This document shows, in pieces, positions 1 to 56,834 of a stretch of DNA of 56,834 nt (positions within the stretch are counted from its first letter, which is position 1; every line of letters begins with the position of its first letter). The DNA lies in IMG/VR virus record IMGVR_UViG_3300029708_000018, positions 1 through 56,834 of that record; one strand, given 5' to 3'. This stretch comes from a virus. Below the pieces are notes generated by a model. That model did not search any database. It saw only the letters and a list, made by a program, of their open reading frames with translations, and was not told the origin of the DNA. The position numbers and the translations under genes were made by a program.

Positions 1-99
1 GCCATAAGGATTTTTCTCTTTATCGTACAGCTTATGGCGCTTCAAACTAAGGTCTATATGCTGTTCATAACCTACAAGGTGGCTTGCCAATCTGCTAAG
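1..99. repeat. Terminal direct repeat, left copy. Identical to 56736-56834 (circular-contig overlap or terminal redundancy).
   Basis: Read directly: gccataaggatttttctctttatcgtacag...ccaatctgctaag occurs at both window ends. Confidence 0.9.
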
Positions 100-264
100 T
101 GTATGTACCGCCTGTCCGACATACGCATACTTAAATCCGTTTTCATCTTCTCGGAGTAGGAAGTAAATCCCACTCCTGTCATTCAGCTTTGGATTCAGCT
201 TCAATAGTCGCTTTTTGTTTTCCTGTTCTATCGCCTTGGCTCTTGCTATGTTCTGATAATTCAA
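1..264 (-). CDS. GIY-YIG nuclease, N-terminal part. The gene crosses the circular junction and continues in 56400..56834.
   Basis: Minus-strand frame reads ...NDRSGIYFLLREDENGFKYAYVGQAVHTLSRLASHLVGY (GIY-x10-YVG). TTG at 264-262 overlaps the TGA of the upstream ORF and has a GGTGG RBS 5-6 nt upstream. Confidence 0.7.
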   Translation of the reverse strand, partial: MNYQNIARAKAIEQENKKRLLKLNPKLNDRSGIYFLLREDENGFKYAYVGQAVHTLSRLASHLVGYEQHIDLSLKRHKLYDKEKNPYG

Positions 265-515
265 GCGTTACCACCTGCCTTTACTATCTCAATTGCTTCA
301 TCAGTAAGCATTTCTTCCGGCTTTCCGTGCAACCGCACACCAGAATTATATTCTTTGCTTCTTTCTTCCAACTGCTCAACAACCTTATCTACATCATAAG
401 CGGTCGGATATTTATCCAGTAATAGCAATACTGTATTTGTACTGAGCAAAGTTCCATTACTTAAAGTAACCGATTCTAAATCTTTCTTTAGTGTGTCTAC
501 GTCAATCAATCTCAT
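261..515 (-). CDS. Hypothetical protein (84 aa, starts MRLIDVDTLKK).
   Basis: Internal ATG of the 261..707 ORF, with GGAG about 10 nt upstream. The longer form would overlap 502..867 heavily. Confidence 0.5.
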   Translation of the reverse strand: MRLIDVDTLKKDLESVTLSNGTLLSTNTVLLLLDKYPTAYDVDKVVEQLEERSKEYNSGVRLHGKPEEMLTDEAIEIVKAGGNA

Positions 516-867
516 TCTTATCACGCTCCAATAATATACATTCAGTTTCAAAGAGCTTTTCAGATATATCTTTTGAATTAACTCTGCTCTCAAATTCTTT
601 GATAAAATCTCTGTATGCCTGTTTTCTAACTTCTCGGTCATGCTTGGTGCAATCAAGCATGTCAAACGAAACAGCAACTCTTCTGACAGAACTGCAATTC
701 GGCACATCAGGGTTAAGATTTATGTATCTTTCGCTGCATATCGGTATAATGCCGTTTTTCTGTAATAATTCTGCAATCTGCGATGTAAACGCCCTTGTAA
801 TTACATACTCTTTCCGGTCAGCTATTTCCTTTGCAATGTTCGCAAATACTTCGTTTGTATAATCCAT
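502..867 (-). CDS. Hypothetical protein (121 aa).
   Basis: ORF track. AAAGGAAAG lies upstream of the ATG. Same strand as the neighbouring genes. Confidence 0.55.
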   Translation of the reverse strand: MDYTNEVFANIAKEIADRKEYVITRAFTSQIAELLQKNGIIPICSERYINLNPDVPNCSSVRRVAVSFDMLDCTKHDREVRKQAYRDFIKEFESRVNSKDISEKLFETECILLERDKNEID

Positions 868-921
868 TATCTTTCCTTTCTAGGACAGCCGTTATCTGAC
901 TGCCCTGTAATCAACTAACTC

Positions 922-1329
922 TTAGTTAAATGGTAATTCCTCGTCAATATCATCAGGAATTGACATAAAGCTATCATCGGGTTTTGGCTGTGGCTCTGTA
1001 CTGCCACTTGAATTTTTACTTTCGCAAAATTCCAACTTAGATATGTTGCACTCGTTGGTGTAAACTGTGTTTCCGTCTTTATTCTTGTAACTGCCTGTTG
1101 TCCACTCACCGATAACTGCTATCTTTGAACCTTTAAATACGTGCTTTTCTACTGTTTCAGCTATTTTGCCAAAAGCCACGCAGTTAATGAAATTCGCCTT
1201 ATCGTCTTTCTTCTTAAAATTCTTGTCAACGGCAAGTGTAAATCTTGCTATTGCCATTGCATTTTCGCCCTGTGAATATCTAATCTCAGGGTCTCTAGTC
1301 AATCTCCCGATTAATGTTACAATGTTCAT
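922..1329 (-). CDS. ssb: Single-stranded DNA-binding protein.
   Basis: MNIVTLIGRLTRDPEIRY...FINCVAFGK is an OB-fold SSB signature, with the acidic tail DDIDEELPF. GGAGAA RBS precedes the internal ATG. Confidence 0.9.
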   Translation of the reverse strand: MNIVTLIGRLTRDPEIRYSQGENAMAIARFTLAVDKNFKKKDDKANFINCVAFGKIAETVEKHVFKGSKIAVIGEWTTGSYKNKDGNTVYTNECNISKLEFCESKNSSGSTEPQPKPDDSFMSIPDDIDEELPFN

Positions 1330-1349
1330 TATTTTTTCTCCTGTCTGTT

Positions 1350-2063
1350 TTAATCCCAACCTTTATAAAGACTTTCAGATACTTCAATCTCTCTGCTATC
1401 TAACTCATTCAAAGCTCTAATCAGCTTTAGTTTTGTTTCTCTGCAAGGGAAATATCCGTATTTTGCATATCTCAACATTCTCTCAAAGGTACTCATAGGG
1501 AATGGGATTTTATCATCAATGACAAGCCTTTTAAGATGTAAATGCTCAAAAAACTTATCATCATATATAACCCTGTATTCAATATGAGTTTCTACTTTAT
1601 TGCCATCATCAAAAGGCAATTCTTCCACCTCTGCCCCTGTTTCATCTTCAATCTCTGCTTTGTAGTAGGCAAATTTAGTGATTGAAAAATCAAACTGGCT
1701 TATAATCTCTTCTGCTGTTCCATAGATTTTGCTAATCAGCTCAAGCCTTATCCCTGTCTCTTTGTGGATATAAGCCTTTACGTTATCATTTTCATATAAA
1801 AACTTGTACTTAGCTTCATCTTCTGAAACAGTATCTTCCATTGTTCCATCAGTATATCCGGCTGTCATACTGTCAAAATAATCAACAGCTTCGTCTCTAT
1901 CGCCCTCATTTTGAAAGAATATATCAAGGTCTTTCACTTCCTCTTGATTAAATATATTTTTGAAGCAACCGCCACATATAAAGCCCTTGTGTCCTTCCAT
2001 AAATTTATCAAGCCAGTTTAATATCCAGTAATTATCTCTGTTTTCTTTAATCAAAACGGACAT
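1350..2063 (-). CDS. Pol-beta superfamily nucleotidyltransferase. Resembles the head domain of CCA-adding enzymes / poly(A) polymerases.
   Basis: GGCFKNIFNQEEVKDLDIFF fits G[GS]-x9-13-DxD. DFSITKFAY resembles the RRDFTINA motif. The start is coupled to the upstream stop. Confidence 0.55.
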   Translation of the reverse strand: MSVLIKENRDNYWILNWLDKFMEGHKGFICGGCFKNIFNQEEVKDLDIFFQNEGDRDEAVDYFDSMTAGYTDGTMEDTVSEDEAKYKFLYENDNVKAYIHKETGIRLELISKIYGTAEEIISQFDFSITKFAYYKAEIEDETGAEVEELPFDDGNKVETHIEYRVIYDDKFFEHLHLKRLVIDDKIPFPMSTFERMLRYAKYGYFPCRETKLKLIRALNELDSREIEVSESLYKGWD

Positions 2064-2779
2064 TCATCTCCTTTCTTTAAAATCCATTCCTTATTACGCT
2101 CTGCAACATCCACATTCGCCCCACAAGCAACTTTTTTCATCTTCTCAATAAATAAGTCCTTGTCAGCATTTTCACTCGATAAATGGCACATTATGACGTT
2201 CTGCAAGCTATCTGAATAATTTGCTTTAACAAAATCGCAAGCCGTGTCAATGGATAAGTGACCTCTGAATACGTGATTGGCTTTACCTGTGTTATCTCTG
2301 TCAATTAAATCCTTGTCATAATTCACACCTAAGAGAATGTGGTTTATGTCTTTGAATCTCCACTTGACAACCTCACAATCGGTTATGTAAAGCATTCTCC
2401 CCATTTCCTTGTGAGTAATCAGAAATCCGAATATCGGGCAAGGTTCGCCATTTGCGTCTGTGTGTGTCCAATTTCCGTCTATTGTTGTTAAATCAAAAGG
2501 TTTTACAGTAAATTCGCCCATATTCATTGATTTACAGCTATTGCCTAAATATGGTGCATAAATCGGTATTCCCATAGCCTTAAAATCTTTTACTGACTTG
2601 CTGTGGTCAAGGTGTTTATGGGTGCATAACACACCCACAACATCTTTAATGTGCCAATCTAAGCCTTTTTTAATCTCCTTAATTGGTATTCCACAATCAA
2701 GGATAAGTGTTTCTCCATTGTCGGAAGTTAGCAGATAGCAATTTCCGGCTGACGATGAGCCTAAACATTTTAAGTACAT
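2051..2779 (-). CDS. Metallo-beta-lactamase-fold hydrolase or nuclease.
   Basis: LILDCG...THKHLDHS (HxHxDH motif). Confidence 0.8.
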   Translation of the reverse strand: MYLKCLGSSSAGNCYLLTSDNGETLILDCGIPIKEIKKGLDWHIKDVVGVLCTHKHLDHSKSVKDFKAMGIPIYAPYLGNSCKSMNMGEFTVKPFDLTTIDGNWTHTDANGEPCPIFGFLITHKEMGRMLYITDCEVVKWRFKDINHILLGVNYDKDLIDRDNTGKANHVFRGHLSIDTACDFVKANYSDSLQNVIMCHLSSENADKDLFIEKMKKVACGANVDVAERNKEWILKKGDECPF

Positions 2780-2793
2780 TTACATCTTCTCCT

Positions 2794-3021
2794 TTACTCA
2801 CTACTTCGCAAAAACGATAATAATTTTTCTGTACAATCAGCACAAAGGTCGTATCTATAATTCACATATGAATAGCCATCTGGATTGCCATAAAACATCG
2901 AATGAAAGCACAGTCGATTTTCTTTTTTGATACCATATTTAAAATATCCAGCCCATTTAGACAAACTGTACTCAAAAGGCTTTCCGCATCTATCGCATTT
3001 ACGGATTTCTTCGACTGACAT
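2794..3021 (-). CDS. Small zinc-ribbon-like protein (75 aa).
   Basis: CDRCGK ... CADC cysteine pairs. Confidence 0.5.
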   Translation of the reverse strand: MSVEEIRKCDRCGKPFEYSLSKWAGYFKYGIKKENRLCFHSMFYGNPDGYSYVNYRYDLCADCTEKLLSFLRSSE

Positions 3022-3023
3022 TC

Positions 3024-3368
3024 TTACACCTCGATTTCATCATCCTGTGGGAACTGAAAGTACTCTGTTGTAGCTTTCTGAAATTGTTCCTCGCTCAAAA
3101 TACTCCGTACTTCTTCAAAACACTTTGAACCGGCTATGCAATGATAAAACACATTATTTTCATATACTTTTCTAAGCATTTCCATAGCCTTAATTGCCTT
3201 TTCTTTGGTAGAATAGGTTGCTATAAGGCTGTTCATAAACACTTCCGGTGGCTCTGCGACATTTTTAACTGCAACAATTCCATAATTCCCGCCACTACTG
3301 TTTAATATTGAAAAAACAAAGTTTTCATAAGGAACATCTGTTTTTCCTGTCTGTGAAATTACTCTCAT
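3024..3368 (-). CDS. Hypothetical protein (114 aa).
   Basis: ORF track. Tightly packed in the operon. Confidence 0.5.
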   Translation of the reverse strand: MRVISQTGKTDVPYENFVFSILNSSGGNYGIVAVKNVAEPPEVFMNSLIATYSTKEKAIKAMEMLRKVYENNVFYHCIAGSKCFEEVRSILSEEQFQKATTEYFQFPQDDEIEV

Positions 3369-3754
3369 CCGTAAAACTCCTTTCTGACATCAACTACCTT
3401 GCACTTTAATTTGTAACCCCAATCATCAATCGGTGCTCTTTTACTAGGACAACAGATAAACTCTCTGCAAATTCTAGGTCTAATTGAATAAATCTCACAC
3501 TTTTCTTTTGACTTATCATCATTAAGGAACGGGCAAGTCATATCCATTGTTGGTGTAGCCATCGGATAATTATGTCTGTGCTCCTTAATATGATGTTTCT
3601 TAATGTACTTGCGGATTGCTGCAATCTCATCTTCTGTCATAGGAAGTAAGTTACTACAACAATTACCGCACTGCGTACATTCTCCGTTACAAGTCAAGTC
3701 AAAAGTACCATTATTCATATCAACCATCATCTGTTCTAAACTTGATGATTTCAT
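3365..3754 (-). CDS. YkgJ-like CxxCxxCC cysteine-cluster (Zn/Fe-S) protein.
   Basis: CTQCGNCC ... CPFL ... CEIYSIRPRICREFIC. AGGAG sits 7 nt upstream of the ATG at 3754, just after the RecT-like stop. Confidence 0.6.
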   Translation of the reverse strand: MKSSSLEQMMVDMNNGTFDLTCNGECTQCGNCCSNLLPMTEDEIAAIRKYIKKHHIKEHRHNYPMATPTMDMTCPFLNDDKSKEKCEIYSIRPRICREFICCPSKRAPIDDWGYKLKCKVVDVRKEFYG

Positions 3755-3758
3755 AGGC

Positions 3759-4823
3759 TTACTCCTGCATGAACGGTGGTAGTTCCTCTGACTGCTTTTC
3801 GGCTGTGTCAACAACTGCGCCATCAACTACATCCGCCTTATCTTCTATAAATTCAACAGTATTAGCATTTTCAGCAATTTCAGCCTGTGCAACTTGATAT
3901 ACCTCGTCCATTTCAACCTGTGCCTGTCGTGCCATTGGGTCATAATTCTTAGGGTATTTCCTTGTTGCATTGTTACACATTTTTCTCTGTATCATGCTCT
4001 CCGGAGTATCAAGCCAAGCACCGCTTATAAACGGCTTTGCAAGCTCACATTCGAGCATTTCATCTACTGTCGTGCAACCTCTCAAAGCATTAAGAATTTC
4101 TTCTTTTTTGGCTTTAATTTCGCTTTTTTGCTTTGGTGTGGCATCCCATTTATCCTTGCAAATACCAAACGTAACATTTAACAAGTTTTGCTTAACATGA
4201 GCTAAAAGATTTACCTTTACGCTATTTCTGTCTGCTGTTAGATAAGTAATAGTTCCGTCTAACAACTTAACAGGATATACAACTTTTACCGCTTTATCGG
4301 ACAATCCTTTTTCTTCCCACTCCGGCTCTGTAACTGTAAGCCCTTTATGCTTAGGCGGTATGTACTTGTCGCCCTCTTTAATTACCCAATACGGATAAAC
4401 CTGTTTAACATCTTTTCCATAGTTGGCAAGCAAAGAATCATAACCTGTACCCTCGATTCCCATTTCAACCTGTTTCTGCCATATATCCTTGCCTGTCTGC
4501 GGGTCAACTCCCGCCTTTACATTTCTTAACTGAAAATAGCACTCTCTTGGATATGCACTAGCATTTAACTTAAGGCTTGCACAACGCTTTACGATACCTC
4601 TTAAATTGCTTGTATCAAGGTTTCTCATATCAATCTTAGGGTCATTCTTAACAAGATTAAATATGCTCGTCATGGCTTCCATAGCACACTCTTTTGCGTA
4701 ATCGTCCATATCCATTCCAACAGCCTTATAATCATTGATGATAAGCCCTGTCATTGTATTGCTCCACTCACTTAATGATGTGGTAAATGCTTTCTTTTCC
4801 GCAACTGCTGTATTCTCTGCCAT
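3759..4823 (-). CDS. Putative single-strand annealing recombinase (RecT-like).
   Basis: 354 aa. NLVKNDPKI...VKRCASLKLNASAYPRECYFQLRN resembles the RecT core. Lies in a module with SSB and the Rad50-like ATPase. Confidence 0.5.
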   Translation of the reverse strand: MAENTAVAEKKAFTTSLSEWSNTMTGLIINDYKAVGMDMDDYAKECAMEAMTSIFNLVKNDPKIDMRNLDTSNLRGIVKRCASLKLNASAYPRECYFQLRNVKAGVDPQTGKDIWQKQVEMGIEGTGYDSLLANYGKDVKQVYPYWVIKEGDKYIPPKHKGLTVTEPEWEEKGLSDKAVKVVYPVKLLDGTITYLTADRNSVKVNLLAHVKQNLLNVTFGICKDKWDATPKQKSEIKAKKEEILNALRGCTTVDEMLECELAKPFISGAWLDTPESMIQRKMCNNATRKYPKNYDPMARQAQVEMDEVYQVAQAEIAENANTVEFIEDKADVVDGAVVDTAEKQSEELPPFMQE

Positions 4824-4825
4824 AA

Positions 4826-5992
4826 TTAATCCTCGCTTTCTACTTCTTTAAATTCGCCATCAACTAATTTATAGAATATATCTTCTTTGATACGTTCTCC
4901 GTCTACATATTCTGTTTTTACACACTTAGGAATCCATATATAATTACCTTTATTGTCTGTTTCATCAGTTTTAATCCATTCAGCTAACGTTATCCAACTA
5001 CCGATTTTTGCCTTTGCTATTGAATTGCAGCCTGCTGCCATAACCACAGAGTTATTACCTTCTGATGTTATCTGTGCGTAATATCCACTACTGCCTATCT
5101 TTGCGTAATCTCCACTACTGCCTATCTGTGCGTAATCTCCACTACTGCCTATCTGTGCGGAATCTCCACTACTGCCTATCTGTGCGGAATATCCACTACT
5201 GCCTATCTTTGCGGAATCTCCACTACTGCCTATCTGTGCGTAATCTCCACTACTGCCTATCTGTGCGGAATATCCACTACTGCCTATCTGTGCGTAATAT
5301 CCACTACTGCCTATCTTTGTGTAATCTCCACTACTGCCTATCTGTGCGGAATATCCACTACTGCCTATCTGTGCGTAATCTCCACTACTGCCTATCTGTG
5401 CGTAATATCCACTACTGCCTATCTGTGCGGAATATCCACTACTGCCTATCTGTGCGTAATATCCACTACTGCCTATCTGTGCGGAATATCCACTACTGCC
5501 TATCTTTGTGTAATCTCCACTACTGCCTATCTGTGCGGAATCTCCACTACTGCCTATCTGTGCGTAATCTCCACTACTGCCTATCTGTGCGGAATATCCA
5601 CTACTGCCTATCTGTGCGGAATATCCACTACTGATACCAACATCGTCTGCTTTGACTGTCTCAACTTTTGTTTTCTCAATTGTAAAATCTACGCAAGCCT
5701 TAATAAACCCTTTAAGCCCAAGTTTTGCACCAATATGGAGCTTATTTGTAGCTGTTTTATCCTTTCCTTTATAAATATCTCCAATAGCTTCAACATCTGC
5801 AAAATCTGAAATGTTGCCATCTTCATCAATAAGTGGATAATAATTCAACACATCAAATGGATTTTCACAGAAATGCATTACACCCGCTTCACATATTTTG
5901 TTTCCTTTTTCTTCGTAAGTAGTATTTTCTTCGTATTGCTTGCCTTTGCATATCATTCCTCTGTTAAATGCCTTATATCCTTTTATACTCAT
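4826..5992 (-). CDS. Repeat protein: conserved Cys-containing N-terminal domain, then 21 nonapeptide repeats IGSSG[YD][SY]A[QK], then a C-terminal domain.
   Basis: ORF track. The repeats are read in the protein and as a 27-bp DNA unit. The N-terminus is KGYKAFNRGMICKGKQYEE...GVMHFCENPFDVLNYY. Confidence 0.8.
   Translation of the reverse strand: MSIKGYKAFNRGMICKGKQYEENTTYEEKGNKICEAGVMHFCENPFDVLNYYPLIDEDGNISDFADVEAIGDIYKGKDKTATNKLHIGAKLGLKGFIKACVDFTIEKTKVETVKADDVGISSGYSAQIGSSGYSAQIGSSGDYAQIGSSGDSAQIGSSGDYTKIGSSGYSAQIGSSGYYAQIGSSGYSAQIGSSGYYAQIGSSGDYAQIGSSGYSAQIGSSGDYTKIGSSGYYAQIGSSGYSAQIGSSGDYAQIGSSGDSAKIGSSGYSAQIGSSGDSAQIGSSGDYAQIGSSGDYAKIGSSGYYAQITSEGNNSVVMAAGCNSIAKAKIGSWITLAEWIKTDETDNKGNYIWIPKCVKTEYVDGERIKEDIFYKLVDGEFKEVESED
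5071..5637 (-). repeat. Tandem repeat, 21 x 27 bp, in frame within CDS 4826..5992.
   Basis: The unit ctgtgcg[gt]aat[ac]tccactactgcctat is repeated head to tail. Variation is confined to 3-4 nucleotide positions. Confidence 0.95.
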
Positions 5993-6165
5993 CGATTCTC
6001 CTCTCTTTGCTTCTCATCTCTCCATGCTTTAAATTGCATATTCAAATCTTTCACTTTTACCTTAATCTCGTCTACCTCTTCCTCTTGTTCGACTAAATAG
6101 CCGACAAGCTCAAGCATATTGTGTAGAACATCTTCTTTTGATAGATTTGTTCTTATTTCTTCCAT
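5989..6165 (-). CDS. Small acidic coiled-coil protein (58 aa, starts MEEIRTNL).
   Basis: Internal ATG with GAGG 8 nt upstream. The longer 91-aa form overlaps a better-supported upstream small ORF. Confidence 0.5.
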   Translation of the reverse strand: MEEIRTNLSKEDVLHNMLELVGYLVEQEEEVDEIKVKVKDLNMQFKAWRDEKQREENR

Positions 6166-6169
6166 TGTC

Positions 6170-6325
6170 TTAAACCTCATTAAAAACCTGAACCGCAAAC
6201 AGTTCATTAGGTGTCTGCTTGTATAGAACTCCGTCAGATATGACTGTATACATATATCCGTCATACTTAAGCTCTACAGTGTGTTTCTTACCGCCCATGT
6301 AATAATTTCTCTTCTTAATACTCAT
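6170..6325 (-). CDS. Small protein (51 aa, MSIKKRNYYMGGKKHTVELKYDGY...). Not in the ORF track because it is under 60 aa.
   Basis: AGGAGG RBS lies 6 nt upstream of the ATG at 6325. The ORF fills the gap between two listed ORFs. Confidence 0.6.
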   Translation of the reverse strand: MSIKKRNYYMGGKKHTVELKYDGYMYTVISDGVLYKQTPNELFAVQVFNEV

Positions 6326-6336
6326 TTCTATACCTC

Positions 6337-6546
6337 CTATAATCCAAGTAACTTTTTAATCACTTCTCTCATTCTCTCGGCTTCGCCACTCAACTGCTTC
6401 TCGCTTTTATCAGCAAGTCTAATCACTGTTTTGTATTCTTCCTCTGAAACCACCTCTTTAAGCGCACGTAAAACAGCGACTGCCTCTGCCATAACATGGC
6501 TTTTTATACCTCTAAATGTAACTTCTCCGTCTTTTGATTTAATCAT
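6337..6546 (-). CDS. Hypothetical protein (69 aa).
   Basis: ORF track, operon context. Confidence 0.5.
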   Translation of the reverse strand: MIKSKDGEVTFRGIKSHVMAEAVAVLRALKEVVSEEEYKTVIRLADKSEKQLSGEAERMREVIKKLLGL

Positions 6547-6548
6547 CT

Positions 6549-7085
6549 CTATACCTCACTTTCTTCAAACTCTTTTAACTGTTCTGCTAACTTCTTGCAC
6601 TCTTCTGCTACATATTCCTCTGTGCGGATTATCAACCCATCAATGTGGAATCCGTTCTCACACTCAATCTGCATAGCAAGGCTTTTTCTGTAATTAGGAA
6701 ATCTCTCATAAGCGAGTTCAAGTTCTTTTGCGTCATCGCAATGTGCACAGTCAAATCCAAACCACCATAAATCACTTTCTATCGGATAGTTTGAATTTTC
6801 TCCACCATCCGCAAAGGTAATACCGCCGTGACATTGAAAATATGCTTCAATTCGTATTCTTTCGTCTTCATCAAGGCAAGCTCCAAGCAAAGGAAAAATA
6901 CCGCTTATTTCTCGGTCTCCGACATCTGCTTTCTTAATTTCAAGATAGTCTGAATACTCTTTACCATATAAAGGGTGGTTTTTAGGAATGCCTACATATC
7001 CGCACCTATGCCCCATCACATTGAATGTAACGACACATTTATATCCTGCGTGTTCAAACTCTTGTTCTACAATATTATCTATCAT
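6549..7085 (-). CDS. Hypothetical protein (178 aa) with HGGITF and WWFGFDCAHCDD motifs.
   Basis: ORF track. His/Asp/Cys-rich motifs hint at a metal site. I cannot assign a family. Confidence 0.55.
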   Translation of the reverse strand: MIDNIVEQEFEHAGYKCVVTFNVMGHRCGYVGIPKNHPLYGKEYSDYLEIKKADVGDREISGIFPLLGACLDEDERIRIEAYFQCHGGITFADGGENSNYPIESDLWWFGFDCAHCDDAKELELAYERFPNYRKSLAMQIECENGFHIDGLIIRTEEYVAEECKKLAEQLKEFEESEV

Positions 7086-7093
7086 TCGCTATA

Positions 7094-9043
7094 TCACACC
7101 GCCTCAATCACAAGTTCTTTGTCCTGTGTGTGCTTTAACATAATCAATTGGTTATCAATCTGTGGTATTCTCCAATCATCAACACTCTCTGTATCATCGA
7201 TGATAATTGGAAAATTAACGCTTGCCACTTTCTGAAAAGCTCGGCATATGTCAACTTCCGTTAACATCCTTGCACCATGATTGAGATTTCTCGCGTACGC
7301 TTCGCCATTGTAAACAAAGTCGCAGCACTCCTCGGTATCACCATTTAAGAGCGGTCTAAACAGCTTTGCTGTAGCAAAATCCAGATACTTATTAACATCA
7401 GCCTGTAAGAGCTCATTCTTCTTGCGAGTAAACTCTTTCAGCAAATCAATCTTTCTTTCCCAATCAGCAATCTGCTGATTAAGGTTGGCACGCTCATTTT
7501 CTTTATCTGCAATATCATTGTCGATACTCTGATTATTCTTGTTACCATCTTCAATTCTTGTATCTACAGCCGATATTTTTCTGATAAGTTCCGCTTTCTC
7601 CTGCTCAAGTTCTCTCTTGATGTCTGCAAAAGTATTTTCTTCGGACAAAGACTTTTCTTTTTCCTCGATTTCCTTAGTCAGCGCAACATATTCAGCGTTT
7701 GCGCTTATGTCCACTTCTGTAGGTACTTTGTCGTACTCCTGTTTGACAACTTCCTGCTTCTCTGTAATCTCTTTAAGCTCTGCTCTATAATCGGAAATAT
7801 CCTTTTCAGCAGTCTTTATGTCGCCCTCGAAGGTCTTGATATTACCACTCAAAAGATTTCCTTTGTCAGTAATTTTCTCAAGGTTAGCTTTCTTCTTAGC
7901 TTCAAAATCATTTCTTAGGGCTCCTATCTTATCCTCTGGCAACTTCTGACCGCACATAGGACAATCGGTGTCGGTTTCATCAAATACAAGCTGTTTTGCC
8001 TTATTCCATTCGACACGAGTATCATCAAGCTCCTTTTTCATCTGCACTACACTTCTTTCAAGTGTTTCTTTTGACTGTTCCTTTGAAGATATATCAGCTT
8101 CAAGCCTTGATTTCTGCTGCTCAAAATCATGTAACTGTGCCGTAAGTTCACTTCTCTTCCTTTCGTTTCCTGTATTAGCTTCACGTTTCATGTCGCTCTG
8201 CTTGAATTTAAGCTGTAAAATTCCGTCTGTAATTGCCTGCCGCTCCTCAAGGAATTTGTTGTTGTCAGCCAACTTGTCCTCAATTTCCTTAAGTTGTGGC
8301 TCATAGGATTTCTTCTGTATTTCAAGCTCTGCAAGGTCAACATAGCTTCTTGTAGAACGGATAGTGTCAATGGCTGTGGAAATATCGTCTCTCTCCTTAA
8401 TCAGTCCTTTACTGCCATTCCTGCCACCTGTGCCGTTTAACTTGCCACGGCATACTTTTTTGAGCTGGTCTGCGTCTCCATCATCAAACATCGGCTTAAG
8501 TTCGGCAAACTGTGGAAACATATCGCAGATTTCCTTATCAGTACGTGTTCCAAAATAGCTTGCAAGTGCTAATCTCTGCTCTGCCTGTGACTTGTTGAGT
8601 AATGTCATGGCATTTAAGCAAAATGGTAATACTCCAAGCTCTGCCATGTTGTCATTGATGTACTGATTGTAGTCAGCCATTTTATATGGCACGTCATTGA
8701 TTGAGTAATCAGTGACACTGCCTGTAATCTCACCCTTTTTGTTACGTTTCTGCCTTGTAACCTTTTTCAAAGTCTTTTCTTTTCCACCAATCTCAAAGGT
8801 AACAGCCCTCACAATGTCAACATCGTCAATCTCGACTCCGTTCTCGTCATGTGGTCTTATGCCTGTAATCTCTCTGTCGTTCTCATCGTGGCAATTCAGC
8901 ACATCAAGGATAATTCTCTTAACTGTCGATTTGCCGACTTCATTCTGACCGGACAACACAGTTTTCATCGAAAAGTCTGCGTCTAATGTGTTTTTGCCGT
9001 AGAATTTACAAAAATTCTGTGCAAAAATGTGTGTAATTTTCAT
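7094..9043 (-). CDS. Rad50/SbcC-like SMC-type ATPase.
   Basis: Walker A SGQNEVGKST, a long coiled coil with a CPMCGQ zinc-hook-like motif, and Walker B PIIIDDTES. Confidence 0.8.
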   Translation of the reverse strand: MKITHIFAQNFCKFYGKNTLDADFSMKTVLSGQNEVGKSTVKRIILDVLNCHDENDREITGIRPHDENGVEIDDVDIVRAVTFEIGGKEKTLKKVTRQKRNKKGEITGSVTDYSINDVPYKMADYNQYINDNMAELGVLPFCLNAMTLLNKSQAEQRLALASYFGTRTDKEICDMFPQFAELKPMFDDGDADQLKKVCRGKLNGTGGRNGSKGLIKERDDISTAIDTIRSTRSYVDLAELEIQKKSYEPQLKEIEDKLADNNKFLEERQAITDGILQLKFKQSDMKREANTGNERKRSELTAQLHDFEQQKSRLEADISSKEQSKETLERSVVQMKKELDDTRVEWNKAKQLVFDETDTDCPMCGQKLPEDKIGALRNDFEAKKKANLEKITDKGNLLSGNIKTFEGDIKTAEKDISDYRAELKEITEKQEVVKQEYDKVPTEVDISANAEYVALTKEIEEKEKSLSEENTFADIKRELEQEKAELIRKISAVDTRIEDGNKNNQSIDNDIADKENERANLNQQIADWERKIDLLKEFTRKKNELLQADVNKYLDFATAKLFRPLLNGDTEECCDFVYNGEAYARNLNHGARMLTEVDICRAFQKVASVNFPIIIDDTESVDDWRIPQIDNQLIMLKHTQDKELVIEAV

Positions 9044-9064
9044 ATATGTGAACCTATCCTTTCC

Positions 9065-9265
9065 TTATTTATATATAGTTTCGATTTTTGGGTTTCCCTC
9101 TAAGCTATCTTTTCTCACAATTCTCATATAAGAATCGCTGTCGGATAAAAACAACCAATCATCAGCCCTGCGGTTATTTTTGGCAACCACTTTCTTCTGC
9201 TCTAGTGTCAATGGCTTAAGCTTGTACCGCCTGCCACCAACTTTAATTCTCCTAACATCACTCAT
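9065..9265 (-). CDS. Hypothetical basic protein (66 aa).
   Basis: ORF track. Confidence 0.45.
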   Translation of the reverse strand: MSDVRRIKVGGRRYKLKPLTLEQKKVVAKNNRRADDWLFLSDSDSYMRIVRKDSLEGNPKIETIYK

Positions 9266-9440
9266 TCAGCTTCTCCATTTCCTTGTCTAGTAAAGATTGA
9301 AAATCGAATTTACTATGCTCACACTTTTTATTGTGATATAATTCAAGTAAATATTCCTTTTCGCTCTGTCTCTTCCTACTGTTTAACTGATCTATTTTAT
9401 TTATCGTTTTTAAGGTCATAATTCCATTTTTGAAGATCAA
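9258..9440 (-). CDS. Hypothetical protein (60 aa).
   Basis: ORF track. The RBS is weak and the start is uncertain. Confidence 0.35.
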   Translation of the reverse strand: MIFKNGIMTLKTINKIDQLNSRKRQSEKEYLLELYHNKKCEHSKFDFQSLLDKEMEKLNE

Positions 9441-9642
9441 GTGTTTCTTTGTCCGGTGTTCCTTTGTTTATAAGATATAAAGCAAATAAAATCGCAAAAA
9501 GTATAGCAACACCTAGACTATGAACTATACAGGTCATTTTCCACCCTATAGACAAAACGCAACCTACGACATAAGCGATAAATAAAATAACTAAAATACT
9601 CGTACCGATTAAAGTACATATTTTCTGTTTTAATGTCCTCAT
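9397..9642 (-). CDS. Small membrane protein (81 aa, 2 predicted TM helices).
   Basis: Internal ATG after AAAGGAGAAAAA. Hydrophobic stretches ILVILFIAYVVGCVL and LGVAILFAILFALYL. Confidence 0.55.
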   Translation of the reverse strand: MRTLKQKICTLIGTSILVILFIAYVVGCVLSIGWKMTCIVHSLGVAILFAILFALYLINKGTPDKETLDLQKWNYDLKNDK

Positions 9643-9652
9643 TTTTTCTCCT

Positions 9653-10366
9653 TTAAGCAAAACTCTGTTGTGCGTTTGTGTCCTGAATAAGTTCATCAAG
9701 ATACTTAGGCACGACATAGCAATCAATGAACTCATGCACATCTGCTACATATTTTCTCTTGATACTTTTATAAGTAGATACGCAACCATACTCACGTTTT
9801 AACTGTGTCCATATATCGGAAAATGTCTTATGCCTGATACTGTTATCTCTGTATGCTTCGCTTTGCTTGCCACCAAGGATATTTACAACTCTGCGCTTAA
9901 CGTGCTGTTGTATCTCATCAATATCGCAACTGTAAAGTGGTACATTTTCCTTAAGCTCGCTCACATCATCTTTAATGTCGTTTACTTTCTGCTCCAGTTC
10001 TGTGTAGCCCTGTGCCAACAACTGTATCTGACCGCCTGTTGTCTTTGGCATACTATAACTGCCTGTTTTTCTGATAGATGGAAGAACTTCTGATGTAACC
10101 CACTTACGGAATTTCTTAGCGTTGGGTTTATCACTTCTTAAGATAACTGCATACAGGCCGCTTTCTGTTATGAAATTTGTCTCTCCCTGACGCCCTAAGT
10201 CTAACTTAGTGCGTTCATCATCATCCAATCTCTGCGCAACCATTGTTGGATTACTCATTTCCAATGCCTTGCAAATATCAATTAAGCAAAACATAGGTTC
10301 ATCATTTATTACTGCTGTTCGGATTTCTCCAAACTCTTCCGAATTAAAAATCTGCAATTCGTTCAT
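9653..10366 (-). CDS. Antirepressor-type protein with a Bro-N domain.
   Basis: LQIFNSEEFGEIRTAVINDEPMFCLIDICKAL...ESGLYAVILRSDKPNAKKFRKWVTSEVLPSIRKTG is a typical Bro-N sequence. Confidence 0.8.
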   Translation of the reverse strand: MNELQIFNSEEFGEIRTAVINDEPMFCLIDICKALEMSNPTMVAQRLDDDERTKLDLGRQGETNFITESGLYAVILRSDKPNAKKFRKWVTSEVLPSIRKTGSYSMPKTTGGQIQLLAQGYTELEQKVNDIKDDVSELKENVPLYSCDIDEIQQHVKRRVVNILGGKQSEAYRDNSIRHKTFSDIWTQLKREYGCVSTYKSIKRKYVADVHEFIDCYVVPKYLDELIQDTNAQQSFA

Positions 10367-10403
10367 GTTTACTCCTTTCTATGTTATTTCTTCCTACTGG
10401 CTA

Positions 10404-10583
10404 TTAATTCTTAATCGCTAGTAAAGCAATGGTGAGAGAGTCGAGGATTTTACATTCGCTTTGTATTTTCTCGATTTTTTCACTATTTGCCACATCATCA
10501 GCGATACTTAAAGCTAACTGCTCTATACAATCTTGTAATGTTTTGAACTCGCCATCATTATTAATGGCATATGGTTTTCTCAT
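10404..10583 (-). CDS. Small protein (59 aa, MRKPYAINNDGEFKTLQDCIEQ...). Not in the ORF track.
   Basis: AAGGAGTAGGA lies directly upstream of the ATG at 10583. Same strand as the flanking operon. The listed plus-strand ORF 10429..10614 is its antisense shadow. Confidence 0.55.
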   Translation of the reverse strand: MRKPYAINNDGEFKTLQDCIEQLALSIADDVANSEKIEKIQSECKILDSLTIALLAIKN

Positions 10584-10606
10584 TCCTACTCCTTTCTTAA
10601 AAACTG

Positions 10607-10615
10607 TGTTATAAT
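10607..10615 (+). promoter_or_regulatory. Extended -10 promoter element (TGtTATAAT) for the plus-strand ORF 10647..10820.
   Basis: Read directly, about 30 nt upstream of the AAGGAGGTG RBS. Confidence 0.4.
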
Positions 10616-10646
10616 CTCCCTATCTTTTAATAAGGAGGTGAAACAA

Positions 10647-10820
10647 ATGTCTCATGATGAAATTCATGATTTAGCAATCGTATATGCAAATTCAAAGTTA
10701 GCTGAATACCAAATAGACAGCCGTAGTGCCGTAATGTGTGGCAATACTGAAATGTCTGTTGATGAAATTCAGTATCTTAAATCTGCGTATCAGTTTGCAC
10801 TAAATCATCTGACTGAATAG
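10647..10820 (+). CDS. Small protein (57 aa, starts MSHDEIHDL).
   Basis: Consensus RBS AAGGAGGTG lies 6 nt upstream of the ATG. Confidence 0.6.
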   Translation: MSHDEIHDLAIVYANSKLAEYQIDSRSAVMCGNTEMSVDEIQYLKSAYQFALNHLTE

Positions 10821-10983
10821 GTGTATATCTTTCACCTTTCAGTGCATGAGAAACAGCATTGCAAATATTAAGGTGATGTTTCTCATCATTGTTTATGGAC
10901 TTCTCAATCTTTTTTAAAGTACCGTCAATGCTTTTTAAAGTTTTGAGAAGTTCTTTTTCGTATTGGGATTGCATTTTTTTCAT
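10777..10983 (-). CDS. Hypothetical protein (68 aa).
   Basis: AAAGGAG RBS. Its 3' end overlaps 10647..10820 convergently by 44 nt. Confidence 0.5.
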   Translation of the reverse strand: MKKMQSQYEKELLKTLKSIDGTLKKIEKSINNDEKHHLNICNAVSHALKGERYTPIQSDDLVQTDTQI

Positions 10984-11009
10984 CTCCTTTCTTAAGTCTG
11001 TAGTTCAAT

Positions 11010-11213
11010 CTAATTGGATTTATCGGGTACAAAAATAAAATCCATAGGTACGCCGGATAAACGGCTCATTTCTCTTAATTGAGATAAACTAGGTTCTGTA
11101 TTTCCTTTTTCCCAGTTAACAACTGTAGAGTTGGAAACCCCAAGCAATTTAGCCCATTCTTTCTGTGTCATTTTTGCATTTACTCTTACCGCTTCTAATG
11201 AAATCTTAGGCAT
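11010..11213 (-). CDS. Cro-like XRE-family HTH regulator (67 aa).
   Basis: MTQKEWAKLLGVSNSTVVNWEKGNTEPSLSQL is an HTH_3 signature. Divergent from the CI-like gene. Confidence 0.8.
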   Translation of the reverse strand: MPKISLEAVRVNAKMTQKEWAKLLGVSNSTVVNWEKGNTEPSLSQLREMSRLSGVPMDFIFVPDKSN

Positions 11214-11249
11214 TTAATCAACTCCTTTCGTATTTGATAACTATACTAT

Positions 11250-11310
11250 AATTCAATCAAATTGAATTGTCAACACCAAAATTCAAAATAATTGAATTTA
11301 ATATTGAATT
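11250..11310. promoter_or_regulatory. Operator set of the lysis/lysogeny switch: two AATTCAA-N5-TTGAATT palindromes plus one half-site.
   Basis: Palindromes at 11250-11268 and 11280-11298, half-site at 11304-11310. TATAAT at 11317-11322. Confidence 0.65.
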
Positions 11311-11357
11311 TTTTATTATAATGGTGTAGAATACATTTTAGAAAGGAGGTAAAAGGC

Positions 11358-11726
11358 ATGACAGATGAACAGCAGAAGAAGGTGTTTGCAGAAAACTTAA
11401 ATTACTATATGGAATTAAACCATAAGCAACAAATTGACGTTGCTAAAGATTTAGGAATAAATGCAACAACATTAAATATGTGGTGTAAGGGCAATTCAAT
11501 GCCGGGAACTGGTAAATTAAGGAAGTTAGCTGATTATTTTCATGTAGGAATGACTAATCTGACAGATATAAGAAATACTGACGATGAAGACATTAGATAT
11601 TCTAATGCAATAGCAAATATCAGTATGAATGATGAACGTTTTCGCAACATAATTGTTACTTACAATGAAATGCCTGCTGACAAAAAAGAAACATTTTGTG
11701 AATTTTTCGAAAAGTTTATACAGTAA
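11358..11726 (+). CDS. CI-like XRE-family repressor (122 aa) with no recognisable S24 peptidase domain.
   Basis: HKQQIDVAKDLGINATTLNMWCKGNSMP is the HTH. AAAGGAGG RBS. Divergent from the Cro-like gene. Confidence 0.75.
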   Translation: MTDEQQKKVFAENLNYYMELNHKQQIDVAKDLGINATTLNMWCKGNSMPGTGKLRKLADYFHVGMTNLTDIRNTDDEDIRYSNAIANISMNDERFRNIIVTYNEMPADKKETFCEFFEKFIQ

Positions 11727-11730
11727 CAAA

Positions 11731-11762
11731 AGAGCAGGGTTATCTCCCTGCTCTTTCTTCTT
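11731..11762. terminator. Bidirectional intrinsic terminator.
   Basis: Stem AGAGCAGGG/CCCTGCTCT with a 6-nt loop, followed by a T-rich tail on the plus strand. Confidence 0.7.
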
Positions 11763-11856
11763 TATAGAAACTTTTAACAAAATTATAAAGTATCTTTATT
11801 ATCTTGTCATTTTCTATTTCTTTTATCATTTGTACCATCTCTTTTTTGCGATCCAT
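11740..11856 (-). CDS. Micro-ORF (38 aa, MDRKKEMVQMIKEIENDKIIKILYNFVKSFYKEERAGR) under an SOS-box promoter.
   Basis: GGAGGG RBS lies 7 nt upstream of the ATG. A consensus promoter is about 30 nt upstream. The stop sits in the terminator loop. Confidence 0.5.
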   Translation of the reverse strand: MDRKKEMVQMIKEIENDKIIKILYNFVKSFYKEERAGR

Positions 11857-11882
11857 ATGTAATCCCTCCAATTTCTAACCCC

Positions 11883-11912
11883 ATTATAGAACATTTGTTC
11901 TCCATATGTCAA
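11883..11912 (-). promoter_or_regulatory. Consensus sigma-A promoter (TTGACA-18-TATAAT) carrying a LexA/Cheo-type box AGAACAAATGTTCT.
   Basis: Read on the minus strand as TTGACAtatggAGAACAAATGTTCTATAAT. The box occupies 11888-11901 and matches GAAC-N4-GTTC. Confidence 0.6.
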
Positions 11913-12032
11913 ATTAAATATATAAGTTTGGGCGACAGACTGCCAATTAACTGCCGCCCACCGGAACTTAAAGAATTGTTCCTAAGAGACAAATCAAATA
12001 TACACTTATAAGTACAAATAATATGTCGGATA

Positions 12033-12061
12033 TTGACGATAAGCAAGGCAAAGTTTAAAAT
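12033..12061 (+). promoter_or_regulatory. Promoter (TTGACG-17-TAAAAT) for 12097..12930.
   Basis: Read directly. Confidence 0.45.
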
Positions 12062-12096
12062 AGTAGAAAAGAACTAAACTAAGGGAGGATTATTGT

Positions 12097-12930
12097 ATGG
12101 ATAATGTAGAACTGAACGACACAAAACCTAAAAACAGGAGAGAAATATCAATACTTAGTATTGTCAGCGTTATATTTCTTGTTCCGGCTGTCTTGATATT
12201 TATTCTCGATTTCGCCGCAGGGGAAAACATACCATTGTGGATAGTAATTATTCTTGCGGTTATATCTGCGGCTATCGGAATTGTAGACGTAGAAATCGGA
12301 CATTGTAAAGCTGACCGGCGATTACACTTTTTGTCTGTTTTGTCTATTGTGCTTGCAACCATAAGTATTTCGGTTGCGATCACGTTCACGGCGGCAAGCT
12401 ATTATATTAATCAGATAGGTAGTTTATTTACAACATCAATAAGTGAAGAAAGTAATGTTGATACTGAAAAAGACAGTGAGACAGAGACAGAACAAGAAGA
12501 AAAGCAAGAAAAGAAAAAGACAACCTCGACAGCTAAAAAAGATACAAGTCCAAAAACAATTACTGCTAAAGTTGGCGGCGGCGTAACATATGGAAAAGCC
12601 AAAATTTCATTTACAAATTGCTACGAATATACGGATTATGATGAATGGACAGCACCAAAAGCCGGATATAAAGTTGTTGTATTTGAGTTCGAAGTTGAAA
12701 ATGGGAATAGTAGTAATTTTGATTTTGGTTCTTACGGATTCGAGGGATATGCTGATAATGTAAAGGTTGACCCTTATTATTACATGGATTCGGTCATTGA
12801 ATTGAACTTAGCACCGGGAAGAACTGGTACTGGTACTATTGCTTTCGAGGTACCGGAAGATGCACAGAGCATACAGGCAGATTATGATTTTGGTGGAAAT
12901 AATATAGCTGTTTTCGTATATGGGGAATAA
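12097..12930 (+). CDS. Membrane-anchored protein with a DUF4352-like Ig-fold C-terminal domain. Prophage-expressed moron candidate.
   Basis: Two or three N-terminal TM helices, an acidic linker, then GYKVVVFEFEVENGNSS...LAPGRTGTGTIAFEVPED. GGGAGG RBS. Confidence 0.7.
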   Translation: MDNVELNDTKPKNRREISILSIVSVIFLVPAVLIFILDFAAGENIPLWIVIILAVISAAIGIVDVEIGHCKADRRLHFLSVLSIVLATISISVAITFTAASYYINQIGSLFTTSISEESNVDTEKDSETETEQEEKQEKKKTTSTAKKDTSPKTITAKVGGGVTYGKAKISFTNCYEYTDYDEWTAPKAGYKVVVFEFEVENGNSSNFDFGSYGFEGYADNVKVDPYYYMDSVIELNLAPGRTGTGTIAFEVPEDAQSIQADYDFGGNNIAVFVYGE

Positions 12931-12932
12931 TT

Positions 12933-12960
12933 AAGAGAGGGTGCTTTCCCTCTCTTTTTA
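12933..12960 (+). terminator. Intrinsic terminator.
   Basis: Stem AAGAGAGGG/CCCTCTCTT followed by TTTA. Confidence 0.7.
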
Positions 12961-13030
12961 TGTGCTTATTCCCCATTATTTAATTTCTTTGCGTGCGCAA
13001 ACAAAATGTAAAACACAATTTAGAAAATGT

Positions 13031-13062
13031 CAAGAGGAATTTTAAAAATATTTTTCCTCTTG
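13031..13062. other. 9-bp stem hairpin (CAAGAGGAA/TTCCTCTTG). Possibly a distal terminator of the tail operon.
   Basis: Read directly. The T tract is poor. Confidence 0.3.
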
Positions 13063-13336
13063 ACTGTGTAGGATTTAATAAACCAAAGTTTAGAATCACA
13101 TATTGATTGCGGAAACTGTTATCAATCCAATGATGTATTGTTTAGCTGCAAAGACTGGGATGATGGGTTATATATTATTTACAATATTCGTGGAGCTGGA
13201 AACGTATGTGAATTTCTCTACAAGAATGGCTCTTTGGTTACAATGACTAATATTGCACCTCAAACCCACACAATAGATGGATATAATATCACATTCCAGA
13301 CAGGCACATGGTATGCAATTATGCAAGCACATAAGA

Positions 13337-15463
13337 TTATTTGATTTTAGTTATCCACAACTGTAAATAGGATAAATTTTTTTTATCTGAAGTTTGGTTG
13401 ATTTCAAACGACACATATGTATTATTGGTTGCCTTATTAACATTTAATGTCGCACCCAGAGCTTCGTTTATTTGATCAAATTTTATTTGTGTGCCATCAT
13501 ACGAAATCCGAAGTGTAAATAGTATAGGTCGTACACCATTGATATTGTTACTGCTGAGATTATAGATAATGCCAAAATAACTTGTAGCTTTATCATAATA
13601 AAAATTAAGGTATGTCTTTGAATTACTATAATATTTTTGGGCTGTGATATCTAATACACCATCTAATCTTTGGTTTACTTCATCTAGCCCATTCTTTAAT
13701 ATTCTTCCTTGATTCGCTGACAGGGCACTTGTGGTGGAAGTACTTGTAAGATTATCTGCGACTGTAACGTGCGTGTCTGTGAACTTTGCTCCGCTTGGGA
13801 CATCTTCATTGACAGTATGTCCATTAACAGTTGCGGAATTTCCACCATTAGCCGGAAGTGAAGTAGGTTTATTTGATAAATCGTTGTATGAGCCACTGAA
13901 AGCAACAGTTTTTAAGTCACTTAAAAATTTGACGATTTTTCCAACTATGCTCGACAGTTTTTCCCCGGTTGTCGGTTTCGTTCGTGAAGTTGATTCAGTA
14001 AATCTTACTGCAGTGTTCGAGGATTCGCCATTTGTTGAAAGTGCGCCTATATCAGTTGGAGTGATGTTAACGTTGCCGGTTCTGTAGGTAGATTCTGCAT
14101 TTCCTTTTACTCCTGCGACCGGAGTTCCGGCAAGTATATCCCAGTAACCATCCGCTGTTTTGTATACGTTTGCACCCTCGGCAATAATGTTTCCTGCACC
14201 CTCTTTGAAACTTGATGTTGTTGTGAATGATGTTGACACATTGTACATATCTCCGGCAGACGCACTTGATAATGCCGGTAAGTTAGCAAATGTAACTGTT
14301 CCCATTGGCTTAAGACTGCCTTTTAGTGACTCTGATACAGCCTTAGCCTGTTCTGCATAGTATTTTGCTGAATTACTTTCTCCCACTGCATAATTGTATG
14401 CTAAAGTAGCACTCGAAGCGGCATTACTTTCGCTCGTACTCGCCAGTTTTTGGCTTGCGGCGGCAGCACTTGCGGAATTACTGGCAGATGTTGCTTTATT
14501 GCTTGCCGTGATCGCACTTGCCGAAGCAGCGCTCGCTTTGTCCGTAGCTGTTTTGGCACTTGTGGTGGCATTAGTTTCACTTGCCTTTGCCTTTGTGGCA
14601 GATACCGAAGCGGCTGACGCTTTATTCGTTGCCTGTTGACTATAATATTTTGCGTTGTCTGTATCTTCATTGGTTCTTGTACCAGTGCCACCTACTGCAT
14701 AGCTTTGAGCCTTTGTGGCAGATGTCGAAGCGGCGTCCTCACTTGCTTTTGCATTTACGGCACTTGTACTTGCAGATTCTTGGCTTGCGGCGGCGGCGGT
14801 CATTGAATCGTTTGCTGATTCTGCGCTTTGTGTTGCGCTGTCACTTGCATTTGTAGCGTTTATCTCGCTTGTCTTTGCGTTTTTTTCAGATGTGGCGGCG
14901 GCAGTTTTACTTGTTGTTGCACTTTTAGCAGCTTCACTTGCTGTCTTGGCATTGGTAGCAGTTTTTTCAACTTCTACTTTTATGTTTGACAAGTAATTTT
15001 GCTCGAGGTATTTTTCTGTGATACTGCCCTCTTTAATTTTTGCAGTTACTTTTCCGTCACTGTCGATAGAAAAAGCTATCGTGTCACTGTCAATAAACTC
15101 GTATTGAGTAATTAAAGCTGATAAGTCAATATACTGTTTTGCTCCGTCTATTAATGTAAGGATTATCTGTTGCGTAATCCTGTCATAACTAAAGTTGACC
15201 GCTATTTTTTCCATTTGCGTGTCAATGGTAATTTTTGAGCCATTCTTTTTTGTAACTGCGATTATTCCGGTTGATTCTTCAAAACTTACATCTGCTACGA
15301 GTGTCGAGACTTCTGTTTTTGTTGCTTTGCTTGAATCAAGTGATACTACTCGATTATCAATGTTATCAATTGCAACGTCCATTTTGTTTAAATTTTCAGC
15401 GTTTAAGGCTGTGTTATCGCTTGGGTAGTTCTCCCAGTTAATATTTTCATGTGCTTTATTCAT
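13337..15463 (-). CDS. Tail fibre / receptor-binding protein.
   Basis: 708 aa. Last gene of the tail operon. Long Ala/Ser/Thr-rich coiled repeats (..SA..A..SA..) followed by a globular C-terminus. Confidence 0.75.
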   Translation of the reverse strand: MNKAHENINWENYPSDNTALNAENLNKMDVAIDNIDNRVVSLDSSKATKTEVSTLVADVSFEESTGIIAVTKKNGSKITIDTQMEKIAVNFSYDRITQQIILTLIDGAKQYIDLSALITQYEFIDSDTIAFSIDSDGKVTAKIKEGSITEKYLEQNYLSNIKVEVEKTATNAKTASEAAKSATTSKTAAATSEKNAKTSEINATNASDSATQSAESANDSMTAAAASQESASTSAVNAKASEDAASTSATKAQSYAVGGTGTRTNEDTDNAKYYSQQATNKASAASVSATKAKASETNATTSAKTATDKASAASASAITASNKATSASNSASAAAASQKLASTSESNAASSATLAYNYAVGESNSAKYYAEQAKAVSESLKGSLKPMGTVTFANLPALSSASAGDMYNVSTSFTTTSSFKEGAGNIIAEGANVYKTADGYWDILAGTPVAGVKGNAESTYRTGNVNITPTDIGALSTNGESSNTAVRFTESTSRTKPTTGEKLSSIVGKIVKFLSDLKTVAFSGSYNDLSNKPTSLPANGGNSATVNGHTVNEDVPSGAKFTDTHVTVADNLTSTSTTSALSANQGRILKNGLDEVNQRLDGVLDITAQKYYSNSKTYLNFYYDKATSYFGIIYNLSSNNINGVRPILFTLRISYDGTQIKFDQINEALGATLNVNKATNNTYVSFEINQTSDKKNLSYLQLWITKIK

Positions 15464-15481
15464 TCGGTATTCTCCTATCTA

Positions 15482-17587
15482 TTACATAAAAAATCCGTCT
15501 CTTATATAAAGACAACTTACTCTGACATTTCCACTATAATTACCCGTATCAACGGTTGCTAAATTTTTGAGCCTTATATTTGTGCTGTCATCAACAAAGC
15601 TAGTCTGGTAATGGTTCATAAAAGAACTGCTCGTTCCAGATATGCTCACGTTTGCCATAACCCTTGTATATCCATCCTTTTTTCCTAGACTAGTAAAATT
15701 CCAATCATTATCTACTCCGGCACTTTGAGTTATATATCTCGCTTGTGTTCTCCATATAATAATTTGGTCAAGAGAAACATTCGCTATAGATATTGAGCTT
15801 GGGTCGCTTTTTACCTCTAACCACGTGCTATTAAGCTTTAATACTTCAGATTCAAGTAAAAGTGTTTTTAACCCTGTTTTTATTAAAAAGTCTCCAATAG
15901 AATCATCTGCTTCTATTAAAATTACGCCATTGTCTACCTTAAAGCTCTGCGTAAATTCTCCTGACGCACCAGTAATTGTTTTACCGTTTATAGTAGTACC
16001 AGTAATGTTTTCTGCGTCAACACTCCCTGCTTTAACGTTAAGTGCATTGACATATTCTGTCGTTACAGTATTCTTGGTTATAATAGTCACATCGTTAGAT
16101 GTCTGATATCCTGCTCCATTCACAAGTTGGTTGTTGTTTGTTGGAATATCGCCGCTTTTTGCAATACCACTATTTTCGGCTAAATCTCCTACTACAATAG
16201 TGCCTTTCAAGTTGATTTTGTTTGCTTCAATCATCACGGTTTCTGCTGATTGATTAATCTTCGATATAATTTCATCACTACCGACTTTTTTAGACACTTC
16301 GGATGTTATGTTTTCAGCGGTCTGTTTAATCTGTGAAGATAAATCATTTTCGACATCCGTTATTGTGGACTTTGTTTCTTCTATAGTTCTTTCAAGTTTA
16401 TTACTTCTGTTTTCAAGCTGTTTTATGCTTGTTTGTGTGCTGTTTACTTTTTCACTGTAGTATTGCTCCCCCACAGAACTAAAGCTGTCTCTAAGTGCTT
16501 GTATGCCCTTAAAATCACGTTCTAAAACGTAAGATTCAACTATGGCATTTTTTGTTAAAATCCTTATTGCGTCTCCAACTTCTAGGCATGGGTTCCCTCG
16601 TAAATCTGCCGTAAAAGGTCTGTATCGGATTTTAGATATTTTGTTGTAGATATTTTGCGCAATTGTCTGCATTTCATCGGCTGTTTTTTGATATGTCAGC
16701 ATATTGTTTTCGATGATGTATGCATTATTTCCATTGCCAATGATCGTACCTACATCGCTATCAGATGAACGTATTTGAAGCTTTGTAATCGGTTCAACAA
16801 TGTAATCCTCATAATCTGCCGTTATGTAATCCGACTTATTGATTCTGTAAGAATCCGGCGATTTTGGGTAGAGATCATCTGACGGATAAAGGTCGTTCGC
16901 AGGATACAGTCCTTGAATATCTTGTTTTAAATAGATGTATTCAAATTGTCCTTGCCTGTTAATATGACCGAAACATCCGTTAATTTCACAAATGGCTTTA
17001 ATTACTGTGCTACCACTTAATACGTTGGTCTGAACATTTCCAGTTTCTTTATCGAGTGATCGCTTGATTACCATAGAATCATTTGGTAATGTAATGTCTT
17101 TTTGTGTCACTCCAAAATGCTCAAAAAAACTATCTCTGAAATTCTTTAATGTGATTGTCGAATCAAGATTAGGCAACACAAAATCATACCATTCCATAAC
17201 ATTGGCATTAATTATGTCGTATAGTGCGTCATATGCTACTACGTCACGTTGTGTTCTGTCCGCTGTAGGTTTATCAGAATAAACCTTGTAGCGTCCGAAT
17301 TGAAATGGCTTATCAGTGTTGCCGTTAAGAGACATTGTGACTGTAATCCATTTTCCCTTAAGTGATGTAAACACATTTGACATTGTAAATTTAACAGAAC
17401 TTGCTTCGCATGAACCGAACGCAATTTCCGATTCAGAACATAAGCTTTCTGTCAATTCAAACTTTTCTTGATGTAGCTCAGTGTTAGTTATAGTCGCTTT
17501 CTTGTCGTCAGTCTGAATTATCAATTGTTTGTCTATTCCGTCTTTTTTAAATAATTCGCTTAATTCATAATCAACCATCGTATACAC
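15482..17587 (-). CDS. Tail-associated (Tal-like) minor structural / baseplate protein.
   Basis: 701 aa. Sits between the Dit-like gene and the fibre gene. Has a central coiled coil. Confidence 0.65.
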   Translation of the reverse strand: MYTMVDYELSELFKKDGIDKQLIIQTDDKKATITNTELHQEKFELTESLCSESEIAFGSCEASSVKFTMSNVFTSLKGKWITVTMSLNGNTDKPFQFGRYKVYSDKPTADRTQRDVVAYDALYDIINANVMEWYDFVLPNLDSTITLKNFRDSFFEHFGVTQKDITLPNDSMVIKRSLDKETGNVQTNVLSGSTVIKAICEINGCFGHINRQGQFEYIYLKQDIQGLYPANDLYPSDDLYPKSPDSYRINKSDYITADYEDYIVEPITKLQIRSSDSDVGTIIGNGNNAYIIENNMLTYQKTADEMQTIAQNIYNKISKIRYRPFTADLRGNPCLEVGDAIRILTKNAIVESYVLERDFKGIQALRDSFSSVGEQYYSEKVNSTQTSIKQLENRSNKLERTIEETKSTITDVENDLSSQIKQTAENITSEVSKKVGSDEIISKINQSAETVMIEANKINLKGTIVVGDLAENSGIAKSGDIPTNNNQLVNGAGYQTSNDVTIITKNTVTTEYVNALNVKAGSVDAENITGTTINGKTITGASGEFTQSFKVDNGVILIEADDSIGDFLIKTGLKTLLLESEVLKLNSTWLEVKSDPSSISIANVSLDQIIIWRTQARYITQSAGVDNDWNFTSLGKKDGYTRVMANVSISGTSSSFMNHYQTSFVDDSTNIRLKNLATVDTGNYSGNVRVSCLYIRDGFFM

Positions 17588-17987
17588 CGCCTATCACAGA
17601 GAATTTGATTGAGTTATATTTAATCGTTGTGTTGTCCGCATAATACATTTGCGGCTTAAAATCAGCCAAGTAGCCTTTTTGTGTCACGTAATCATCGTAT
17701 TCCGGTATATAAGCCGTAAAATAAAATTCTCTTCCGGCTTCTCCTATTATATTTTCCCGAATGTTGCCTAAAAGTTCATTTAAATCTGTCTGTGTGAGCA
17801 TTGCCGGAGTTTCAAATTCAACTTTACTTGCTTTCAGTTCGACCGGATTACGATGTAAATATCCGTTTGCATCCGTATAATCCTCAACATCCTGCATATT
17901 CACATACGGACTATAACTTTGTGGCTTAAAGAATTTTTTAGGGATTGTGTAATCTCCAATTTTTAACAAATATCCTGCGTAAGCCAT
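17571..17987 (-). CDS. Distal tail protein candidate (138 aa).
   Basis: Immediately follows the tape measure gene. GGAGGT RBS. Confidence 0.45.
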   Translation of the reverse strand: MAYAGYLLKIGDYTIPKKFFKPQSYSPYVNMQDVEDYTDANGYLHRNPVELKASKVEFETPAMLTQTDLNELLGNIRENIIGEAGREFYFTAYIPEYDDYVTQKGYLADFKPQMYYADNTTIKYNSIKFSVIGGVYDG

Positions 17988-18001
17988 TTTCTTACCTCCA
18001 A

Positions 18002-18030
18002 TAAAAAGAGGACAGCCGAAGCCATCCTCT
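18002..18030 (-). terminator. Intrinsic terminator overlapping the tape-measure stop codon.
   Basis: 10-bp stem AGAGGATGGC/GCTGTCCTCT (two G-U pairs), TTCG loop, then TTTTTATT. Confidence 0.6.
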
Positions 18031-21000
18031 AAAACGCATATGCGTCACGTCCTGTTCTGTTCTTGTAATCTTTTGCATAATCTCTGCTTGCCTTGCCTAT
18101 ATCGGATTTCGATATTCCATACTGCTTATTCAATATTCCGGTCAATAGTTCGATTTCTTGCCCCATGTACGCTATTTGTTGCTGTGCTGTGTCGAGTATA
18201 GCTTCTCTGATACCGGTTATCTCTGCACCACCGGCAACAGCAGTCCTACCGCCAACAGTTCCAAGCATTTCCGCTTTGCCGTTCTCGCCTGCCATAAACA
18301 TACTGTACTGGTCAGGATAACCGCCGGTTGCATAACCTGCAATATCAAGCAAACTTGTATGCCCTAAGCCGTTAAGTCCTGTCGTTATTCCAAGTGACTT
18401 ATTTTTGTACTCAAATAGGCTATCAAGACTTGCAGTAATGCCGTCTATGCCATTTTTAATATTTGTCAATCCATCCGAAGTTGCCTTTATATAGAATGGT
18501 GTCTTGACCGCATCTCGTAAATTGTCCGTTGAATCCTTTAATCCGTTTACATTATTATAAGTAGAATACAAGCTTGCATTAGAATCTTTTTTCATATTAC
18601 GCATTGAACCAGATACACTTGTGCTGGTAGCTCCGGCTGTGGTTGCAAGTCCGCCGATTGAGCCATTAAGTCCGTTTACATTATTATAAGTAGAATATAA
18701 GCTTGCATTTGAACTCTTTTTCATGCCGCCAATCGAACCAGCTACGCTTATGCTGGTAGCTCCGGCTGTAGTTGCAAGTCCACCGATTGAGCCACCAAGT
18801 CCATTTGCACTGTTGTACATAGAGTACATATCAGAGTTTGAACTCTTTTTCATACCTCCGATTGAACCAGATACACTTGTACTGGTATTTCCGGCTGTGG
18901 TTGCAAGTGAATCAAAACTGCCTTTTGTTCCACCTATATTTCCATTGACACTTGAAAGTGAACCACCAACGTTTGTTCCCATATTCGCAAATGACTTTGC
19001 TGTATTAGTGGCAGAAGTTTGCGCCGTGTTGCTAAGGTTGGATGAAGATTTTGCCGTGTTGCTTAAATCCGTTTGTGCAACATCTAATACTCCCCCGATT
19101 CCGGATACAACTGATGAAGCAGTATCTCCCACATCATCAAAATCATCCTTTATATTATCAGTGCTATCTTCTACCTCATCTTCTGTGTCTTTGGCAATCT
19201 TTGGTATGTCTACCAACGGTATTCTGTTAAGTAAGTCAATTGCGTTATTAATTATGTCAATGATTGCGTTTTTTGCATTTTTAAACACATTTTTAAGTGG
19301 GGCTAAATCTGTTATTTTGGCTAATGTTTTTCCAATATTTTTAAAGAAAACAATAACCGGCGCAAAATTAAGTCCAACTTTGCCACATATTGCTTTCCAT
19401 ATGCCCTCGAAAATCTTTTGAATTCCCTCCCATGCCGACTTCCAATTGCCGGACAATACTCCGGTTATGAATTGCACGATTCCAGAGAAAGTGGTCTTCA
19501 CTCCTTCGATAATTTTTGAGATCGCACCTACTTTTAATTTAACAGTGGATACAAAGCTTCCACCGATAAAGCTTATTATTGGCTTTAGGATGTTTTCATA
19601 AAGTTCACTAAAGATATCAATAAGTCCACCAATTATAGGAATTAACGTCTTGCTGAAAAACTCGCCTAAAACCACAAATTCTTCCTCAAAATTATCTTTC
19701 AAAAATTTACCAAAAGGCAATAACACGTCATAGTATATTTCACTAAGCATATCAGACAGCCCCTTTATTGCGTCTGACAACACTCCGCCAAGCAACCCCG
19801 CTATAGGATTTAAGACATTACGATACAATCCTGTTAATACATCAACCAGTAATGGGATTGCAGTGTTACCCATAAACTGTAATGCCGGCTTAAGAATCAC
19901 ATTCCAAGCAGAATTGAACGCCCCGGAAATAAATTCTCCCAGTGGTTTAAATGCATTAAGTAAATTTGAAAAGCCTTGCTTAACGTCCGGCAAGACTTCC
20001 TGAGACAAAAATTCAAATGCTGGGGATAATTTATCTGCTACTTTGTTCGCTAAATCATCAAAATCTTTAACGCCTAAAAGTTTGCTTAAGTTACCACCGG
20101 TTATAGCGTCAAGTGTTCCGTATGTGAGTTCGAGTGCGGCATTAAATGCACTCCACACTAATTCTGCAAGTCCGCTTAAAATTCCAACCCAGTCAACAGC
20201 TGTCAAGAACTCAACAATTTTGTGCGGTATCAGTTCCCAATCCACAGTATCGAGGAAAGCAATTATTGTATCCTCTATACCTATAATCCAAGTAGATATA
20301 GTCTCTCCAAGAAGTGCAAAATCAAAAGTGGTAAAAAATTCATTAATACCTGTAGCAATAGACACACCAAAATTAGTCCAGTCAAACGTTGTGCCGAATG
20401 AATCAAGGAAGTGTAATACTGTATTGAGTGCTCCGGCTATTGTTCTTCCCAGTGCGCCGAATAATTCCGGCGAGATCAAACCATTTAAAAATTCTGCAAG
20501 TCCTGTACCAAAATTATCAGCCGCACTATATACAGATTGCCAATTGATTGAATTTAATGAATCCGTGATAGCCTTTCCGATATATGCACCTAAGTCGTAA
20601 AGACTTTTAATTGATGATTTGTATTTTTCGACAAGTCCATCTACTTTTTTAAGTGAGGATTTTGTGCCGCTTCCAGCTCCTGCACCACTACCGCCGCCGC
20701 TATCTTTGCCTTTGCCACTATCTTTGTTAAGGCTAATGATATTCAGCTCATCAAACTTACGTGCGCCGTTTACCATGTCTTTAACATTTTTGGCGGCGTC
20801 TCCGGTACTATCCGCAACGTCTCCGGCACTATCTGCGGCGTCACTCATAGTATCATCTAATGCTCCGGCACCACTAATCTCGACAGTCCAACCGAAGATC
20901 GCTCCAAGTGCATTTGCTACAGTTTGAGTAAAACTAATAACTTTTAACATGACCGCATTAAGCGTGTGTACAAGCGGTTTAAAAGCGTTGATTATCGTGC

Positions 21001-22345
21001 CACCAATAATACTTCCCCACGCTTGAAACTCTTGCTTTAAGGTTCTGACAGAGTTAGCCCATGTATCGGCTGTCTTAGCAAAATCGCCTTGTGCGGCTGT
21101 TGTATTAGCCATAACATACTGATAACGCAACATTGTTTTTTCAGCTTGCGTCATCGACTTAACATCACTGTCAAGTCCATTAGCCATAGCCCACTCTGAA
21201 AGTGTGGCTTGCGTTAAGTCAAGTCCATATTTACGCAGTGGTACTACCATACCGGTATAAATTGCCGATAAATCTTCTGCGACATCTGCTTGGTCTTTAT
21301 CGTAAAATGATGCAATATCAGCTGTTAATTTAGTCAAGTTAAGTGACATATCGGCAAGGCTTTGGGTTGAACTATATGCTGTGTCCTTTGTCTCTGCCAG
21401 TTTGTCGTTAATCAGCTTTGTGCCGTTTGCGACTTGAGCGGAACTAATTCCCATTGCTGAACCCATAGCCTGGAATCTACTGGCAGTTTGCTTTGCAGTT
21501 AATTCCGACATTCCGAAGTCTTGAATTGATGTTTCCGTAAAATCATCAAGTTTGCCTGCCATGTTGCCAAACGTGGTATCTACTACGTTTTGAACCTCTG
21601 TTAATTGGCTTGACAAATCTACTGCATCACGCAGTTTGCTTGTTGCACGAATTACCATCCAATAAGTTGCGTAGAATTTGCCTAGTGTGCTTGCCAAGCC
21701 TTTGAATCCGCCACTGGTTGAGCTTGTTGACTTAGTCAGTCCGCTTAGTTTGCTTTTTAGCCCCTCTGACTGCGTAGATACGCTGTTAAATGTGCTTGTT
21801 ATGCCTTTTCTTGCACTCTGTACTTTTGAGCCTTGGCTTGCCAGTCTAGCAAGTGCATTTGTCATTTCAATTATATTCTTGCTGACTGTAGGTGCAGTTG
21901 ATAAAGTAGTTAATGTTTGCTTTAACGCTGTGCCTAACTCACGTATGTTATTTGCGGCATTTCCAGCTGATTTTGAGCCAAGTTTACTTATCGCCTTAGT
22001 TACCTGTACTATGTTGTCGCTTTGTTTAGATATTCCGGCAAAAGAAGCTAACTGTTTAGACATATTACCAAGTGCCGCAGATGAACTGACAAGTCTTGCA
22101 GTATCAAGGTTGCCAAGTTTTTGCATATTTTGAGCAACTTTGCTGAACGTTCTGGTATCAATGCTGCTTAAACCACGCACAGATTTTGAAAGTTCGCTTA
22201 GTCCACTTGAAAAATTATGAAGATTTGAACCATTAATTGACGATAATGCACTGCCAAGAGAACGCAATTTGCTTTCAAGATTTCCAATGGATTTTGCCGC
22301 TTGATCTGCGGTTGTCTTGATTTGAAGTTCGAGTGTTTCCGCCAT
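18029..22345 (-). CDS. Tail tape measure protein.
   Basis: 1438 aa. Helical/Gly-rich low-complexity sequence. Sits after the chaperone genes. Confidence 0.9.
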   Translation of the reverse strand: MAETLELQIKTTADQAAKSIGNLESKLRSLGSALSSINGSNLHNFSSGLSELSKSVRGLSSIDTRTFSKVAQNMQKLGNLDTARLVSSSAALGNMSKQLASFAGISKQSDNIVQVTKAISKLGSKSAGNAANNIRELGTALKQTLTTLSTAPTVSKNIIEMTNALARLASQGSKVQSARKGITSTFNSVSTQSEGLKSKLSGLTKSTSSTSGGFKGLASTLGKFYATYWMVIRATSKLRDAVDLSSQLTEVQNVVDTTFGNMAGKLDDFTETSIQDFGMSELTAKQTASRFQAMGSAMGISSAQVANGTKLINDKLAETKDTAYSSTQSLADMSLNLTKLTADIASFYDKDQADVAEDLSAIYTGMVVPLRKYGLDLTQATLSEWAMANGLDSDVKSMTQAEKTMLRYQYVMANTTAAQGDFAKTADTWANSVRTLKQEFQAWGSIIGGTIINAFKPLVHTLNAVMLKVISFTQTVANALGAIFGWTVEISGAGALDDTMSDAADSAGDVADSTGDAAKNVKDMVNGARKFDELNIISLNKDSGKGKDSGGGSGAGAGSGTKSSLKKVDGLVEKYKSSIKSLYDLGAYIGKAITDSLNSINWQSVYSAADNFGTGLAEFLNGLISPELFGALGRTIAGALNTVLHFLDSFGTTFDWTNFGVSIATGINEFFTTFDFALLGETISTWIIGIEDTIIAFLDTVDWELIPHKIVEFLTAVDWVGILSGLAELVWSAFNAALELTYGTLDAITGGNLSKLLGVKDFDDLANKVADKLSPAFEFLSQEVLPDVKQGFSNLLNAFKPLGEFISGAFNSAWNVILKPALQFMGNTAIPLLVDVLTGLYRNVLNPIAGLLGGVLSDAIKGLSDMLSEIYYDVLLPFGKFLKDNFEEEFVVLGEFFSKTLIPIIGGLIDIFSELYENILKPIISFIGGSFVSTVKLKVGAISKIIEGVKTTFSGIVQFITGVLSGNWKSAWEGIQKIFEGIWKAICGKVGLNFAPVIVFFKNIGKTLAKITDLAPLKNVFKNAKNAIIDIINNAIDLLNRIPLVDIPKIAKDTEDEVEDSTDNIKDDFDDVGDTASSVVSGIGGVLDVAQTDLSNTAKSSSNLSNTAQTSATNTAKSFANMGTNVGGSLSSVNGNIGGTKGSFDSLATTAGNTSTSVSGSIGGMKKSSNSDMYSMYNSANGLGGSIGGLATTAGATSISVAGSIGGMKKSSNASLYSTYNNVNGLNGSIGGLATTAGATSTSVSGSMRNMKKDSNASLYSTYNNVNGLKDSTDNLRDAVKTPFYIKATSDGLTNIKNGIDGITASLDSLFEYKNKSLGITTGLNGLGHTSLLDIAGYATGGYPDQYSMFMAGENGKAEMLGTVGGRTAVAGGAEITGIREAILDTAQQQIAYMGQEIELLTGILNKQYGISKSDIGKASRDYAKDYKNRTGRDAYAF
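18542..18928 (-). repeat. Three tandem 129-bp (43-aa) repeats inside the tape measure gene.
   Basis: tccgtttacattattataagtagaata recurs at 18542 and 18671, with a diverged copy at 18800. The protein repeat is GSIGGMKKSSNxxxYSxYNxxNGL... Confidence 0.8.
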
Positions 22346-22364
22346 ACTTTGTACCTCTGCATAC

Positions 22365-22401
22365 GAAAAAAGCCGGAGAATATTTCATCTCCGACTTTTT
22401 T
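22365..22401. terminator. Bidirectional intrinsic terminator between the endolysin and tape measure genes.
   Basis: Stem GCCGGAGA/TCTCCGAC flanked by A6 and T6. Confidence 0.65.
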
Positions 22402-22405
22402 CGTG

Positions 22406-23383
22406 TTAACATACTTTGTTTTTACTTATTTTGATTTTAATTTCGCCTGTTTGACTAAAATCAATGCAACCATTCTTGACATACCATATGCCGCCATCAT
22501 TTGCCGCAAACCCTGTGTAGTTGAAATCAACCTCGCCTTTACGGACATACCACCATCTATCGCCCTCTGATATCGGTTTATGTACAAGTCCGCAATGTGT
22601 AAAATCGACTCTTCCGCCTTTAACATAATACCAATGGCGCACACCGTTAATTACTCTATCCTTTAAGCCGTTGACAGTAAAATCGACTTTTCCGGCTTTA
22701 ATCCAAAACCATCCATTTTTATTCTGTGCAAAACCGGTATAACTTTTATCTATTGAGCCATTACTGTAGTAATACCAGTTGCCGTCATTTGCGGCACTAT
22801 TAGCTAATCCATTCATTCCGTTTTCCTCCGATATTGATTTATTCATAATTGCAAACGCAATAGCTTGTGAAATCTTTTGATATCCAAGCTTTGTATACAG
22901 GTTGTAATCGTCCTTATCGTCAACAAAGCATATCTCAAGTAGTATTGCTGGTGCTTTCGTATGATTTAAAAAATACAGTCCACTTGTTGTTTTAGTTCCT
23001 CGGTCTGTAAAACCTAGTGATTTCATATTTTCACGAATCCTTTCAGCAAGTATACCTTTACCATTGCCGGTATCGGTGCACCATACTTCAAAGCCGCCTG
23101 TTGAACCATCCCCTGCGTAATCATCTCTACCGCTATTAAGGTGGATTGATATATCGTAATCGACAGAATGTGCATTACACTTTGCTACAATCTTTTTAAG
23201 AACGTCGTTCTGCGATGTTCCATTGTCCACAGTGCAGTTATATACTGTATTTCCATGCGTCTGTAATATTCTTTGAATCTCGCTTGAGATTAATCTATCC
23301 TCTCTTGATTCATCAAGTAATCCTGTTGCACCGCAAGCAATTTTTCCGGCTGGGTTGTGACCACCATGTATGTTATATATCAT
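22406..23383 (-). CDS. Endolysin: N-acetylmuramoyl-L-alanine amidase with C-terminal cell-wall-binding repeats.
   Basis: The N-terminus looks Amidase_3-like (HGGHNPAG...HLNSG). The C-terminus has five or six ~20-aa repeats (GWFWIKAGKVDFTVNGL, HWYYVKGGRVDFTHCGL, ...). Confidence 0.85.
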   Translation of the reverse strand: MIYNIHGGHNPAGKIACGATGLLDESREDRLISSEIQRILQTHGNTVYNCTVDNGTSQNDVLKKIVAKCNAHSVDYDISIHLNSGRDDYAGDGSTGGFEVWCTDTGNGKGILAERIRENMKSLGFTDRGTKTTSGLYFLNHTKAPAILLEICFVDDKDDYNLYTKLGYQKISQAIAFAIMNKSISEENGMNGLANSAANDGNWYYYSNGSIDKSYTGFAQNKNGWFWIKAGKVDFTVNGLKDRVINGVRHWYYVKGGRVDFTHCGLVHKPISEGDRWWYVRKGEVDFNYTGFAANDGGIWYVKNGCIDFSQTGEIKIKISKNKVC

Positions 23384-24190
23384 TCGTTTTCACTTCTTTC
23401 TTTGGATGAGCTAAATCAAAATTCGCTTTCAATGTTTCCATCTTTAATCTATGCTCATACCGCAATCTTATAATTTCATCTTCTGTAAGCTCTTTATCTT
23501 CTTGTGCTCTTTGTGATATTGGTTTATCAATATATTTTGTTTTGGACTTCTTTCCGGCAAGGCACCTTTCCACTGCCGTAAGAGTTGCACTAAAGCCGTA
23601 ATTCCCCCACCAAATCCACATTAAAGCATCCATATTATCTTGTTCCAGCTTATAAGCCTTTGCGTAAGGCTCTAAATCTGCCGGACAAGACATATCTATA
23701 TCATGCACAGTAAATCCGTATCCTTTGGTTATCATGAGCCAATAGGGGCGAACTTCTGTGCAATACAGTTCCCATGTAAGTTCTTTTACTTGGTTGCCGT
23801 AGTTTTCTTCGCTACTGTTTTCTTTGTTTTGCTCTGCTCCTGTCGAAGCATCTTTGATAAAAAACTGTTATCTTCCAGTTCTTTTATCAAATTCTGAATA
23901 AGGGATGTCATATCATTATCTTCGAGATAATCGTCAAGAATCGCATACATCTGTTCCATTCGTTGCTCTTTTTCGGCTTCGTTATATGGGTCAAAGCCAA
24001 ATGTGTCAGAATGAAATTTCTGTAAACCTACAAGCAAAAGCTCCGGTGCAAGTATTAACATTTTGTCAAGTGCTTCGAGATCATCTGCTGATGTTTCGAG
24101 GTCGGCTACTTTTTTCAAAATTTTATTTTTAACTGTCGCTTCATATCCGAATTTAACTGTGTATTCTTTTCCATTTAATGTAATCTTCAT
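23373..24190 (-). CDS. Tail assembly chaperone frameshift product (gpGT-like), produced by a -1 shift at 23864-23858.
   Basis: The -1 frame is open from the slip site for 41 codons and runs in frame into ORF 23373..23735. Confidence 0.7.
23786..24190 (-). CDS. Tail assembly chaperone (gpG-like, 134 aa).
   Basis: Sits between the major tail gene and the tape measure region. Contains a slippery heptamer near its 3' end. Confidence 0.7.
   Translation of the reverse strand: MKITLNGKEYTVKFGYEATVKNKILKKVADLETSADDLEALDKMLILAPELLLVGLQKFHSDTFGFDPYNEAEKEQRMEQMYAILDDYLEDNDMTSLIQNLIKELEDNSFLSKMLRQEQSKTKKTVAKKTTATK
23858..23864 (-). promoter_or_regulatory. Programmed -1 ribosomal frameshift heptamer T TTT TTA.
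   Basis: The zero frame reads agT TTT TTA (S F L), which fits the X XXY YYZ pattern exactly. Confidence 0.7.
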
Positions 24191-24218
24191 AATTCTTTCC
24201 CTTTCTCCCTAATTTATA

Positions 24219-24246
24219 GGGAAAGAGGCAGTCCTAAGACCGCCTC
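24219..24246 (-). terminator. Terminator-like hairpin downstream of the major tail gene.
   Basis: 9-bp stem GAGGCGGTC/GACTGCCTC, TTAG loop, and a short TTT tail. Confidence 0.45.
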
Positions 24247-24333
24247 AAACTCTTGGCAATTAATAAGTTTCTTCAAGTTCCGAATCGGTCGTATCTACGT
24301 CAGCCGATTTGACCATTTTACTCGACTGACTTT

Positions 24334-24810
24334 TTATTCCCCCGGTGTTGGTTCTACCTTTGCTGATGTTCCTATCATCTCTTCTATAATGAGATTAATT
24401 TCCATTGTTAATAGTTCGTTTTGGCTCTTACCGGATATAGGTAAAATTGATGGTGGCTGTGCCACAAAGAACTCTGCATCTGAAAGCCCCGGTGTAATCT
24501 CTTGGAACCACATTCTCTTGCCACCTGTAAGACCTTTATATGTTGCAATGAGGTCTGTCCATTCTTTGATGGTTTCTGCCGTTCTGTTAACTGTAACTGC
24601 GACGCTGTCTGTGATTGTGTCACGACCTGCGACATTTCTTGTCTTTGAGTCCTCAAGGGCTGATGCATCTATTGACTCTGGTTCGACTGTAATCTCTGCA
24701 ATCTCATTGATTCTCGTAAGCAATTTAAATGCTGTAGGCTTCTGCCCTGCAACTGTTTCAGTTCCATAAGACAAAGTAATACCGAGAGTACTTAATCCTG
24801 CTGTTGCCAT
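24334..24810 (-). CDS. Major tail (tube) protein.
   Basis: 158 aa, starts MATAGLSTLGITLSYGTETVAGQKPTAF.... Position and size fit a siphovirus tube protein. Confidence 0.75.
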   Translation of the reverse strand: MATAGLSTLGITLSYGTETVAGQKPTAFKLLTRINEIAEITVEPESIDASALEDSKTRNVAGRDTITDSVAVTVNRTAETIKEWTDLIATYKGLTGGKRMWFQEITPGLSDAEFFVAQPPSILPISGKSQNELLTMEINLIIEEMIGTSAKVEPTPGE

Positions 24811-24872
24811 GTATAACCTCTCTTTCTACCGCCTAACTTTTTGCGGTTAGCAAACTTTTGTTTGGTTTAACG

Positions 24873-24898
24873 TAAAAAAATAAAGCCTTACGGCTTTT
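24873..24898 (-). terminator. Intrinsic terminator upstream of the major tail gene.
   Basis: Stem AAAGCC/GGCTTT followed by ATTTTTTT on the minus strand. Confidence 0.55.
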
Positions 24899-24900
24899 AA

Positions 24901-25311
24901 TCAAAGCAAATTGTCATTCGCAGAAATAATTCTGCTAAATGTGCATACGCTTCTATATATTTTGTTATCTATTGTTTTTCTCGGAAGTGTAATTTCAAAG
25001 CGCATTTGCTTAAATATTTCAGATAAAGTATCTGTAACTTCTTTGCAGTCGGCTTTTTTGTTCGCTGTAACATCCAGTTGGAATGTAGCATTAACCGAAT
25101 TAATGCTTTGACCATCAAGAGTCTTTCCTTTTTCGTTGCCACCTATCATGTGAATGTAAGCAGTAGGAAATACAGCTTCTGTACTTGTAGATTCTTCATC
25201 TGTTATTCTGATTTTAGGATATTTCTTTTTTAATCGTGGTAGGCTCTTAGCCCTGACAAGTGCTACAACTGTACTTTCAAGGTCATAAGCCCATTGATTT
25301 TCGCTTGCCAT
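24901..25311 (-). CDS. Tail terminator / tail completion protein candidate (136 aa).
   Basis: The internal ATG overlaps the upstream stop (TAATG). Sits immediately before the tube gene. Confidence 0.45.
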   Translation of the reverse strand: MASENQWAYDLESTVVALVRAKSLPRLKKKYPKIRITDEESTSTEAVFPTAYIHMIGGNEKGKTLDGQSINSVNATFQLDVTANKKADCKEVTDTLSEIFKQMRFEITLPRKTIDNKIYRSVCTFSRIISANDNLL

Positions 25312-25850
25312 TATCCGAACACCTCTTTCGCTTTGCTGATTATGTTCTTTTCCATATAGCTGTAAGCTTTGTACATAGGCATTGTAGGTGTAATGCCGTA
25401 TGAATGATGTAGATTGCCCTCTATGTCTCTCCAATACCAGCCCTCGCTATCAAATGCGTGTGTCTGCCCTGGGAAAGTTCCTTGACCGCCCCTATCATCA
25501 TCAAAGTGTGGTTGTGCTCTCCAACCGGAACCGAACTCCGACATAAGCAAAGGCGATACATCAGCTGTTTTTATTCCATCAGATGTCTGCCACTGGCTTA
25601 TTATCTTCCCTGTTTCTGTTGCTACAACAATAGCTGTGCAACCATTACTGTTTGGTTGAAGTTTTTTACTAAAAATTATGTAGTGTCCAAAATTTCCGGT
25701 ATTGTTTTTCCCTACTTCAATGCCACTGTCAGCAAGTTCTGATACTAGTCTTTCACACTTATTAAGGACTTCTTGCTTATAATTTTGCAAAGTACTTATT
25801 GCAGCCTGTATCGAATCATCTGATAAGGTTATTTTTTTTTTCATACGCAC
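25311..25850 (-). CDS. Neck / head-tail joining protein candidate (179 aa).
   Basis: Position in the connector module. Confidence 0.4.
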   Translation of the reverse strand: MRMKKKITLSDDSIQAAISTLQNYKQEVLNKCERLVSELADSGIEVGKNNTGNFGHYIIFSKKLQPNSNGCTAIVVATETGKIISQWQTSDGIKTADVSPLLMSEFGSGWRAQPHFDDDRGGQGTFPGQTHAFDSEGWYWRDIEGNLHHSYGITPTMPMYKAYSYMEKNIISKAKEVFG

Positions 25851-25852
25851 CC

Positions 25853-26311
25853 CTACTTCGCAACCGCCTTAAGCATATACTTAGTTGAATATAATGCCGG
25901 CTTAATGCCTACAACAGTGAAGTCCGCTGATGTTTCATCAACGAGACTGTCAGATGTGTATATAGGCTTGCTATCAAGCCATATAAGGTCGCCTTTTTGA
26001 ACAGGTAGTGTATTCCTATCCGTCAGTAAAATAGCGTCAAAATCAGCAGTATCAAAGCCATATTCCTTACTTTGTGCTTCTCCACCGCTGAAAGCTATAT
26101 TAGCTTTGAAATTGACCGGCTCTGAAAAACCTGTTTTTTCTTCAAGGACTTTGGGAATTTTATTTCCCTCATCATCAAGATAAGGAATGAAGTTACCCTC
26201 TGTATCCGTATATCCCTCATAAAGGATATTGCCGTCATCATCTCTTTCGTAAATAGTTACTGTCTGCCCTTGAAGTGAATACTTCATAGCCTGCTTATTA
26301 ATGTCAAGCAT
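25853..26311 (-). CDS. Head-closure / neck protein candidate (152 aa).
   Basis: Position in the connector module. Confidence 0.4.
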   Translation of the reverse strand: MLDINKQAMKYSLQGQTVTIYERDDDGNILYEGYTDTEGNFIPYLDDEGNKIPKVLEEKTGFSEPVNFKANIAFSGGEAQSKEYGFDTADFDAILLTDRNTLPVQKGDLIWLDSKPIYTSDSLVDETSADFTVVGIKPALYSTKYMLKAVAK

Positions 26312-26573
26312 TGTTCTTTACCTGTTTGTAAATCTGATTAACGCCGGTGCTTGCCATGCCTGACACAATGCCAACTGCTATTGCATCAAGAATGTTGTCT
26401 GCCGGATAACCGGGAATTACAAACATTCCAACAATACCGAGTACTCCACCGGCTACACCTACGATAATAGGAATAACATTATCTTTAACCTGTGGTATCT
26501 GCTTTGAAGCATATCCGATTAAATAAGTAATTACCATAATAGCAACTACTGTAGGTACTTGTGTAAAGTCCAT
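26304..26573 (-). CDS. Holin-like small membrane protein (89 aa, 3 TM helices, charged C-terminus).
   Basis: VVAIMVITYLIGY, IPIIVGVAGGVLGIVGMFVI and AIAVGIVSGMASTGV, ending in NQIYKQVKNNA. Confidence 0.6.
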   Translation of the reverse strand: MDFTQVPTVVAIMVITYLIGYASKQIPQVKDNVIPIIVGVAGGVLGIVGMFVIPGYPADNILDAIAVGIVSGMASTGVNQIYKQVKNNA

Positions 26574-26878
26574 CAGTTTTTACCTCCTTTGTCTAAGTGA
26601 ATTTCTTCAATCTCATTTTTCATTTTTGTTATCATGCCATTCCCACCGAGTGCGTGGTATGCGTCATACATCTCGCAAAAATTCTGATACGCATATGAGG
26701 GAATTTCGCCAAGTTTCATGTACTTGTCGTGATATTCAATAAGCTGCACTCGTAAAAGCAACATTGTGCCTTTACTGTTAGCATCCTTATCTTTTTTCTG
26801 CTGTTTCAGAAGCCAAACTATATAACCAAGTAATATCGGTAACACTATGGTATAAGTTTGTAATAAAAATTCTTTCAT
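26573..26878 (-). CDS. N-terminally anchored membrane protein (101 aa). Possible holin partner or antiholin.
   Basis: One TM helix (TYTIVLPILLGYIVWLL) followed by a basic stretch. ATGA overlap with the holin-like gene. Confidence 0.45.
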   Translation of the reverse strand: MKEFLLQTYTIVLPILLGYIVWLLKQQKKDKDANSKGTMLLLRVQLIEYHDKYMKLGEIPSYAYQNFCEMYDAYHALGGNGMITKMKNEIEEIHLDKGGKN

Positions 26879-26892
26879 TTTATATCTCCTGC

Positions 26893-26934
26893 AAAATTAA
26901 TAGGCACACCGCCCACCACCGCTTAATGTGTGCC
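26893..26934 (-). terminator. Terminator-like hairpin after the connector gene.
   Basis: Stem GGCACAC/GTGTGCC followed by TATTAATTTT. Confidence 0.35.
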
Positions 26935-26984
26935 GCCTGCTATCATAATGCCGACATCAGCAAAATGATAACGCACAATCTTCT

Positions 26985-27362
26985 TTATAAAACTTTAGCA
27001 AAAGGAAATACCCCAACAAACAAACTGTCTCTATTTCTCCAAGTTCTGTTGACACCACCCTCACTTAAAGCAGACATAAAGTTTTCGCCTGCCTGTGAAT
27101 GGTCATAGACAGTCAAATTAACAATAACACTCTCAAATTTCTTCAAGTCCTCGGTTATCATTTCATCTGTGTAGCTGTCTGGATAATTCCTCTTTGCCTT
27201 TACATCTTCTGTAGCCTGTTTAATAAGCTGTTCGATTATTGGATTATCTTCTTTGCTATCGAACACTACCACATCAGATGTTGTTTCATCATCATTTGCG
27301 ACTGTCTCAATATGAAATTGTTTAAGTCTGATTTTGACCTGTTCTAATGTGGTGTATTCCAT
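26985..27362 (-). CDS. Head-tail connector (gp6-like adaptor).
   Basis: 125 aa, starts MEYTTLEQVKIRLK.... Position and length are typical of a gp6-like adaptor. Confidence 0.55.
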   Translation of the reverse strand: MEYTTLEQVKIRLKQFHIETVANDDETTSDVVVFDSKEDNPIIEQLIKQATEDVKAKRNYPDSYTDEMITEDLKKFESVIVNLTVYDHSQAGENFMSALSEGGVNRTWRNRDSLFVGVFPFAKVL

Positions 27363-27373
27363 AATTTCAGCTC

Positions 27374-27601
27374 CTATAACCCTAATTTCTCAATTAACAG
27401 TTTCTTTAACTCTGATCCTGTAAGTTCTTCTGCGTTGTCTATACCTTGTTCTGTGGCAAAAGCCTGTAAATCAGATGTAGACATACGATTAATGGTTGTC
27501 TTGCTATAATCAAAAGAAGCCCCAGAATTGTTATTTTCTGGAACTTCTTGACCTGCGTTATACCATTTGCCGTTATGAATCACTATATATGGATATATCA
27601 T
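27374..27601 (-). CDS. Small protein with a C-terminal SAP/Rho-N-like helix-extension-helix (75 aa).
   Basis: C-terminal LTGSELKKLLIEKLGL. Confidence 0.45.
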   Translation of the reverse strand: MIYPYIVIHNGKWYNAGQEVPENNNSGASFDYSKTTINRMSTSDLQAFATEQGIDNAEELTGSELKKLLIEKLGL

Positions 27602-27612
27602 AATTGCACCCC

Positions 27613-28686
27613 CTACTCTTCGCTATGAACCTCATATACGAATGTGCTATCCATATTCTCGTATGACGGAAGAACAACCTCGGAAGCAAATGTTGACATC
27701 TTCATAGGTGGTCCGTACTCTGTCTTTGTAGCGACTGTGATACCTGTGCCGTATACTGTTACATCTACATCAGCTACCTGTCTTGCAGTTCTTTCTTCCG
27801 GTGTAGTGCCGAACCAAGTGCTACCAAGGCTGCCTTCCGGAAGAAGTGTAACCTTGTTATCTGGATAGAAGTAATGATCTTTGCCATCATCACCAGTGTA
27901 CATTTTATCGTAAAGTACGACAGTGAGCTTTGATCTCTTCTGTACTACTGAAAAAACAGCATCATCATCAACCTCAATAGTTGCCGTAAGGTTCTGCGCA
28001 AGGATTGAGTTTCTTATCTGCGCACTATCAAGCAAATACTGGAATGTATTGCTGTTCATAAGTGCATATTTAACAATCTTGCCCTTTTTCTTTAATTCTT
28101 TTCTTCCATTGTTAAGGTCTGTAAGTGGCTTTGAATTAGCTGTATCGCTCCACATACTTGTGCCGGACAACTTTACATAATGGTCTTTTGCGTATGATCC
28201 ATCCTTATCATAATCATAAGCATACTGAACGCCATCGCTTACAATGGCAATTACTGGATGACCTGCATTTGTAGCAAGAAGTGACATTCTCATACGCTCT
28301 GGAACAACTTCTGCACCGCTTACAAGATCGTTAGTATCGTCATATACGCTTGACAAAGCGCTTGCAAGGTAAGGATCGTCTGCTGACTGAATACGCTCGA
28401 TTTCAAGCATTTCCTCTTCACCGACTGTCATTCCCTCACGGAAAAATGCCATCTGTGTTTTTTCCTTGCTTAATCCCCCTCTAGCTCTAATTGTTGGGAT
28501 TGTGTCAAAGTTGGATGGTGCAAGTGAAACTGGAAGTCCTTTATGCGTCTTAATCCAGCTTAAATCAAGTCCCTGTTTCTTTCTTTCAGGAAACCACTGT
28601 AAACCAAGATAAGGTATCTGATTACTAGCGTTTTCTGTTGCTGATAATGCAATAGACTTACTGTCTAATACTTCATTAATTAACAT
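27613..28686 (-). CDS. Major capsid protein (lambda gpE-like family).
   Basis: 357 aa. Preceded by decoration-size and scaffold genes. The N-terminal motif IPYLGLQWFPERK is typical of gpE-like capsids. Confidence 0.75.
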   Translation of the reverse strand: MLINEVLDSKSIALSATENASNQIPYLGLQWFPERKKQGLDLSWIKTHKGLPVSLAPSNFDTIPTIRARGGLSKEKTQMAFFREGMTVGEEEMLEIERIQSADDPYLASALSSVYDDTNDLVSGAEVVPERMRMSLLATNAGHPVIAIVSDGVQYAYDYDKDGSYAKDHYVKLSGTSMWSDTANSKPLTDLNNGRKELKKKGKIVKYALMNSNTFQYLLDSAQIRNSILAQNLTATIEVDDDAVFSVVQKRSKLTVVLYDKMYTGDDGKDHYFYPDNKVTLLPEGSLGSTWFGTTPEERTARQVADVDVTVYGTGITVATKTEYGPPMKMSTFASEVVLPSYENMDSTFVYEVHSEE

Positions 28687-28703
28687 CTGTTTACCTCCTG
28701 TTA

Positions 28704-29057
28704 TTATTCAAATACAATCATTGGAAGAGCTGTCTTAACTGCTGCGTCATATGTAACGCCTGAGTGTGCTTCTGCTACCTTTGTGTTGAGATATGCTTTC
28801 TTAAGCAGTACGCCCTGTGGTCTGTCCTCTGTTACATCAAACCTTAAGATACCCACTACTGTAGCTGTATTGTCAGCCTTGCCGTTTGCTCCGATTGGAG
28901 TACCTGCTTTAACGATCTTCTTGCCCTGTGCGTTTTTAGTTGTTACGCCATCAAAATCAAGTGTCAGTGGGATTGCTTCGTTAGGCTCTCTCTTTAAAAT
29001 CTGAACATCTCCTGCGTATGAAGTCTTTTCGTACTGCATATTCATTTCCTTTGCCAT
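28704..29057 (-). CDS. Head decoration protein candidate (gpD-like position).
   Basis: 117 aa, immediately upstream of the capsid gene. Confidence 0.5.
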   Translation of the reverse strand: MAKEMNMQYEKTSYAGDVQILKREPNEAIPLTLDFDGVTTKNAQGKKIVKAGTPIGANGKADNTATVVGILRFDVTEDRPQGVLLKKAYLNTKVAEAHSGVTYDAAVKTALPMIVFE

Positions 29058-29070
29058 TTCTTACCTCCTG

Positions 29071-29643
29071 TTATTGCTGAATGTAATGTGATAAAACGTC
29101 ATTGTTCTTAGGTGCATTAGATATAAGGCTTTCTGCTATCTTTTCAGCATTTGTCTTATTGTCTGCACCGCCTTTATTGCTGCCGCCGCCCGGAATATCC
29201 TGATGTTTAGCAATCTCCTGTTCCTTAGCCTGTGCCGCAGCTGTTTCTTTCTCGGACATAATCTTGCCAAGTTCGGTATAATCAAGACTTCCATCATCTT
29301 TAACAACTGTCTTTGCCTGTTCCGCAGTAATCTTGAAATTAGTCATAGCTGCTTCTCTCTGGTCTCTGATAGCATTATTTTTCTGTAAATCCGCTATCTG
29401 CTGATTAGCTGTATCTAAGGCTTTATTTGCCTTTTCAAGCTCTGTCAGATTGCCAGCCTGTAAATCATCAAGCTGTTTCTGTAAGTCATCCGCTGTGTCA
29501 GCCTTAGCCTTGTAGCCGTCTGCTCTGTCTTTTTCTTTCTTTGTTTCTCCATTGACCTGATTTAGATAATTGCTTACCTGCTCATCTGTCGGCTCTGCTA
29601 CTCCGATTGAAATAAGATTTTGTTTTGCCTGTTCTCTTGTCAT
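29071..29643 (-). CDS. Scaffolding protein.
   Basis: 190 aa, helical and charged (coiled coil). Sits between the portal and capsid genes. Confidence 0.7.
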   Translation of the reverse strand: MTREQAKQNLISIGVAEPTDEQVSNYLNQVNGETKKEKDRADGYKAKADTADDLQKQLDDLQAGNLTELEKANKALDTANQQIADLQKNNAIRDQREAAMTNFKITAEQAKTVVKDDGSLDYTELGKIMSEKETAAAQAKEQEIAKHQDIPGGGSNKGGADNKTNAEKIAESLISNAPKNNDVLSHYIQQ

Positions 29644-29748
29644 AAATTACCTCCGATTCACTACGCTTTTTTACGTTGGTTGCTCAACTTGTGATTTCTG
29701 CTATTTACCGCATAGCTGCAAAATGTATAAAATAAAAGCAGCTACCGA

Positions 29749-31185
29749 TTATTCGATAACTGCCTTATTTTGCTGATTATTGTTAAGTTGATTAACTATC
29801 TCTTGCGCTTTCTTTTCTTGCTCTTCCACATCATCAATAGTCTTGTATATATTATCAAGATATGATTTTGATAAAAGGAATGTTTTTTCTGCATCTCCCC
29901 ATAATCCTACGGTTTTAATGGCTATAAGTGGATGTATACCAGCTTGCAAAAGTAAAAGCAACGTCTGCGCCTTGGTGTACATATTGTCTTGTGGGCTATG
30001 ATTTATCTGTACATCAAAATCTCTAACCGATAGTTTTAAATCTTCTCCTGCAAGTCTTAGAATATTAAGAACAACTATTGCCAATCGTTTTTCACACGAT
30101 TTAACAACAGGGTCTTTCAATTTTGCTCTTGTCTTAGAGAAATCCCATCCGTTTCTCAATTGAACCGCCCCTTGCGTATCTCCGCCGGTGTTACTTTGTT
30201 TTGTCGGAATGGCTAATATGGATAATGTGTTATCCCACAAATCTTCCTTAGCAACTTGACATTGTGTCTGATTAAGCTCCTGTGTCATAATCTCAACATC
30301 TGACTTGTTGTCTTTATTGATAGATTTAACTGTAAGGGCGTGGTTCATTTTCATTTTTTCAAATGTTTCTGGGTCAACTTCACAATTAACAAACTTAACC
30401 CAATACTCAACAAACTGCTGTATACTATCCATTCTGTTAGACTGCATATTATTAATAGCATCCAACATACCTATAACAAGCTCAATATCAGATATTCTTT
30501 CGTGATTATTGGGAAACTCAACGATAGGAATTTCGCCATATGTGTGTAGTTTTGCTTCAACTACTTTGCTGTCAACAATTCTAAAAGACATTGTGTCGGA
30601 AAAAGCCATTTTATACCAGTTTCCATCCTCGTCTTTAAGTTCTTGAACGACAAGCATAGGCTCTTCTGTGCTTTCATTGTAAACAACGTAAGTATTCATT
30701 GGCGTAGGTGCTACAATTCTGAATGGTACATCTCCATTTTTAGGTTGAGCCGCTTTGAATGATGTACCTGTTGCCGACTGCCACTCTCCAGCTTTAATGT
30801 CTTTCTCTTGCTTATTAGCATCCGTCAAAAAATCATTGAGTATATCAACCGCCTTATTGATAGCTTCATCATCTTTGCGGCTAATAAACTGGATTGGCTC
30901 ACCATACGTCTGCCCTACCTTGAATTGAACAATTTCATATGCGTGATTCTCAACAATCTTGTTTGTAATATCTTCATTGGTTAGCTTATGCCTGTACAAT
31001 ATTGGTTGGTCGCCCTTGTAGTAATGCCAAAGATACTTGATAACTGGCTTATTCCAATTAAATACACCTATAGTACTTCCAATAACCTTAACAACATTGT
31101 TAGCAGTTATTGTATCTACATTTGTGTATGCAATTTTTCTGCCATAACAACCTCTGACAAGATTTTGAAAATGCATTGTATTCAT
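29749..31185 (-). CDS. Portal protein (SPP1 gp6-like).
   Basis: 478 aa, downstream of terL. Size and position fit. Confidence 0.8.
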   Translation of the reverse strand: MNTMHFQNLVRGCYGRKIAYTNVDTITANNVVKVIGSTIGVFNWNKPVIKYLWHYYKGDQPILYRHKLTNEDITNKIVENHAYEIVQFKVGQTYGEPIQFISRKDDEAINKAVDILNDFLTDANKQEKDIKAGEWQSATGTSFKAAQPKNGDVPFRIVAPTPMNTYVVYNESTEEPMLVVQELKDEDGNWYKMAFSDTMSFRIVDSKVVEAKLHTYGEIPIVEFPNNHERISDIELVIGMLDAINNMQSNRMDSIQQFVEYWVKFVNCEVDPETFEKMKMNHALTVKSINKDNKSDVEIMTQELNQTQCQVAKEDLWDNTLSILAIPTKQSNTGGDTQGAVQLRNGWDFSKTRAKLKDPVVKSCEKRLAIVVLNILRLAGEDLKLSVRDFDVQINHSPQDNMYTKAQTLLLLLQAGIHPLIAIKTVGLWGDAEKTFLLSKSYLDNIYKTIDDVEEQEKKAQEIVNQLNNNQQNKAVIE

Positions 31186-31194
31186 GCGCTACCT

Positions 31195-31401
31195 CTAATA
31201 AAACCTTTTTCCGCTCGCTGATACTCTTGGCGGTATTTCTTTTACTTCAAATGTTTTTGTTTTTGGTCTAAACCATATCCATTTTCTACAGTTTGTGCAA
31301 GCTATTTTGTGTAGGCTGTTGTCACTTTTATTTACCCATGTAAGCAGTTTGCCACATCTAGGGCACATTACCGATTGTTTGTCTTTGGGTACAATACTCA
31401 T
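31195..31401 (-). CDS. Zinc-ribbon protein (68 aa, CPRCGK...CTNCRK). Architecture resembles Mu Com.
   Basis: AAGAGGT RBS lies 6 nt upstream of the internal ATG (MSIVPKDKQ). Confidence 0.5.
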   Translation of the reverse strand: MSIVPKDKQSVMCPRCGKLLTWVNKSDNSLHKIACTNCRKWIWFRPKTKTFEVKEIPPRVSASGKRFY

Positions 31402-31423
31402 ATCTATACCTCTTTTATTCACG

Positions 31424-31457
31424 TAAAAAACCTCACATCGTATGACATGAGGTTTTT
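31424..31457. terminator. Bidirectional intrinsic terminator in the leader of the portal/head genes.
   Basis: AAAAAACCTCA...TGAGGTTTTT, followed on the minus strand by TTTTTT. Confidence 0.65.
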
Positions 31458-31508
31458 GTAGGTGTATTTTATTTATTTTTTACATTGTATACTATAACAT
31501 ATATCCTA

Positions 31509-31536
31509 TAGGACATTCTAGGACATTTGTGGACAA
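31509..31536. repeat. Direct repeats: TAGGACAT x2 plus TGGACAA.
   Basis: Copies at 31509-16, 31519-26 and 31530-36. They lie between the stop of 31539..31961 and the leader terminator. Confidence 0.6.
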
Positions 31537-31538
31537 CT

Positions 31539-31961
31539 TTAGATATATTCTTTTCCATATTTTTCCTCAAACTCTTTCAACGCCGCACCATGATAACGAT
31601 TTATGCTTTTGTATGAATAATTTAATTCAGTAGCTATTTTTTCAAGGCTTTTCCGCTCTATGTATCTCGAAAACAAGATAACATAGCTTAATTCGTTATC
31701 AATTCCATCTATCTGCGCAATGATATGGTTTTTTCTGTCAATGAAATCATCTATTAAGGAATCGAGTTTTTCTTCCATTTCTTCTATTTTCACAAACGTT
31801 GTGCTCATTTTGTCAAAGTTTGGTGTTGATTGTACTTTTTCTTCATTGCTTACTGCCGACACATTCGCTGCCATTACTCGCAGCTGTTGAATCTCGATTA
31901 ATTTATTGTTGATCATCCGATTTAATCTACCAATTTGGCTTAAATAATCTTTCGTTGTCAT
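31539..31961 (-). CDS. Sigma-70 region-4-like / DUF1492-ArpU-type late transcriptional regulator candidate.
   Basis: C-terminal HTH: LSYVILFSRYIERKSLEKIATELNYSYKSINRYHGAALKEF. Confidence 0.55.
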   Translation of the reverse strand: MTTKDYLSQIGRLNRMINNKLIEIQQLRVMAANVSAVSNEEKVQSTPNFDKMSTTFVKIEEMEEKLDSLIDDFIDRKNHIIAQIDGIDNELSYVILFSRYIERKSLEKIATELNYSYKSINRYHGAALKEFEEKYGKEYI

Positions 31962-31963
31962 AA

Positions 31964-33838
31964 CTAATACCTCCTAAATGGGTTTATAGCGGCTTCACAT
32001 TTTGCTACAGTTCCAGTTCTCATTTCGTTTTCGAACAATGCAATGCTGTCTGGTGCATCGTCATGCTTTACTTTTCCGCTTCTTGTCATGGTTGTAAGTT
32101 CTTTCATAAATTTATAATATTGGCTCTGCCTGTCCATTTTTTTAAAATCACGAAAATAGTAATCACGAATTACATTATCTCTTGCATTTTCCATCCTTGT
32201 GATTTTGTTTGAACAATTAAATTTAAACCTTGCACTACATCTACCGCCCCTATTTTTAACAATATCCATTACATCACGTCCAAAGTACTCTCCTGCACTA
32301 TTACTTTCAAATGTAACCGTCTTTACGTTGTGCTTAATAAGCATATTGGCACATTCCGGTTTTGTGAACTGCGTTCCGGCATTGTCAAACACTACGTCTA
32401 CGATATAAACCTCGTTGCCGTATACATAGCCAATCGGCATTGAGCAACTATCTTCTCCCTTATCTGCACTGTCGCAAGCCGCCATAATTGCATCTGGTTC
32501 TCGATCAACAGGAAGTTCCTCAAAATAATTAAGTTCATTCTCCGCAAACATTCGCCCTTTTGCTTCAAATGGTTCTTGTTGGAACTCTGCCGCCCACGTT
32601 TCTTCTGATACAAGTTTTCGTTCCTTTTGGTAGTAAACGGTTGTGAATATCTTCCGTAATCCCTTTTTATCTTTTCGATAAATTTCCCAATTACTTTCAT
32701 CTGTGATTGGGTCAAGCGCCGGAATCGCAACCTCTTTCCATCTCCACTCCAATTCATCAGCTTTATTTTGTAAAGCCGTAATCGGGTCATACAGGCTGTA
32801 TTTTGTTCCTTGTATAATAATAGGTGTTCCCTCTAATCTACGTCCTAATACGTCATCTGTGACTTTTTCACAGAGGAACTCTAGGCGGTCACGATTTCTC
32901 GCTTCCTCATGGTTCTTAACGCAGTCATCAATATAGACAAGCACATTTGCTTCGGTGCATCCTACGATTGCTCCATCAATCGGTCTACAGGTAAACGTTG
33001 GGAAAATATTCTTGCTTTTAAGGTCGATTGATAGATTCTCAGCACTTTTATAGTCTTTTTCGCCTATTTTTGTTGCTTCCGGGAAAACACTTAAGAATCT
33101 ATTGTACGTGCTTTCTGTTTCAAAACCTTGCAACAGACCGCCATAAAATCGCTTAACAAGTCCTTCTCCTTTTCCAACACCGAATATACTTCCGTCCGGG
33201 TCGCGTCCACCCATCATCTGCGCCAATTTTAGACCGCCTGTTGTTTTTCCGGTTCTTTTTGGTTGCGATACAGACAGAAAATCCAATTTTCCATCATAAA
33301 TCTCCTGGTATGCTCCGACTACAGGCTGTAGCACTTTTCTTCTCGGGAAATAAAATCTCTTCCACGGATCCTTTTCATCAATTTCAATGTAATAAAAAAA
33401 GCTGTCCACAAGATAGGCTGATTCATACATCAAAACATCGTAGAATTGTTGAAGCACTTTGTATGTCGTATCATGTTCCCCGGCATACACTTCTAAGTCT
33501 GCAACTCTACCGCCTGTATATTGCTTGACATAGCTTGCTATAAGTTGCTTTGTCCTTGCGGATATTTTTAATCCATAATCAACGTCATGCTCTGTCCTTA
33601 AGGCAACCGCTACGGCTTGTATGTATGCATCTATTACCTGTTCATCAACGCCTTTTCTCTGTATGTAATTTTCATATCCATTTACTGCATTGATTAACTG
33701 CTTTGAAGCCAAATAAAAAGCACCTCCGCAAAAAGCAGAAGTGCCTTGACCTCTGCCTATAACTGTTTTAGGGTAGCGGCTACAATCAATCTGTAGCCGG
33801 TAATATGCGTAGTCAGTAGTAAAAGCTATTCTTAGCAC
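31964..33838 (-). CDS. terL: Terminase large subunit.
   Basis: Walker A SQPKRTGKTT, Walker B VLVYIDD, and nuclease motifs CDSADKG and HDDAPDSIA. The start (GTG at 33838 or upstream ATT) is uncertain. Confidence 0.9.
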   Translation of the reverse strand: MLRIAFTTDYAYYRLQIDCSRYPKTVIGRGQGTSAFCGGAFYLASKQLINAVNGYENYIQRKGVDEQVIDAYIQAVAVALRTEHDVDYGLKISARTKQLIASYVKQYTGGRVADLEVYAGEHDTTYKVLQQFYDVLMYESAYLVDSFFYYIEIDEKDPWKRFYFPRRKVLQPVVGAYQEIYDGKLDFLSVSQPKRTGKTTGGLKLAQMMGGRDPDGSIFGVGKGEGLVKRFYGGLLQGFETESTYNRFLSVFPEATKIGEKDYKSAENLSIDLKSKNIFPTFTCRPIDGAIVGCTEANVLVYIDDCVKNHEEARNRDRLEFLCEKVTDDVLGRRLEGTPIIIQGTKYSLYDPITALQNKADELEWRWKEVAIPALDPITDESNWEIYRKDKKGLRKIFTTVYYQKERKLVSEETWAAEFQQEPFEAKGRMFAENELNYFEELPVDREPDAIMAACDSADKGEDSCSMPIGYVYGNEVYIVDVVFDNAGTQFTKPECANMLIKHNVKTVTFESNSAGEYFGRDVMDIVKNRGGRCSARFKFNCSNKITRMENARDNVIRDYYFRDFKKMDRQSQYYKFMKELTTMTRSGKVKHDDAPDSIALFENEMRTGTVAKCEAAINPFRRY

Positions 33839-33909
33839 ACCAATATTGTACGCACCTCTTAGTGTTTCGGAAATTATTTAAAGACTATTTTCTTGGTCTG
33901 AATTGTTAT

Positions 33910-34191
33910 TTATTTTATATCCGCAACGCTTTCCACAAAGCAATTGTAGTAGATATATCTCTTGCCGTTAAAATCAAACTTAACATATCCACCATCGTTT
34001 GTGCTAAGGTCAATCTTGCCTTTGTATGTTGCAAGTTCTTTACCATCTGCCGTGTATACAGTAATGGTTCTCTGCATACCACCGTTTGCATCGCTTTTCA
34101 TGTCTACCACAAATCTGTCCCACGATGCGCATCCGGTCATTCCTAAGCACAATGTCAATCCTAATACAATTGCTATAATTTTCTTCTTCAT
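33910..34191 (-). CDS. Lipoprotein (93 aa).
   Basis: MKKKIIAIVLGLTLCLGMTGC is a signal peptide with a lipobox. AAAGGAG RBS. Confidence 0.75.
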   Translation of the reverse strand: MKKKIIAIVLGLTLCLGMTGCASWDRFVVDMKSDANGGMQRTITVYTADGKELATYKGKIDLSTNDGGYVKFDFNGKRYIYYNCFVESVADIK

Positions 34192-34202
34192 AAAATCTCC
34201 TT

Positions 34203-34481
34203 TCAATTCATGCATAACACTTTTTCGCAAACATCAATACATTCTTTTCTCTTCTCATCATTGGTACACTTGCCATCTGCATTGTATTGACAAGAAGTCA
34301 GATTGCATTTTTTATTTTCATAAGCATTATTTACATTATCAATCCATTCACGAAATGGAACATTATTGATCGTGGCATTGTCTAATGCTTCGTCATCCAC
34401 TTTTTGTACTATTTCTTGTATTGATATTTTCACAATTTCACTCCCTAAAACATTCTTCCAACGTTCTTCTATCAGCTTCAT
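34203..34481 (-). CDS. Hypothetical Cys-containing protein (92 aa).
   Basis: ORF track. Confidence 0.45.
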   Translation of the reverse strand: MKLIEERWKNVLGSEIVKISIQEIVQKVDDEALDNATINNVPFREWIDNVNNAYENKKCNLTSCQYNADGKCTNDEKRKECIDVCEKVLCMN

Positions 34482-34611
34482 TATTTGCCTTAATAACCGG
34501 CTTTTCTCCCAATGCGGAACAATCTATAGGCTCACCATTTCTACCGCATATTTCGTGTGATTGTGCTTCTCTAAGTGCCTCACGCTCTATTGATTTAATT
34601 ACTTCTGCCAT
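34438..34611 (-). CDS. Hypothetical protein (57 aa, starts MAEVIKSIERE).
   Basis: Internal ATG with AAGGGA 6 nt upstream. The N-terminal part of the listed 82-aa ORF overlaps a better-supported ORF. Confidence 0.4.
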   Translation of the reverse strand: MAEVIKSIEREALREAQSHEICGRNGEPIDCSALGEKPVIKANNEADRRTLEECFRE

Positions 34612-34714
34612 GCTCATTCCCTTTTTGGCATTCATAAACCGGATATTCTTCTCCTGTTTCTTCATCAAAATCAAAATCTTCATCACAATATTTGCAAATT
34701 GAGCAATCTTTCAT
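34595..34714 (-). CDS. Cys-rich micro-protein (39 aa, MKDCSICKYCDEDFDFDEETGEEYPVYECQKGNEHGRSN). Not in the ORF track.
   Basis: GAGGTG RBS. The ATG lies 1 nt after the upstream TGA, which suggests translational coupling. Confidence 0.45.
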   Translation of the reverse strand: MKDCSICKYCDEDFDFDEETGEEYPVYECQKGNEHGRSN

Positions 34715-34715
34715 A

Positions 34716-34991
34716 TCACACCTCAATCAAAGTAAATTTTCGTTTTTTAACAGTCTTTCCGCTATGAAGTGTTCCGTTCATATCTGTGTAGCACCCCATA
34801 TCAATCGTACTTACCTCACAATCTCCTAAATACACTTGATATTCTTTCCCGGCAATAGAGATAGTTCCAAGTGCATTTTCGTTTTCAAAACTTACATTAA
34901 AGCCACTGTAGTCATATGGTGTACCACAATAAGGGCATTTATTAAGTTTTCTGTCAATCGGTGCGCCACAGTTCACGCAATTTGTAATCAT
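34716..34991 (-). CDS. Zinc-ribbon protein (91 aa).
   Basis: CVNCGAPIDRKLNKCPYCGTPY. Confidence 0.55.
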   Translation of the reverse strand: MITNCVNCGAPIDRKLNKCPYCGTPYDYSGFNVSFENENALGTISIAGKEYQVYLGDCEVSTIDMGCYTDMNGTLHSGKTVKKRKFTLIEV

Positions 34992-35122
34992 TGGTTATCA
35001 CCACCCAAGGATTTTTTAGTCAGCCGCAAGCGGCTCAATCCAGTTCCCTGTGCTAAGTTTAACCGGTATATTGATTAGCACCTGCATTTCTCTAATAAAC
35101 GCACTAGGGGTGTACTGGCAAC

Positions 35123-35181
35123 ATCGCCAATGGGGAAGAGAGGAATTGAACCTCCAATGTTTACCGCTTGGCGATAGCCCT
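35123..35181 (-). other. tRNA-derived fragment. Has a tRNA-Gln-like 5' acceptor/D-arm joined to a T-arm, with no anticodon arm.
   Basis: The minus strand reads AGGGCTATCGCCAAGCGGTAA-ACATT-GGAGG-TTCAATT-CCTCT-CTTCCCCA. An 8-bp stem ATCGCCAA/TTGGCGAT encloses it. Confidence 0.45.
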
Positions 35182-35189
35182 AAAATTTA

Positions 35190-35348
35190 TCATTGCCACA
35201 TAAAGGCTATGGCAAGTATCTGACCAAACATGATAGCGATACCAATGAGCCTTGTGGTAACTGTCTCTTTTTCGTTTAATGTGGCACTTGTCATTCCCAA
35301 TGCAATTAATGCCAGCCATATTGTTGTTGCAATTTTTAAAATAAACAT
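35190..35348 (-). CDS. Small membrane protein (52 aa, 2 TM helices). Not in the ORF track.
   Basis: GAGGTG RBS lies 6 nt upstream of the ATG. Sequence: MFILKIATTIWLALIALGMTSAT...LIGIAIMFGQILAIAFMWQ. Confidence 0.55.
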   Translation of the reverse strand: MFILKIATTIWLALIALGMTSATLNEKETVTTRLIGIAIMFGQILAIAFMWQ

Positions 35349-35358
35349 AATTTACACC

Positions 35359-35532
35359 TCAAAATAAATATTTTTTCAAAAGCTGTTTCAATTCATCTGA
35401 CTTAGTGTACTTAAGCAGCTGATATTTTTCTTTTGCACTTAGCCGGTATCTCATTTTTGAAATTGCCACATCATCAAATTTTGAAAATGGATTTATTCCA
35501 TGTTTTGCCAAAATATATAAAAATCTAATCAT
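35359..35532 (-). CDS. Small protein (57 aa, MIRFLYILAKHGINPFSKFDD...). Not in the ORF track.
   Basis: GAGGAA RBS lies 7 nt upstream of the ATG. Confidence 0.5.
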   Translation of the reverse strand: MIRFLYILAKHGINPFSKFDDVAISKMRYRLSAKEKYQLLKYTKSDELKQLLKKYLF

Positions 35533-35796
35533 TGTATCGTTCCTCTATGTTTCATAAATGCTTAGTATTAGGCTTGTTATTAAGGGAAGATAGATATTAT
35601 TGCTGTCTGTATAAATATCTGTGTCATATATCTCCTTGATGTAATGTTGTATAGGGGCTTTTTATTTTTGTTGGAATTTAAGGCACTAAGTGGGGCGCTT
35701 TTTCGGTGTATCTGCAACCCCCACCCCGGTATGCACTGTCTGATCTGTTAACTGCCATTTATTGTGTTATCACTCACTTAATTATGGTGCTAGAAT

Positions 35797-35842
35797 TGTT
35801 TCAATTGTTCGTTCAATTTACCTTTTCTGTTTCAACTGTTCG
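35797..35842. repeat. 15-bp direct repeat: TGTTTCAATTGTTCG and TGTTTCAACTGTTCG, 31 bp apart.
   Basis: Copies at 35797-35811 and 35828-35842, with an extra TTCAATT between them. Located about 100 bp downstream of terS. Confidence 0.7.
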
Positions 35843-35937
35843 CTAAACAGAAGTTCCACGAATAGTTGACGTTTTAAAAAGCTCTGAAACCCTTGATTTT
35901 ACTGGGTTTATAATTGTCTTAATTTTTAAAACAATTC

Positions 35938-36573
35938 TCATGCATTATCAATCACTCTTTTTTGCAAATTATCAGTCAATTCAGCAGGCTTTTGAGCTGT
36001 CAAATCTGGCAACTGATCGGCTGTCTGCACTTGCTTCTGCCTGTTGCTGTCGGCTGTGTATGGGCTCGCCCATCCAAACTGGCGGTTAAGCACTGCTATT
36101 ACTCCGACAGGGTTTTTATTGCCTGTGACAAGCTTGTCTGATAGACTTTCTTCCCTGTACTTTGCAAGTTTTTTGGGGATGTCCGAAGCCGCAGAGCTTA
36201 GTTTACTGCCATCTTTCCAGTTATATATTATGCTATCTGGTATTCCAGTTAATGTAGTGTAACCTATAACAGATACTTCTTTATCATACCTCATACATAA
36301 GTCATATATATATATATCTAATACTTGCATACATTTATCATAGTCATAACTATTACACGTACTAGGTATTTTATTACCTGTTATATTATAATTAACTGTA
36401 CTTTTAAGTACTCCACCTTTAAACACATTTTTATAAATAAAATAAAGAGCACTATTCCAAACAGCTTGGCTCTCTTTTTTCATGTCTTTAATGCCGTTTT
36501 CTTCACAAAAAATATTAAGTTGTGCCATAATTTCGTTGTCGTAGATTTCAATGTTTTGCTGATCTGCTGTCAT
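35938..36573 (-). CDS. terS: Terminase small subunit candidate.
   Basis: 211 aa. AAGGAGGTG RBS. The C-terminal NPVGVIAVLNRQFGWASP resembles the conserved TerS ...IFxLKNxFGW motif. Confidence 0.55.
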   Translation of the reverse strand: MTADQQNIEIYDNEIMAQLNIFCEENGIKDMKKESQAVWNSALYFIYKNVFKGGVLKSTVNYNITGNKIPSTCNSYDYDKCMQVLDIYIYDLCMRYDKEVSVIGYTTLTGIPDSIIYNWKDGSKLSSAASDIPKKLAKYREESLSDKLVTGNKNPVGVIAVLNRQFGWASPYTADSNRQKQVQTADQLPDLTAQKPAELTDNLQKRVIDNA

Positions 36574-36595
36574 TTTCTGCACCTCCTTAAATCTT

Positions 36596-36653
36596 AAAAA
36601 AAATAAAAGCCTGTACACTCTAGCAACTTTTAATCACTAAAGTCATACAGGCT
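36596..36653 (-). terminator. Strong intrinsic terminator immediately upstream of the terS RBS (leader terminator).
   Basis: AGCCTGTA..ACTTTAG / CTAGAGT..TACAGGCT forms a hairpin of about 15 bp, followed by TTTTATTTTTTTT and then AAGGAGG. Confidence 0.65.
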
Positions 36654-36994
36654 AACCGGCATCCGCATATGGGCGATATAATTAATAACTATATCTGCAA
36701 CCCTCTAAGTTTTTAAATAGCAAGTATATATATTATTCTCACTGGTTTCGTTGCTCTTACAATAAACCTAAATTGTAAAAAAGTCAATACATAAATTTTA
36801 AAATATTAAATATTCAATAGCTATCTAACTATCTAATTAATTAATCATATATATAATTATCAGGTATTTAATATTTTATATATTAACTTATATTTTTATA
36901 ACTAACTCTATTTTATTGTTTGTATATTAAAAATATAAAAAGAGTATTATATATAATAATATATACAGATAACAGATGTTTACCTACTGTATAT

Positions 36995-37014
36995 ATACCC
37001 TATCGATAGGGTAT
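36995..37014. promoter_or_regulatory. Perfect 20-bp palindrome ATACCCTATCGATAGGGTAT at the edge of the AT-rich region.
   Basis: Read directly. Confidence 0.6.
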
Positions 37015-37091
37015 CTTAAATCTTTGCAATATCATGTATTTTTTATCCGCTCAATGGCTTTTATCGTGGCAAATTATCCTTGATTAATCAT

Positions 37092-37124
37092 TAAAAAGAG
37101 CCGCCCAATAATATGGACAGCTCT
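37092..37124 (-). terminator. Intrinsic terminator ending the 38619-37246 operon.
   Basis: 10-bp stem AGAGCTGTCC/GGGCGGCTCT (two G-U pairs) followed by TTTTTAAT. Confidence 0.6.
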
Positions 37125-37245
37125 ATTCTGTATACCTAATTATTTTTATGAGATTATCTCATAAACAAGTGTATTTATACGTTTTTCCATTTCGTAAAAA
37201 TCACAGGTCTCATTTTCTTTATAATCCGGCATTAGCTTATAATCC

Positions 37246-37851
37246 TCAAACTCTTTTGTCGTTCTTGCCTGCCCCATAACAGTCATAAAATGCATCCGTG
37301 AGCTTTCCAAGCTGTTCCGGTGTCAACTCTTCTATTAGTTCTCTCGGAATCCATTTAAAAGCTCCTCGGAATGTTCTTCCAAAGCATCCAACTTTTGAAG
37401 CTTTCTTGATCTGTTCAAGCTTATACATTTCCCCAAGCTCTTTTGTTGTGATTTCTCCGGATTTAACAGCCTTTTTTCCCTCGGCTGTCAAGATTTCCAT
37501 AAGGTCCTCTTTCTTTACTAATCCGATCCCTTTAACTTTTATATCACTTCCATCATTTTCTTTTTCCAATTCATTTATCAATTTTGGAACGTATACAACG
37601 ATAGTTTTATTTTTTGCGTCATAACTTCCTGCCTTTGTTGTACATTCGGAATAGTTCTCTTTGTATTCCCCGTATAACATCTCTACTTCCATACAGTTTA
37701 ACTTCTTCTCTTCTTCCTTCATGTCTTTGTAGCAGTCTGGGCATAGACAGTTCTTTTCGTAAAAAGAGATCTTTCTTTCTCTGTCCGCTGTCTTTCCAAA
37801 GAGTTCGACTGTGCCTGTATGTCCGCAGGCAAATTTTACATCATATTTCAT
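37246..37851 (-). CDS. Hypothetical protein (201 aa) with an N-terminal Cys/His cluster.
   Basis: ORF track. FACGH...CLCPDC. Confidence 0.55.
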   Translation of the reverse strand: MKYDVKFACGHTGTVELFGKTADRERKISFYEKNCLCPDCYKDMKEEEKKLNCMEVEMLYGEYKENYSECTTKAGSYDAKNKTIVVYVPKLINELEKENDGSDIKVKGIGLVKKEDLMEILTAEGKKAVKSGEITTKELGEMYKLEQIKKASKVGCFGRTFRGAFKWIPRELIEELTPEQLGKLTDAFYDCYGAGKNDKRV

Positions 37852-38099
37852 ATTTGATTTCCCCCTATCAAATCAAATTCTTTTTCAACTGGAACGTCTT
37901 TACCATTCCATGTTTTTTCGGCACCTCGAAGAAAGAACGACCAAAAAATTTTATCTGAAAGTTCGGAATTGAGTTCTTCTTTTTCGATTGGCTTTCGCTC
38001 CGCTAATTGAGAATCAAGTAGCTTATTAATGCCGTCAAGAGCAATACTTCTGTCATAACCTAGATCTGTAATTTTTTCTAAAAGTTCCAAAGTTGTCAT
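37848..38099 (-). CDS. Hypothetical protein (83 aa).
   Basis: ORF track. GAGGAGGAA RBS. ATGA overlap with the next gene. Confidence 0.55.
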   Translation of the reverse strand: MTTLELLEKITDLGYDRSIALDGINKLLDSQLAERKPIEKEELNSELSDKIFWSFFLRGAEKTWNGKDVPVEKEFDLIGGNQI

Positions 38100-38101
38100 A
38101 T

Positions 38102-38176
38102 CTATTCCTCCTCTTCAAATGTCTTTGGCTTGCTATATTCGGCTCTGTTATCTGCGTCAACTATTCTGTATTTCAT
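38102..38176 (-). CDS. Micro-ORF (24 aa, MKYRIVDADNRAEYSKPKTFEEEE).
   Basis: GGAGGT lies upstream. The ORF fills an intergenic gap. Very short, so the call is tentative. Confidence 0.25.
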   Translation of the reverse strand: MKYRIVDADNRAEYSKPKTFEEEE

Positions 38177-38181
38177 ACTCT

Positions 38182-38394
38182 TTATACCTCCTTTAAATCA
38201 AAACTACCTACTTTTTCACAAGCATTTTCCCACTCGTTGAATTGCTCGAGTGTAAGCTTATTTCCTTGGCGGTCGCATTCTCCAACTTTGAGCGCTGACC
38301 ACTCGCCGCTATTCCTAGCAATTTCGTATACAGTGTTGTTACTGTATACCCTCGTGAAATTTTTACTTTTTTCATATTTCCCTGATACTCTCAT
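38182..38394 (-). CDS. Hypothetical protein (70 aa).
   Basis: ORF track. Confidence 0.5.
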   Translation of the reverse strand: MRVSGKYEKSKNFTRVYSNNTVYEIARNSGEWSALKVGECDRQGNKLTLEQFNEWENACEKVGSFDLKEV

Positions 38395-38412
38395 TATTTT
38401 TCTCCTCCTAAA

Positions 38413-38619
38413 TTATTTTAAAATGATAGAAACAACACCATGATTGAGTCCTTGCTTCCAGCTCTCAACCTCTTCATTTAAATAATTTGGATGTACTATC
38501 CCATCCAAAAAATCGCCATACTCAAAGCTTGTATGGTCTTTGTGGGCATTGTTGTACACTAAAACAGGTGTACATTTTTCTGAACAATATACTTTCTCTA
38601 AAACGTTTTTGACTGTCAT
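38413..38619 (-). CDS. Hypothetical protein (68 aa).
   Basis: AAAGGAG RBS. First gene downstream of the operator-containing promoter. Confidence 0.55.
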   Translation of the reverse strand: MTVKNVLEKVYCSEKCTPVLVYNNAHKDHTSFEYGDFLDGIVHPNYLNEEVESWKQGLNHGVVSIILK

Positions 38620-38659
38620 AATATTTCTCCTTTCGTGATTACCTCTTTACTATAATCAT

Positions 38660-38688
38660 ATTGTATTCTAATATTAGAATAATGTCAA
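38660..38688 (-). promoter_or_regulatory. Promoter TTGACA-17-TACAAT with the 16-bp palindrome ATTCTAATATTAGAAT in its spacer.
   Basis: Read on the minus strand. The palindrome occupies 38665-38680. Confidence 0.7.
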
Positions 38689-38695
38689 TAGGTTT

Positions 38696-38923
38696 TTAAT
38701 AATATTTTATTTTTTCTTCATCCGTTGGCACAATCTCCACTAGATCGCCCGGCTGGCACTTGCACATAATACATATTTTATTAAGCGTTTCTAGTGTGAT
38801 ACTCTTTCCGGCTTTTATATTCTGTGCGGTTTGCGCCGGCAAAAGCCTTTCTTTCTGTATGCGTGCCTGATTATATCCATGCTCTTTTAATAATGTAAAA
38901 ATGTCTGCTTTGTATTTTATCAT
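38696..38923 (-). CDS. XRE-family HTH regulator (75 aa).
   Basis: ARIQKERLLPAQTAQNIKAGKSITLETLNKIC is the HTH. AAGGAGGAAG RBS. Confidence 0.75.
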   Translation of the reverse strand: MIKYKADIFTLLKEHGYNQARIQKERLLPAQTAQNIKAGKSITLETLNKICIMCKCQPGDLVEIVPTDEEKIKYY

Positions 38924-38946
38924 TTACTCTTCCTCCTTATATAAAG

Positions 38947-38975
38947 ATAGTATCATTTGCGTATCAATATGTCAA
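38947..38975 (-). promoter_or_regulatory. Promoter TTGACA-17-TACTAT of the XRE gene. Part of it forms the left arm of a 17-bp inverted repeat.
   Basis: Read on the minus strand. AATTGACATATTGATAC (38977-38961) recurs on the plus strand at 40693-40709. Confidence 0.6.
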
Positions 38976-39008
38976 TTAAAAATATTCTAATTTTTGAATA
39001 AAAAGTTG

Positions 39009-39037
39009 TTGACTTTATTCTAATATTAGAATATAAT
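39009..39037 (+). promoter_or_regulatory. Consensus promoter TTGACT-17-TATAAT with the same 16-bp palindrome in its spacer.
   Basis: The palindrome occupies 39017-39032. A degenerate copy lies at about 38983-38999. Confidence 0.75.
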
Positions 39038-39074
39038 ACAAGTATCAAATGATGTACGAAAGTGAGGTAACAAT

Positions 39075-39410
39075 ATGAAAGATTATACAAAGTTTATGAA
39101 ATGGGCGGTTGTTTACGTAACCGACAGAAAAGAACAGGACGACAGAAAGAGCAAAGTTAATGTTGAAGCACTTTTTAGTTCTCCAGTACAGGCGGAGGAT
39201 AATTATATCATCCACAACCCAGAAATTAAGCGTTATATTCTCAATGTTGATGATTTAGAAGAGTTTGAAACAGTATACAATCAATTTCAAGATTTAAGGG
39301 AAAAATATGGAGAATATGCAATTTTCCACGTTAAAGACCTTAATTTTAGTTGTGATAAGGAAAACAAATGGCGTGAGATATTAGAAGTATATACAAGTAT
39401 TGATTTTTAG
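39075..39410 (+). CDS. Hypothetical protein (111 aa). First gene of the cassette.
   Basis: GTGAGGT RBS. ORF track. Confidence 0.6.
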   Translation: MKDYTKFMKWAVVYVTDRKEQDDRKSKVNVEALFSSPVQAEDNYIIHNPEIKRYILNVDDLEEFETVYNQFQDLREKYGEYAIFHVKDLNFSCDKENKWREILEVYTSIDF

Positions 39411-39499
39411 CCGAAACGCTCCGGTTTGGAGCGTCAGCCGCGGGATGGTCTCCCGGCTCTGATGATGGCAGACCGCACAATGAAAGGATGGTTGATACT

Positions 39500-39814
39500 A
39501 TGAGAACAATTAAATTACAAGGAATACACACACCACAAAAAGCAATTCCGGCGGCAGAATTAAAGCCGGGAATGGTTACAGTTTGGAATTTTGGTTACAC
39601 TTCCACAGTTAAAAGCGTAGAGCCTACCAAGAGCGGAAAAAGCGTTAAATGCGTTATTATTTCCAACGAAAGCGGAAACGAACACACTAGAACAATGCGA
39701 GCTGATAGGCTTGTAGGAGTTAAAGAGGAAGAGCCAAAAATCCAATTGATAAGGCACTTGCAAGCAGGCAAAAAACATATAGTGGAATATATAGCGATGT
39801 CGGCACAGCATTAG
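39500..39814 (+). CDS. Hypothetical protein (104 aa, starts MRTIKLQGIH). Possibly extended by a -1 shift at an A6 run.
   Basis: AAAGGATGG lies 8 nt upstream of the ATG at 39500. Confidence 0.55.
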   Translation: MRTIKLQGIHTPQKAIPAAELKPGMVTVWNFGYTSTVKSVEPTKSGKSVKCVIISNESGNEHTRTMRADRLVGVKEEEPKIQLIRHLQAGKKHIVEYIAMSAQH

Positions 39815-39939
39815 ACACTTTTAGTACTTCGGAGCTTGCAGAGTATTATATACAACGTTTTGGTGGTAGCGCATTGCGTTATTTCCTCGAGCAAGGAATA
39901 ATTTCCGCAGAAATTAGCAAAGAAAAAGAAGCGATATAA
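39724..39939 (+). other. Open -1 frame with no start codon and a protein-like translation (…DTFSTSELAEYYIQRFGGSALRYFLEQGIISAEISKEKEAI).
   Basis: This frame overlaps the 3' end of 39500..39814. It becomes accessible from that gene at AAAAAA (39770-39775). Confidence 0.35.
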
Positions 39940-39940
39940 T

Positions 39941-39983
39941 AGCAAGGTTGGCACGCTTCCGGGGTTCGATTCCCCGGCTTGCT
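39941..39983 (+). ncRNA. tRNA top-half mimic (acceptor-like stem stacked on a canonical T-arm). It has no anticodon arm, so it is not a tRNA gene.
   Basis: AGCAAG/CTTGCT (6 bp) directly abuts CCGGGG-TTCGATT-CCCCGG, which contains the GGTTCGATTCC T-arm consensus. Confidence 0.45.
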
Positions 39984-40024
39984 TTACCGGAATGACCGGG
40001 AAATTTTAAAAATATGGAGGAATT

Positions 40025-40270
40025 ATGAGTATGGAAAAGCTGAAAAGATTACAGAAAAAGTTGTCTGCATCTGGATATAATGCAGAATTTATTACGGTTT
40101 ACAACCGCAACGGATCCGGTGAAAACGTTCCGGCATTGCGTATAAGCACAGACTACGAAGGACAGTACCCGCCGAAAGAGACATACACGGCTATAAGCGA
40201 TATTAAAAAGCTATGTAAAAATCATGTAACAGAATGCCGCGGATTTTACACCGCCATATTTATTTATTAA
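40025..40270 (+). CDS. Hypothetical protein (81 aa).
   Basis: TGGAGGAATT RBS. ORF track. Confidence 0.6.
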   Translation: MSMEKLKRLQKKLSASGYNAEFITVYNRNGSGENVPALRISTDYEGQYPPKETYTAISDIKKLCKNHVTECRGFYTAIFIY

Positions 40271-40272
40271 CT

Positions 40273-40319
40273 AACCGCCGCAGAGGATGCCAGCCGGACC
40301 GATACCGGCGGCGGTTTTT
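40273..40319 (+). terminator. GC-rich intrinsic terminator.
   Basis: AACCGCCGC...GCGGCGGTT with an inner CCGG/CCGG hairpin, followed by TTTTT. Confidence 0.65.
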
Positions 40320-40358
40320 CCTATAAGGAATAATATTAAAATACGGAGGAAATAAAAA

Positions 40359-40652
40359 ATGACAAAAGAATATCAGAAAATGCTTGGCAATCTGCCCTAC
40401 AAATCGCTTGAAGCGGCAGAAAAAGCATTAAAAAGCCGCTATGATGTAGACATAAGCACGTTAAAAAGTGCCGATTACAATAAACTGATACATGGTGTAC
40501 AATACAGCATATCAAATATTTTTCTGACACTTTCGGAAAGTGCATCCTGCGAAGAGGTTTTGAAAGAATTAGGCAACAAAAAATACCGCACAGAAGCCTT
40601 TGAGCGGTATTTAAGGCATGAAAGTTTTATGTCGATATTTATGCGGTTGTGA
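40359..40652 (+). CDS. Hypothetical protein (97 aa).
   Basis: ACGGAGGAAA RBS. ORF track. Confidence 0.6.
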   Translation: MTKEYQKMLGNLPYKSLEAAEKALKSRYDVDISTLKSADYNKLIHGVQYSISNIFLTLSESASCEEVLKELGNKKYRTEAFERYLRHESFMSIFMRL

Positions 40653-40656
40653 TTAT

Positions 40657-40683
40657 AGAGTGGTACTCGTACCACTCTTTTTA
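40657..40683 (+). terminator. Intrinsic terminator ending the plus-strand cassette.
   Basis: AGAGTGGTAC/GTACCACTCT followed by TTTTT. Confidence 0.75.
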
Positions 40684-40694
40684 ACGTATATGAA

Positions 40695-40724
40695 TTGACA
40701 TATTGATACAAACTGGTGTATGCT
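40695..40724 (+). promoter_or_regulatory. Promoter TTGACA-18-TATGCT. Right arm of the 17-bp inverted repeat. It faces a region with no ORFs.
   Basis: AATTGACATATTGATAC at 40693-40709 is identical to the XRE-gene promoter. Confidence 0.5.
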
Positions 40725-40977
40725 ATAAGTGTTTAACTTTGTATGTCCTTTATGTTGTATAAATGTTTACCAAAATCGTAAAAATATCTACAAAAATAGC
40801 AAAATGAAGTGATCTGGCAAAATTCCTTAAATTTTCGTGAATTGTCAGAAAACTTTAGTTTATTAAAGCGGCGGTCACGTTCTTTACACGTTCTCTACAA
40901 GTTTTTCCAAAAATTTATTTTTAAAATTTTCAGATTTAAATTGCCCTATTTTAGGGGGTAGGGGGGTTCTTTTTCTG

Positions 40978-41130
40978 CTAGAAATTTTTTGCGGTGCAAA
41001 AGTTTTGTTCCGTAAAAATCAGCGATTTAGCTGTATAACTGGACTGCTTCAATTCTTTTATTAACTTTTCCTTAGTCATTCCCGGATTAGTCCTTTGTAT
41101 ATATTCCAGTAATTCATTTAATTTATCCAT
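40978..41130 (-). CDS. Small protein (50 aa, starts MDKLNELLEYIQ).
   Basis: The internal ATG overlaps the upstream stop (coupling). Confidence 0.45.
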   Translation of the reverse strand: MDKLNELLEYIQRTNPGMTKEKLIKELKQSSYTAKSLIFTEQNFCTAKNF

Positions 41131-41452
41131 AGTATCTATCACTCCTAACTGCTCCAAGTACCATATCAACAATGTCAAATACTTCATCTCCATAAGTTGC
41201 TACAAAATCGCACAATATCTCTTCCTGCTCAATTGGTAAATACACATCATAGGACATACAGATTGCGTGGCATACTTCATGTATCAACACCTTGCGTTCC
41301 ATGTGTCCATGTAAAGCATTTGACAGATAAATTGTGTGTGTATTTCTATCTGTTACACCCAAGCTGATTGTGTTGTTAGACCGCCTTAATTCGCTTGAAT
41401 TTGAATTTTTATATTGTACTTGCCACATTGTGCCATTAATTGTAAAAATCAT
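41123..41452 (-). CDS. HExxH zinc metallopeptidase-like protein (ImmA/IrrE- or SprT-like, 109 aa).
   Basis: LIHEVCHAI motif. Located in a regulatory neighbourhood. Confidence 0.55.
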   Translation of the reverse strand: MIFTINGTMWQVQYKNSNSSELRRSNNTISLGVTDRNTHTIYLSNALHGHMERKVLIHEVCHAICMSYDVYLPIEQEEILCDFVATYGDEVFDIVDMVLGAVRSDRYYG

Positions 41453-41476
41453 CTGTATACCTCTTTTCTACGCATA

Positions 41477-41512
41477 ATAAAAACCACCAACTGAATATCA
41501 GCTAGTGGTTTT
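41477..41512. terminator. Bidirectional terminator.
   Basis: AAAAACCAC...GTGGTTTTT with an inner CTGA/TCAG hairpin. Confidence 0.6.
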
Positions 41513-41517
41513 TAAAT

Positions 41518-42213
41518 TCAACGCTTTTTACTTGATTCAAGCTTTATGAGATCATTCAAAAATTCTTCTGCAAGTCTGCTAAGTTCTGGGAAATAGTCTA
41601 TCATATCCATAGGATATACTGGTTTGTACCCTCTCTCATTCTCATAAATTTTCTCTGCGGCTGTCAAGTCGTATTCCTCTCCTACACGCATAAGTATGTG
41701 ATGATATAAAACTGACAACGTTGTATTAGCCATATCACACAGCTTATTTATTTTACGTCTATTTCTTATATAAAAACTTGGATTTCTCGGTACTGGTGTA
41801 CTGCTTGTATGATATACAGGCAATTCTAAAGGCTCCGCTTGAAGTACCGGCTTTTCCTGCTCCTTAACTTTGAAGTATGTGTTTACAAGCTGTCTTTGTA
41901 CTTGCCATGATAAATCATCTGTAAATGCCTTAACTATCATTAAATAACCGCTTTCCGTAAGTAAATAAGTTGTAAGATTAGGATTTCCTTTTATTTTTTC
42001 ATTAGGGGAATATCGTTCCCCTAATTCTTTTCTTGTCATTTCAAAATAATCTTCGCCTAATATAAAATGCTGTTTGTGTTTTTGAAAAGCCTTCTTTGCA
42101 GTATCTGTTTTCTTTCCGTGTATTCTGTCAATATCTTTCATGGTAACAACTCTCTGCCCATTATACTCACGGATTGCAAGCTCTGTGTTCTCAATTTTTA
42201 CAAGCTCTGCCAT
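41518..42213 (-). CDS. ORF6N/KilA-type DNA-binding (antirepressor-like) protein.
   Basis: ELAIREYNGQRVVTMKDIDRIHGKKTDTAKKAFQKHKQHFILGEDYF is a typical ORF6N N-terminus. Confidence 0.65.
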   Translation of the reverse strand: MAELVKIENTELAIREYNGQRVVTMKDIDRIHGKKTDTAKKAFQKHKQHFILGEDYFEMTRKELGERYSPNEKIKGNPNLTTYLLTESGYLMIVKAFTDDLSWQVQRQLVNTYFKVKEQEKPVLQAEPLELPVYHTSSTPVPRNPSFYIRNRRKINKLCDMANTTLSVLYHHILMRVGEEYDLTAAEKIYENERGYKPVYPMDMIDYFPELSRLAEEFLNDLIKLESSKKR

Positions 42214-42560
42214 TATGCAACACCTACCTTTCCTTTTGAGGTAAGCTCATAGCCGCCCACGACACGCCTTACGCTCTTGTCATTCATAGTGGCGGCAAAA
42301 GCTGCGATACTGTCTAAGTACTTCTCATTATCGCAATCTAAAGCAATCTGCATAATAATTTTTCTTAACTGTTCTTTTCTACACTCGCAAAGCAGTCTCA
42401 TGTTTTCCTCGTCTACCTTGTCAAATTCTTCTCTCCATTTAATTCTTGCCATATCATACCATTCCTTTCTGAAAACAATCTTGAATTTTCCGAAAGAAAC
42501 TGATAGAATAAATTTATCAATCTCTTTCGGATTGTGTTTCGAGTAGTCAATTACCGCCAA
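42213..42560 (-). CDS. Hypothetical protein (115 aa).
   Basis: ORF track. The ATG overlaps the next gene. Confidence 0.5.
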   Translation of the reverse strand: MAVIDYSKHNPKEIDKFILSVSFGKFKIVFRKEWYDMARIKWREEFDKVDEENMRLLCECRKEQLRKIIMQIALDCDNEKYLDSIAAFAATMNDKSVRRVVGGYELTSKGKVGVA

Positions 42561-42571
42561 GTAATGTTTGA

Positions 42572-42766
42572 CTACTCTTTTTTGCTACCCTTAAGTTCTT
42601 TTTCAACCAACCCTATGCCTTTCATGATGGTATCAGTTCTTGTTAATTCCAATTTATCAGCACATTTTTGAATACGATTAGCTTCATCTTTTGTTATTCT
42701 GATATTAAGATTAACATTTCTAGGGTTTTCCTTATGTGGTCTTCCTGCCGGACTGATGATAATCAC
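42572..42766 (-). CDS. Ribbon-helix-helix (CopG/MobC-like) regulator (64 aa).
   Basis: GRPHKENPRNVNLNIRITKDEANRIQKCADKLELTRTDTIMKGI fits the RHH pattern. Confidence 0.6.
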   Translation of the reverse strand: MIIISPAGRPHKENPRNVNLNIRITKDEANRIQKCADKLELTRTDTIMKGIGLVEKELKGSKKE

Positions 42767-42804
42767 TTCCTTTCAATTATTGCCCTTGCAATATTTATAT
42801 CATT

Positions 42805-42833
42805 ATAATAACTGCACGTGCATTAATTGTCAA
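42805..42833 (-). promoter_or_regulatory. Promoter TTGACA-17-TATTAT with the 10-bp palindrome TGCACGTGCA in its spacer.
   Basis: Read on the minus strand. The palindrome occupies 42813-42822. Confidence 0.55.
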
Positions 42834-42897
42834 GTACTTTTTGAAAGAATTTTAAACTTACAAATCACTAGCCGATATTCAGTTATCAATGTACTTT

Positions 42898-42928
42898 TAA
42901 AAGGCTATGAATATTGCTACTCATAGCC
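42898..42928 (-). terminator. Intrinsic terminator ending the cargo cluster.
   Basis: Stem GGCTATGA/TCATAGCC followed by TTTTAAAAG. Confidence 0.65.
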
Positions 42929-42935
42929 CTGAAAT

Positions 42936-43607
42936 TTACAGTTTAGAAACAAGTGTACTAAGTTTGGTGCGCATAAGATTGCGCTCTTCTGCTGTCATAT
43001 CGCCAATAAGCTGTGTAATATCGCCGCCAAGTTCCTTGATATAGCCGTCAAGGGCTTTCATCTTATGTTCCTTGTCCTCCGGCGTGTTGTTTTTATGCAT
43101 TTCCTTAGTCTCTGTATAGTTTCTCTTTGCCCTGTCATAGCCGCTTTCAATCGTATGTGATGAGCCGTTGTCTGATACAACAGGCTCTGTATAATACATT
43201 CGCCCCATGTCCTTGTCCATGTCACGCATATATTCAGGATCGTTGTAGTTTATCGGCATATGATAATATGGTGGTTCTTCATATCCCCTGCGGTATGTTC
43301 CTTTACCTTTAGGGGCAAATCTGCCATTAGCATAGCGATAGTGGTCGTAGTATCTTCTACCACTTTCTTCGCCATATTCTGCCTTAAGGCTTCTTAAGAG
43401 TTCTTTGTCGTACTCTTCTTCCTCTTCATCAGCCTTTTTCATAGCCTTGGAAATTATTGAATGATACTCGGCTTCTGCAAGGTCTTTAATCATATCCACG
43501 ACTTCGCCCATTTCGGAAGTGTCAACATTCTCAATGCCCTTTTCAAACTCATTGACGGCTTTTTCTGTAAGGCACTCCTGCATTTTGTGTATTCTTTCAA
43601 TGTGCAT
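42936..43607 (-). CDS. Tyr/Arg/Asp-rich charged protein (223 aa), function unknown.
   Basis: GGGGGTGAG RBS. Central YYDHYRYANGRFAPKGKGTYRRGYEEPPYYHMPINYNDPEYMRDMDKDMGRMYY. Confidence 0.6.
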   Translation of the reverse strand: MHIERIHKMQECLTEKAVNEFEKGIENVDTSEMGEVVDMIKDLAEAEYHSIISKAMKKADEEEEEYDKELLRSLKAEYGEESGRRYYDHYRYANGRFAPKGKGTYRRGYEEPPYYHMPINYNDPEYMRDMDKDMGRMYYTEPVVSDNGSSHTIESGYDRAKRNYTETKEMHKNNTPEDKEHKMKALDGYIKELGGDITQLIGDMTAEERNLMRTKLSTLVSKL

Positions 43608-43618
43608 CTTCTCACCCC

Positions 43619-44038
43619 CTACGCTTCACGAACAGCAATTAAGTTACTATTCTGCACTTCAATAGCCTGTGTAGACGTATTCTGCACTGCTACAGTACTG
43701 CAACAGCCGCAAGGTACATCAACGTATGCCTGAGCCGAAACGTTAAATAAATTTTCAACAGCGGCAGGTGTAACGACCATTCGTGTTGACTGTAAAGGCT
43801 CTCCGTCTACTGCAATGGCAAGTGATATCTCTCCAACTGTACCGCCTGTAGGTATCTGAATGTTGCCGCTATAAGATACTAAAAATCTTGCTCTACACTG
43901 ATTTGTAATACCTCTTAACTTAATGATTCCGCTTCCCTGTCTGTGTACGATACATTTTGTTCCGTTTACTGCCGTTTCTGTGAATGCAACATCTTCTCCG
44001 GCGGCAACTGTTTGTAATGCAATTCCTGTTATTTCCAT
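43619..44038 (-). CDS. Beta-rich protein (139 aa). Possibly a C1q/TNF-like (BclA C-terminal-domain-like) jelly roll.
   Basis: AGAGAGGT RBS precedes the internal ATG (MEITGIAL). The alternating-pattern sequence ends in ...VQNSNLIAVREA. The fold is a guess from memory. Confidence 0.5.
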   Translation of the reverse strand: MEITGIALQTVAAGEDVAFTETAVNGTKCIVHRQGSGIIKLRGITNQCRARFLVSYSGNIQIPTGGTVGEISLAIAVDGEPLQSTRMVVTPAAVENLFNVSAQAYVDVPCGCCSTVAVQNTSTQAIEVQNSNLIAVREA

Positions 44039-44057
44039 TATCTTTACCTCTCTTTCA

Positions 44058-44088
44058 TAAAAATAAGGGCAAACATTATAGCCTGCCC
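44058..44088 (-). terminator. Intrinsic terminator inside the cargo cluster.
   Basis: Stem GGGCA/TGCCC followed by TTATTTTTAT. Confidence 0.5.
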
Positions 44089-44162
44089 TTTGTGTTTGTA
44101 AGTAATACTGCTTAGCAGACATAATCGAGTTAAACTCAATTAAGATACTCAATTATTCAGTT

Positions 44163-44936
44163 TTAGCAATTACAGCCGGTGTTGCAACCGCATCCATATG
44201 CATAACCATAAAGGTTAGAAGCTGGGAACGATGGAACCGGTGTAGGTCTTACTGCGTCAATGATCTGATTTGTCTGTGCGCTCATTGCGGAAGTCAGAAG
44301 TGCATTTTGTCTATCCTGTGAAGCGGCTCTGCGTAAATCGTTATTCTCTGCCTGTAAGGTTGCAATCTTGTCATTTGTCAGGAAGTCAAGAATTGCTCTT
44401 GTTCCTGCCTGCTGGCTGTCAATAATATCTCTTGTATTGTTGTTCATTGTGTTCTGCAAAGCGCAAGTGTTAGTTGCCATGTTGTAGTTTACACCCTGAA
44501 TGGCTTCTCTCGTCTCACAGCAACAGTTAGCAAGCTGTGACTGTAAAGCGTTGGTATTTTGCATATTAGCGACTGTATCAGCGTTAATAGCCTGCTGTAT
44601 GCCATAGCCCGTCTGCATGATATTTGTGTTAATACCATTAAAGCCTGTGAGCATACTGTTGTTCATGGCATAAAAGCCGTCACATAAGCCGTTTGAAATG
44701 CCATCAAGTTTTGACACAACAGCCTGATTATCAAAACCTCTCTGAATCTCACTGCCGACACCGCCATTCATTCCGTTTCCTCCGAATCCGTTGCCGAATC
44801 CACCCCATCCGAAGATAGCGAAGATAACGATAATGAACCATAACCATGAGCCTTCTGCGCCCCATCCGTTGTTATTTCCGTTTCCGTCAATGTTCGCAAC
44901 AAGCGGAACGGATGCACAATTACCTGTGTTAAACAT
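44163..44936 (-). CDS. Membrane-anchored Gly/Asn/Gln-rich protein with a CCC motif and a Cys-rich tail (257 aa).
   Basis: GGAGGT RBS lies 7 nt upstream of the internal ATG (MFNTGNC). TM segment WLWFIIVIFAIFGWGGFG. C-terminus GYAYGCGCNTGCNC. Confidence 0.6.
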   Translation of the reverse strand: MFNTGNCASVPLVANIDGNGNNNGWGAEGSWLWFIIVIFAIFGWGGFGNGFGGNGMNGGVGSEIQRGFDNQAVVSKLDGISNGLCDGFYAMNNSMLTGFNGINTNIMQTGYGIQQAINADTVANMQNTNALQSQLANCCCETREAIQGVNYNMATNTCALQNTMNNNTRDIIDSQQAGTRAILDFLTNDKIATLQAENNDLRRAASQDRQNALLTSAMSAQTNQIIDAVRPTPVPSFPASNLYGYAYGCGCNTGCNC

Positions 44937-44989
44937 AGAATTTACCTCCATAATTCATTTTTATATACATAATCTTGCAAGAATTAGTA

Positions 44990-45217
44990 TCACATTCCTA
45001 ATTGACTTTTAAACGACTCAAAAGCCTTATCTGCGTCAATTCCCTTTTCTTTGCACAAATTCCTAGCCATCTGCTCTATGCCCTTGGAATCTCCATTTTG
45101 TGCCATCTGCATAGCATTTCTAGCCATTGGATTGCTCATCACACTGTTATTTCCCGCTATTTGCTGTAAAAGCTGTTGTGGGTTTTTCATGCCTTGTAAC
45201 ATCTGCATAGGATTCAT
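44990..45217 (-). CDS. Met/Gln/Asn-rich small protein (75 aa).
   Basis: ORF track. Starts MNPMQMLQGMKNPQQLLQQ. Confidence 0.5.
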   Translation of the reverse strand: MNPMQMLQGMKNPQQLLQQIAGNNSVMSNPMARNAMQMAQNGDSKGIEQMARNLCKEKGIDADKAFESFKSQLGM

Positions 45218-45738
45218 TAAGACTCACTCTCCTTTTGTGTTCGTGAAGTTTTTCTTTGTGTTCCTAAAGATTTATCAAATCTATCTTCTAACTGCCCTAT
45301 CTTCTCTGATAACTCTTCAAACTTATTTAAGAATAGCTGTGTGCTTTCGTCTGATAGGGTAAATTTAGCGTTTTCTGCATTAACCATAGAATTTACCGCC
45401 TGATTATCTTTAGGGGCTGTATAAGGTTTATACACAATCGTGTTAATAGTTCCGTCAGCATTCCAACCTTTAACATAAATCTCCGACATATCCTGCTTTG
45501 GGAAAAATGCCATTGAGCCATCCATAGGCACTTCATTTGCATTAATATTTTCAACTGCCTGTACTACCCTGCCATTAATTCCTGCTATCTGCTGTGGCAT
45601 AGGCTGCTGATTCATCTGCATAGGCTGTTGCTGTAAGCTCTGCTGATAACTTTGTAAAAAATTCATTCTATCCATATATGGATTTTGAGATTGTATATAA
45701 GGATTATTCATCATAGGTGCCTGATAAGGATTGTTCAT
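45217..45738 (-). CDS. Protein (173 aa) with a Q/N/P/M-rich (prion-like) N-terminus, a beta domain and a C-terminal helix.
   Basis: Starts MNNPYQAPMMNNPYIQSQNPYMDRMNFLQSYQQSLQQQPMQMNQQPMPQQ. Confidence 0.6.
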   Translation of the reverse strand: MNNPYQAPMMNNPYIQSQNPYMDRMNFLQSYQQSLQQQPMQMNQQPMPQQIAGINGRVVQAVENINANEVPMDGSMAFFPKQDMSEIYVKGWNADGTINTIVYKPYTAPKDNQAVNSMVNAENAKFTLSDESTQLFLNKFEELSEKIGQLEDRFDKSLGTQRKTSRTQKESES

Positions 45739-45856
45739 CTTCTTTGTCCTCCAAAACTTCCTCTATCGCTTTAATGACAAGAGATAATGTCATTAGGTCG
45801 ATTTTTTGTAACTCGCTTTTAGCAAATATTTGTTCTCTCACATCATCGTCAAACAT
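45704..45856 (-). CDS. Small acidic protein (50 aa, MFDDDVREQIFAKSELQKIDL...). Not in the ORF track.
   Basis: AAGGAGATG RBS. Its 3' end overlaps the next gene's start by 35 nt. Confidence 0.4.
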   Translation of the reverse strand: MFDDDVREQIFAKSELQKIDLMTLSLVIKAIEEVLEDKEDEQSLSGTYDE

Positions 45857-45868
45857 AACATCATCTCC

Positions 45869-45890
45869 TTATGCCTAAATTGTGGCATAA
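45869..45890. promoter_or_regulatory. Palindrome TTATGCC-N8-GGCATAA abutting the RBS of the first cargo gene.
   Basis: Read directly. Related GCATAAGG/CCTTATGC motifs recur at about 45934, 47404 and 47429. Confidence 0.45.
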
Positions 45891-45922
45891 AAAAAGAGAA
45901 GAATATTTCCATGTTCTTCTCT
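45889..45922 (-). terminator. Intrinsic terminator between attP/int and the cargo cluster.
   Basis: 9-bp stem AGAGAAGAA/TTCTTCTCT followed by TTTTTTT on the minus strand. Confidence 0.65.
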
Positions 45923-45951
45923 AATTATTGCCACGCATAAGGTTTTTCCTA

Positions 45952-45980
45952 TGTACCATTCATGTACCAATATTGTACCA
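45952..45980. repeat. Three direct TGTACCA(A/T)T repeats. Candidate integrase arm-type sites.
   Basis: Copies at 45952, 45963 and 45974. Confidence 0.5.
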
Positions 45981-46190
45981 TTTTTTATTTATTTATGTGA
46001 ATATATAACAAATTATATAAAATTAAGTTTTCATGTGAAATGCTGTAAAATTGAGGTACGTTGTAGTTTATAAGGATATAACAAACTATGTTAAATACTC
46101 CTCATGACAACAATACCAAGTTTCATTTTTGATTTTACCTGTTCAAAAACCCCTTATTTTAGGGATTTTTGCCTTTCTATTTTTGATTTA

Positions 46191-46208
46191 TGTACCAATT
46201 CTGTACCA
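46191..46208. repeat. Two direct TGTACCAAT repeats. Candidate arm-type sites next to the 3' end of int.
   Basis: Copies at 46191 and 46202, in the same orientation as the 45952-45980 set. Confidence 0.5.
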
Positions 46209-46239
46209 ATTTATTTGAATATACTATATTTTGATTATT

Positions 46240-47370
46240 TTATATTACTTTGAGTGCTTCTGCTACTCTGTCCATTTCTAAGTTCTTTTGTTCGTCTGTC
46301 GTGTGAACATAAAGATTCATCGTGATACCTATGTTTGAGTGTCCTAGGATTGTCTGCAAGGTTTTGGGTGTCATACCAGCTTCAATACATCTTGTTGCGA
46401 ATGTGTGTCTTAATACGTGCATTGAGAATCTCGGTATGTGCGCTCTATCACACGCTTTGTAAATCCCAGTATCATATGTGCTATTTTTCACAGGTGCCCC
46501 GGTCTTACACAAAAACACTATGTCTCTCCATTGAATATCAATACATTTGAGCGAAGCGTTTTTGAGTTTCTGTAATTTCAACAAAGATATTGCTTCATCA
46601 GTGAGTGGAATTGTCCTATATCCTGATTTACTTTTAGGCGGTCCCTCTCTCCATTCGCCTGTTGAATGTCTATACTCTAAGCTCCTGACTATGCTTATGG
46701 TCTTGGCTTTAAAGTCTACATCTTTCCATTTAAGCCCCACAAGTTCGCCTGTTCTTAGTCCGGTCTGCAAGACAAATCTGTATTGATACTCGTATGATGT
46801 ATCTTTGATAGCTTCGCAGAATTTTTTCTGATTTTCTATCGTTAGTGTTTCTTTCTTTGAGGACTCCTTGCCGATGTCGGATTTTACCATGCGGTTGCAC
46901 GGATTTTTTGGGATGATCTCGCTTTGATATGCATAATCAAGCATATTATATAGTGCTATGCGTGTCTGATATATTGTTGCTGTTCTGTAATCCTCGTCAG
47001 CCATATTAGTCATTATCTTTTGGCAGTGGAGCGTATTAACTTCTCGCAGTATCTTATTTCCGATAACAGGCTTTATATTGCGATTGTATCTCTCGGTGTA
47101 GTTCCTTAGTGTGTTTGGTCTTACTGTGCGCTTCTTAACGCTTATCCAGTAGTCAAACCATGCGTCAACCAACATATCAGACGGAAAATCAGGATTGCTA
47201 TGCTCATCAGTGTACTGCTCATCAGCAAGCCACTTTTTGCACTCTTGTAGTTTTGCAAATAATTTCTGTACTCGCTTTCCATTCCTCGTTGTGTATCTGC
47301 CGACATAGTACTTGTCTTTTCTTTGACTAATGCCCCTACCTAGCTCTTTACCTTTCAAGTCCTTTCCCAT
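46240..47370 (-). CDS. int: Tyrosine integrase (Tn916 / phage-integrase family, with an N-terminal arm-binding domain).
   Basis: C-terminal HVLRHTFATRCIEAGM...LGHSNIGITMNLYVH (H-x-x-R...Y). N-terminal GISQRKDKYYVGRYTTRNGKR. Confidence 0.9.
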   Translation of the reverse strand: MGKDLKGKELGRGISQRKDKYYVGRYTTRNGKRVQKLFAKLQECKKWLADEQYTDEHSNPDFPSDMLVDAWFDYWISVKKRTVRPNTLRNYTERYNRNIKPVIGNKILREVNTLHCQKIMTNMADEDYRTATIYQTRIALYNMLDYAYQSEIIPKNPCNRMVKSDIGKESSKKETLTIENQKKFCEAIKDTSYEYQYRFVLQTGLRTGELVGLKWKDVDFKAKTISIVRSLEYRHSTGEWREGPPKSKSGYRTIPLTDEAISLLKLQKLKNASLKCIDIQWRDIVFLCKTGAPVKNSTYDTGIYKACDRAHIPRFSMHVLRHTFATRCIEAGMTPKTLQTILGHSNIGITMNLYVHTTDEQKNLEMDRVAEALKVI

Positions 47371-47396
47371 ATTAAATTTTCGCTCCTTTCACTTAT

Positions 47397-47438
47397 GGAA
47401 AAAGCCTTATGCAATTTATTATAATATCACATAAGGCT
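47397..47438 (-). terminator. Hairpin plus T tract between the xis-like gene and int.
   Basis: 9-bp stem AGCCTTATG/CATAAGGCT with a 18-nt AT-rich loop, followed by TTTTCC. Confidence 0.4.
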
Positions 47439-47456
47439 GCATAAGTCCACATTTGA

Positions 47457-47855
47457 TTATATTTCTATCGTCTCTGCGATATACTTTTCAAACTCTTTTC
47501 GCTTGATTAACCGCCTTTTTCCGACATACATAACAAACTGGCACCTTGGATTGTTTGTTATTTCTCGGAGTTTATTAACTCCTATGTTGCTGTATTCCGC
47601 AGCTTCATCAATCGTCAGTGTTACTTTTTCCCATATAGGCACTTTATTAATCATCGCCCGACTCCTTTCTATCTTGTCTTTAATGTCTGACACTCTCCGG
47701 GAAGTGGTTGTTTTTGAGATTAAAAGTCTTTGTGATACCTCTTCAAGGCTTTTATCAGCAACTAACAACTTAAAAACTTCCGCTTCCTCTTCTGTAAAAT
47801 TGGCATTTTTTAAAATCTCTTCAAGTTCCGGCTTTGTAAGTTGTGAAAACTTCAT
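47457..47855 (-). CDS. Fusion of a sigma-70 region-4/LuxR-like HTH with an excisionase-family (HTH_17) domain.
   Basis: N-terminal part: LTKPELEEILKNANFTEEEAEVFKLLVADKSLEEVSQRLLISKTT. C-terminal part: LTIDEAAEYSNIGVNKLREI...VGKRRLIKRKEFEKYI. Confidence 0.65.
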   Translation of the reverse strand: MKFSQLTKPELEEILKNANFTEEEAEVFKLLVADKSLEEVSQRLLISKTTTSRRVSDIKDKIERSRAMINKVPIWEKVTLTIDEAAEYSNIGVNKLREITNNPRCQFVMYVGKRRLIKRKEFEKYIAETIEI

Positions 47856-47869
47856 AAGCCTATCTCCTG

Positions 47870-47989
47870 TTATTTTTGTTTTTTATACATACTGTGTATG
47901 CAAGTTTTATAATATTTGCACTTATCTGTACATTTTGCGCCCACAAATTTACATTTATGTGGCGCATCGCTTATTATTTTTTCTTTCAT
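47870..47989 (-). CDS. Cys-rich micro-protein (39 aa, MKEKIISDAPHKCKFVGAKCTDKCKYYKTCIHSMYKKQK). Not in the ORF track.
   Basis: GTGAGGT RBS. Its stop lies next to the RBS of the xis-like gene. Confidence 0.45.
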   Translation of the reverse strand: MKEKIISDAPHKCKFVGAKCTDKCKYYKTCIHSMYKKQK

Positions 47990-47996
47990 TTGTACC

Positions 47997-48140
47997 TCAC
48001 TTTTTGCCATAATCCGGCATATGCTTAAAACTTTCATATGCTTTCTTATTTCTGTGCGTTTCGCAATAGCTATTTATTGTGTTTTGCCTGTATTTATTTA
48101 ATCGCCGGCTTTGCAAGTCACTGTTTACATTTCTTTGCAT
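47997..48140 (-). CDS. Basic micro-protein (47 aa). Not in the ORF track.
   Basis: The ATG overlaps the upstream stop (TAATG), which suggests translational coupling. Confidence 0.4.
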   Translation of the reverse strand: MQRNVNSDLQSRRLNKYRQNTINSYCETHRNKKAYESFKHMPDYGKK

Positions 48141-48700
48141 TATACCGCCACCCCCTTGTCAATATCCCAATGCTCGTCTTCGATAAATATTTGTTTAATT
48201 ATTCTGTCATTGAGATAACCTTTGGCGTATGAATCAATAAATTTCTTTGACCATTTCATAAATTCATCAATCTTGGTATGACTAAATCTGTAATTATCAT
48301 GCAGTACCGGAATAACCAAGTACATTGTAGAAGCTAACGCACTCTCAATGTTAAAATCCGCTCCCAGTACTGCCTTATTTTTCCTCAAGTCTGCCAAAAA
48401 TAGCTTCTGTGACATTGGGATAGATTTAACCCATCCGCAGACATCAATGTTTCTTTTTGAACAATAATTCATTAAATCTCTGCTTGTCAGTTCTTTACTG
48501 TCGCTCTGCCACAATTTTCGTCTCTCAATAACCTTGTTGTAAAAATTAGTTACTTGTTTGAATGTAAAATCAAACTTGTCATACAAGATATTGATATAGA
48601 TATATCCCATGTGATTAGCTATGTTATCTCCTAATCTTGCTCTTGCTAAAGCTTTCCTATATGCCTGTTGCTGTGCTTTACTACATCTATAATTCTTCAT
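48140..48700 (-). CDS. Hypothetical protein (186 aa).
   Basis: ORF track. Confidence 0.55.
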   Translation of the reverse strand: MKNYRCSKAQQQAYRKALARARLGDNIANHMGYIYINILYDKFDFTFKQVTNFYNKVIERRKLWQSDSKELTSRDLMNYCSKRNIDVCGWVKSIPMSQKLFLADLRKNKAVLGADFNIESALASTMYLVIPVLHDNYRFSHTKIDEFMKWSKKFIDSYAKGYLNDRIIKQIFIEDEHWDIDKGVAV

Positions 48701-48715
48701 ATCCGCACCTCGTCT

Positions 48716-49357
48716 TTAGTGAATTTTATATCCCACTAACCGATTATCTTTTCGCCACCACTCATTGTCGTGAGTTTTGCCCTGCGCTTTATTTCTAAAA
48801 GCATCGGCACATTTCTTGCAACATTTACCCTTTTCGTCCGTCAAAGGCTCGCCACAGAAGTAACATAGCCTGTTTTCAATACGCCGTTCTTTTTCGTTCT
48901 GCTTATCAAATGTTTTCTGACGATGGATCAAGGCATCGTAATCAAGGCATATCTGACACTTGGTTTTTCCACTGATAGCTTTCCTCTTGCCACATCGGGT
49001 ACATACCCCATTTGCTTTTCTTTCTGCATATACGTTTTTCTTTTTGCTTCGAGAGCGTATATTCCGACTTATTCTTCTGTCTTCACTAATTGGATGTTTT
49101 GCTCTGTATTCTTGTTGTTTCATTTTGCAGTCCAAACACATCTTTTCATCGCCAAAAAGTTTATTTTTGCCACATTCGGGGCAGAGATTATGTTCTCTGT
49201 AAAACTCTCTGTTTTTTCGCCTGTAGTCTCTTTCTTTCTGCTGACAAGCTGTACAGTAACAGCCAACTCTGTCAAGTGGTTTTTGACATCTGACACATAG
49301 TCCGTTTTCCTTTAGGGCATGATAGCGATCTCGAAAATAATGTTCCGGTCTTGACAT
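48716..49357 (-). CDS. Protein made of four tandem CxxC-x(9-12)-CxxC zinc-ribbon modules (213 aa).
   Basis: The modules are LCVRCQK..CYCTACQ, LCPECGK..MCLDCK, VCTRCGK..KCQICL and LCYFCGE..CCKKCA, each followed by a basic helix. Confidence 0.65.
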   Translation of the reverse strand: MSRPEHYFRDRYHALKENGLCVRCQKPLDRVGCYCTACQQKERDYRRKNREFYREHNLCPECGKNKLFGDEKMCLDCKMKQQEYRAKHPISEDRRISRNIRSRSKKKNVYAERKANGVCTRCGKRKAISGKTKCQICLDYDALIHRQKTFDKQNEKERRIENRLCYFCGEPLTDEKGKCCKKCADAFRNKAQGKTHDNEWWRKDNRLVGYKIH

Positions 49358-49358
49358 T

Positions 49359-50015
49359 TTATGTTCGACCTCCTATCTGTTTAACACGTTCCTTAATTTC
49401 TTTTGGCATTGGAATGCCTTTAATCGGCTTATTTTGGCTTTTATTATCTTCAAGTGATAATTTAATCGTCTCACGATTTTTAGCACCGATTTGAGCCGAA
49501 TATGAGGTCTTATTAACATCCTCAATCAATGTCCGCACGTCTGCCGGCATTTTTTTGATTTCATTCTCACGATCAACAACTGCCCTGTAAGTCTTTATAA
49601 AGTTCGACTGTACTACATTTTCAATGCTGTTCGTGTCTGTCTGTGACCAATTCCGCAAGTTGTCCGGGCTTCCTACTGCTTTCTGTACCAGTGGTGGTAA
49701 ATTGTTAAATTCTTCAACTGCACCATAATAGCCATTTCGCAATGCCTTGCTGACAAGTGACCATGCTTCCATTTCGTTAAGCTCCTGCGGATTCTGGATT
49801 GCGTGAAGCTTATCAAGTAACTGTCCGATACTCGGTGCAAAACCGCTTGTATCGGTTGTTATGTATGCTTTAAATGCCGCCATGACAACATTATTATCAT
49901 ACTCGCTCAAACACATGAGCCATGCATTTACCGCCGCTTCTCTGCTTGGTGGATTGTAGTTAGGATATACAGCCTGTGTCATGGCAAGTAATTGTTTTAC
50001 TTCTTTTTCTGTCAT
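49359..50015 (-). CDS. Replicative helicase loader candidate (SPP1 G39P-like).
   Basis: AVYPNYNPPSREAAVNAWLMCLSEYDNNVVMAAFKAYITTDTSGFAPSIGQL. Follows the replisome organizer gene. Confidence 0.55.
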   Translation of the reverse strand: MTEKEVKQLLAMTQAVYPNYNPPSREAAVNAWLMCLSEYDNNVVMAAFKAYITTDTSGFAPSIGQLLDKLHAIQNPQELNEMEAWSLVSKALRNGYYGAVEEFNNLPPLVQKAVGSPDNLRNWSQTDTNSIENVVQSNFIKTYRAVVDRENEIKKMPADVRTLIEDVNKTSYSAQIGAKNRETIKLSLEDNKSQNKPIKGIPMPKEIKERVKQIGGRT

Positions 50016-50018
50016 AAG

Positions 50019-50813
50019 CTACAACCCCCAACCGCTTAAAAATTCTTTTGTGCTATCTTTCCGTTTAATCTGCTGATTCAGATAGCTTTCAAATTTAGCT
50101 CCGAACAAAGTATCGGGTCTTAAGTACTTCTCCTGTTCTGTTCCAAGCCATTCATCAGCTTTTTTGCTGATAACTGTATAAAAATCCTGTTCTGTATATC
50201 CCTCATTGAGCCTTGCATTTATGTGCTTCTTTGTATTAGGAGTATTATATCTATATCTTGTATTACATTTATTATTTAGATAGTTAATAATATTTATATA
50301 TATCTCTTTATTTTTATTATTATCTATATTATTAATAACAGTATCAGATACAGATACAGAATCAGTATCAGAATCAGAAACAGATGTCTCCATAGGGTAT
50401 TCATATGGTATATTCAAAGTGTTATTTCTAACACTCTCAACAGTATCAAAAATATATTTTTTAAAGCTTTCGTTCTTGATGTATTTTGCTACGTTGCATA
50501 CCCCTGTAAGTACTTTGTTTGACTTACTCCAATTGTACTTATACCAATTCAGCACAAGCACTTCCTTTGTACTTGGGCTAAACTTAATGACACCATGTAC
50601 CTTGTCAAATCTTTCAAGTAATCTTATAACTGTCTCTTTGTTATAGCCTGTATCGTCCGACATACTCTTATAACTTATTTCATAGCAACCACATAAGTTT
50701 GTCTGCGGATTCGTCAGCAGATACAAGTAAAAATACTTATCCTCTGGGGTAAAATCATCTAGGATTTTATTGTCCGTCCAAAATGACAACTGGACATTTC
50801 TGTATATTGCCAT
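50019..50813 (-). CDS. Replisome organizer / replication initiator (phage rep_org N domain plus conserved phage C-terminal domain).
   Basis: N-terminal YRNVQLSFWTDNKILDDFTPEDKYFYLYLLTNPQTNLCGCYEIS. C-terminal YLNNKCNTRYRYNTPNTKKHINARLNEGYT...LRPDTLFG. AGGAG RBS. Confidence 0.8.
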   Translation of the reverse strand: MAIYRNVQLSFWTDNKILDDFTPEDKYFYLYLLTNPQTNLCGCYEISYKSMSDDTGYNKETVIRLLERFDKVHGVIKFSPSTKEVLVLNWYKYNWSKSNKVLTGVCNVAKYIKNESFKKYIFDTVESVRNNTLNIPYEYPMETSVSDSDTDSVSVSDTVINNIDNNKNKEIYINIINYLNNKCNTRYRYNTPNTKKHINARLNEGYTEQDFYTVISKKADEWLGTEQEKYLRPDTLFGAKFESYLNQQIKRKDSTKEFLSGWGL

Positions 50814-50855
50814 ATCATCATCTCCTATTTTCTTCAAGTTCCGTCTTGATGTATT

Positions 50856-51146
50856 TTAATCAGCTTGAGGGCAATTTATTCTGAACAAGTTCCGCTCCTG
50901 CTTATACTTAATCCAACTGTCAATGTCCTCATCTGTAATCTCAAATACTTGTTTCAAAATCTCAATGCAAATTAATACATCAGCCATTTCCTCGACAAGG
51001 TTGTTTCTATCGTCCTCACCTCGTATCTCTTTACTGATTGCCTGTGTAAGCTCTGATAATTCTTCCATGCATACCACAAGTTGCATTCCGTTTCCATATG
51101 TATTAAGGCTTCTTGAGACTATTTCTTTGTTAATGTTGACTTCCAT
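50856..51146 (-). CDS. MazG-like nucleotide pyrophosphohydrolase (96 aa).
   Basis: MEELSELTQAISK...LVEEMADVLI (EExxE...ExxD motifs). Confidence 0.65.
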   Translation of the reverse strand: MEVNINKEIVSRSLNTYGNGMQLVVCMEELSELTQAISKEIRGEDDRNNLVEEMADVLICIEILKQVFEITDEDIDSWIKYKQERNLFRINCPQAD

Positions 51147-51200
51147 CTTCTCACCTCACTAAATCAAGTAAAATATGTATTTCCTGCTTTGTTTCATCTT

Positions 51201-52169
51201 TCATACTGTATTTTCTTGCTTTATATTCAGATTTTTAAACATAGCGCACATAACATCTACGACAATACTGTTTCCAAATTGCTTATACAACTGCGTATTG
51301 CTGTTTACTGCTGCCATTTTGTCAATATCTTCATCAGATACACCCATCAGCCGTCCACACTCTCTCGGCGTTAGCTTTCTGATACGATATTGCGTGGCAA
51401 TATGGCTATTTGCATATCCGTGTGTGCCAGCTACAAGATTGGCCGATATGCCATTATCGGAAATAACTGTACCGCATTGAGAACCATTGCTTGATATTTG
51501 ACCGACTTTTTCAATAACGGCATTATCTGCATTAAACCCAGTCATATTGCTGCGTTCGTAACCACTCAAAATTGTACTTGTAATGTCATTCTGTTTGCCT
51601 TTAGTGGATATGCCTTGTTTTTCAAGGACCAGGTTATCTTTCTGCACACTCGTCAAGCAATTACTTGTGCCTTGCATATTCACCTCTAATCTCTGCTCTG
51701 TTGGGTTTCCCACAGTTCTATCTGACGGATTATCAGGATTTCTGCCACGCATAGCGACTATGCACATATTGTCTTTGTGTGCACCTATCCCTTTGTAATA
51801 CCGTGATGTTACTGTACTTGCTGTTGGTGTATCGACATCACATATTTGGGCATTATCTAAGCTGTCCAAATGTCCTTCCGGCATTTTATTCAATTTGCAC
51901 GGAATTTGCTCTTCAAGAATTTTCGGCTCTTGATTGCCATCTTGTATTGTGCTCAATGTTGGACTCCCATCATCATAAATTCTGTTGGTACTCTCAAATA
52001 TTGCTTCAAGAGAACCTATTACATTTACATCTGTTATTACTTCAATCACTCCGCTACTTGTTTTATTGGATCTTAGGGTAGGACAAATTCCCTCCCTAAG
52101 TACCTTTTCGCCACCGAATTTTTCACTTTCAAAAAGCACTATTCCGATAGCGTCTGTTAATTTTTCCAT
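51201..52169 (-). CDS. C5-cytosine DNA methyltransferase, C-terminal subunit: several TRD-like segments plus motifs IX and X.
   Basis: RKLTPRECGRLMG (IX), QLYKQFGNSIVVDV (X), and five or six xPT[LV]-type segments. GGAG RBS lies 7 nt upstream of its own ATG. Confidence 0.75.
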   Translation of the reverse strand: MEKLTDAIGIVLFESEKFGGEKVLREGICPTLRSNKTSSGVIEVITDVNVIGSLEAIFESTNRIYDDGSPTLSTIQDGNQEPKILEEQIPCKLNKMPEGHLDSLDNAQICDVDTPTASTVTSRYYKGIGAHKDNMCIVAMRGRNPDNPSDRTVGNPTEQRLEVNMQGTSNCLTSVQKDNLVLEKQGISTKGKQNDITSTILSGYERSNMTGFNADNAVIEKVGQISSNGSQCGTVISDNGISANLVAGTHGYANSHIATQYRIRKLTPRECGRLMGVSDEDIDKMAAVNSNTQLYKQFGNSIVVDVMCAMFKNLNIKQENTV

Positions 52170-53122
52170 TCAATTACTCCATTACTTCCATAATTATCAA
52201 GGCCTTTATAATCTCTTGCCCTAAGAGTTACGGCTACATCAATCTGTTTGTCTGCCGTCTCTCCCATATCCTTTAACAACCAAGTTTCCAACTTGTTGTT
52301 GGTTTGATCTCTCTGTTGTGGCTTATTGATTGTTCCGTCAACGCATGTCTGTCTGTCAAGATTGTGTTGTGGTAAGGTGCCGTTGTCAATAAGCTGTTTT
52401 ATCAGCTTGTCAGCCTTTTCATTGTTGATGTAATACTTTTCATCTACATTATCCTCAAGATAGTCTTTCAACTTCTTTTTGAGTGGTATAGGCTGCGGAA
52501 AATGGTAATTGTACTCACCCAGAAATGAAAACATAAAACATCTTTCACGATTTTGTGCTACACCATAATTTTTAGCATTTAAGTCTTGATAGTAATTTGT
52601 GTAACCCAGGCCTTCAAGGAAGTCTAACCACTTTCTAAAATCAGGCATATTATCTTGACTATGCACCTGTGGCACATTCTCCATGAATAAAATCTGTGGC
52701 AATTCTCCGCTGCTGCCTTTGATTTCTTTCAGTATTCTTTCAACTTCCCATAACAGACCGCTTCTTGTGCCACTGCCCTTAGACATTCCGGCTTGCTTTC
52801 CGGCAACTGATAAATCTGTACAAGGGAATGAGTAAGTAAGTATGTATGTAAATGTATCTGTGTCGCAAATATTCAAATCTTCTGCATGGATCTTGGTTAT
52901 ATCCATTGTAGGAAAATCCGTACCATGCACTGCGTTATAGCTTGTAATAGCGTACTTATCAAACTCCACAACTCTGTAATGTTCAAATTTAGCACCTATT
53001 CTCTTTAGCGCCATTGCCTGACTTCCGTAGCCGGCAAATAGTTCTATCAATCGTATAGGCTTTGTTATGTTGATCGGTTCTCTTGTGAAGTCAAATAAAG
53101 ACATTTGTATTAAATCTTCCAT
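52157..53122 (-). CDS. C5-cytosine DNA methyltransferase, N-terminal catalytic subunit (motifs I-VIII plus the first TRD).
   Basis: ELFAGYGS (I), SFPCTDLS (IV), ENV (VI), QNRERCF (VIII), VTLRARDYKG. Confidence 0.85.
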   Translation of the reverse strand: MEDLIQMSLFDFTREPINITKPIRLIELFAGYGSQAMALKRIGAKFEHYRVVEFDKYAITSYNAVHGTDFPTMDITKIHAEDLNICDTDTFTYILTYSFPCTDLSVAGKQAGMSKGSGTRSGLLWEVERILKEIKGSSGELPQILFMENVPQVHSQDNMPDFRKWLDFLEGLGYTNYYQDLNAKNYGVAQNRERCFMFSFLGEYNYHFPQPIPLKKKLKDYLEDNVDEKYYINNEKADKLIKQLIDNGTLPQHNLDRQTCVDGTINKPQQRDQTNNKLETWLLKDMGETADKQIDVAVTLRARDYKGLDNYGSNGVIEWKN

Positions 53123-53160
53123 ATCTCACCTCTACATAAAGTCTTCAATATTCATCTGCC

Positions 53161-54078
53161 TTATACAAGGCTCTCCGATAAAAAATCTTCAATGCTCATT
53201 TGTCCTACTGGACAATTCATTTTGTCAGCATTTGCGGCAATTTCAAGGTTTGCAACTGCCTGTTTGTAATAGCTTTCCTTAAGTTCAAATCCTATGCCGC
53301 GTCTGCCGAGTGTAACAGCCACATATGGACTGCTGCCGATTCCGGCAAATGGGTCTAATACAATGTCGTTCGGATTCGTCCACAGTTCGATGCATCTCTG
53401 AATCACTTCGAGCTGCAAAGGACAAATGTGACGCTCGTCCTTTTCTGCTCTTGCCGATTTTTTCTGCAATGTGTCAGACTGTCTTATATCCATCCATACT
53501 GGACTTGCGTAATTCCGCCATACATCAACCGGAAATGTTTCATGCGTATGCGACACTCTTTCCGGATTTTCTCCCGGCTTGCGCATTGTAACGATATAAT
53601 CCGGTATTCCCTGTCGATTCATTGTACTGTCTTTTCTAATCTGCTTATGTAATAACCCTAAAGCCTTTGTCCTATGCATCTCAGTAACCGGATTTTTCCA
53701 AATCGTAACCTTGCTGTGATAAATAAATCCGCAATCTTCAAAAATCTGTCTGCAAAGTGCCGGAAAGTCTTTAAGACCAATAACTCCGTCTCTTTCTTTC
53801 ATGAGTGGCAAATCCATGCAATGAAATGAAAGTAATCTGCCCGGCATTGTAACTCTGTAAAGTTCCTTTGCAAGAAATTTGAAATGATCGTAAAACTCTG
53901 TATCTCCCTTGCAGTTCCCCATGTCCCTGTCGCTGTTAGAATATGTATACAGGCTTGCAAATGGCGGACTGAAAATTGTGTAGTGAATGCTGTTATCTGG
54001 GATATTTTTTATAAGTTCCACACTGTCTCCGTTATAAATTGCATACTGTTTTTCAATTGTCTGCGCTAAAACGTCCAT
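53161..54078 (-). CDS. Beta-class N4-cytosine/N6-adenine DNA methyltransferase. The SPPF motif suggests N4-cytosine.
   Basis: IFSPPFASLY (motif IV) lies N-terminal to DPFAGIGSS (motif I). AAGGAG RBS precedes the internal ATG at 54078. Confidence 0.8.
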   Translation of the reverse strand: MDVLAQTIEKQYAIYNGDSVELIKNIPDNSIHYTIFSPPFASLYTYSNSDRDMGNCKGDTEFYDHFKFLAKELYRVTMPGRLLSFHCMDLPLMKERDGVIGLKDFPALCRQIFEDCGFIYHSKVTIWKNPVTEMHRTKALGLLHKQIRKDSTMNRQGIPDYIVTMRKPGENPERVSHTHETFPVDVWRNYASPVWMDIRQSDTLQKKSARAEKDERHICPLQLEVIQRCIELWTNPNDIVLDPFAGIGSSPYVAVTLGRRGIGFELKESYYKQAVANLEIAANADKMNCPVGQMSIEDFLSESLV

Positions 54079-54094
54079 TTTTTCTATCTCCTTT

Positions 54095-55462
54095 TTACGC
54101 TGTAAATTCTTCCCATTCCGGCAAAGCCATTGTTTCATGTGGCTCATATGGGGTGCTGATTCTGCAAGTGTTTTTCAGTTCTTTCTTTGTAATCTCTTTT
54201 GTCAGTTCTGTCATTTCTGACTGCATTTTCTGAAAATCTTTCTGCTTTCTCTCAATGTTTTCTTTGACACACCCCTCTTTCGAAGAAATGATTATGTACA
54301 CATTTACTGCTTCCGTCTGACCAAATCTCCAACATCTTCTCAACGCTTGGTAGTACTGCTCGTAGCTGTCTGAAAGTCCGGTAAAAATCATATTGTGGCA
54401 ATTCTGCCAGTTCATGCCAAATCCGGCAATCTTAGGTTTTGTGACTAAGCATTTAATATCCCTATTGCTAAAATTCAACATTGAGCTTGACTTGTGCGTA
54501 TCTTTGTCGCTGCCTTGCACTTCCACAGATTCATTAATCAGTTCATGTAATTTGTGGCTTTCGTCATTCAGATCACACCATACAAGCCACTGCTCATCTG
54601 AACTGTTTACCAATTCTGCCGCTACTGTGCATCTGTCAATTAAGCTATCTTTTCTAGCCTGTCTGCGCTCTGTCAGCGTGAGTTTTTCGGTCACAGGTTC
54701 TTTTCCGTCAACAACAATTTCTTTAATGTTAATTGGCGGCAAGTTATACCCGGAAACGTCATATCCAATATTGTTTGGATTGTCCACGAACACACTGAAT
54801 GTCGCTAACCACTGCCAAAATACATCCTCTGCGTGTCCTTTTAATCTCCATTTTGATGTTTCTCCGCCATCATGAACAAAGAACATGGAAAGCATTTCTG
54901 CCCTTGTCATAACTCCACAAAATTCTGAATGATTTCCCAATTCCATGTAGTCATTCGGTGCTGGAGTTGCGGTACAAGCCAATTTGTACGGCACATCATG
55001 GAAATTCTGAATAATCGCTGTCCTCACCTTGCCGGAATAAGATTTTAAGATACTACTTTCATCAAGTACGATTCCGGTAAATTCATTTGCGATAAATCTA
55101 TCCAGTTTTTCGTAATTCGTGATGTTAATTCCGTCAATACATTGTGATTGTTCCTCAACGACATTTGCCACATATCCAAACTTTTCCGCTTCTCGTTTCG
55201 TTTGATCTGCAACTGCCAATGGTGCAAGGATAAGCACCTTGCCGCCTGTATGCACGTGAACTTGATGCGCCCACGATAACTGCATAGGTGTTTTTCCAAG
55301 TCCACAATCAGCAAAGATACAAGCCTTTCCTTTCTTTAACGCCCAACGAACAATGTCTTTCTGAAAATCGTATAACATTGGGTTTAATTCGGATTTATCA
55401 ATGTCGAATCCACTGCTTTCAAGTACGAATCTTTTATTTGCTAAAAATTCGTTATAATCCAT
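54095..55462 (-). CDS. SNF2/DEAD-like superfamily-2 helicase.
   Basis: ADCGLGKT (Walker A), VLDESSILK (DExx), and a C-terminal helicase domain. Confidence 0.8.
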   Translation of the reverse strand: MDYNEFLANKRFVLESSGFDIDKSELNPMLYDFQKDIVRWALKKGKACIFADCGLGKTPMQLSWAHQVHVHTGGKVLILAPLAVADQTKREAEKFGYVANVVEEQSQCIDGINITNYEKLDRFIANEFTGIVLDESSILKSYSGKVRTAIIQNFHDVPYKLACTATPAPNDYMELGNHSEFCGVMTRAEMLSMFFVHDGGETSKWRLKGHAEDVFWQWLATFSVFVDNPNNIGYDVSGYNLPPINIKEIVVDGKEPVTEKLTLTERRQARKDSLIDRCTVAAELVNSSDEQWLVWCDLNDESHKLHELINESVEVQGSDKDTHKSSSMLNFSNRDIKCLVTKPKIAGFGMNWQNCHNMIFTGLSDSYEQYYQALRRCWRFGQTEAVNVYIIISSKEGCVKENIERKQKDFQKMQSEMTELTKEITKKELKNTCRISTPYEPHETMALPEWEEFTA

Positions 55463-55524
55463 TTTCTCTTACCAAAAGGAAACCTCGGTTTTATGTGCGC
55501 ACAACCTATTCCTTTCTTTGATTT

Positions 55525-55731
55525 TTAGTTATTGTTATACCTTTTTCTCAACGTGTTCTGCACCTTGTTCATACCCTTGAAACCACCGACAATAAAAGCT
55601 ATCTCTGCTCTATTTTCCGTTGCCCTTGTTTCCGCTTCCATATCACGCAGTCCGTACTCTGCCTGAATAATTTCATTTGCAGTAATTCTTTTCAGAATTT
55701 CTTCACATTTCTTCTTGCTTAAAATCTTCAT
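55525..55731 (-). CDS. Hypothetical protein (68 aa).
   Basis: AAAGGAG RBS. ORF track. Confidence 0.5.
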   Translation of the reverse strand: MKILSKKKCEEILKRITANEIIQAEYGLRDMEAETRATENRAEIAFIVGGFKGMNKVQNTLRKRYNNN

Positions 55732-56146
55732 TCTGCTTCGCTCCTTTCAGCCGTTCGGCTATCTCGTCAATCTCTTCTTCTTCCAAGATTGTAAAGGCAT
55801 ATTTTTCTTTAATGAATTTTATAGTGTCATCAACACCCTTGTTATAATTATCAAGCCTAGCATTTCTATATTTCAATATCTCATTATTCAAAGTTTCTTT
55901 GCCCCAATCTCCGCTATCAAACCATTCAACAGCTTTAAATACAGGACTAAGTGCTTCAAAAAGTGTTTCTATTCGTATACTTGCCGACTTGATATACTCA
56001 ACTAGTCTCTGTGTATCTTTAGCCACATCTTTAAAACCTGCACTATTCAATCTATCAACCATATCTTGCAGTAATTCTGTTGACGAACCATTCATAAGCT
56101 CGTCAATATCTTTGCAAAACAAATAATTCCAACTTCCACCGCTCAT
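55703..56146 (-). CDS. Hypothetical protein (147 aa).
   Basis: ORF track. Confidence 0.55.
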   Translation of the reverse strand: MSGGSWNYLFCKDIDELMNGSSTELLQDMVDRLNSAGFKDVAKDTQRLVEYIKSASIRIETLFEALSPVFKAVEWFDSGDWGKETLNNEILKYRNARLDNYNKGVDDTIKFIKEKYAFTILEEEEIDEIAERLKGAKQNEDFKQEEM

Positions 56147-56172
56147 TCCGAATCACCTACTTTCTTTGAGTT

Positions 56173-56403
56173 TTAGTTAATTAAACCCTTTATATGCTTT
56201 TTGGCTCTTTCAAATATCTTATCGTGAATGTAACTCTTGATATCGTTGTAACAATCTTCGCATAAGTCACTTATCACTGTCTTATAATTAACATTTGAAT
56301 AGCCTCTTTCTGCGTAATCGTCAGGGTAAATATCAAAACCTGTTATTTTATAACAATTACTGCAAAATTTGCCACAAACATCACATTTGTACGCTTTACT
56401 CAT
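56173..56403 (-). CDS. Zinc-ribbon protein (76 aa).
   Basis: CDVCGKFCSNC ... CEDC. ATGA overlap with the upstream gene. Confidence 0.55.
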   Translation of the reverse strand: MSKAYKCDVCGKFCSNCYKITGFDIYPDDYAERGYSNVNYKTVISDLCEDCYNDIKSYIHDKIFERAKKHIKGLIN

Positions 56404-56834
56404 TCTGAATCACCCACTTTCAATAAATCCATAAACTTCTCATACTGTTTCTGCGATACCTTGTTATGCTTCTTATCGTCTCTAATTTCGATTTTAAGGT
56501 GTTTTTCTGCGATAGAGGATAATTCTCTTGCCAACGCCTTTTTGCCTTGCTGTATGCCCTGCATATAGCCTTTAGGTGCTTTTCTCTCGCCTATTGAACC
56601 ACTAGCACGATTTTCTCCTTGACCGCCTAAACTGACATTTCTAAGCTGATAACCTTTATCGGCATATAGCTTGATGTAATACTTCTCTTTCTCATCAAGC
56701 TGACTTTCGGGGAAATTCAGAAATTCAACTCGCCAGCCATAAGGATTTTTCTCTTTATCGTACAGCTTATGGCGCTTCAAACTAAGGTCTATATGCTGTT
56801 CATAACCTACAAGGTGGCTTGCCAATCTGCTAAG
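56400..56834 (-). CDS. GIY-YIG nuclease, C-terminal part. The N-terminus is encoded at 264..100 across the junction.
   Basis: The frame stays open to the window end. The repeat 56736-56834 = 1-99 places the GIY...YVG motif upstream. The TTG start in the ORF track is an edge artefact. Confidence 0.7.
   Translation of the reverse strand, partial: LSRLASHLVGYEQHIDLSLKRHKLYDKEKNPYGWRVEFLNFPESQLDEKEKYYIKLYADKGYQLRNVSLGGQGENRASGSIGERKAPKGYMQGIQQGKKALARELSSIAEKHLKIEIRDDKKHNKVSQKQYEKFMDLLKVGDSE
56736..56834. repeat. Terminal direct repeat, right copy (identical to 1-99).
   Basis: Same 99-nt string as the window start. Confidence 0.9.

Follow-up and report, generated by a model that had tools for sequence, protein, structure and literature searches.

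Genes and features of the locus

The window, by which we mean the whole 56,834-nt stretch analysed (IMG/VR record IMGVR_UViG_3300029708_000018, positions 1 to 56,834), belongs to a gut phage and carries integrase, Xis, portal and capsid genes. Two overlapping ORFs on its minus strand lie at the coordinates given in an earlier note on this DNA (Table 1), which had read ORF1 as motifs I-VIII of a C5-cytosine methyltransferase with a TRD, and ORF2 as further TRD segments followed by motifs IX and X. Profile searches and the positions of the motifs bear this out. ORF1 covers model positions 2-251 of 324 in Pfam PF00145 (E 3e-49) and ORF2 positions 192-322 (E 5e-11), while TIGR00675 divides between them in the same way, with ORF1 scoring 145.6 bits against a cut-off of 100.65; adjacent, complementary half-matches of this strength are not a matter of chance. 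The superfamily is defined by ten motifs ordered I-X, including FxGxG (I), Pro-Cys (IV), ENV (VI), QxRxR (VIII), RxxxPxE (IX) and GNS (X), and by PF00145 and TIGR00675 the locus belongs to it, with the motifs distributed over two ORFs. All peptides named in the earlier note were found (VAVTLRARDYKG, CPTLRS, SPTLST, ASTVTSRYYKG, NCLTSV, TSTILSGY, ANLVAGT, RKLTPRECGRLMG and QLYKQFGNSIVVDV). Its combined length of 643 aa holds as the sum of the two ORFs, a hypothetical fusion through an A6 run being 640 aa; such a length is less unusual than was thought, standing at the top of the family range and not as an outlier, with single-chain relatives of up to 600 aa.

Table 1 Features of the methyltransferase locus in the window
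Feature	Position	Strand	Remarks
ORF1, predicted N-terminal subunit, 321 aa	52157..53122	-	motifs I-VIII, linker, TRD1a stub, TRD1b
Motif I, LFAGYGS, AdoMet binding	53021..53041	-	aligned to M.MpeI and M.HhaI
Motif IV, FPCTDLS, catalytic Pro-Cys	52808..52828	-	aligned to M.MpeI and M.HhaI
Motif VI, ENVPQV	52664..52681	-	aligned to M.MpeI and M.HhaI
Motif VIII, QNRERCF	52535..52555	-	aligned to M.MpeI and M.HhaI
(GACA)3, encodes DRQT	52346..52357	-	short remnant, in frame, of the (GACA)4 to >20 repeat seen in the family
TRD1a stub, CVDGTINKPQQR	52310..52345	-	from DNA alignment
TRD1b cassette, ETWLLKDMGETADKQIDVAVTLRARDYKGLDNYGSNGVIE	52169..52288	-	resembles SPbeta-type segment EVSHTLSASDWRGLNRNQKQNAVVE
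Junction cassette, GGAGTAATTGAATGGAAAAATTAA	52157..52180	-	GGAG (52177-52180), 7-nt spacer, ORF2 ATG (52167-52169), ORF1 stop TAA (52157-52159) 10 nt beyond
Predicted RNA hairpin, 10 + 6 bp	52109..52152	-	starts 7 nt past A5-U; z -4.05 (106-nt stretch)
ORF2, predicted C-terminal subunit, 322 aa	51201..52169	-	six TRD-like modules, then motifs IX and X
Module T2 (jA), MEKLTDAIG...CPTLRSNKTSSGVIE	52041..52169	-	only at protein N-termini
First G-tract site	52089..52100	-	AGGGGGGG(G) in relatives; interrupted in window, AGGGAGGGA, in frame
Module T3, VITDVNVIGSLEAIFESTNRIYDDGSPTLSTIQDGNQEPKILEE	51909..52040	-	contains second G-tract site
Second G-tract site	51963-51974	-	within T3; window has GATGATGGGAGT instead, in frame
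Module T4, ...TPTASTVTSRYYKGIGAHKDNMC	51762..51908	-	adjoins motif IX directly in P0026
Module T5, IVAMRGRNPDNPSDR...SNCLTSVQKDNLVLEKQ	51615..51761	-	in nearly all relatives
Module T6, GISTKGKQNDITSTILSGYERSNMTGFNADNAVIEK	51507..51614	-	rare; common to window and P0001
Module T8, VGQISSNGSQCGTVISDNGISANLVAGTHGYANSHIATQ, canonical TRD core beside motif IX	51390..51506	-	aligns to M.MpeI VYNINGIGPTLTASGANSRIKIETQ
Motif IX, RKLTPRECGRLMG	51342..51380	-	aligned to M.MpeI and M.HhaI
Motif X, QLYKQFGNSIVVDV	51252..51293	-	aligned to M.MpeI and M.HhaI; pLDDT ~90

We modelled the joined 640-aa chain with AF2 from a 63-sequence alignment, which placed residues 1-250 and 577-640 in one confident domain (pLDDT ~90), with motif X packing against the part contributed by ORF1. 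Between motifs VIII and IX lies a variable region of roughly 385 aa, spread across the two chains; most of residues 254-576 had a pLDDT below 30 and are uninformative on module fold, with module T5 the only part of the region to reach roughly 45-70.

The two genes overlap by 13 nt (ATGGAAAAATTAA), as had been reported along with a separate GGAG for ORF2, which sits 7 nt upstream of the ATG. A TGA directly precedes this ATG in the ORF2 frame, and the A5 run, previously placed at 52160-52164, actually occupies 52161-52165. Since the same GGAG codes for the conserved Gly-Val of ...NGVIE, it may be present for reasons other than selection for ribosome binding.

A modular variable region

The variable region is built of consecutive cassette-like modules, gained and lost among relatives. 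Single-chain relatives display more than 25 module architectures; modules 1a, T3, T4, T5, T7 and T8 each directly adjoin motif IX in at least one of them, and three modules align collinearly with a 510-aa SPbeta-type enzyme. In the window, DNA alignment revealed a 40-nt deletion relative to relatives, through which the remainder of TRD1a is lost and reading passes into the frame of TRD1b. The seven TRD-like segments proposed earlier stand as a count of sequence patterns (1b, T2, T3, T4, T5, T6 and T8), which is not the same as seven specificities. With TRD cassettes in a row like this, the enzyme can probably methylate more than one target.

Hypervariable repeats and out-of-frame cassettes in relatives

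Beyond what the earlier note had described, the family context comprises three hypervariable repeats and out-of-frame TRD cassettes, with the window as a repeat-free allele. The repeats of the relatives are intragenic, a (GACA)n array and two G6-9 tracts, and they vary (from (GACA)4 to more than 20 units in the case of the array) between alleles with 99.7% or more identity outside the repeats. Two alternative cassettes, TRD1a and TRD1b, lie in different reading frames, so that the repeat number decides which one is read in these relatives; the frame state is predicted by n mod 3. TRD1b, TRD1a or neither was in frame at a ratio of 45:14:11 among loci, frequencies that cannot be read as selection because the query carried TRD1b in frame and biased the ranking. 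The window itself contains no hypermutable coding repeat, just (GACA)3 and G runs that are interrupted. The three repeat sites have all been lost, each resolved in frame, which gives it the look of a locked-ON allele with the -1 junction as its sole remaining offset.

These patterns could be explained if the gene family were a phage-borne contingency locus that generates combinatorial methylation specificity through (GACA)n and the G tracts, with the window as a locked-ON, maximal-repertoire allele; we put this forward tentatively, as a serious possibility that falls somewhat short of being probable. The (GACA)n array, translatable in all three frames, would set the fate of the catalytic subunit, giving TRD1a at n = 2 mod 3, the out-of-frame TRD1b at n = 1 mod 3 and an immediate stop at n = 0 mod 3. 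The two G6-9 tracts would gate further TRDs on a separately initiated C-terminal subunit, and phage populations might thereby hedge evasion of classical restriction against avoidance of methylation-dependent restriction.

Conservation of the split among related phages

The junction sequence TGGAAAAAYTAA occurs in 45 loci, its T/C alternatives being synonymous in each of the two frames. A further ~14 loci share the TGGAA junction with other downstream modules, ~11 of them starting MEVIGS, MEVLGS or MEILGS. About 60 related phage loci thus keep the same -1 offset, ATG and stop together with several different downstream modules. The ATG is lost in three loci (ACG, ACA or ATT). In the diverged locus L111, with 73% identity in the first ORF2 module, the ATG falls at the same residue and the preceding TGA and the -1 offset are kept with different nucleotides; overall, the ORF2 start position is conserved down to 61-73% identity. 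Of 81 loci, 79 have TRD1b in the +1 frame relative to TRD1a, and a landmark table of the loci repeatedly shows the -1 step between TRD1b and the junction. Judged by these comparisons the split is a stable inherited trait, neither lesion nor error, although the conservation of the junction could partly come from one ancestral event spread by recombination.

Megablast with the 1.9-kb locus as query found no match among 50,697 deposited phage genomes, and tblastn against deposited phage genomes recovered only distant phage methyltransferases, none with the layout of the window; identity was no higher than 64%, over short partial matches, and stayed below 30% for those spanning most of ORF2. Among the 120 top homologues, seven were N-terminal ORFs only and five were without the N-terminal motif; the 90%-identity cluster of ORF1 holds 324 N-terminal fragments. 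The host clade is Lachnospiraceae, with a scan of genome contigs matching MAGs only, and no restriction gene adjoins the methyltransferase among the neighbours scanned.

Alternative explanations of the split and of the modules

One objection is that the gene is truly a single ORF, split by a mistake of sequencing or assembly at the A5 homopolymer, as one added A would join the frames. The earlier note had proposed inspecting the run for such an error, and we made the check by comparison. The exact ORF2 occurs on seven contigs from ENA and JGI assemblies, which agree exactly at the junction, and in two of these loci 6969 nt, junction included, match the window at 100% identity; the ORF2 cluster holds five variants, each of 322 aa. 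The same offset appears in the ~60 loci above, some with junctions that have no A-run at all. Nor was any fused or internal copy of the first ORF2 module found: the proteins recovered by a word-index search among 5.8 billion were all short ORFs of 35-105 aa, almost every one beginning MEKLTDAIG, and in an exhaustive HMMER search of 1.84 billion representatives every significant match to the module began at target residues 1-7. Together, these results effectively refute an error, which we regard as scarcely credible, and the split is native. Another possibility is programmed -1 ribosomal frameshifting at the A-run, instead of or besides separate initiation of ORF2, which would yield one 640-aa enzyme with the trans-frame peptide ...GVIEWKKLTDAIG or ...GVIEWKNLTDAIG. 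The layout is like that of the E. coli dnaX signal, with a Shine-Dalgarno-like GGAG 11 nt upstream of the A-run and the stable hairpin downstream of it, which is retained in 13 alleles through wobble changes only, and the junction position reads A6 in L020 and L111. However, the heptamer G_AAA_AAU departs from the canonical X_XXY_YYZ, as the P-site tRNA would need to re-pair on GAA, and no slippery run is present in ~14 loci that share the -1 junction but have TGGAAGTAATAG, TGGAAGTATTAG or the like there. What the loci have in common, diverged lineages included, is the ATG, the preceding stop and a conserved N-terminal peptide. A covariation test over the 13 alleles found no compensatory pairs in the hairpin and no sign of selected RNA structure beyond its retention, and frameshifting seems to us quite improbable.

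Decay is a further reading, in which the -1 junction is an old frameshift lesion carried by recombination and the window phage has no active methyltransferase. The family evidently tolerates non-functional states, because fragmented loci are common (many in three or four pieces, most in two to four ORFs) and a single chain occurs in only 3 of 80 IMG/VR loci (L015-L094). In keeping with decay, intact single-chain relatives exist, three loci are without the junction ATG, and the G tracts are in frame in a share near one third (12 in frame versus 19 out of frame). Against this, ORF2 evolves under purifying selection: it is open over 322 codons, with a dN/dS of 0.14-0.30 at a dS of 0.35-0.59 against six intact alleles (Nei-Gojobori), and among the type-A alleles most differences in its first 24 codons are synonymous or at third positions (clean sequences, assessed by eye). 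We relied on dN/dS since a codon-position count over all junction sequences was distorted by two outliers. Under neutrality, all three former repeat sites would be resolved in frame with a probability of about 1/27. Of 53 alleles, 52 keep the +1 frame open across TRD1a, compared with 38% of codon shuffles, and both the conserved start position and the lack of any fusion of the first ORF2 module in the 1.84 billion representatives point away from a lesion. We consider decay unlikely, and somewhat less so a reading in which the split is genuine yet the enzyme has no more than one or two specificities, and in which most TRD-like segments are pseudo-TRDs without activity, linkers or structural elements of the small domain. 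Module T5 (RGR...NCLTSVQKDN) is nearly universal and may be structural, AF2 gave no confident independent module folds and T8 alone aligns to a solved TRD core. Bacillus phage enzymes reportedly carry inactive pseudo-TRDs, according to work from the Trautner laboratory, so the module count may exceed the number of specificities. Yet the modules come and go as units, six different ones can sit against motif IX in single-chain relatives, all have a T-L/V/I-type core followed by a hydrophobic-hydrophobic-Glu end like SPbeta-type TRDs, and they are under purifying selection (dN/dS 0.11-0.30, Nei-Gojobori, six intact alleles).

Proposed model and implications

Taken as a whole, the explanation we lean towards, with modest confidence, is a working two-polypeptide phage C5-cytosine methyltransferase, M.AquI-like, with a multi-TRD variable region resembling those of Bacillus phage enzymes. 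ORF1 would supply the AdoMet-binding, catalytic large domain (motifs I-VIII) and one TRD-like module. ORF2 would start at its own ATG inside the end of ORF1, and the spacing of GGAG, ATG and ORF1 stop is typical of translational coupling, which may operate here. Its six TRD-like modules and motifs IX-X would complete the catalytic fold, with the two chains associating as in M.AquI or as do split fragments of M.HhaI, M.BspRI and M.SssI. Methylation of multiple targets would then pre-protect phage DNA from the restriction enzymes of Lachnospiraceae hosts. The split itself may have originated in an insertion of the TRD1b cassette, whose frame is +1 to that of the segments on either side, after TRD1a and ahead of the remaining variable region; which cassettes are read would shift, in most relatives, with (GACA)n and the two G tracts.

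Should the two ORFs form an active enzyme of several specificities, it would be a heterodimeric multi-TRD C5-methyltransferase of natural origin. It would offer a ready means of finding out how many TRDs a single catalytic core is able to serve, and split methyltransferases, which have been engineered to target methylation, would have a precedent in nature. Repeat-driven frame switching may allow temperate phages of abundant gut Lachnospiraceae to vary the sequences they methylate. Were that so, phages and C5-methylation specificity would join the known repertoire of phase variation, with consequences for the interpretation of phage host range and of epigenomic signals in gut metagenomes. Gene callers break such loci into two to four 'hypothetical' fragments.

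Comparison with known systems

The closest solved structures are M.MpeI (PDB 4dkj, 8c56) and M.HhaI, in which roughly 90 aa separate motifs VIII and IX. The catalytic motifs of the window enzyme match theirs, and its last module and motif IX align with the M.MpeI TRD core.

Multispecific C5-methyltransferases of Bacillus phages include M.SPRI, M.Phi3TI, M.Rho11sI, M.H2I and the SPbeta type, and also M.phiBssHII; the Bacillus phage enzymes have two or three active TRDs. Like them, the window enzyme is phage-encoded and has seven T-L-type modules between motifs VIII and IX, three of them collinear with the 510-aa enzyme, but identity in the conserved domains is ~30%, too low for a close relationship, and it differs in comprising two polypeptides, about seven modules and a host clade of Lachnospiraceae. 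The principle of tandem TRDs is summarised in PMC8936443. For the Bacillus enzymes, we found no description of intragenic repeats and frame-offset cassettes like those of the window's relatives.

Phase-variable methyltransferases (Type III mod and the Type I hsdS/hsdM phasevarions) are described in reviews as chromosomal N6-adenine enzymes that switch ON and OFF. The relatives of the window share with them a coding tetranucleotide repeat and homopolymer tracts that change length and shift frame. They differ in being phage C5-methyltransferases whose tetranucleotide repeat picks between two TRD cassettes or neither, and the window allele itself is without such a repeat. In the literature searched, with subscription journals outside its coverage, no repeat-driven or split multi-TRD phage C5-methyltransferase was described.

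Natural two-subunit C5-methyltransferases are represented by M.AquI, from Agmenellum quadruplicatum, and M.EcoHK31I. By their scores the genes of the window fall outside NCBIfam NF045953, the N-terminal-subunit family (25.3 bits against a cut-off of 93). The large subunit of M.AquI comprises motifs I-VIII together with a portion of the variable region and the small subunit the distal variable region with motifs IX-X, a precedent for two-chain C5-methyltransferases and for fragment complementation (PMC3404938). The analogy with M.AquI drawn in the earlier note is apt: the window genes are adjacent on one strand, the break falls within the variable region and the motifs are distributed over the chains in the same way (PMC3404938), a likeness of layout with M.AquI taken by description. 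Unlike M.AquI, the window enzyme is phage-borne, its C-terminal chain, with about six TRD-like modules, matches the N-terminal one in length, and its split lies at a cassette boundary that appears to have been made by insertion of an out-of-frame TRD.

The split methyltransferase

The putative C5-cytosine methyltransferase (C5-MTase) of the window is divided between two overlapping genes, ORF1 (N-terminal part) and ORF2 (C-terminal part), which share 13 nt. ORF1 carries motifs I (LFAGYGS), IV (FPCTDLS), VI (ENVPQV) and VIII (QNRERCF), ORF2 carries motifs IX (RKLTPRECGRLMG) and X (QFGNSIVV), and all of these align to the closest solved structures, M.MpeI and M.HhaI. The TIGR00675 profile divides between the two ORFs in the same way as PF00145. 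All peptides quoted in an earlier note, made from the sequence alone, were found in ORF1 and ORF2. At the junction (GGAGTAATTGAATGGAAAAATTAA), a TGA directly precedes the ORF2 ATG in the ORF2 frame, so ORF2 can start no earlier. The A5 run named in the same note is present, but had been placed one base off; one additional A there would join the two frames into a 640-aa protein.

Features of the methyltransferase locus, with positions in the window; TRD1b and T2 to T8 are modules resembling target-recognition domains (TRDs), labelled by sequence pattern
Feature	Position	Strand	Description
ORF1	52157-53122	minus	321 aa; PF00145 profile positions 2-251 of 324, E 3e-49
ORF2	51201-52169	minus	322 aa; PF00145 profile positions 192-322, E 5e-11
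GGAG at junction	52177-52180	minus	7-nt spacer to ORF2 ATG
ORF2 start ATG	52167-52169	minus	
A5 run at junction	52161-52165	minus	
ORF1 stop TAA	52157-52159	minus	
TRD1b			on ORF1; landmark VAVTLRARDYKG
T2			on ORF2; landmark CPTLRS
T3			on ORF2; landmark SPTLST
T4			on ORF2; landmark TVTSRYYKG
T5			on ORF2; landmark NCLTSVQKDN
T6			on ORF2; landmark TSTILSGY
T8			on ORF2; landmark NLVAGTHGY; then motif IX
First repeat of relatives	52346-52357 (equivalent)		(GACA)n, n 4-17 within contigs, family range 4 to >20; (AGAGC)n instead in some lineages
Second repeat of relatives	52089-52100 (equivalent)		G6-9 tract directly before CPTL
Third repeat of relatives	51963-51974 (equivalent)		G6-9 tract directly before CSPTL

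Conservation of the junction

Identical independent assemblies and a junction conserved across relatives bear out the split proposed in the earlier note, which is not a sequencing or assembly error. The exact ORF2 occurs on 7 contigs, from sources that include ENA (a SPAdes assembly) and JGI, and the two loci retrieved are 100% identical to the window across 6969 nt, junction included. Clustering at 90% identity places ORF2 among five variants, each of 322 aa. Comparison with more distant sequences says more. A word-index search of 5.8 billion proteins, using the hypothetical fused junction and the first ORF2 module, revealed no read-through protein across the junction and returned 33 short ORFs, nearly all starting with MEKLTDAIG. 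With ORF2 residues 1-44 as query, an exhaustive HMMER search of 1.84 billion representatives gave 16 matches, every significant one starting at target residues 1-7. Diverged N-termini, at 73% and 61% identity, share the start residue (MQKIKQAIG... and MSKVKYAIG...). The contig of the 73%-identity version (L111) has the layout of the window in different nucleotides (ATTGAATGCAAAAAATCAAACAGGCAATAG): ORF1 ends in ...GVIECKKSNRQ, and the ORF2 ATG lies at the equivalent place in the -1 frame, directly after a TGA.

Across 80 IMG/VR loci related to ORF1, TGGAAAAAYTAA stands at the junction in 45, its T/C difference being silent in each frame (AAT/AAC Asn, TTA/CTA Leu). Approximately 14 more share the ATTGAATGGAA junction and continue into other modules, for example ATGGAAGTAATAGGT, which encodes MEVIGS where ORF1 terminates after WK at two successive stops (TAATAG), and ATGGAAGTATTAGGA, among others. 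N- and C-terminal motifs share one ORF in only 3 of the 80 loci. Loci in which TRD1b continues directly into the following module lack the 5-nt TGGAA and have ATTGAA followed by GTAATGGCAGATGT at the junction. At locus L098 (3969-4050), a third downstream module, MEKRLGNIFGFTGGNYAGNVYDQN, follows the same ATTGAATGGAAAAA junction; the single-chain proteins P0013 and P0014 carry a relative of it in frame (...VENKAKRLGNLYGE...).

Comparison of the window ORF2 with six intact alleles sharing its junction type (Nei-Gojobori method) gave dN/dS of 0.14-0.30 at dS of 0.35-0.59, and 0.11-0.30 for the TRD-like modules alone. In the first 24 codons, clean alleles differ mainly at third positions or synonymously which, together with the low ratios, argues against a pseudogene.

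Repeats and frame-offset cassettes

Most relatives contain three simple-sequence repeats at fixed positions inside the gene, running family-wide through loci L003-L094 (for example, L003:2760-3250 and L019). Together with the frame-offset modules TRD1a and TRD1b, these repeats are predicted to set which modules are read. Allele pairs that are otherwise near-identical (at least 99.7% identity in the flanking 1050 nt of the gene) differ in (GACA)n (n = 16 versus 15 in L019 and L077; 14 versus 17 in L041 and L042) or by one G in a tract (L017 and L018). In 79 of 81 loci TRD1b comes after TRD1a (ANCIKARYDCGIS) in the +1 frame, and this frame is open across TRD1a in 52 of 53 unique alleles versus 38% of codon shuffles, these alleles being related rather than independent. 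The (GACA)n array is stop-free in all frames, and the reading state can be predicted from n modulo 3: the catalytic domain continues into TRD1b at a remainder of 1 (34/34 loci), into TRD1a at 2 (13 loci, with 4 exceptions from one sublineage) and to an immediate stop after DLR at 0 (11 loci). In both productive states the N-terminal ORF stops within or directly past the TRD1b cassette, so the rest must begin at the junction ATG; the ORF is thus split because a cassette was inserted in a different frame. In relatives without TRD1b, such as P0034, TRD1a reads directly into the next module.

Several contigs end inside (GACA)n or (AGAGC)n (L072, L074, L076, L079, L083, L085, L093 and L095) or a G tract (L055 and L088), and others start inside repeats (L005-L008). 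Repeat-terminated contigs include some of 55-59 kb, with termini exactly within the repeats; arrays exceeding the assembly k-mer would give this pattern, as would repeat lengths that vary within a sample.

Aligned with its closest relatives (86-91% DNA identity), the window has lost all three repeat sites, each in frame, and retains the -1 junction. The first is reduced to (GACA)3, in frame with the start of TRD1a, and a 40-nt deletion takes out the rest of TRD1a and moves reading into TRD1b. Of the two G tracts, the first carries an interruption (AGGGAGGGA) and the second has given way to other sequence, with a loss of 6 nt. Such a pattern would be expected of a fixed, functional two-ORF allele. 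In place of the deleted TRD1a segment the window has sequence of its own, and precisely there lies a palindrome (CCAACAACAAGTTGG, 52288-52302) that was called terminator-like for the plus strand and may mark a deletion or recombination event. Two RNA hairpins are predicted just inside ORF2 (52072-52100 and 52109-52152, minus strand); the second pairs CTTAGGG (the 5' edge of what was the G tract) with CCCTAAG, which lies within the CPTL codons, and in relatives this inverted repeat brackets the G7-9 tract.

Expression and function

On balance, we lean towards a joint reading in which ORF1 and ORF2 are translated separately, probably coupled via their overlap, and the products associate, as in M.AquI or the complementing fragments of M.HhaI, M.BspRI, M.BsuRI and M.SssI; the putative enzyme would methylate several targets and so protect phage DNA. 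According to PMC3404938, it is in the proximal variable region that cuts are tolerated best. An AF2 model of the joined chain packs ORF2 residues 577-640 on ORF1 residues 1-250 with pLDDT of ~90, and pLDDT is <30 across nearly all of residues 254-576. Less probably, a -1 ribosomal frameshift may occur, instead of or besides separate translation, at the junction A-run, which has GGAG 11 nt upstream and a predicted hairpin starting 7 nt downstream (z -4.05). Against such a shift, the heptamer departs from the canonical form, a search for compensatory changes in the hairpin found none, and type-B junctions, with the same TGGAA and other downstream modules, contain no slippery run.

Genomic surroundings

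The split methylase is set in the replication/modification module of a temperate siphovirus-like phage. Its neighbours include an SNF2-type helicase, an N6/N4 methyltransferase, a MazG-like protein and a protein with a Phg_2220_C domain, a kind known from phage replication modules, and other parts of the window encode an integrase, Tn916-type excisionase, SPP1-type portal and capsid protein E. Related sequences in genome collections are mainly from Lachnospiraceae MAGs (Roseburia, Eubacterium and Hungatella).

Immediately upstream of the C5 enzyme is the gene for the second methyltransferase (PF01555, N6/N4 class; 53161-54147, minus). Taken at its longest (start 54147), this gene shares 53 nt with the 3' end of the preceding SNF2/DEAD-type helicase gene (54095-55462, minus), and gene callers differ on where it starts (305 or 325 aa). 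In the P0121-type loci L003-L008, the split methylase adjoins a Tn916-type excisionase and integrase, at a prophage end; its place in the window is within the replication module. The gene directly downstream of the C-terminal subunit in L111 (706-1431) has weak Lactamase_B and Anti-Pycsar Apyc1 matches, which suggests a counter-defence gene cluster. Elsewhere in the window, ORF 4826-5992 (minus) contains a 27-nt tandem repeat (5069-5633; 20.9 copies, 93% matches) encoding 21 nonapeptides GSSG[YD][YS]AQI; the 388-aa protein has a DUF7666 domain at its N-terminus and matches a collagen repeat weakly.

Comparison with known enzymes

The literature searched, with most subscription journals outside its coverage, held no report of a split multi-TRD enzyme, of out-of-frame alternative TRD cassettes or of repeat-driven switching in a phage C5-MTase. 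Known from it are natural two-chain C5-MTases (PMC3404938), multi-TRD phage enzymes (PMC8936443) and repeat-driven phase-variable methyltransferases.

Between motifs VIII and IX, the landmark peptides give the order TRD1b, T2, T3, T4, T5, T6, T8, motif IX, and these seven modules are the highest count within the set examined. Single-chain proteins (369-600 aa) make up 108 of the top 120 homologues and display more than 25 architectures; aligned with the window, they gain or miss blocks as whole units, and modules 1a, T3, T4, T5, T7 and T8 each adjoin motif IX directly in some relative. T8 aligns with the TRD core of M.MpeI (NGISANLVAGT...RKLTPREC in the window, NGIGPTLTASG...RYLTPLEC in M.MpeI). 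An SPbeta-type phage enzyme (510 aa) has ~30% identity to the window enzyme in conserved parts and is collinear with it over three modules (for example, EVSHTLSASDWRGLNRNQKQNAVVE with DVAVTLRARDYKGLDNYGSNGVIE). Because the modules act as units and match this enzyme collinearly, the variable region is, as far as its sequence tells, built like that of the multispecific enzymes of Bacillus phages; PMC8936443 summarizes their tandem-TRD principle.
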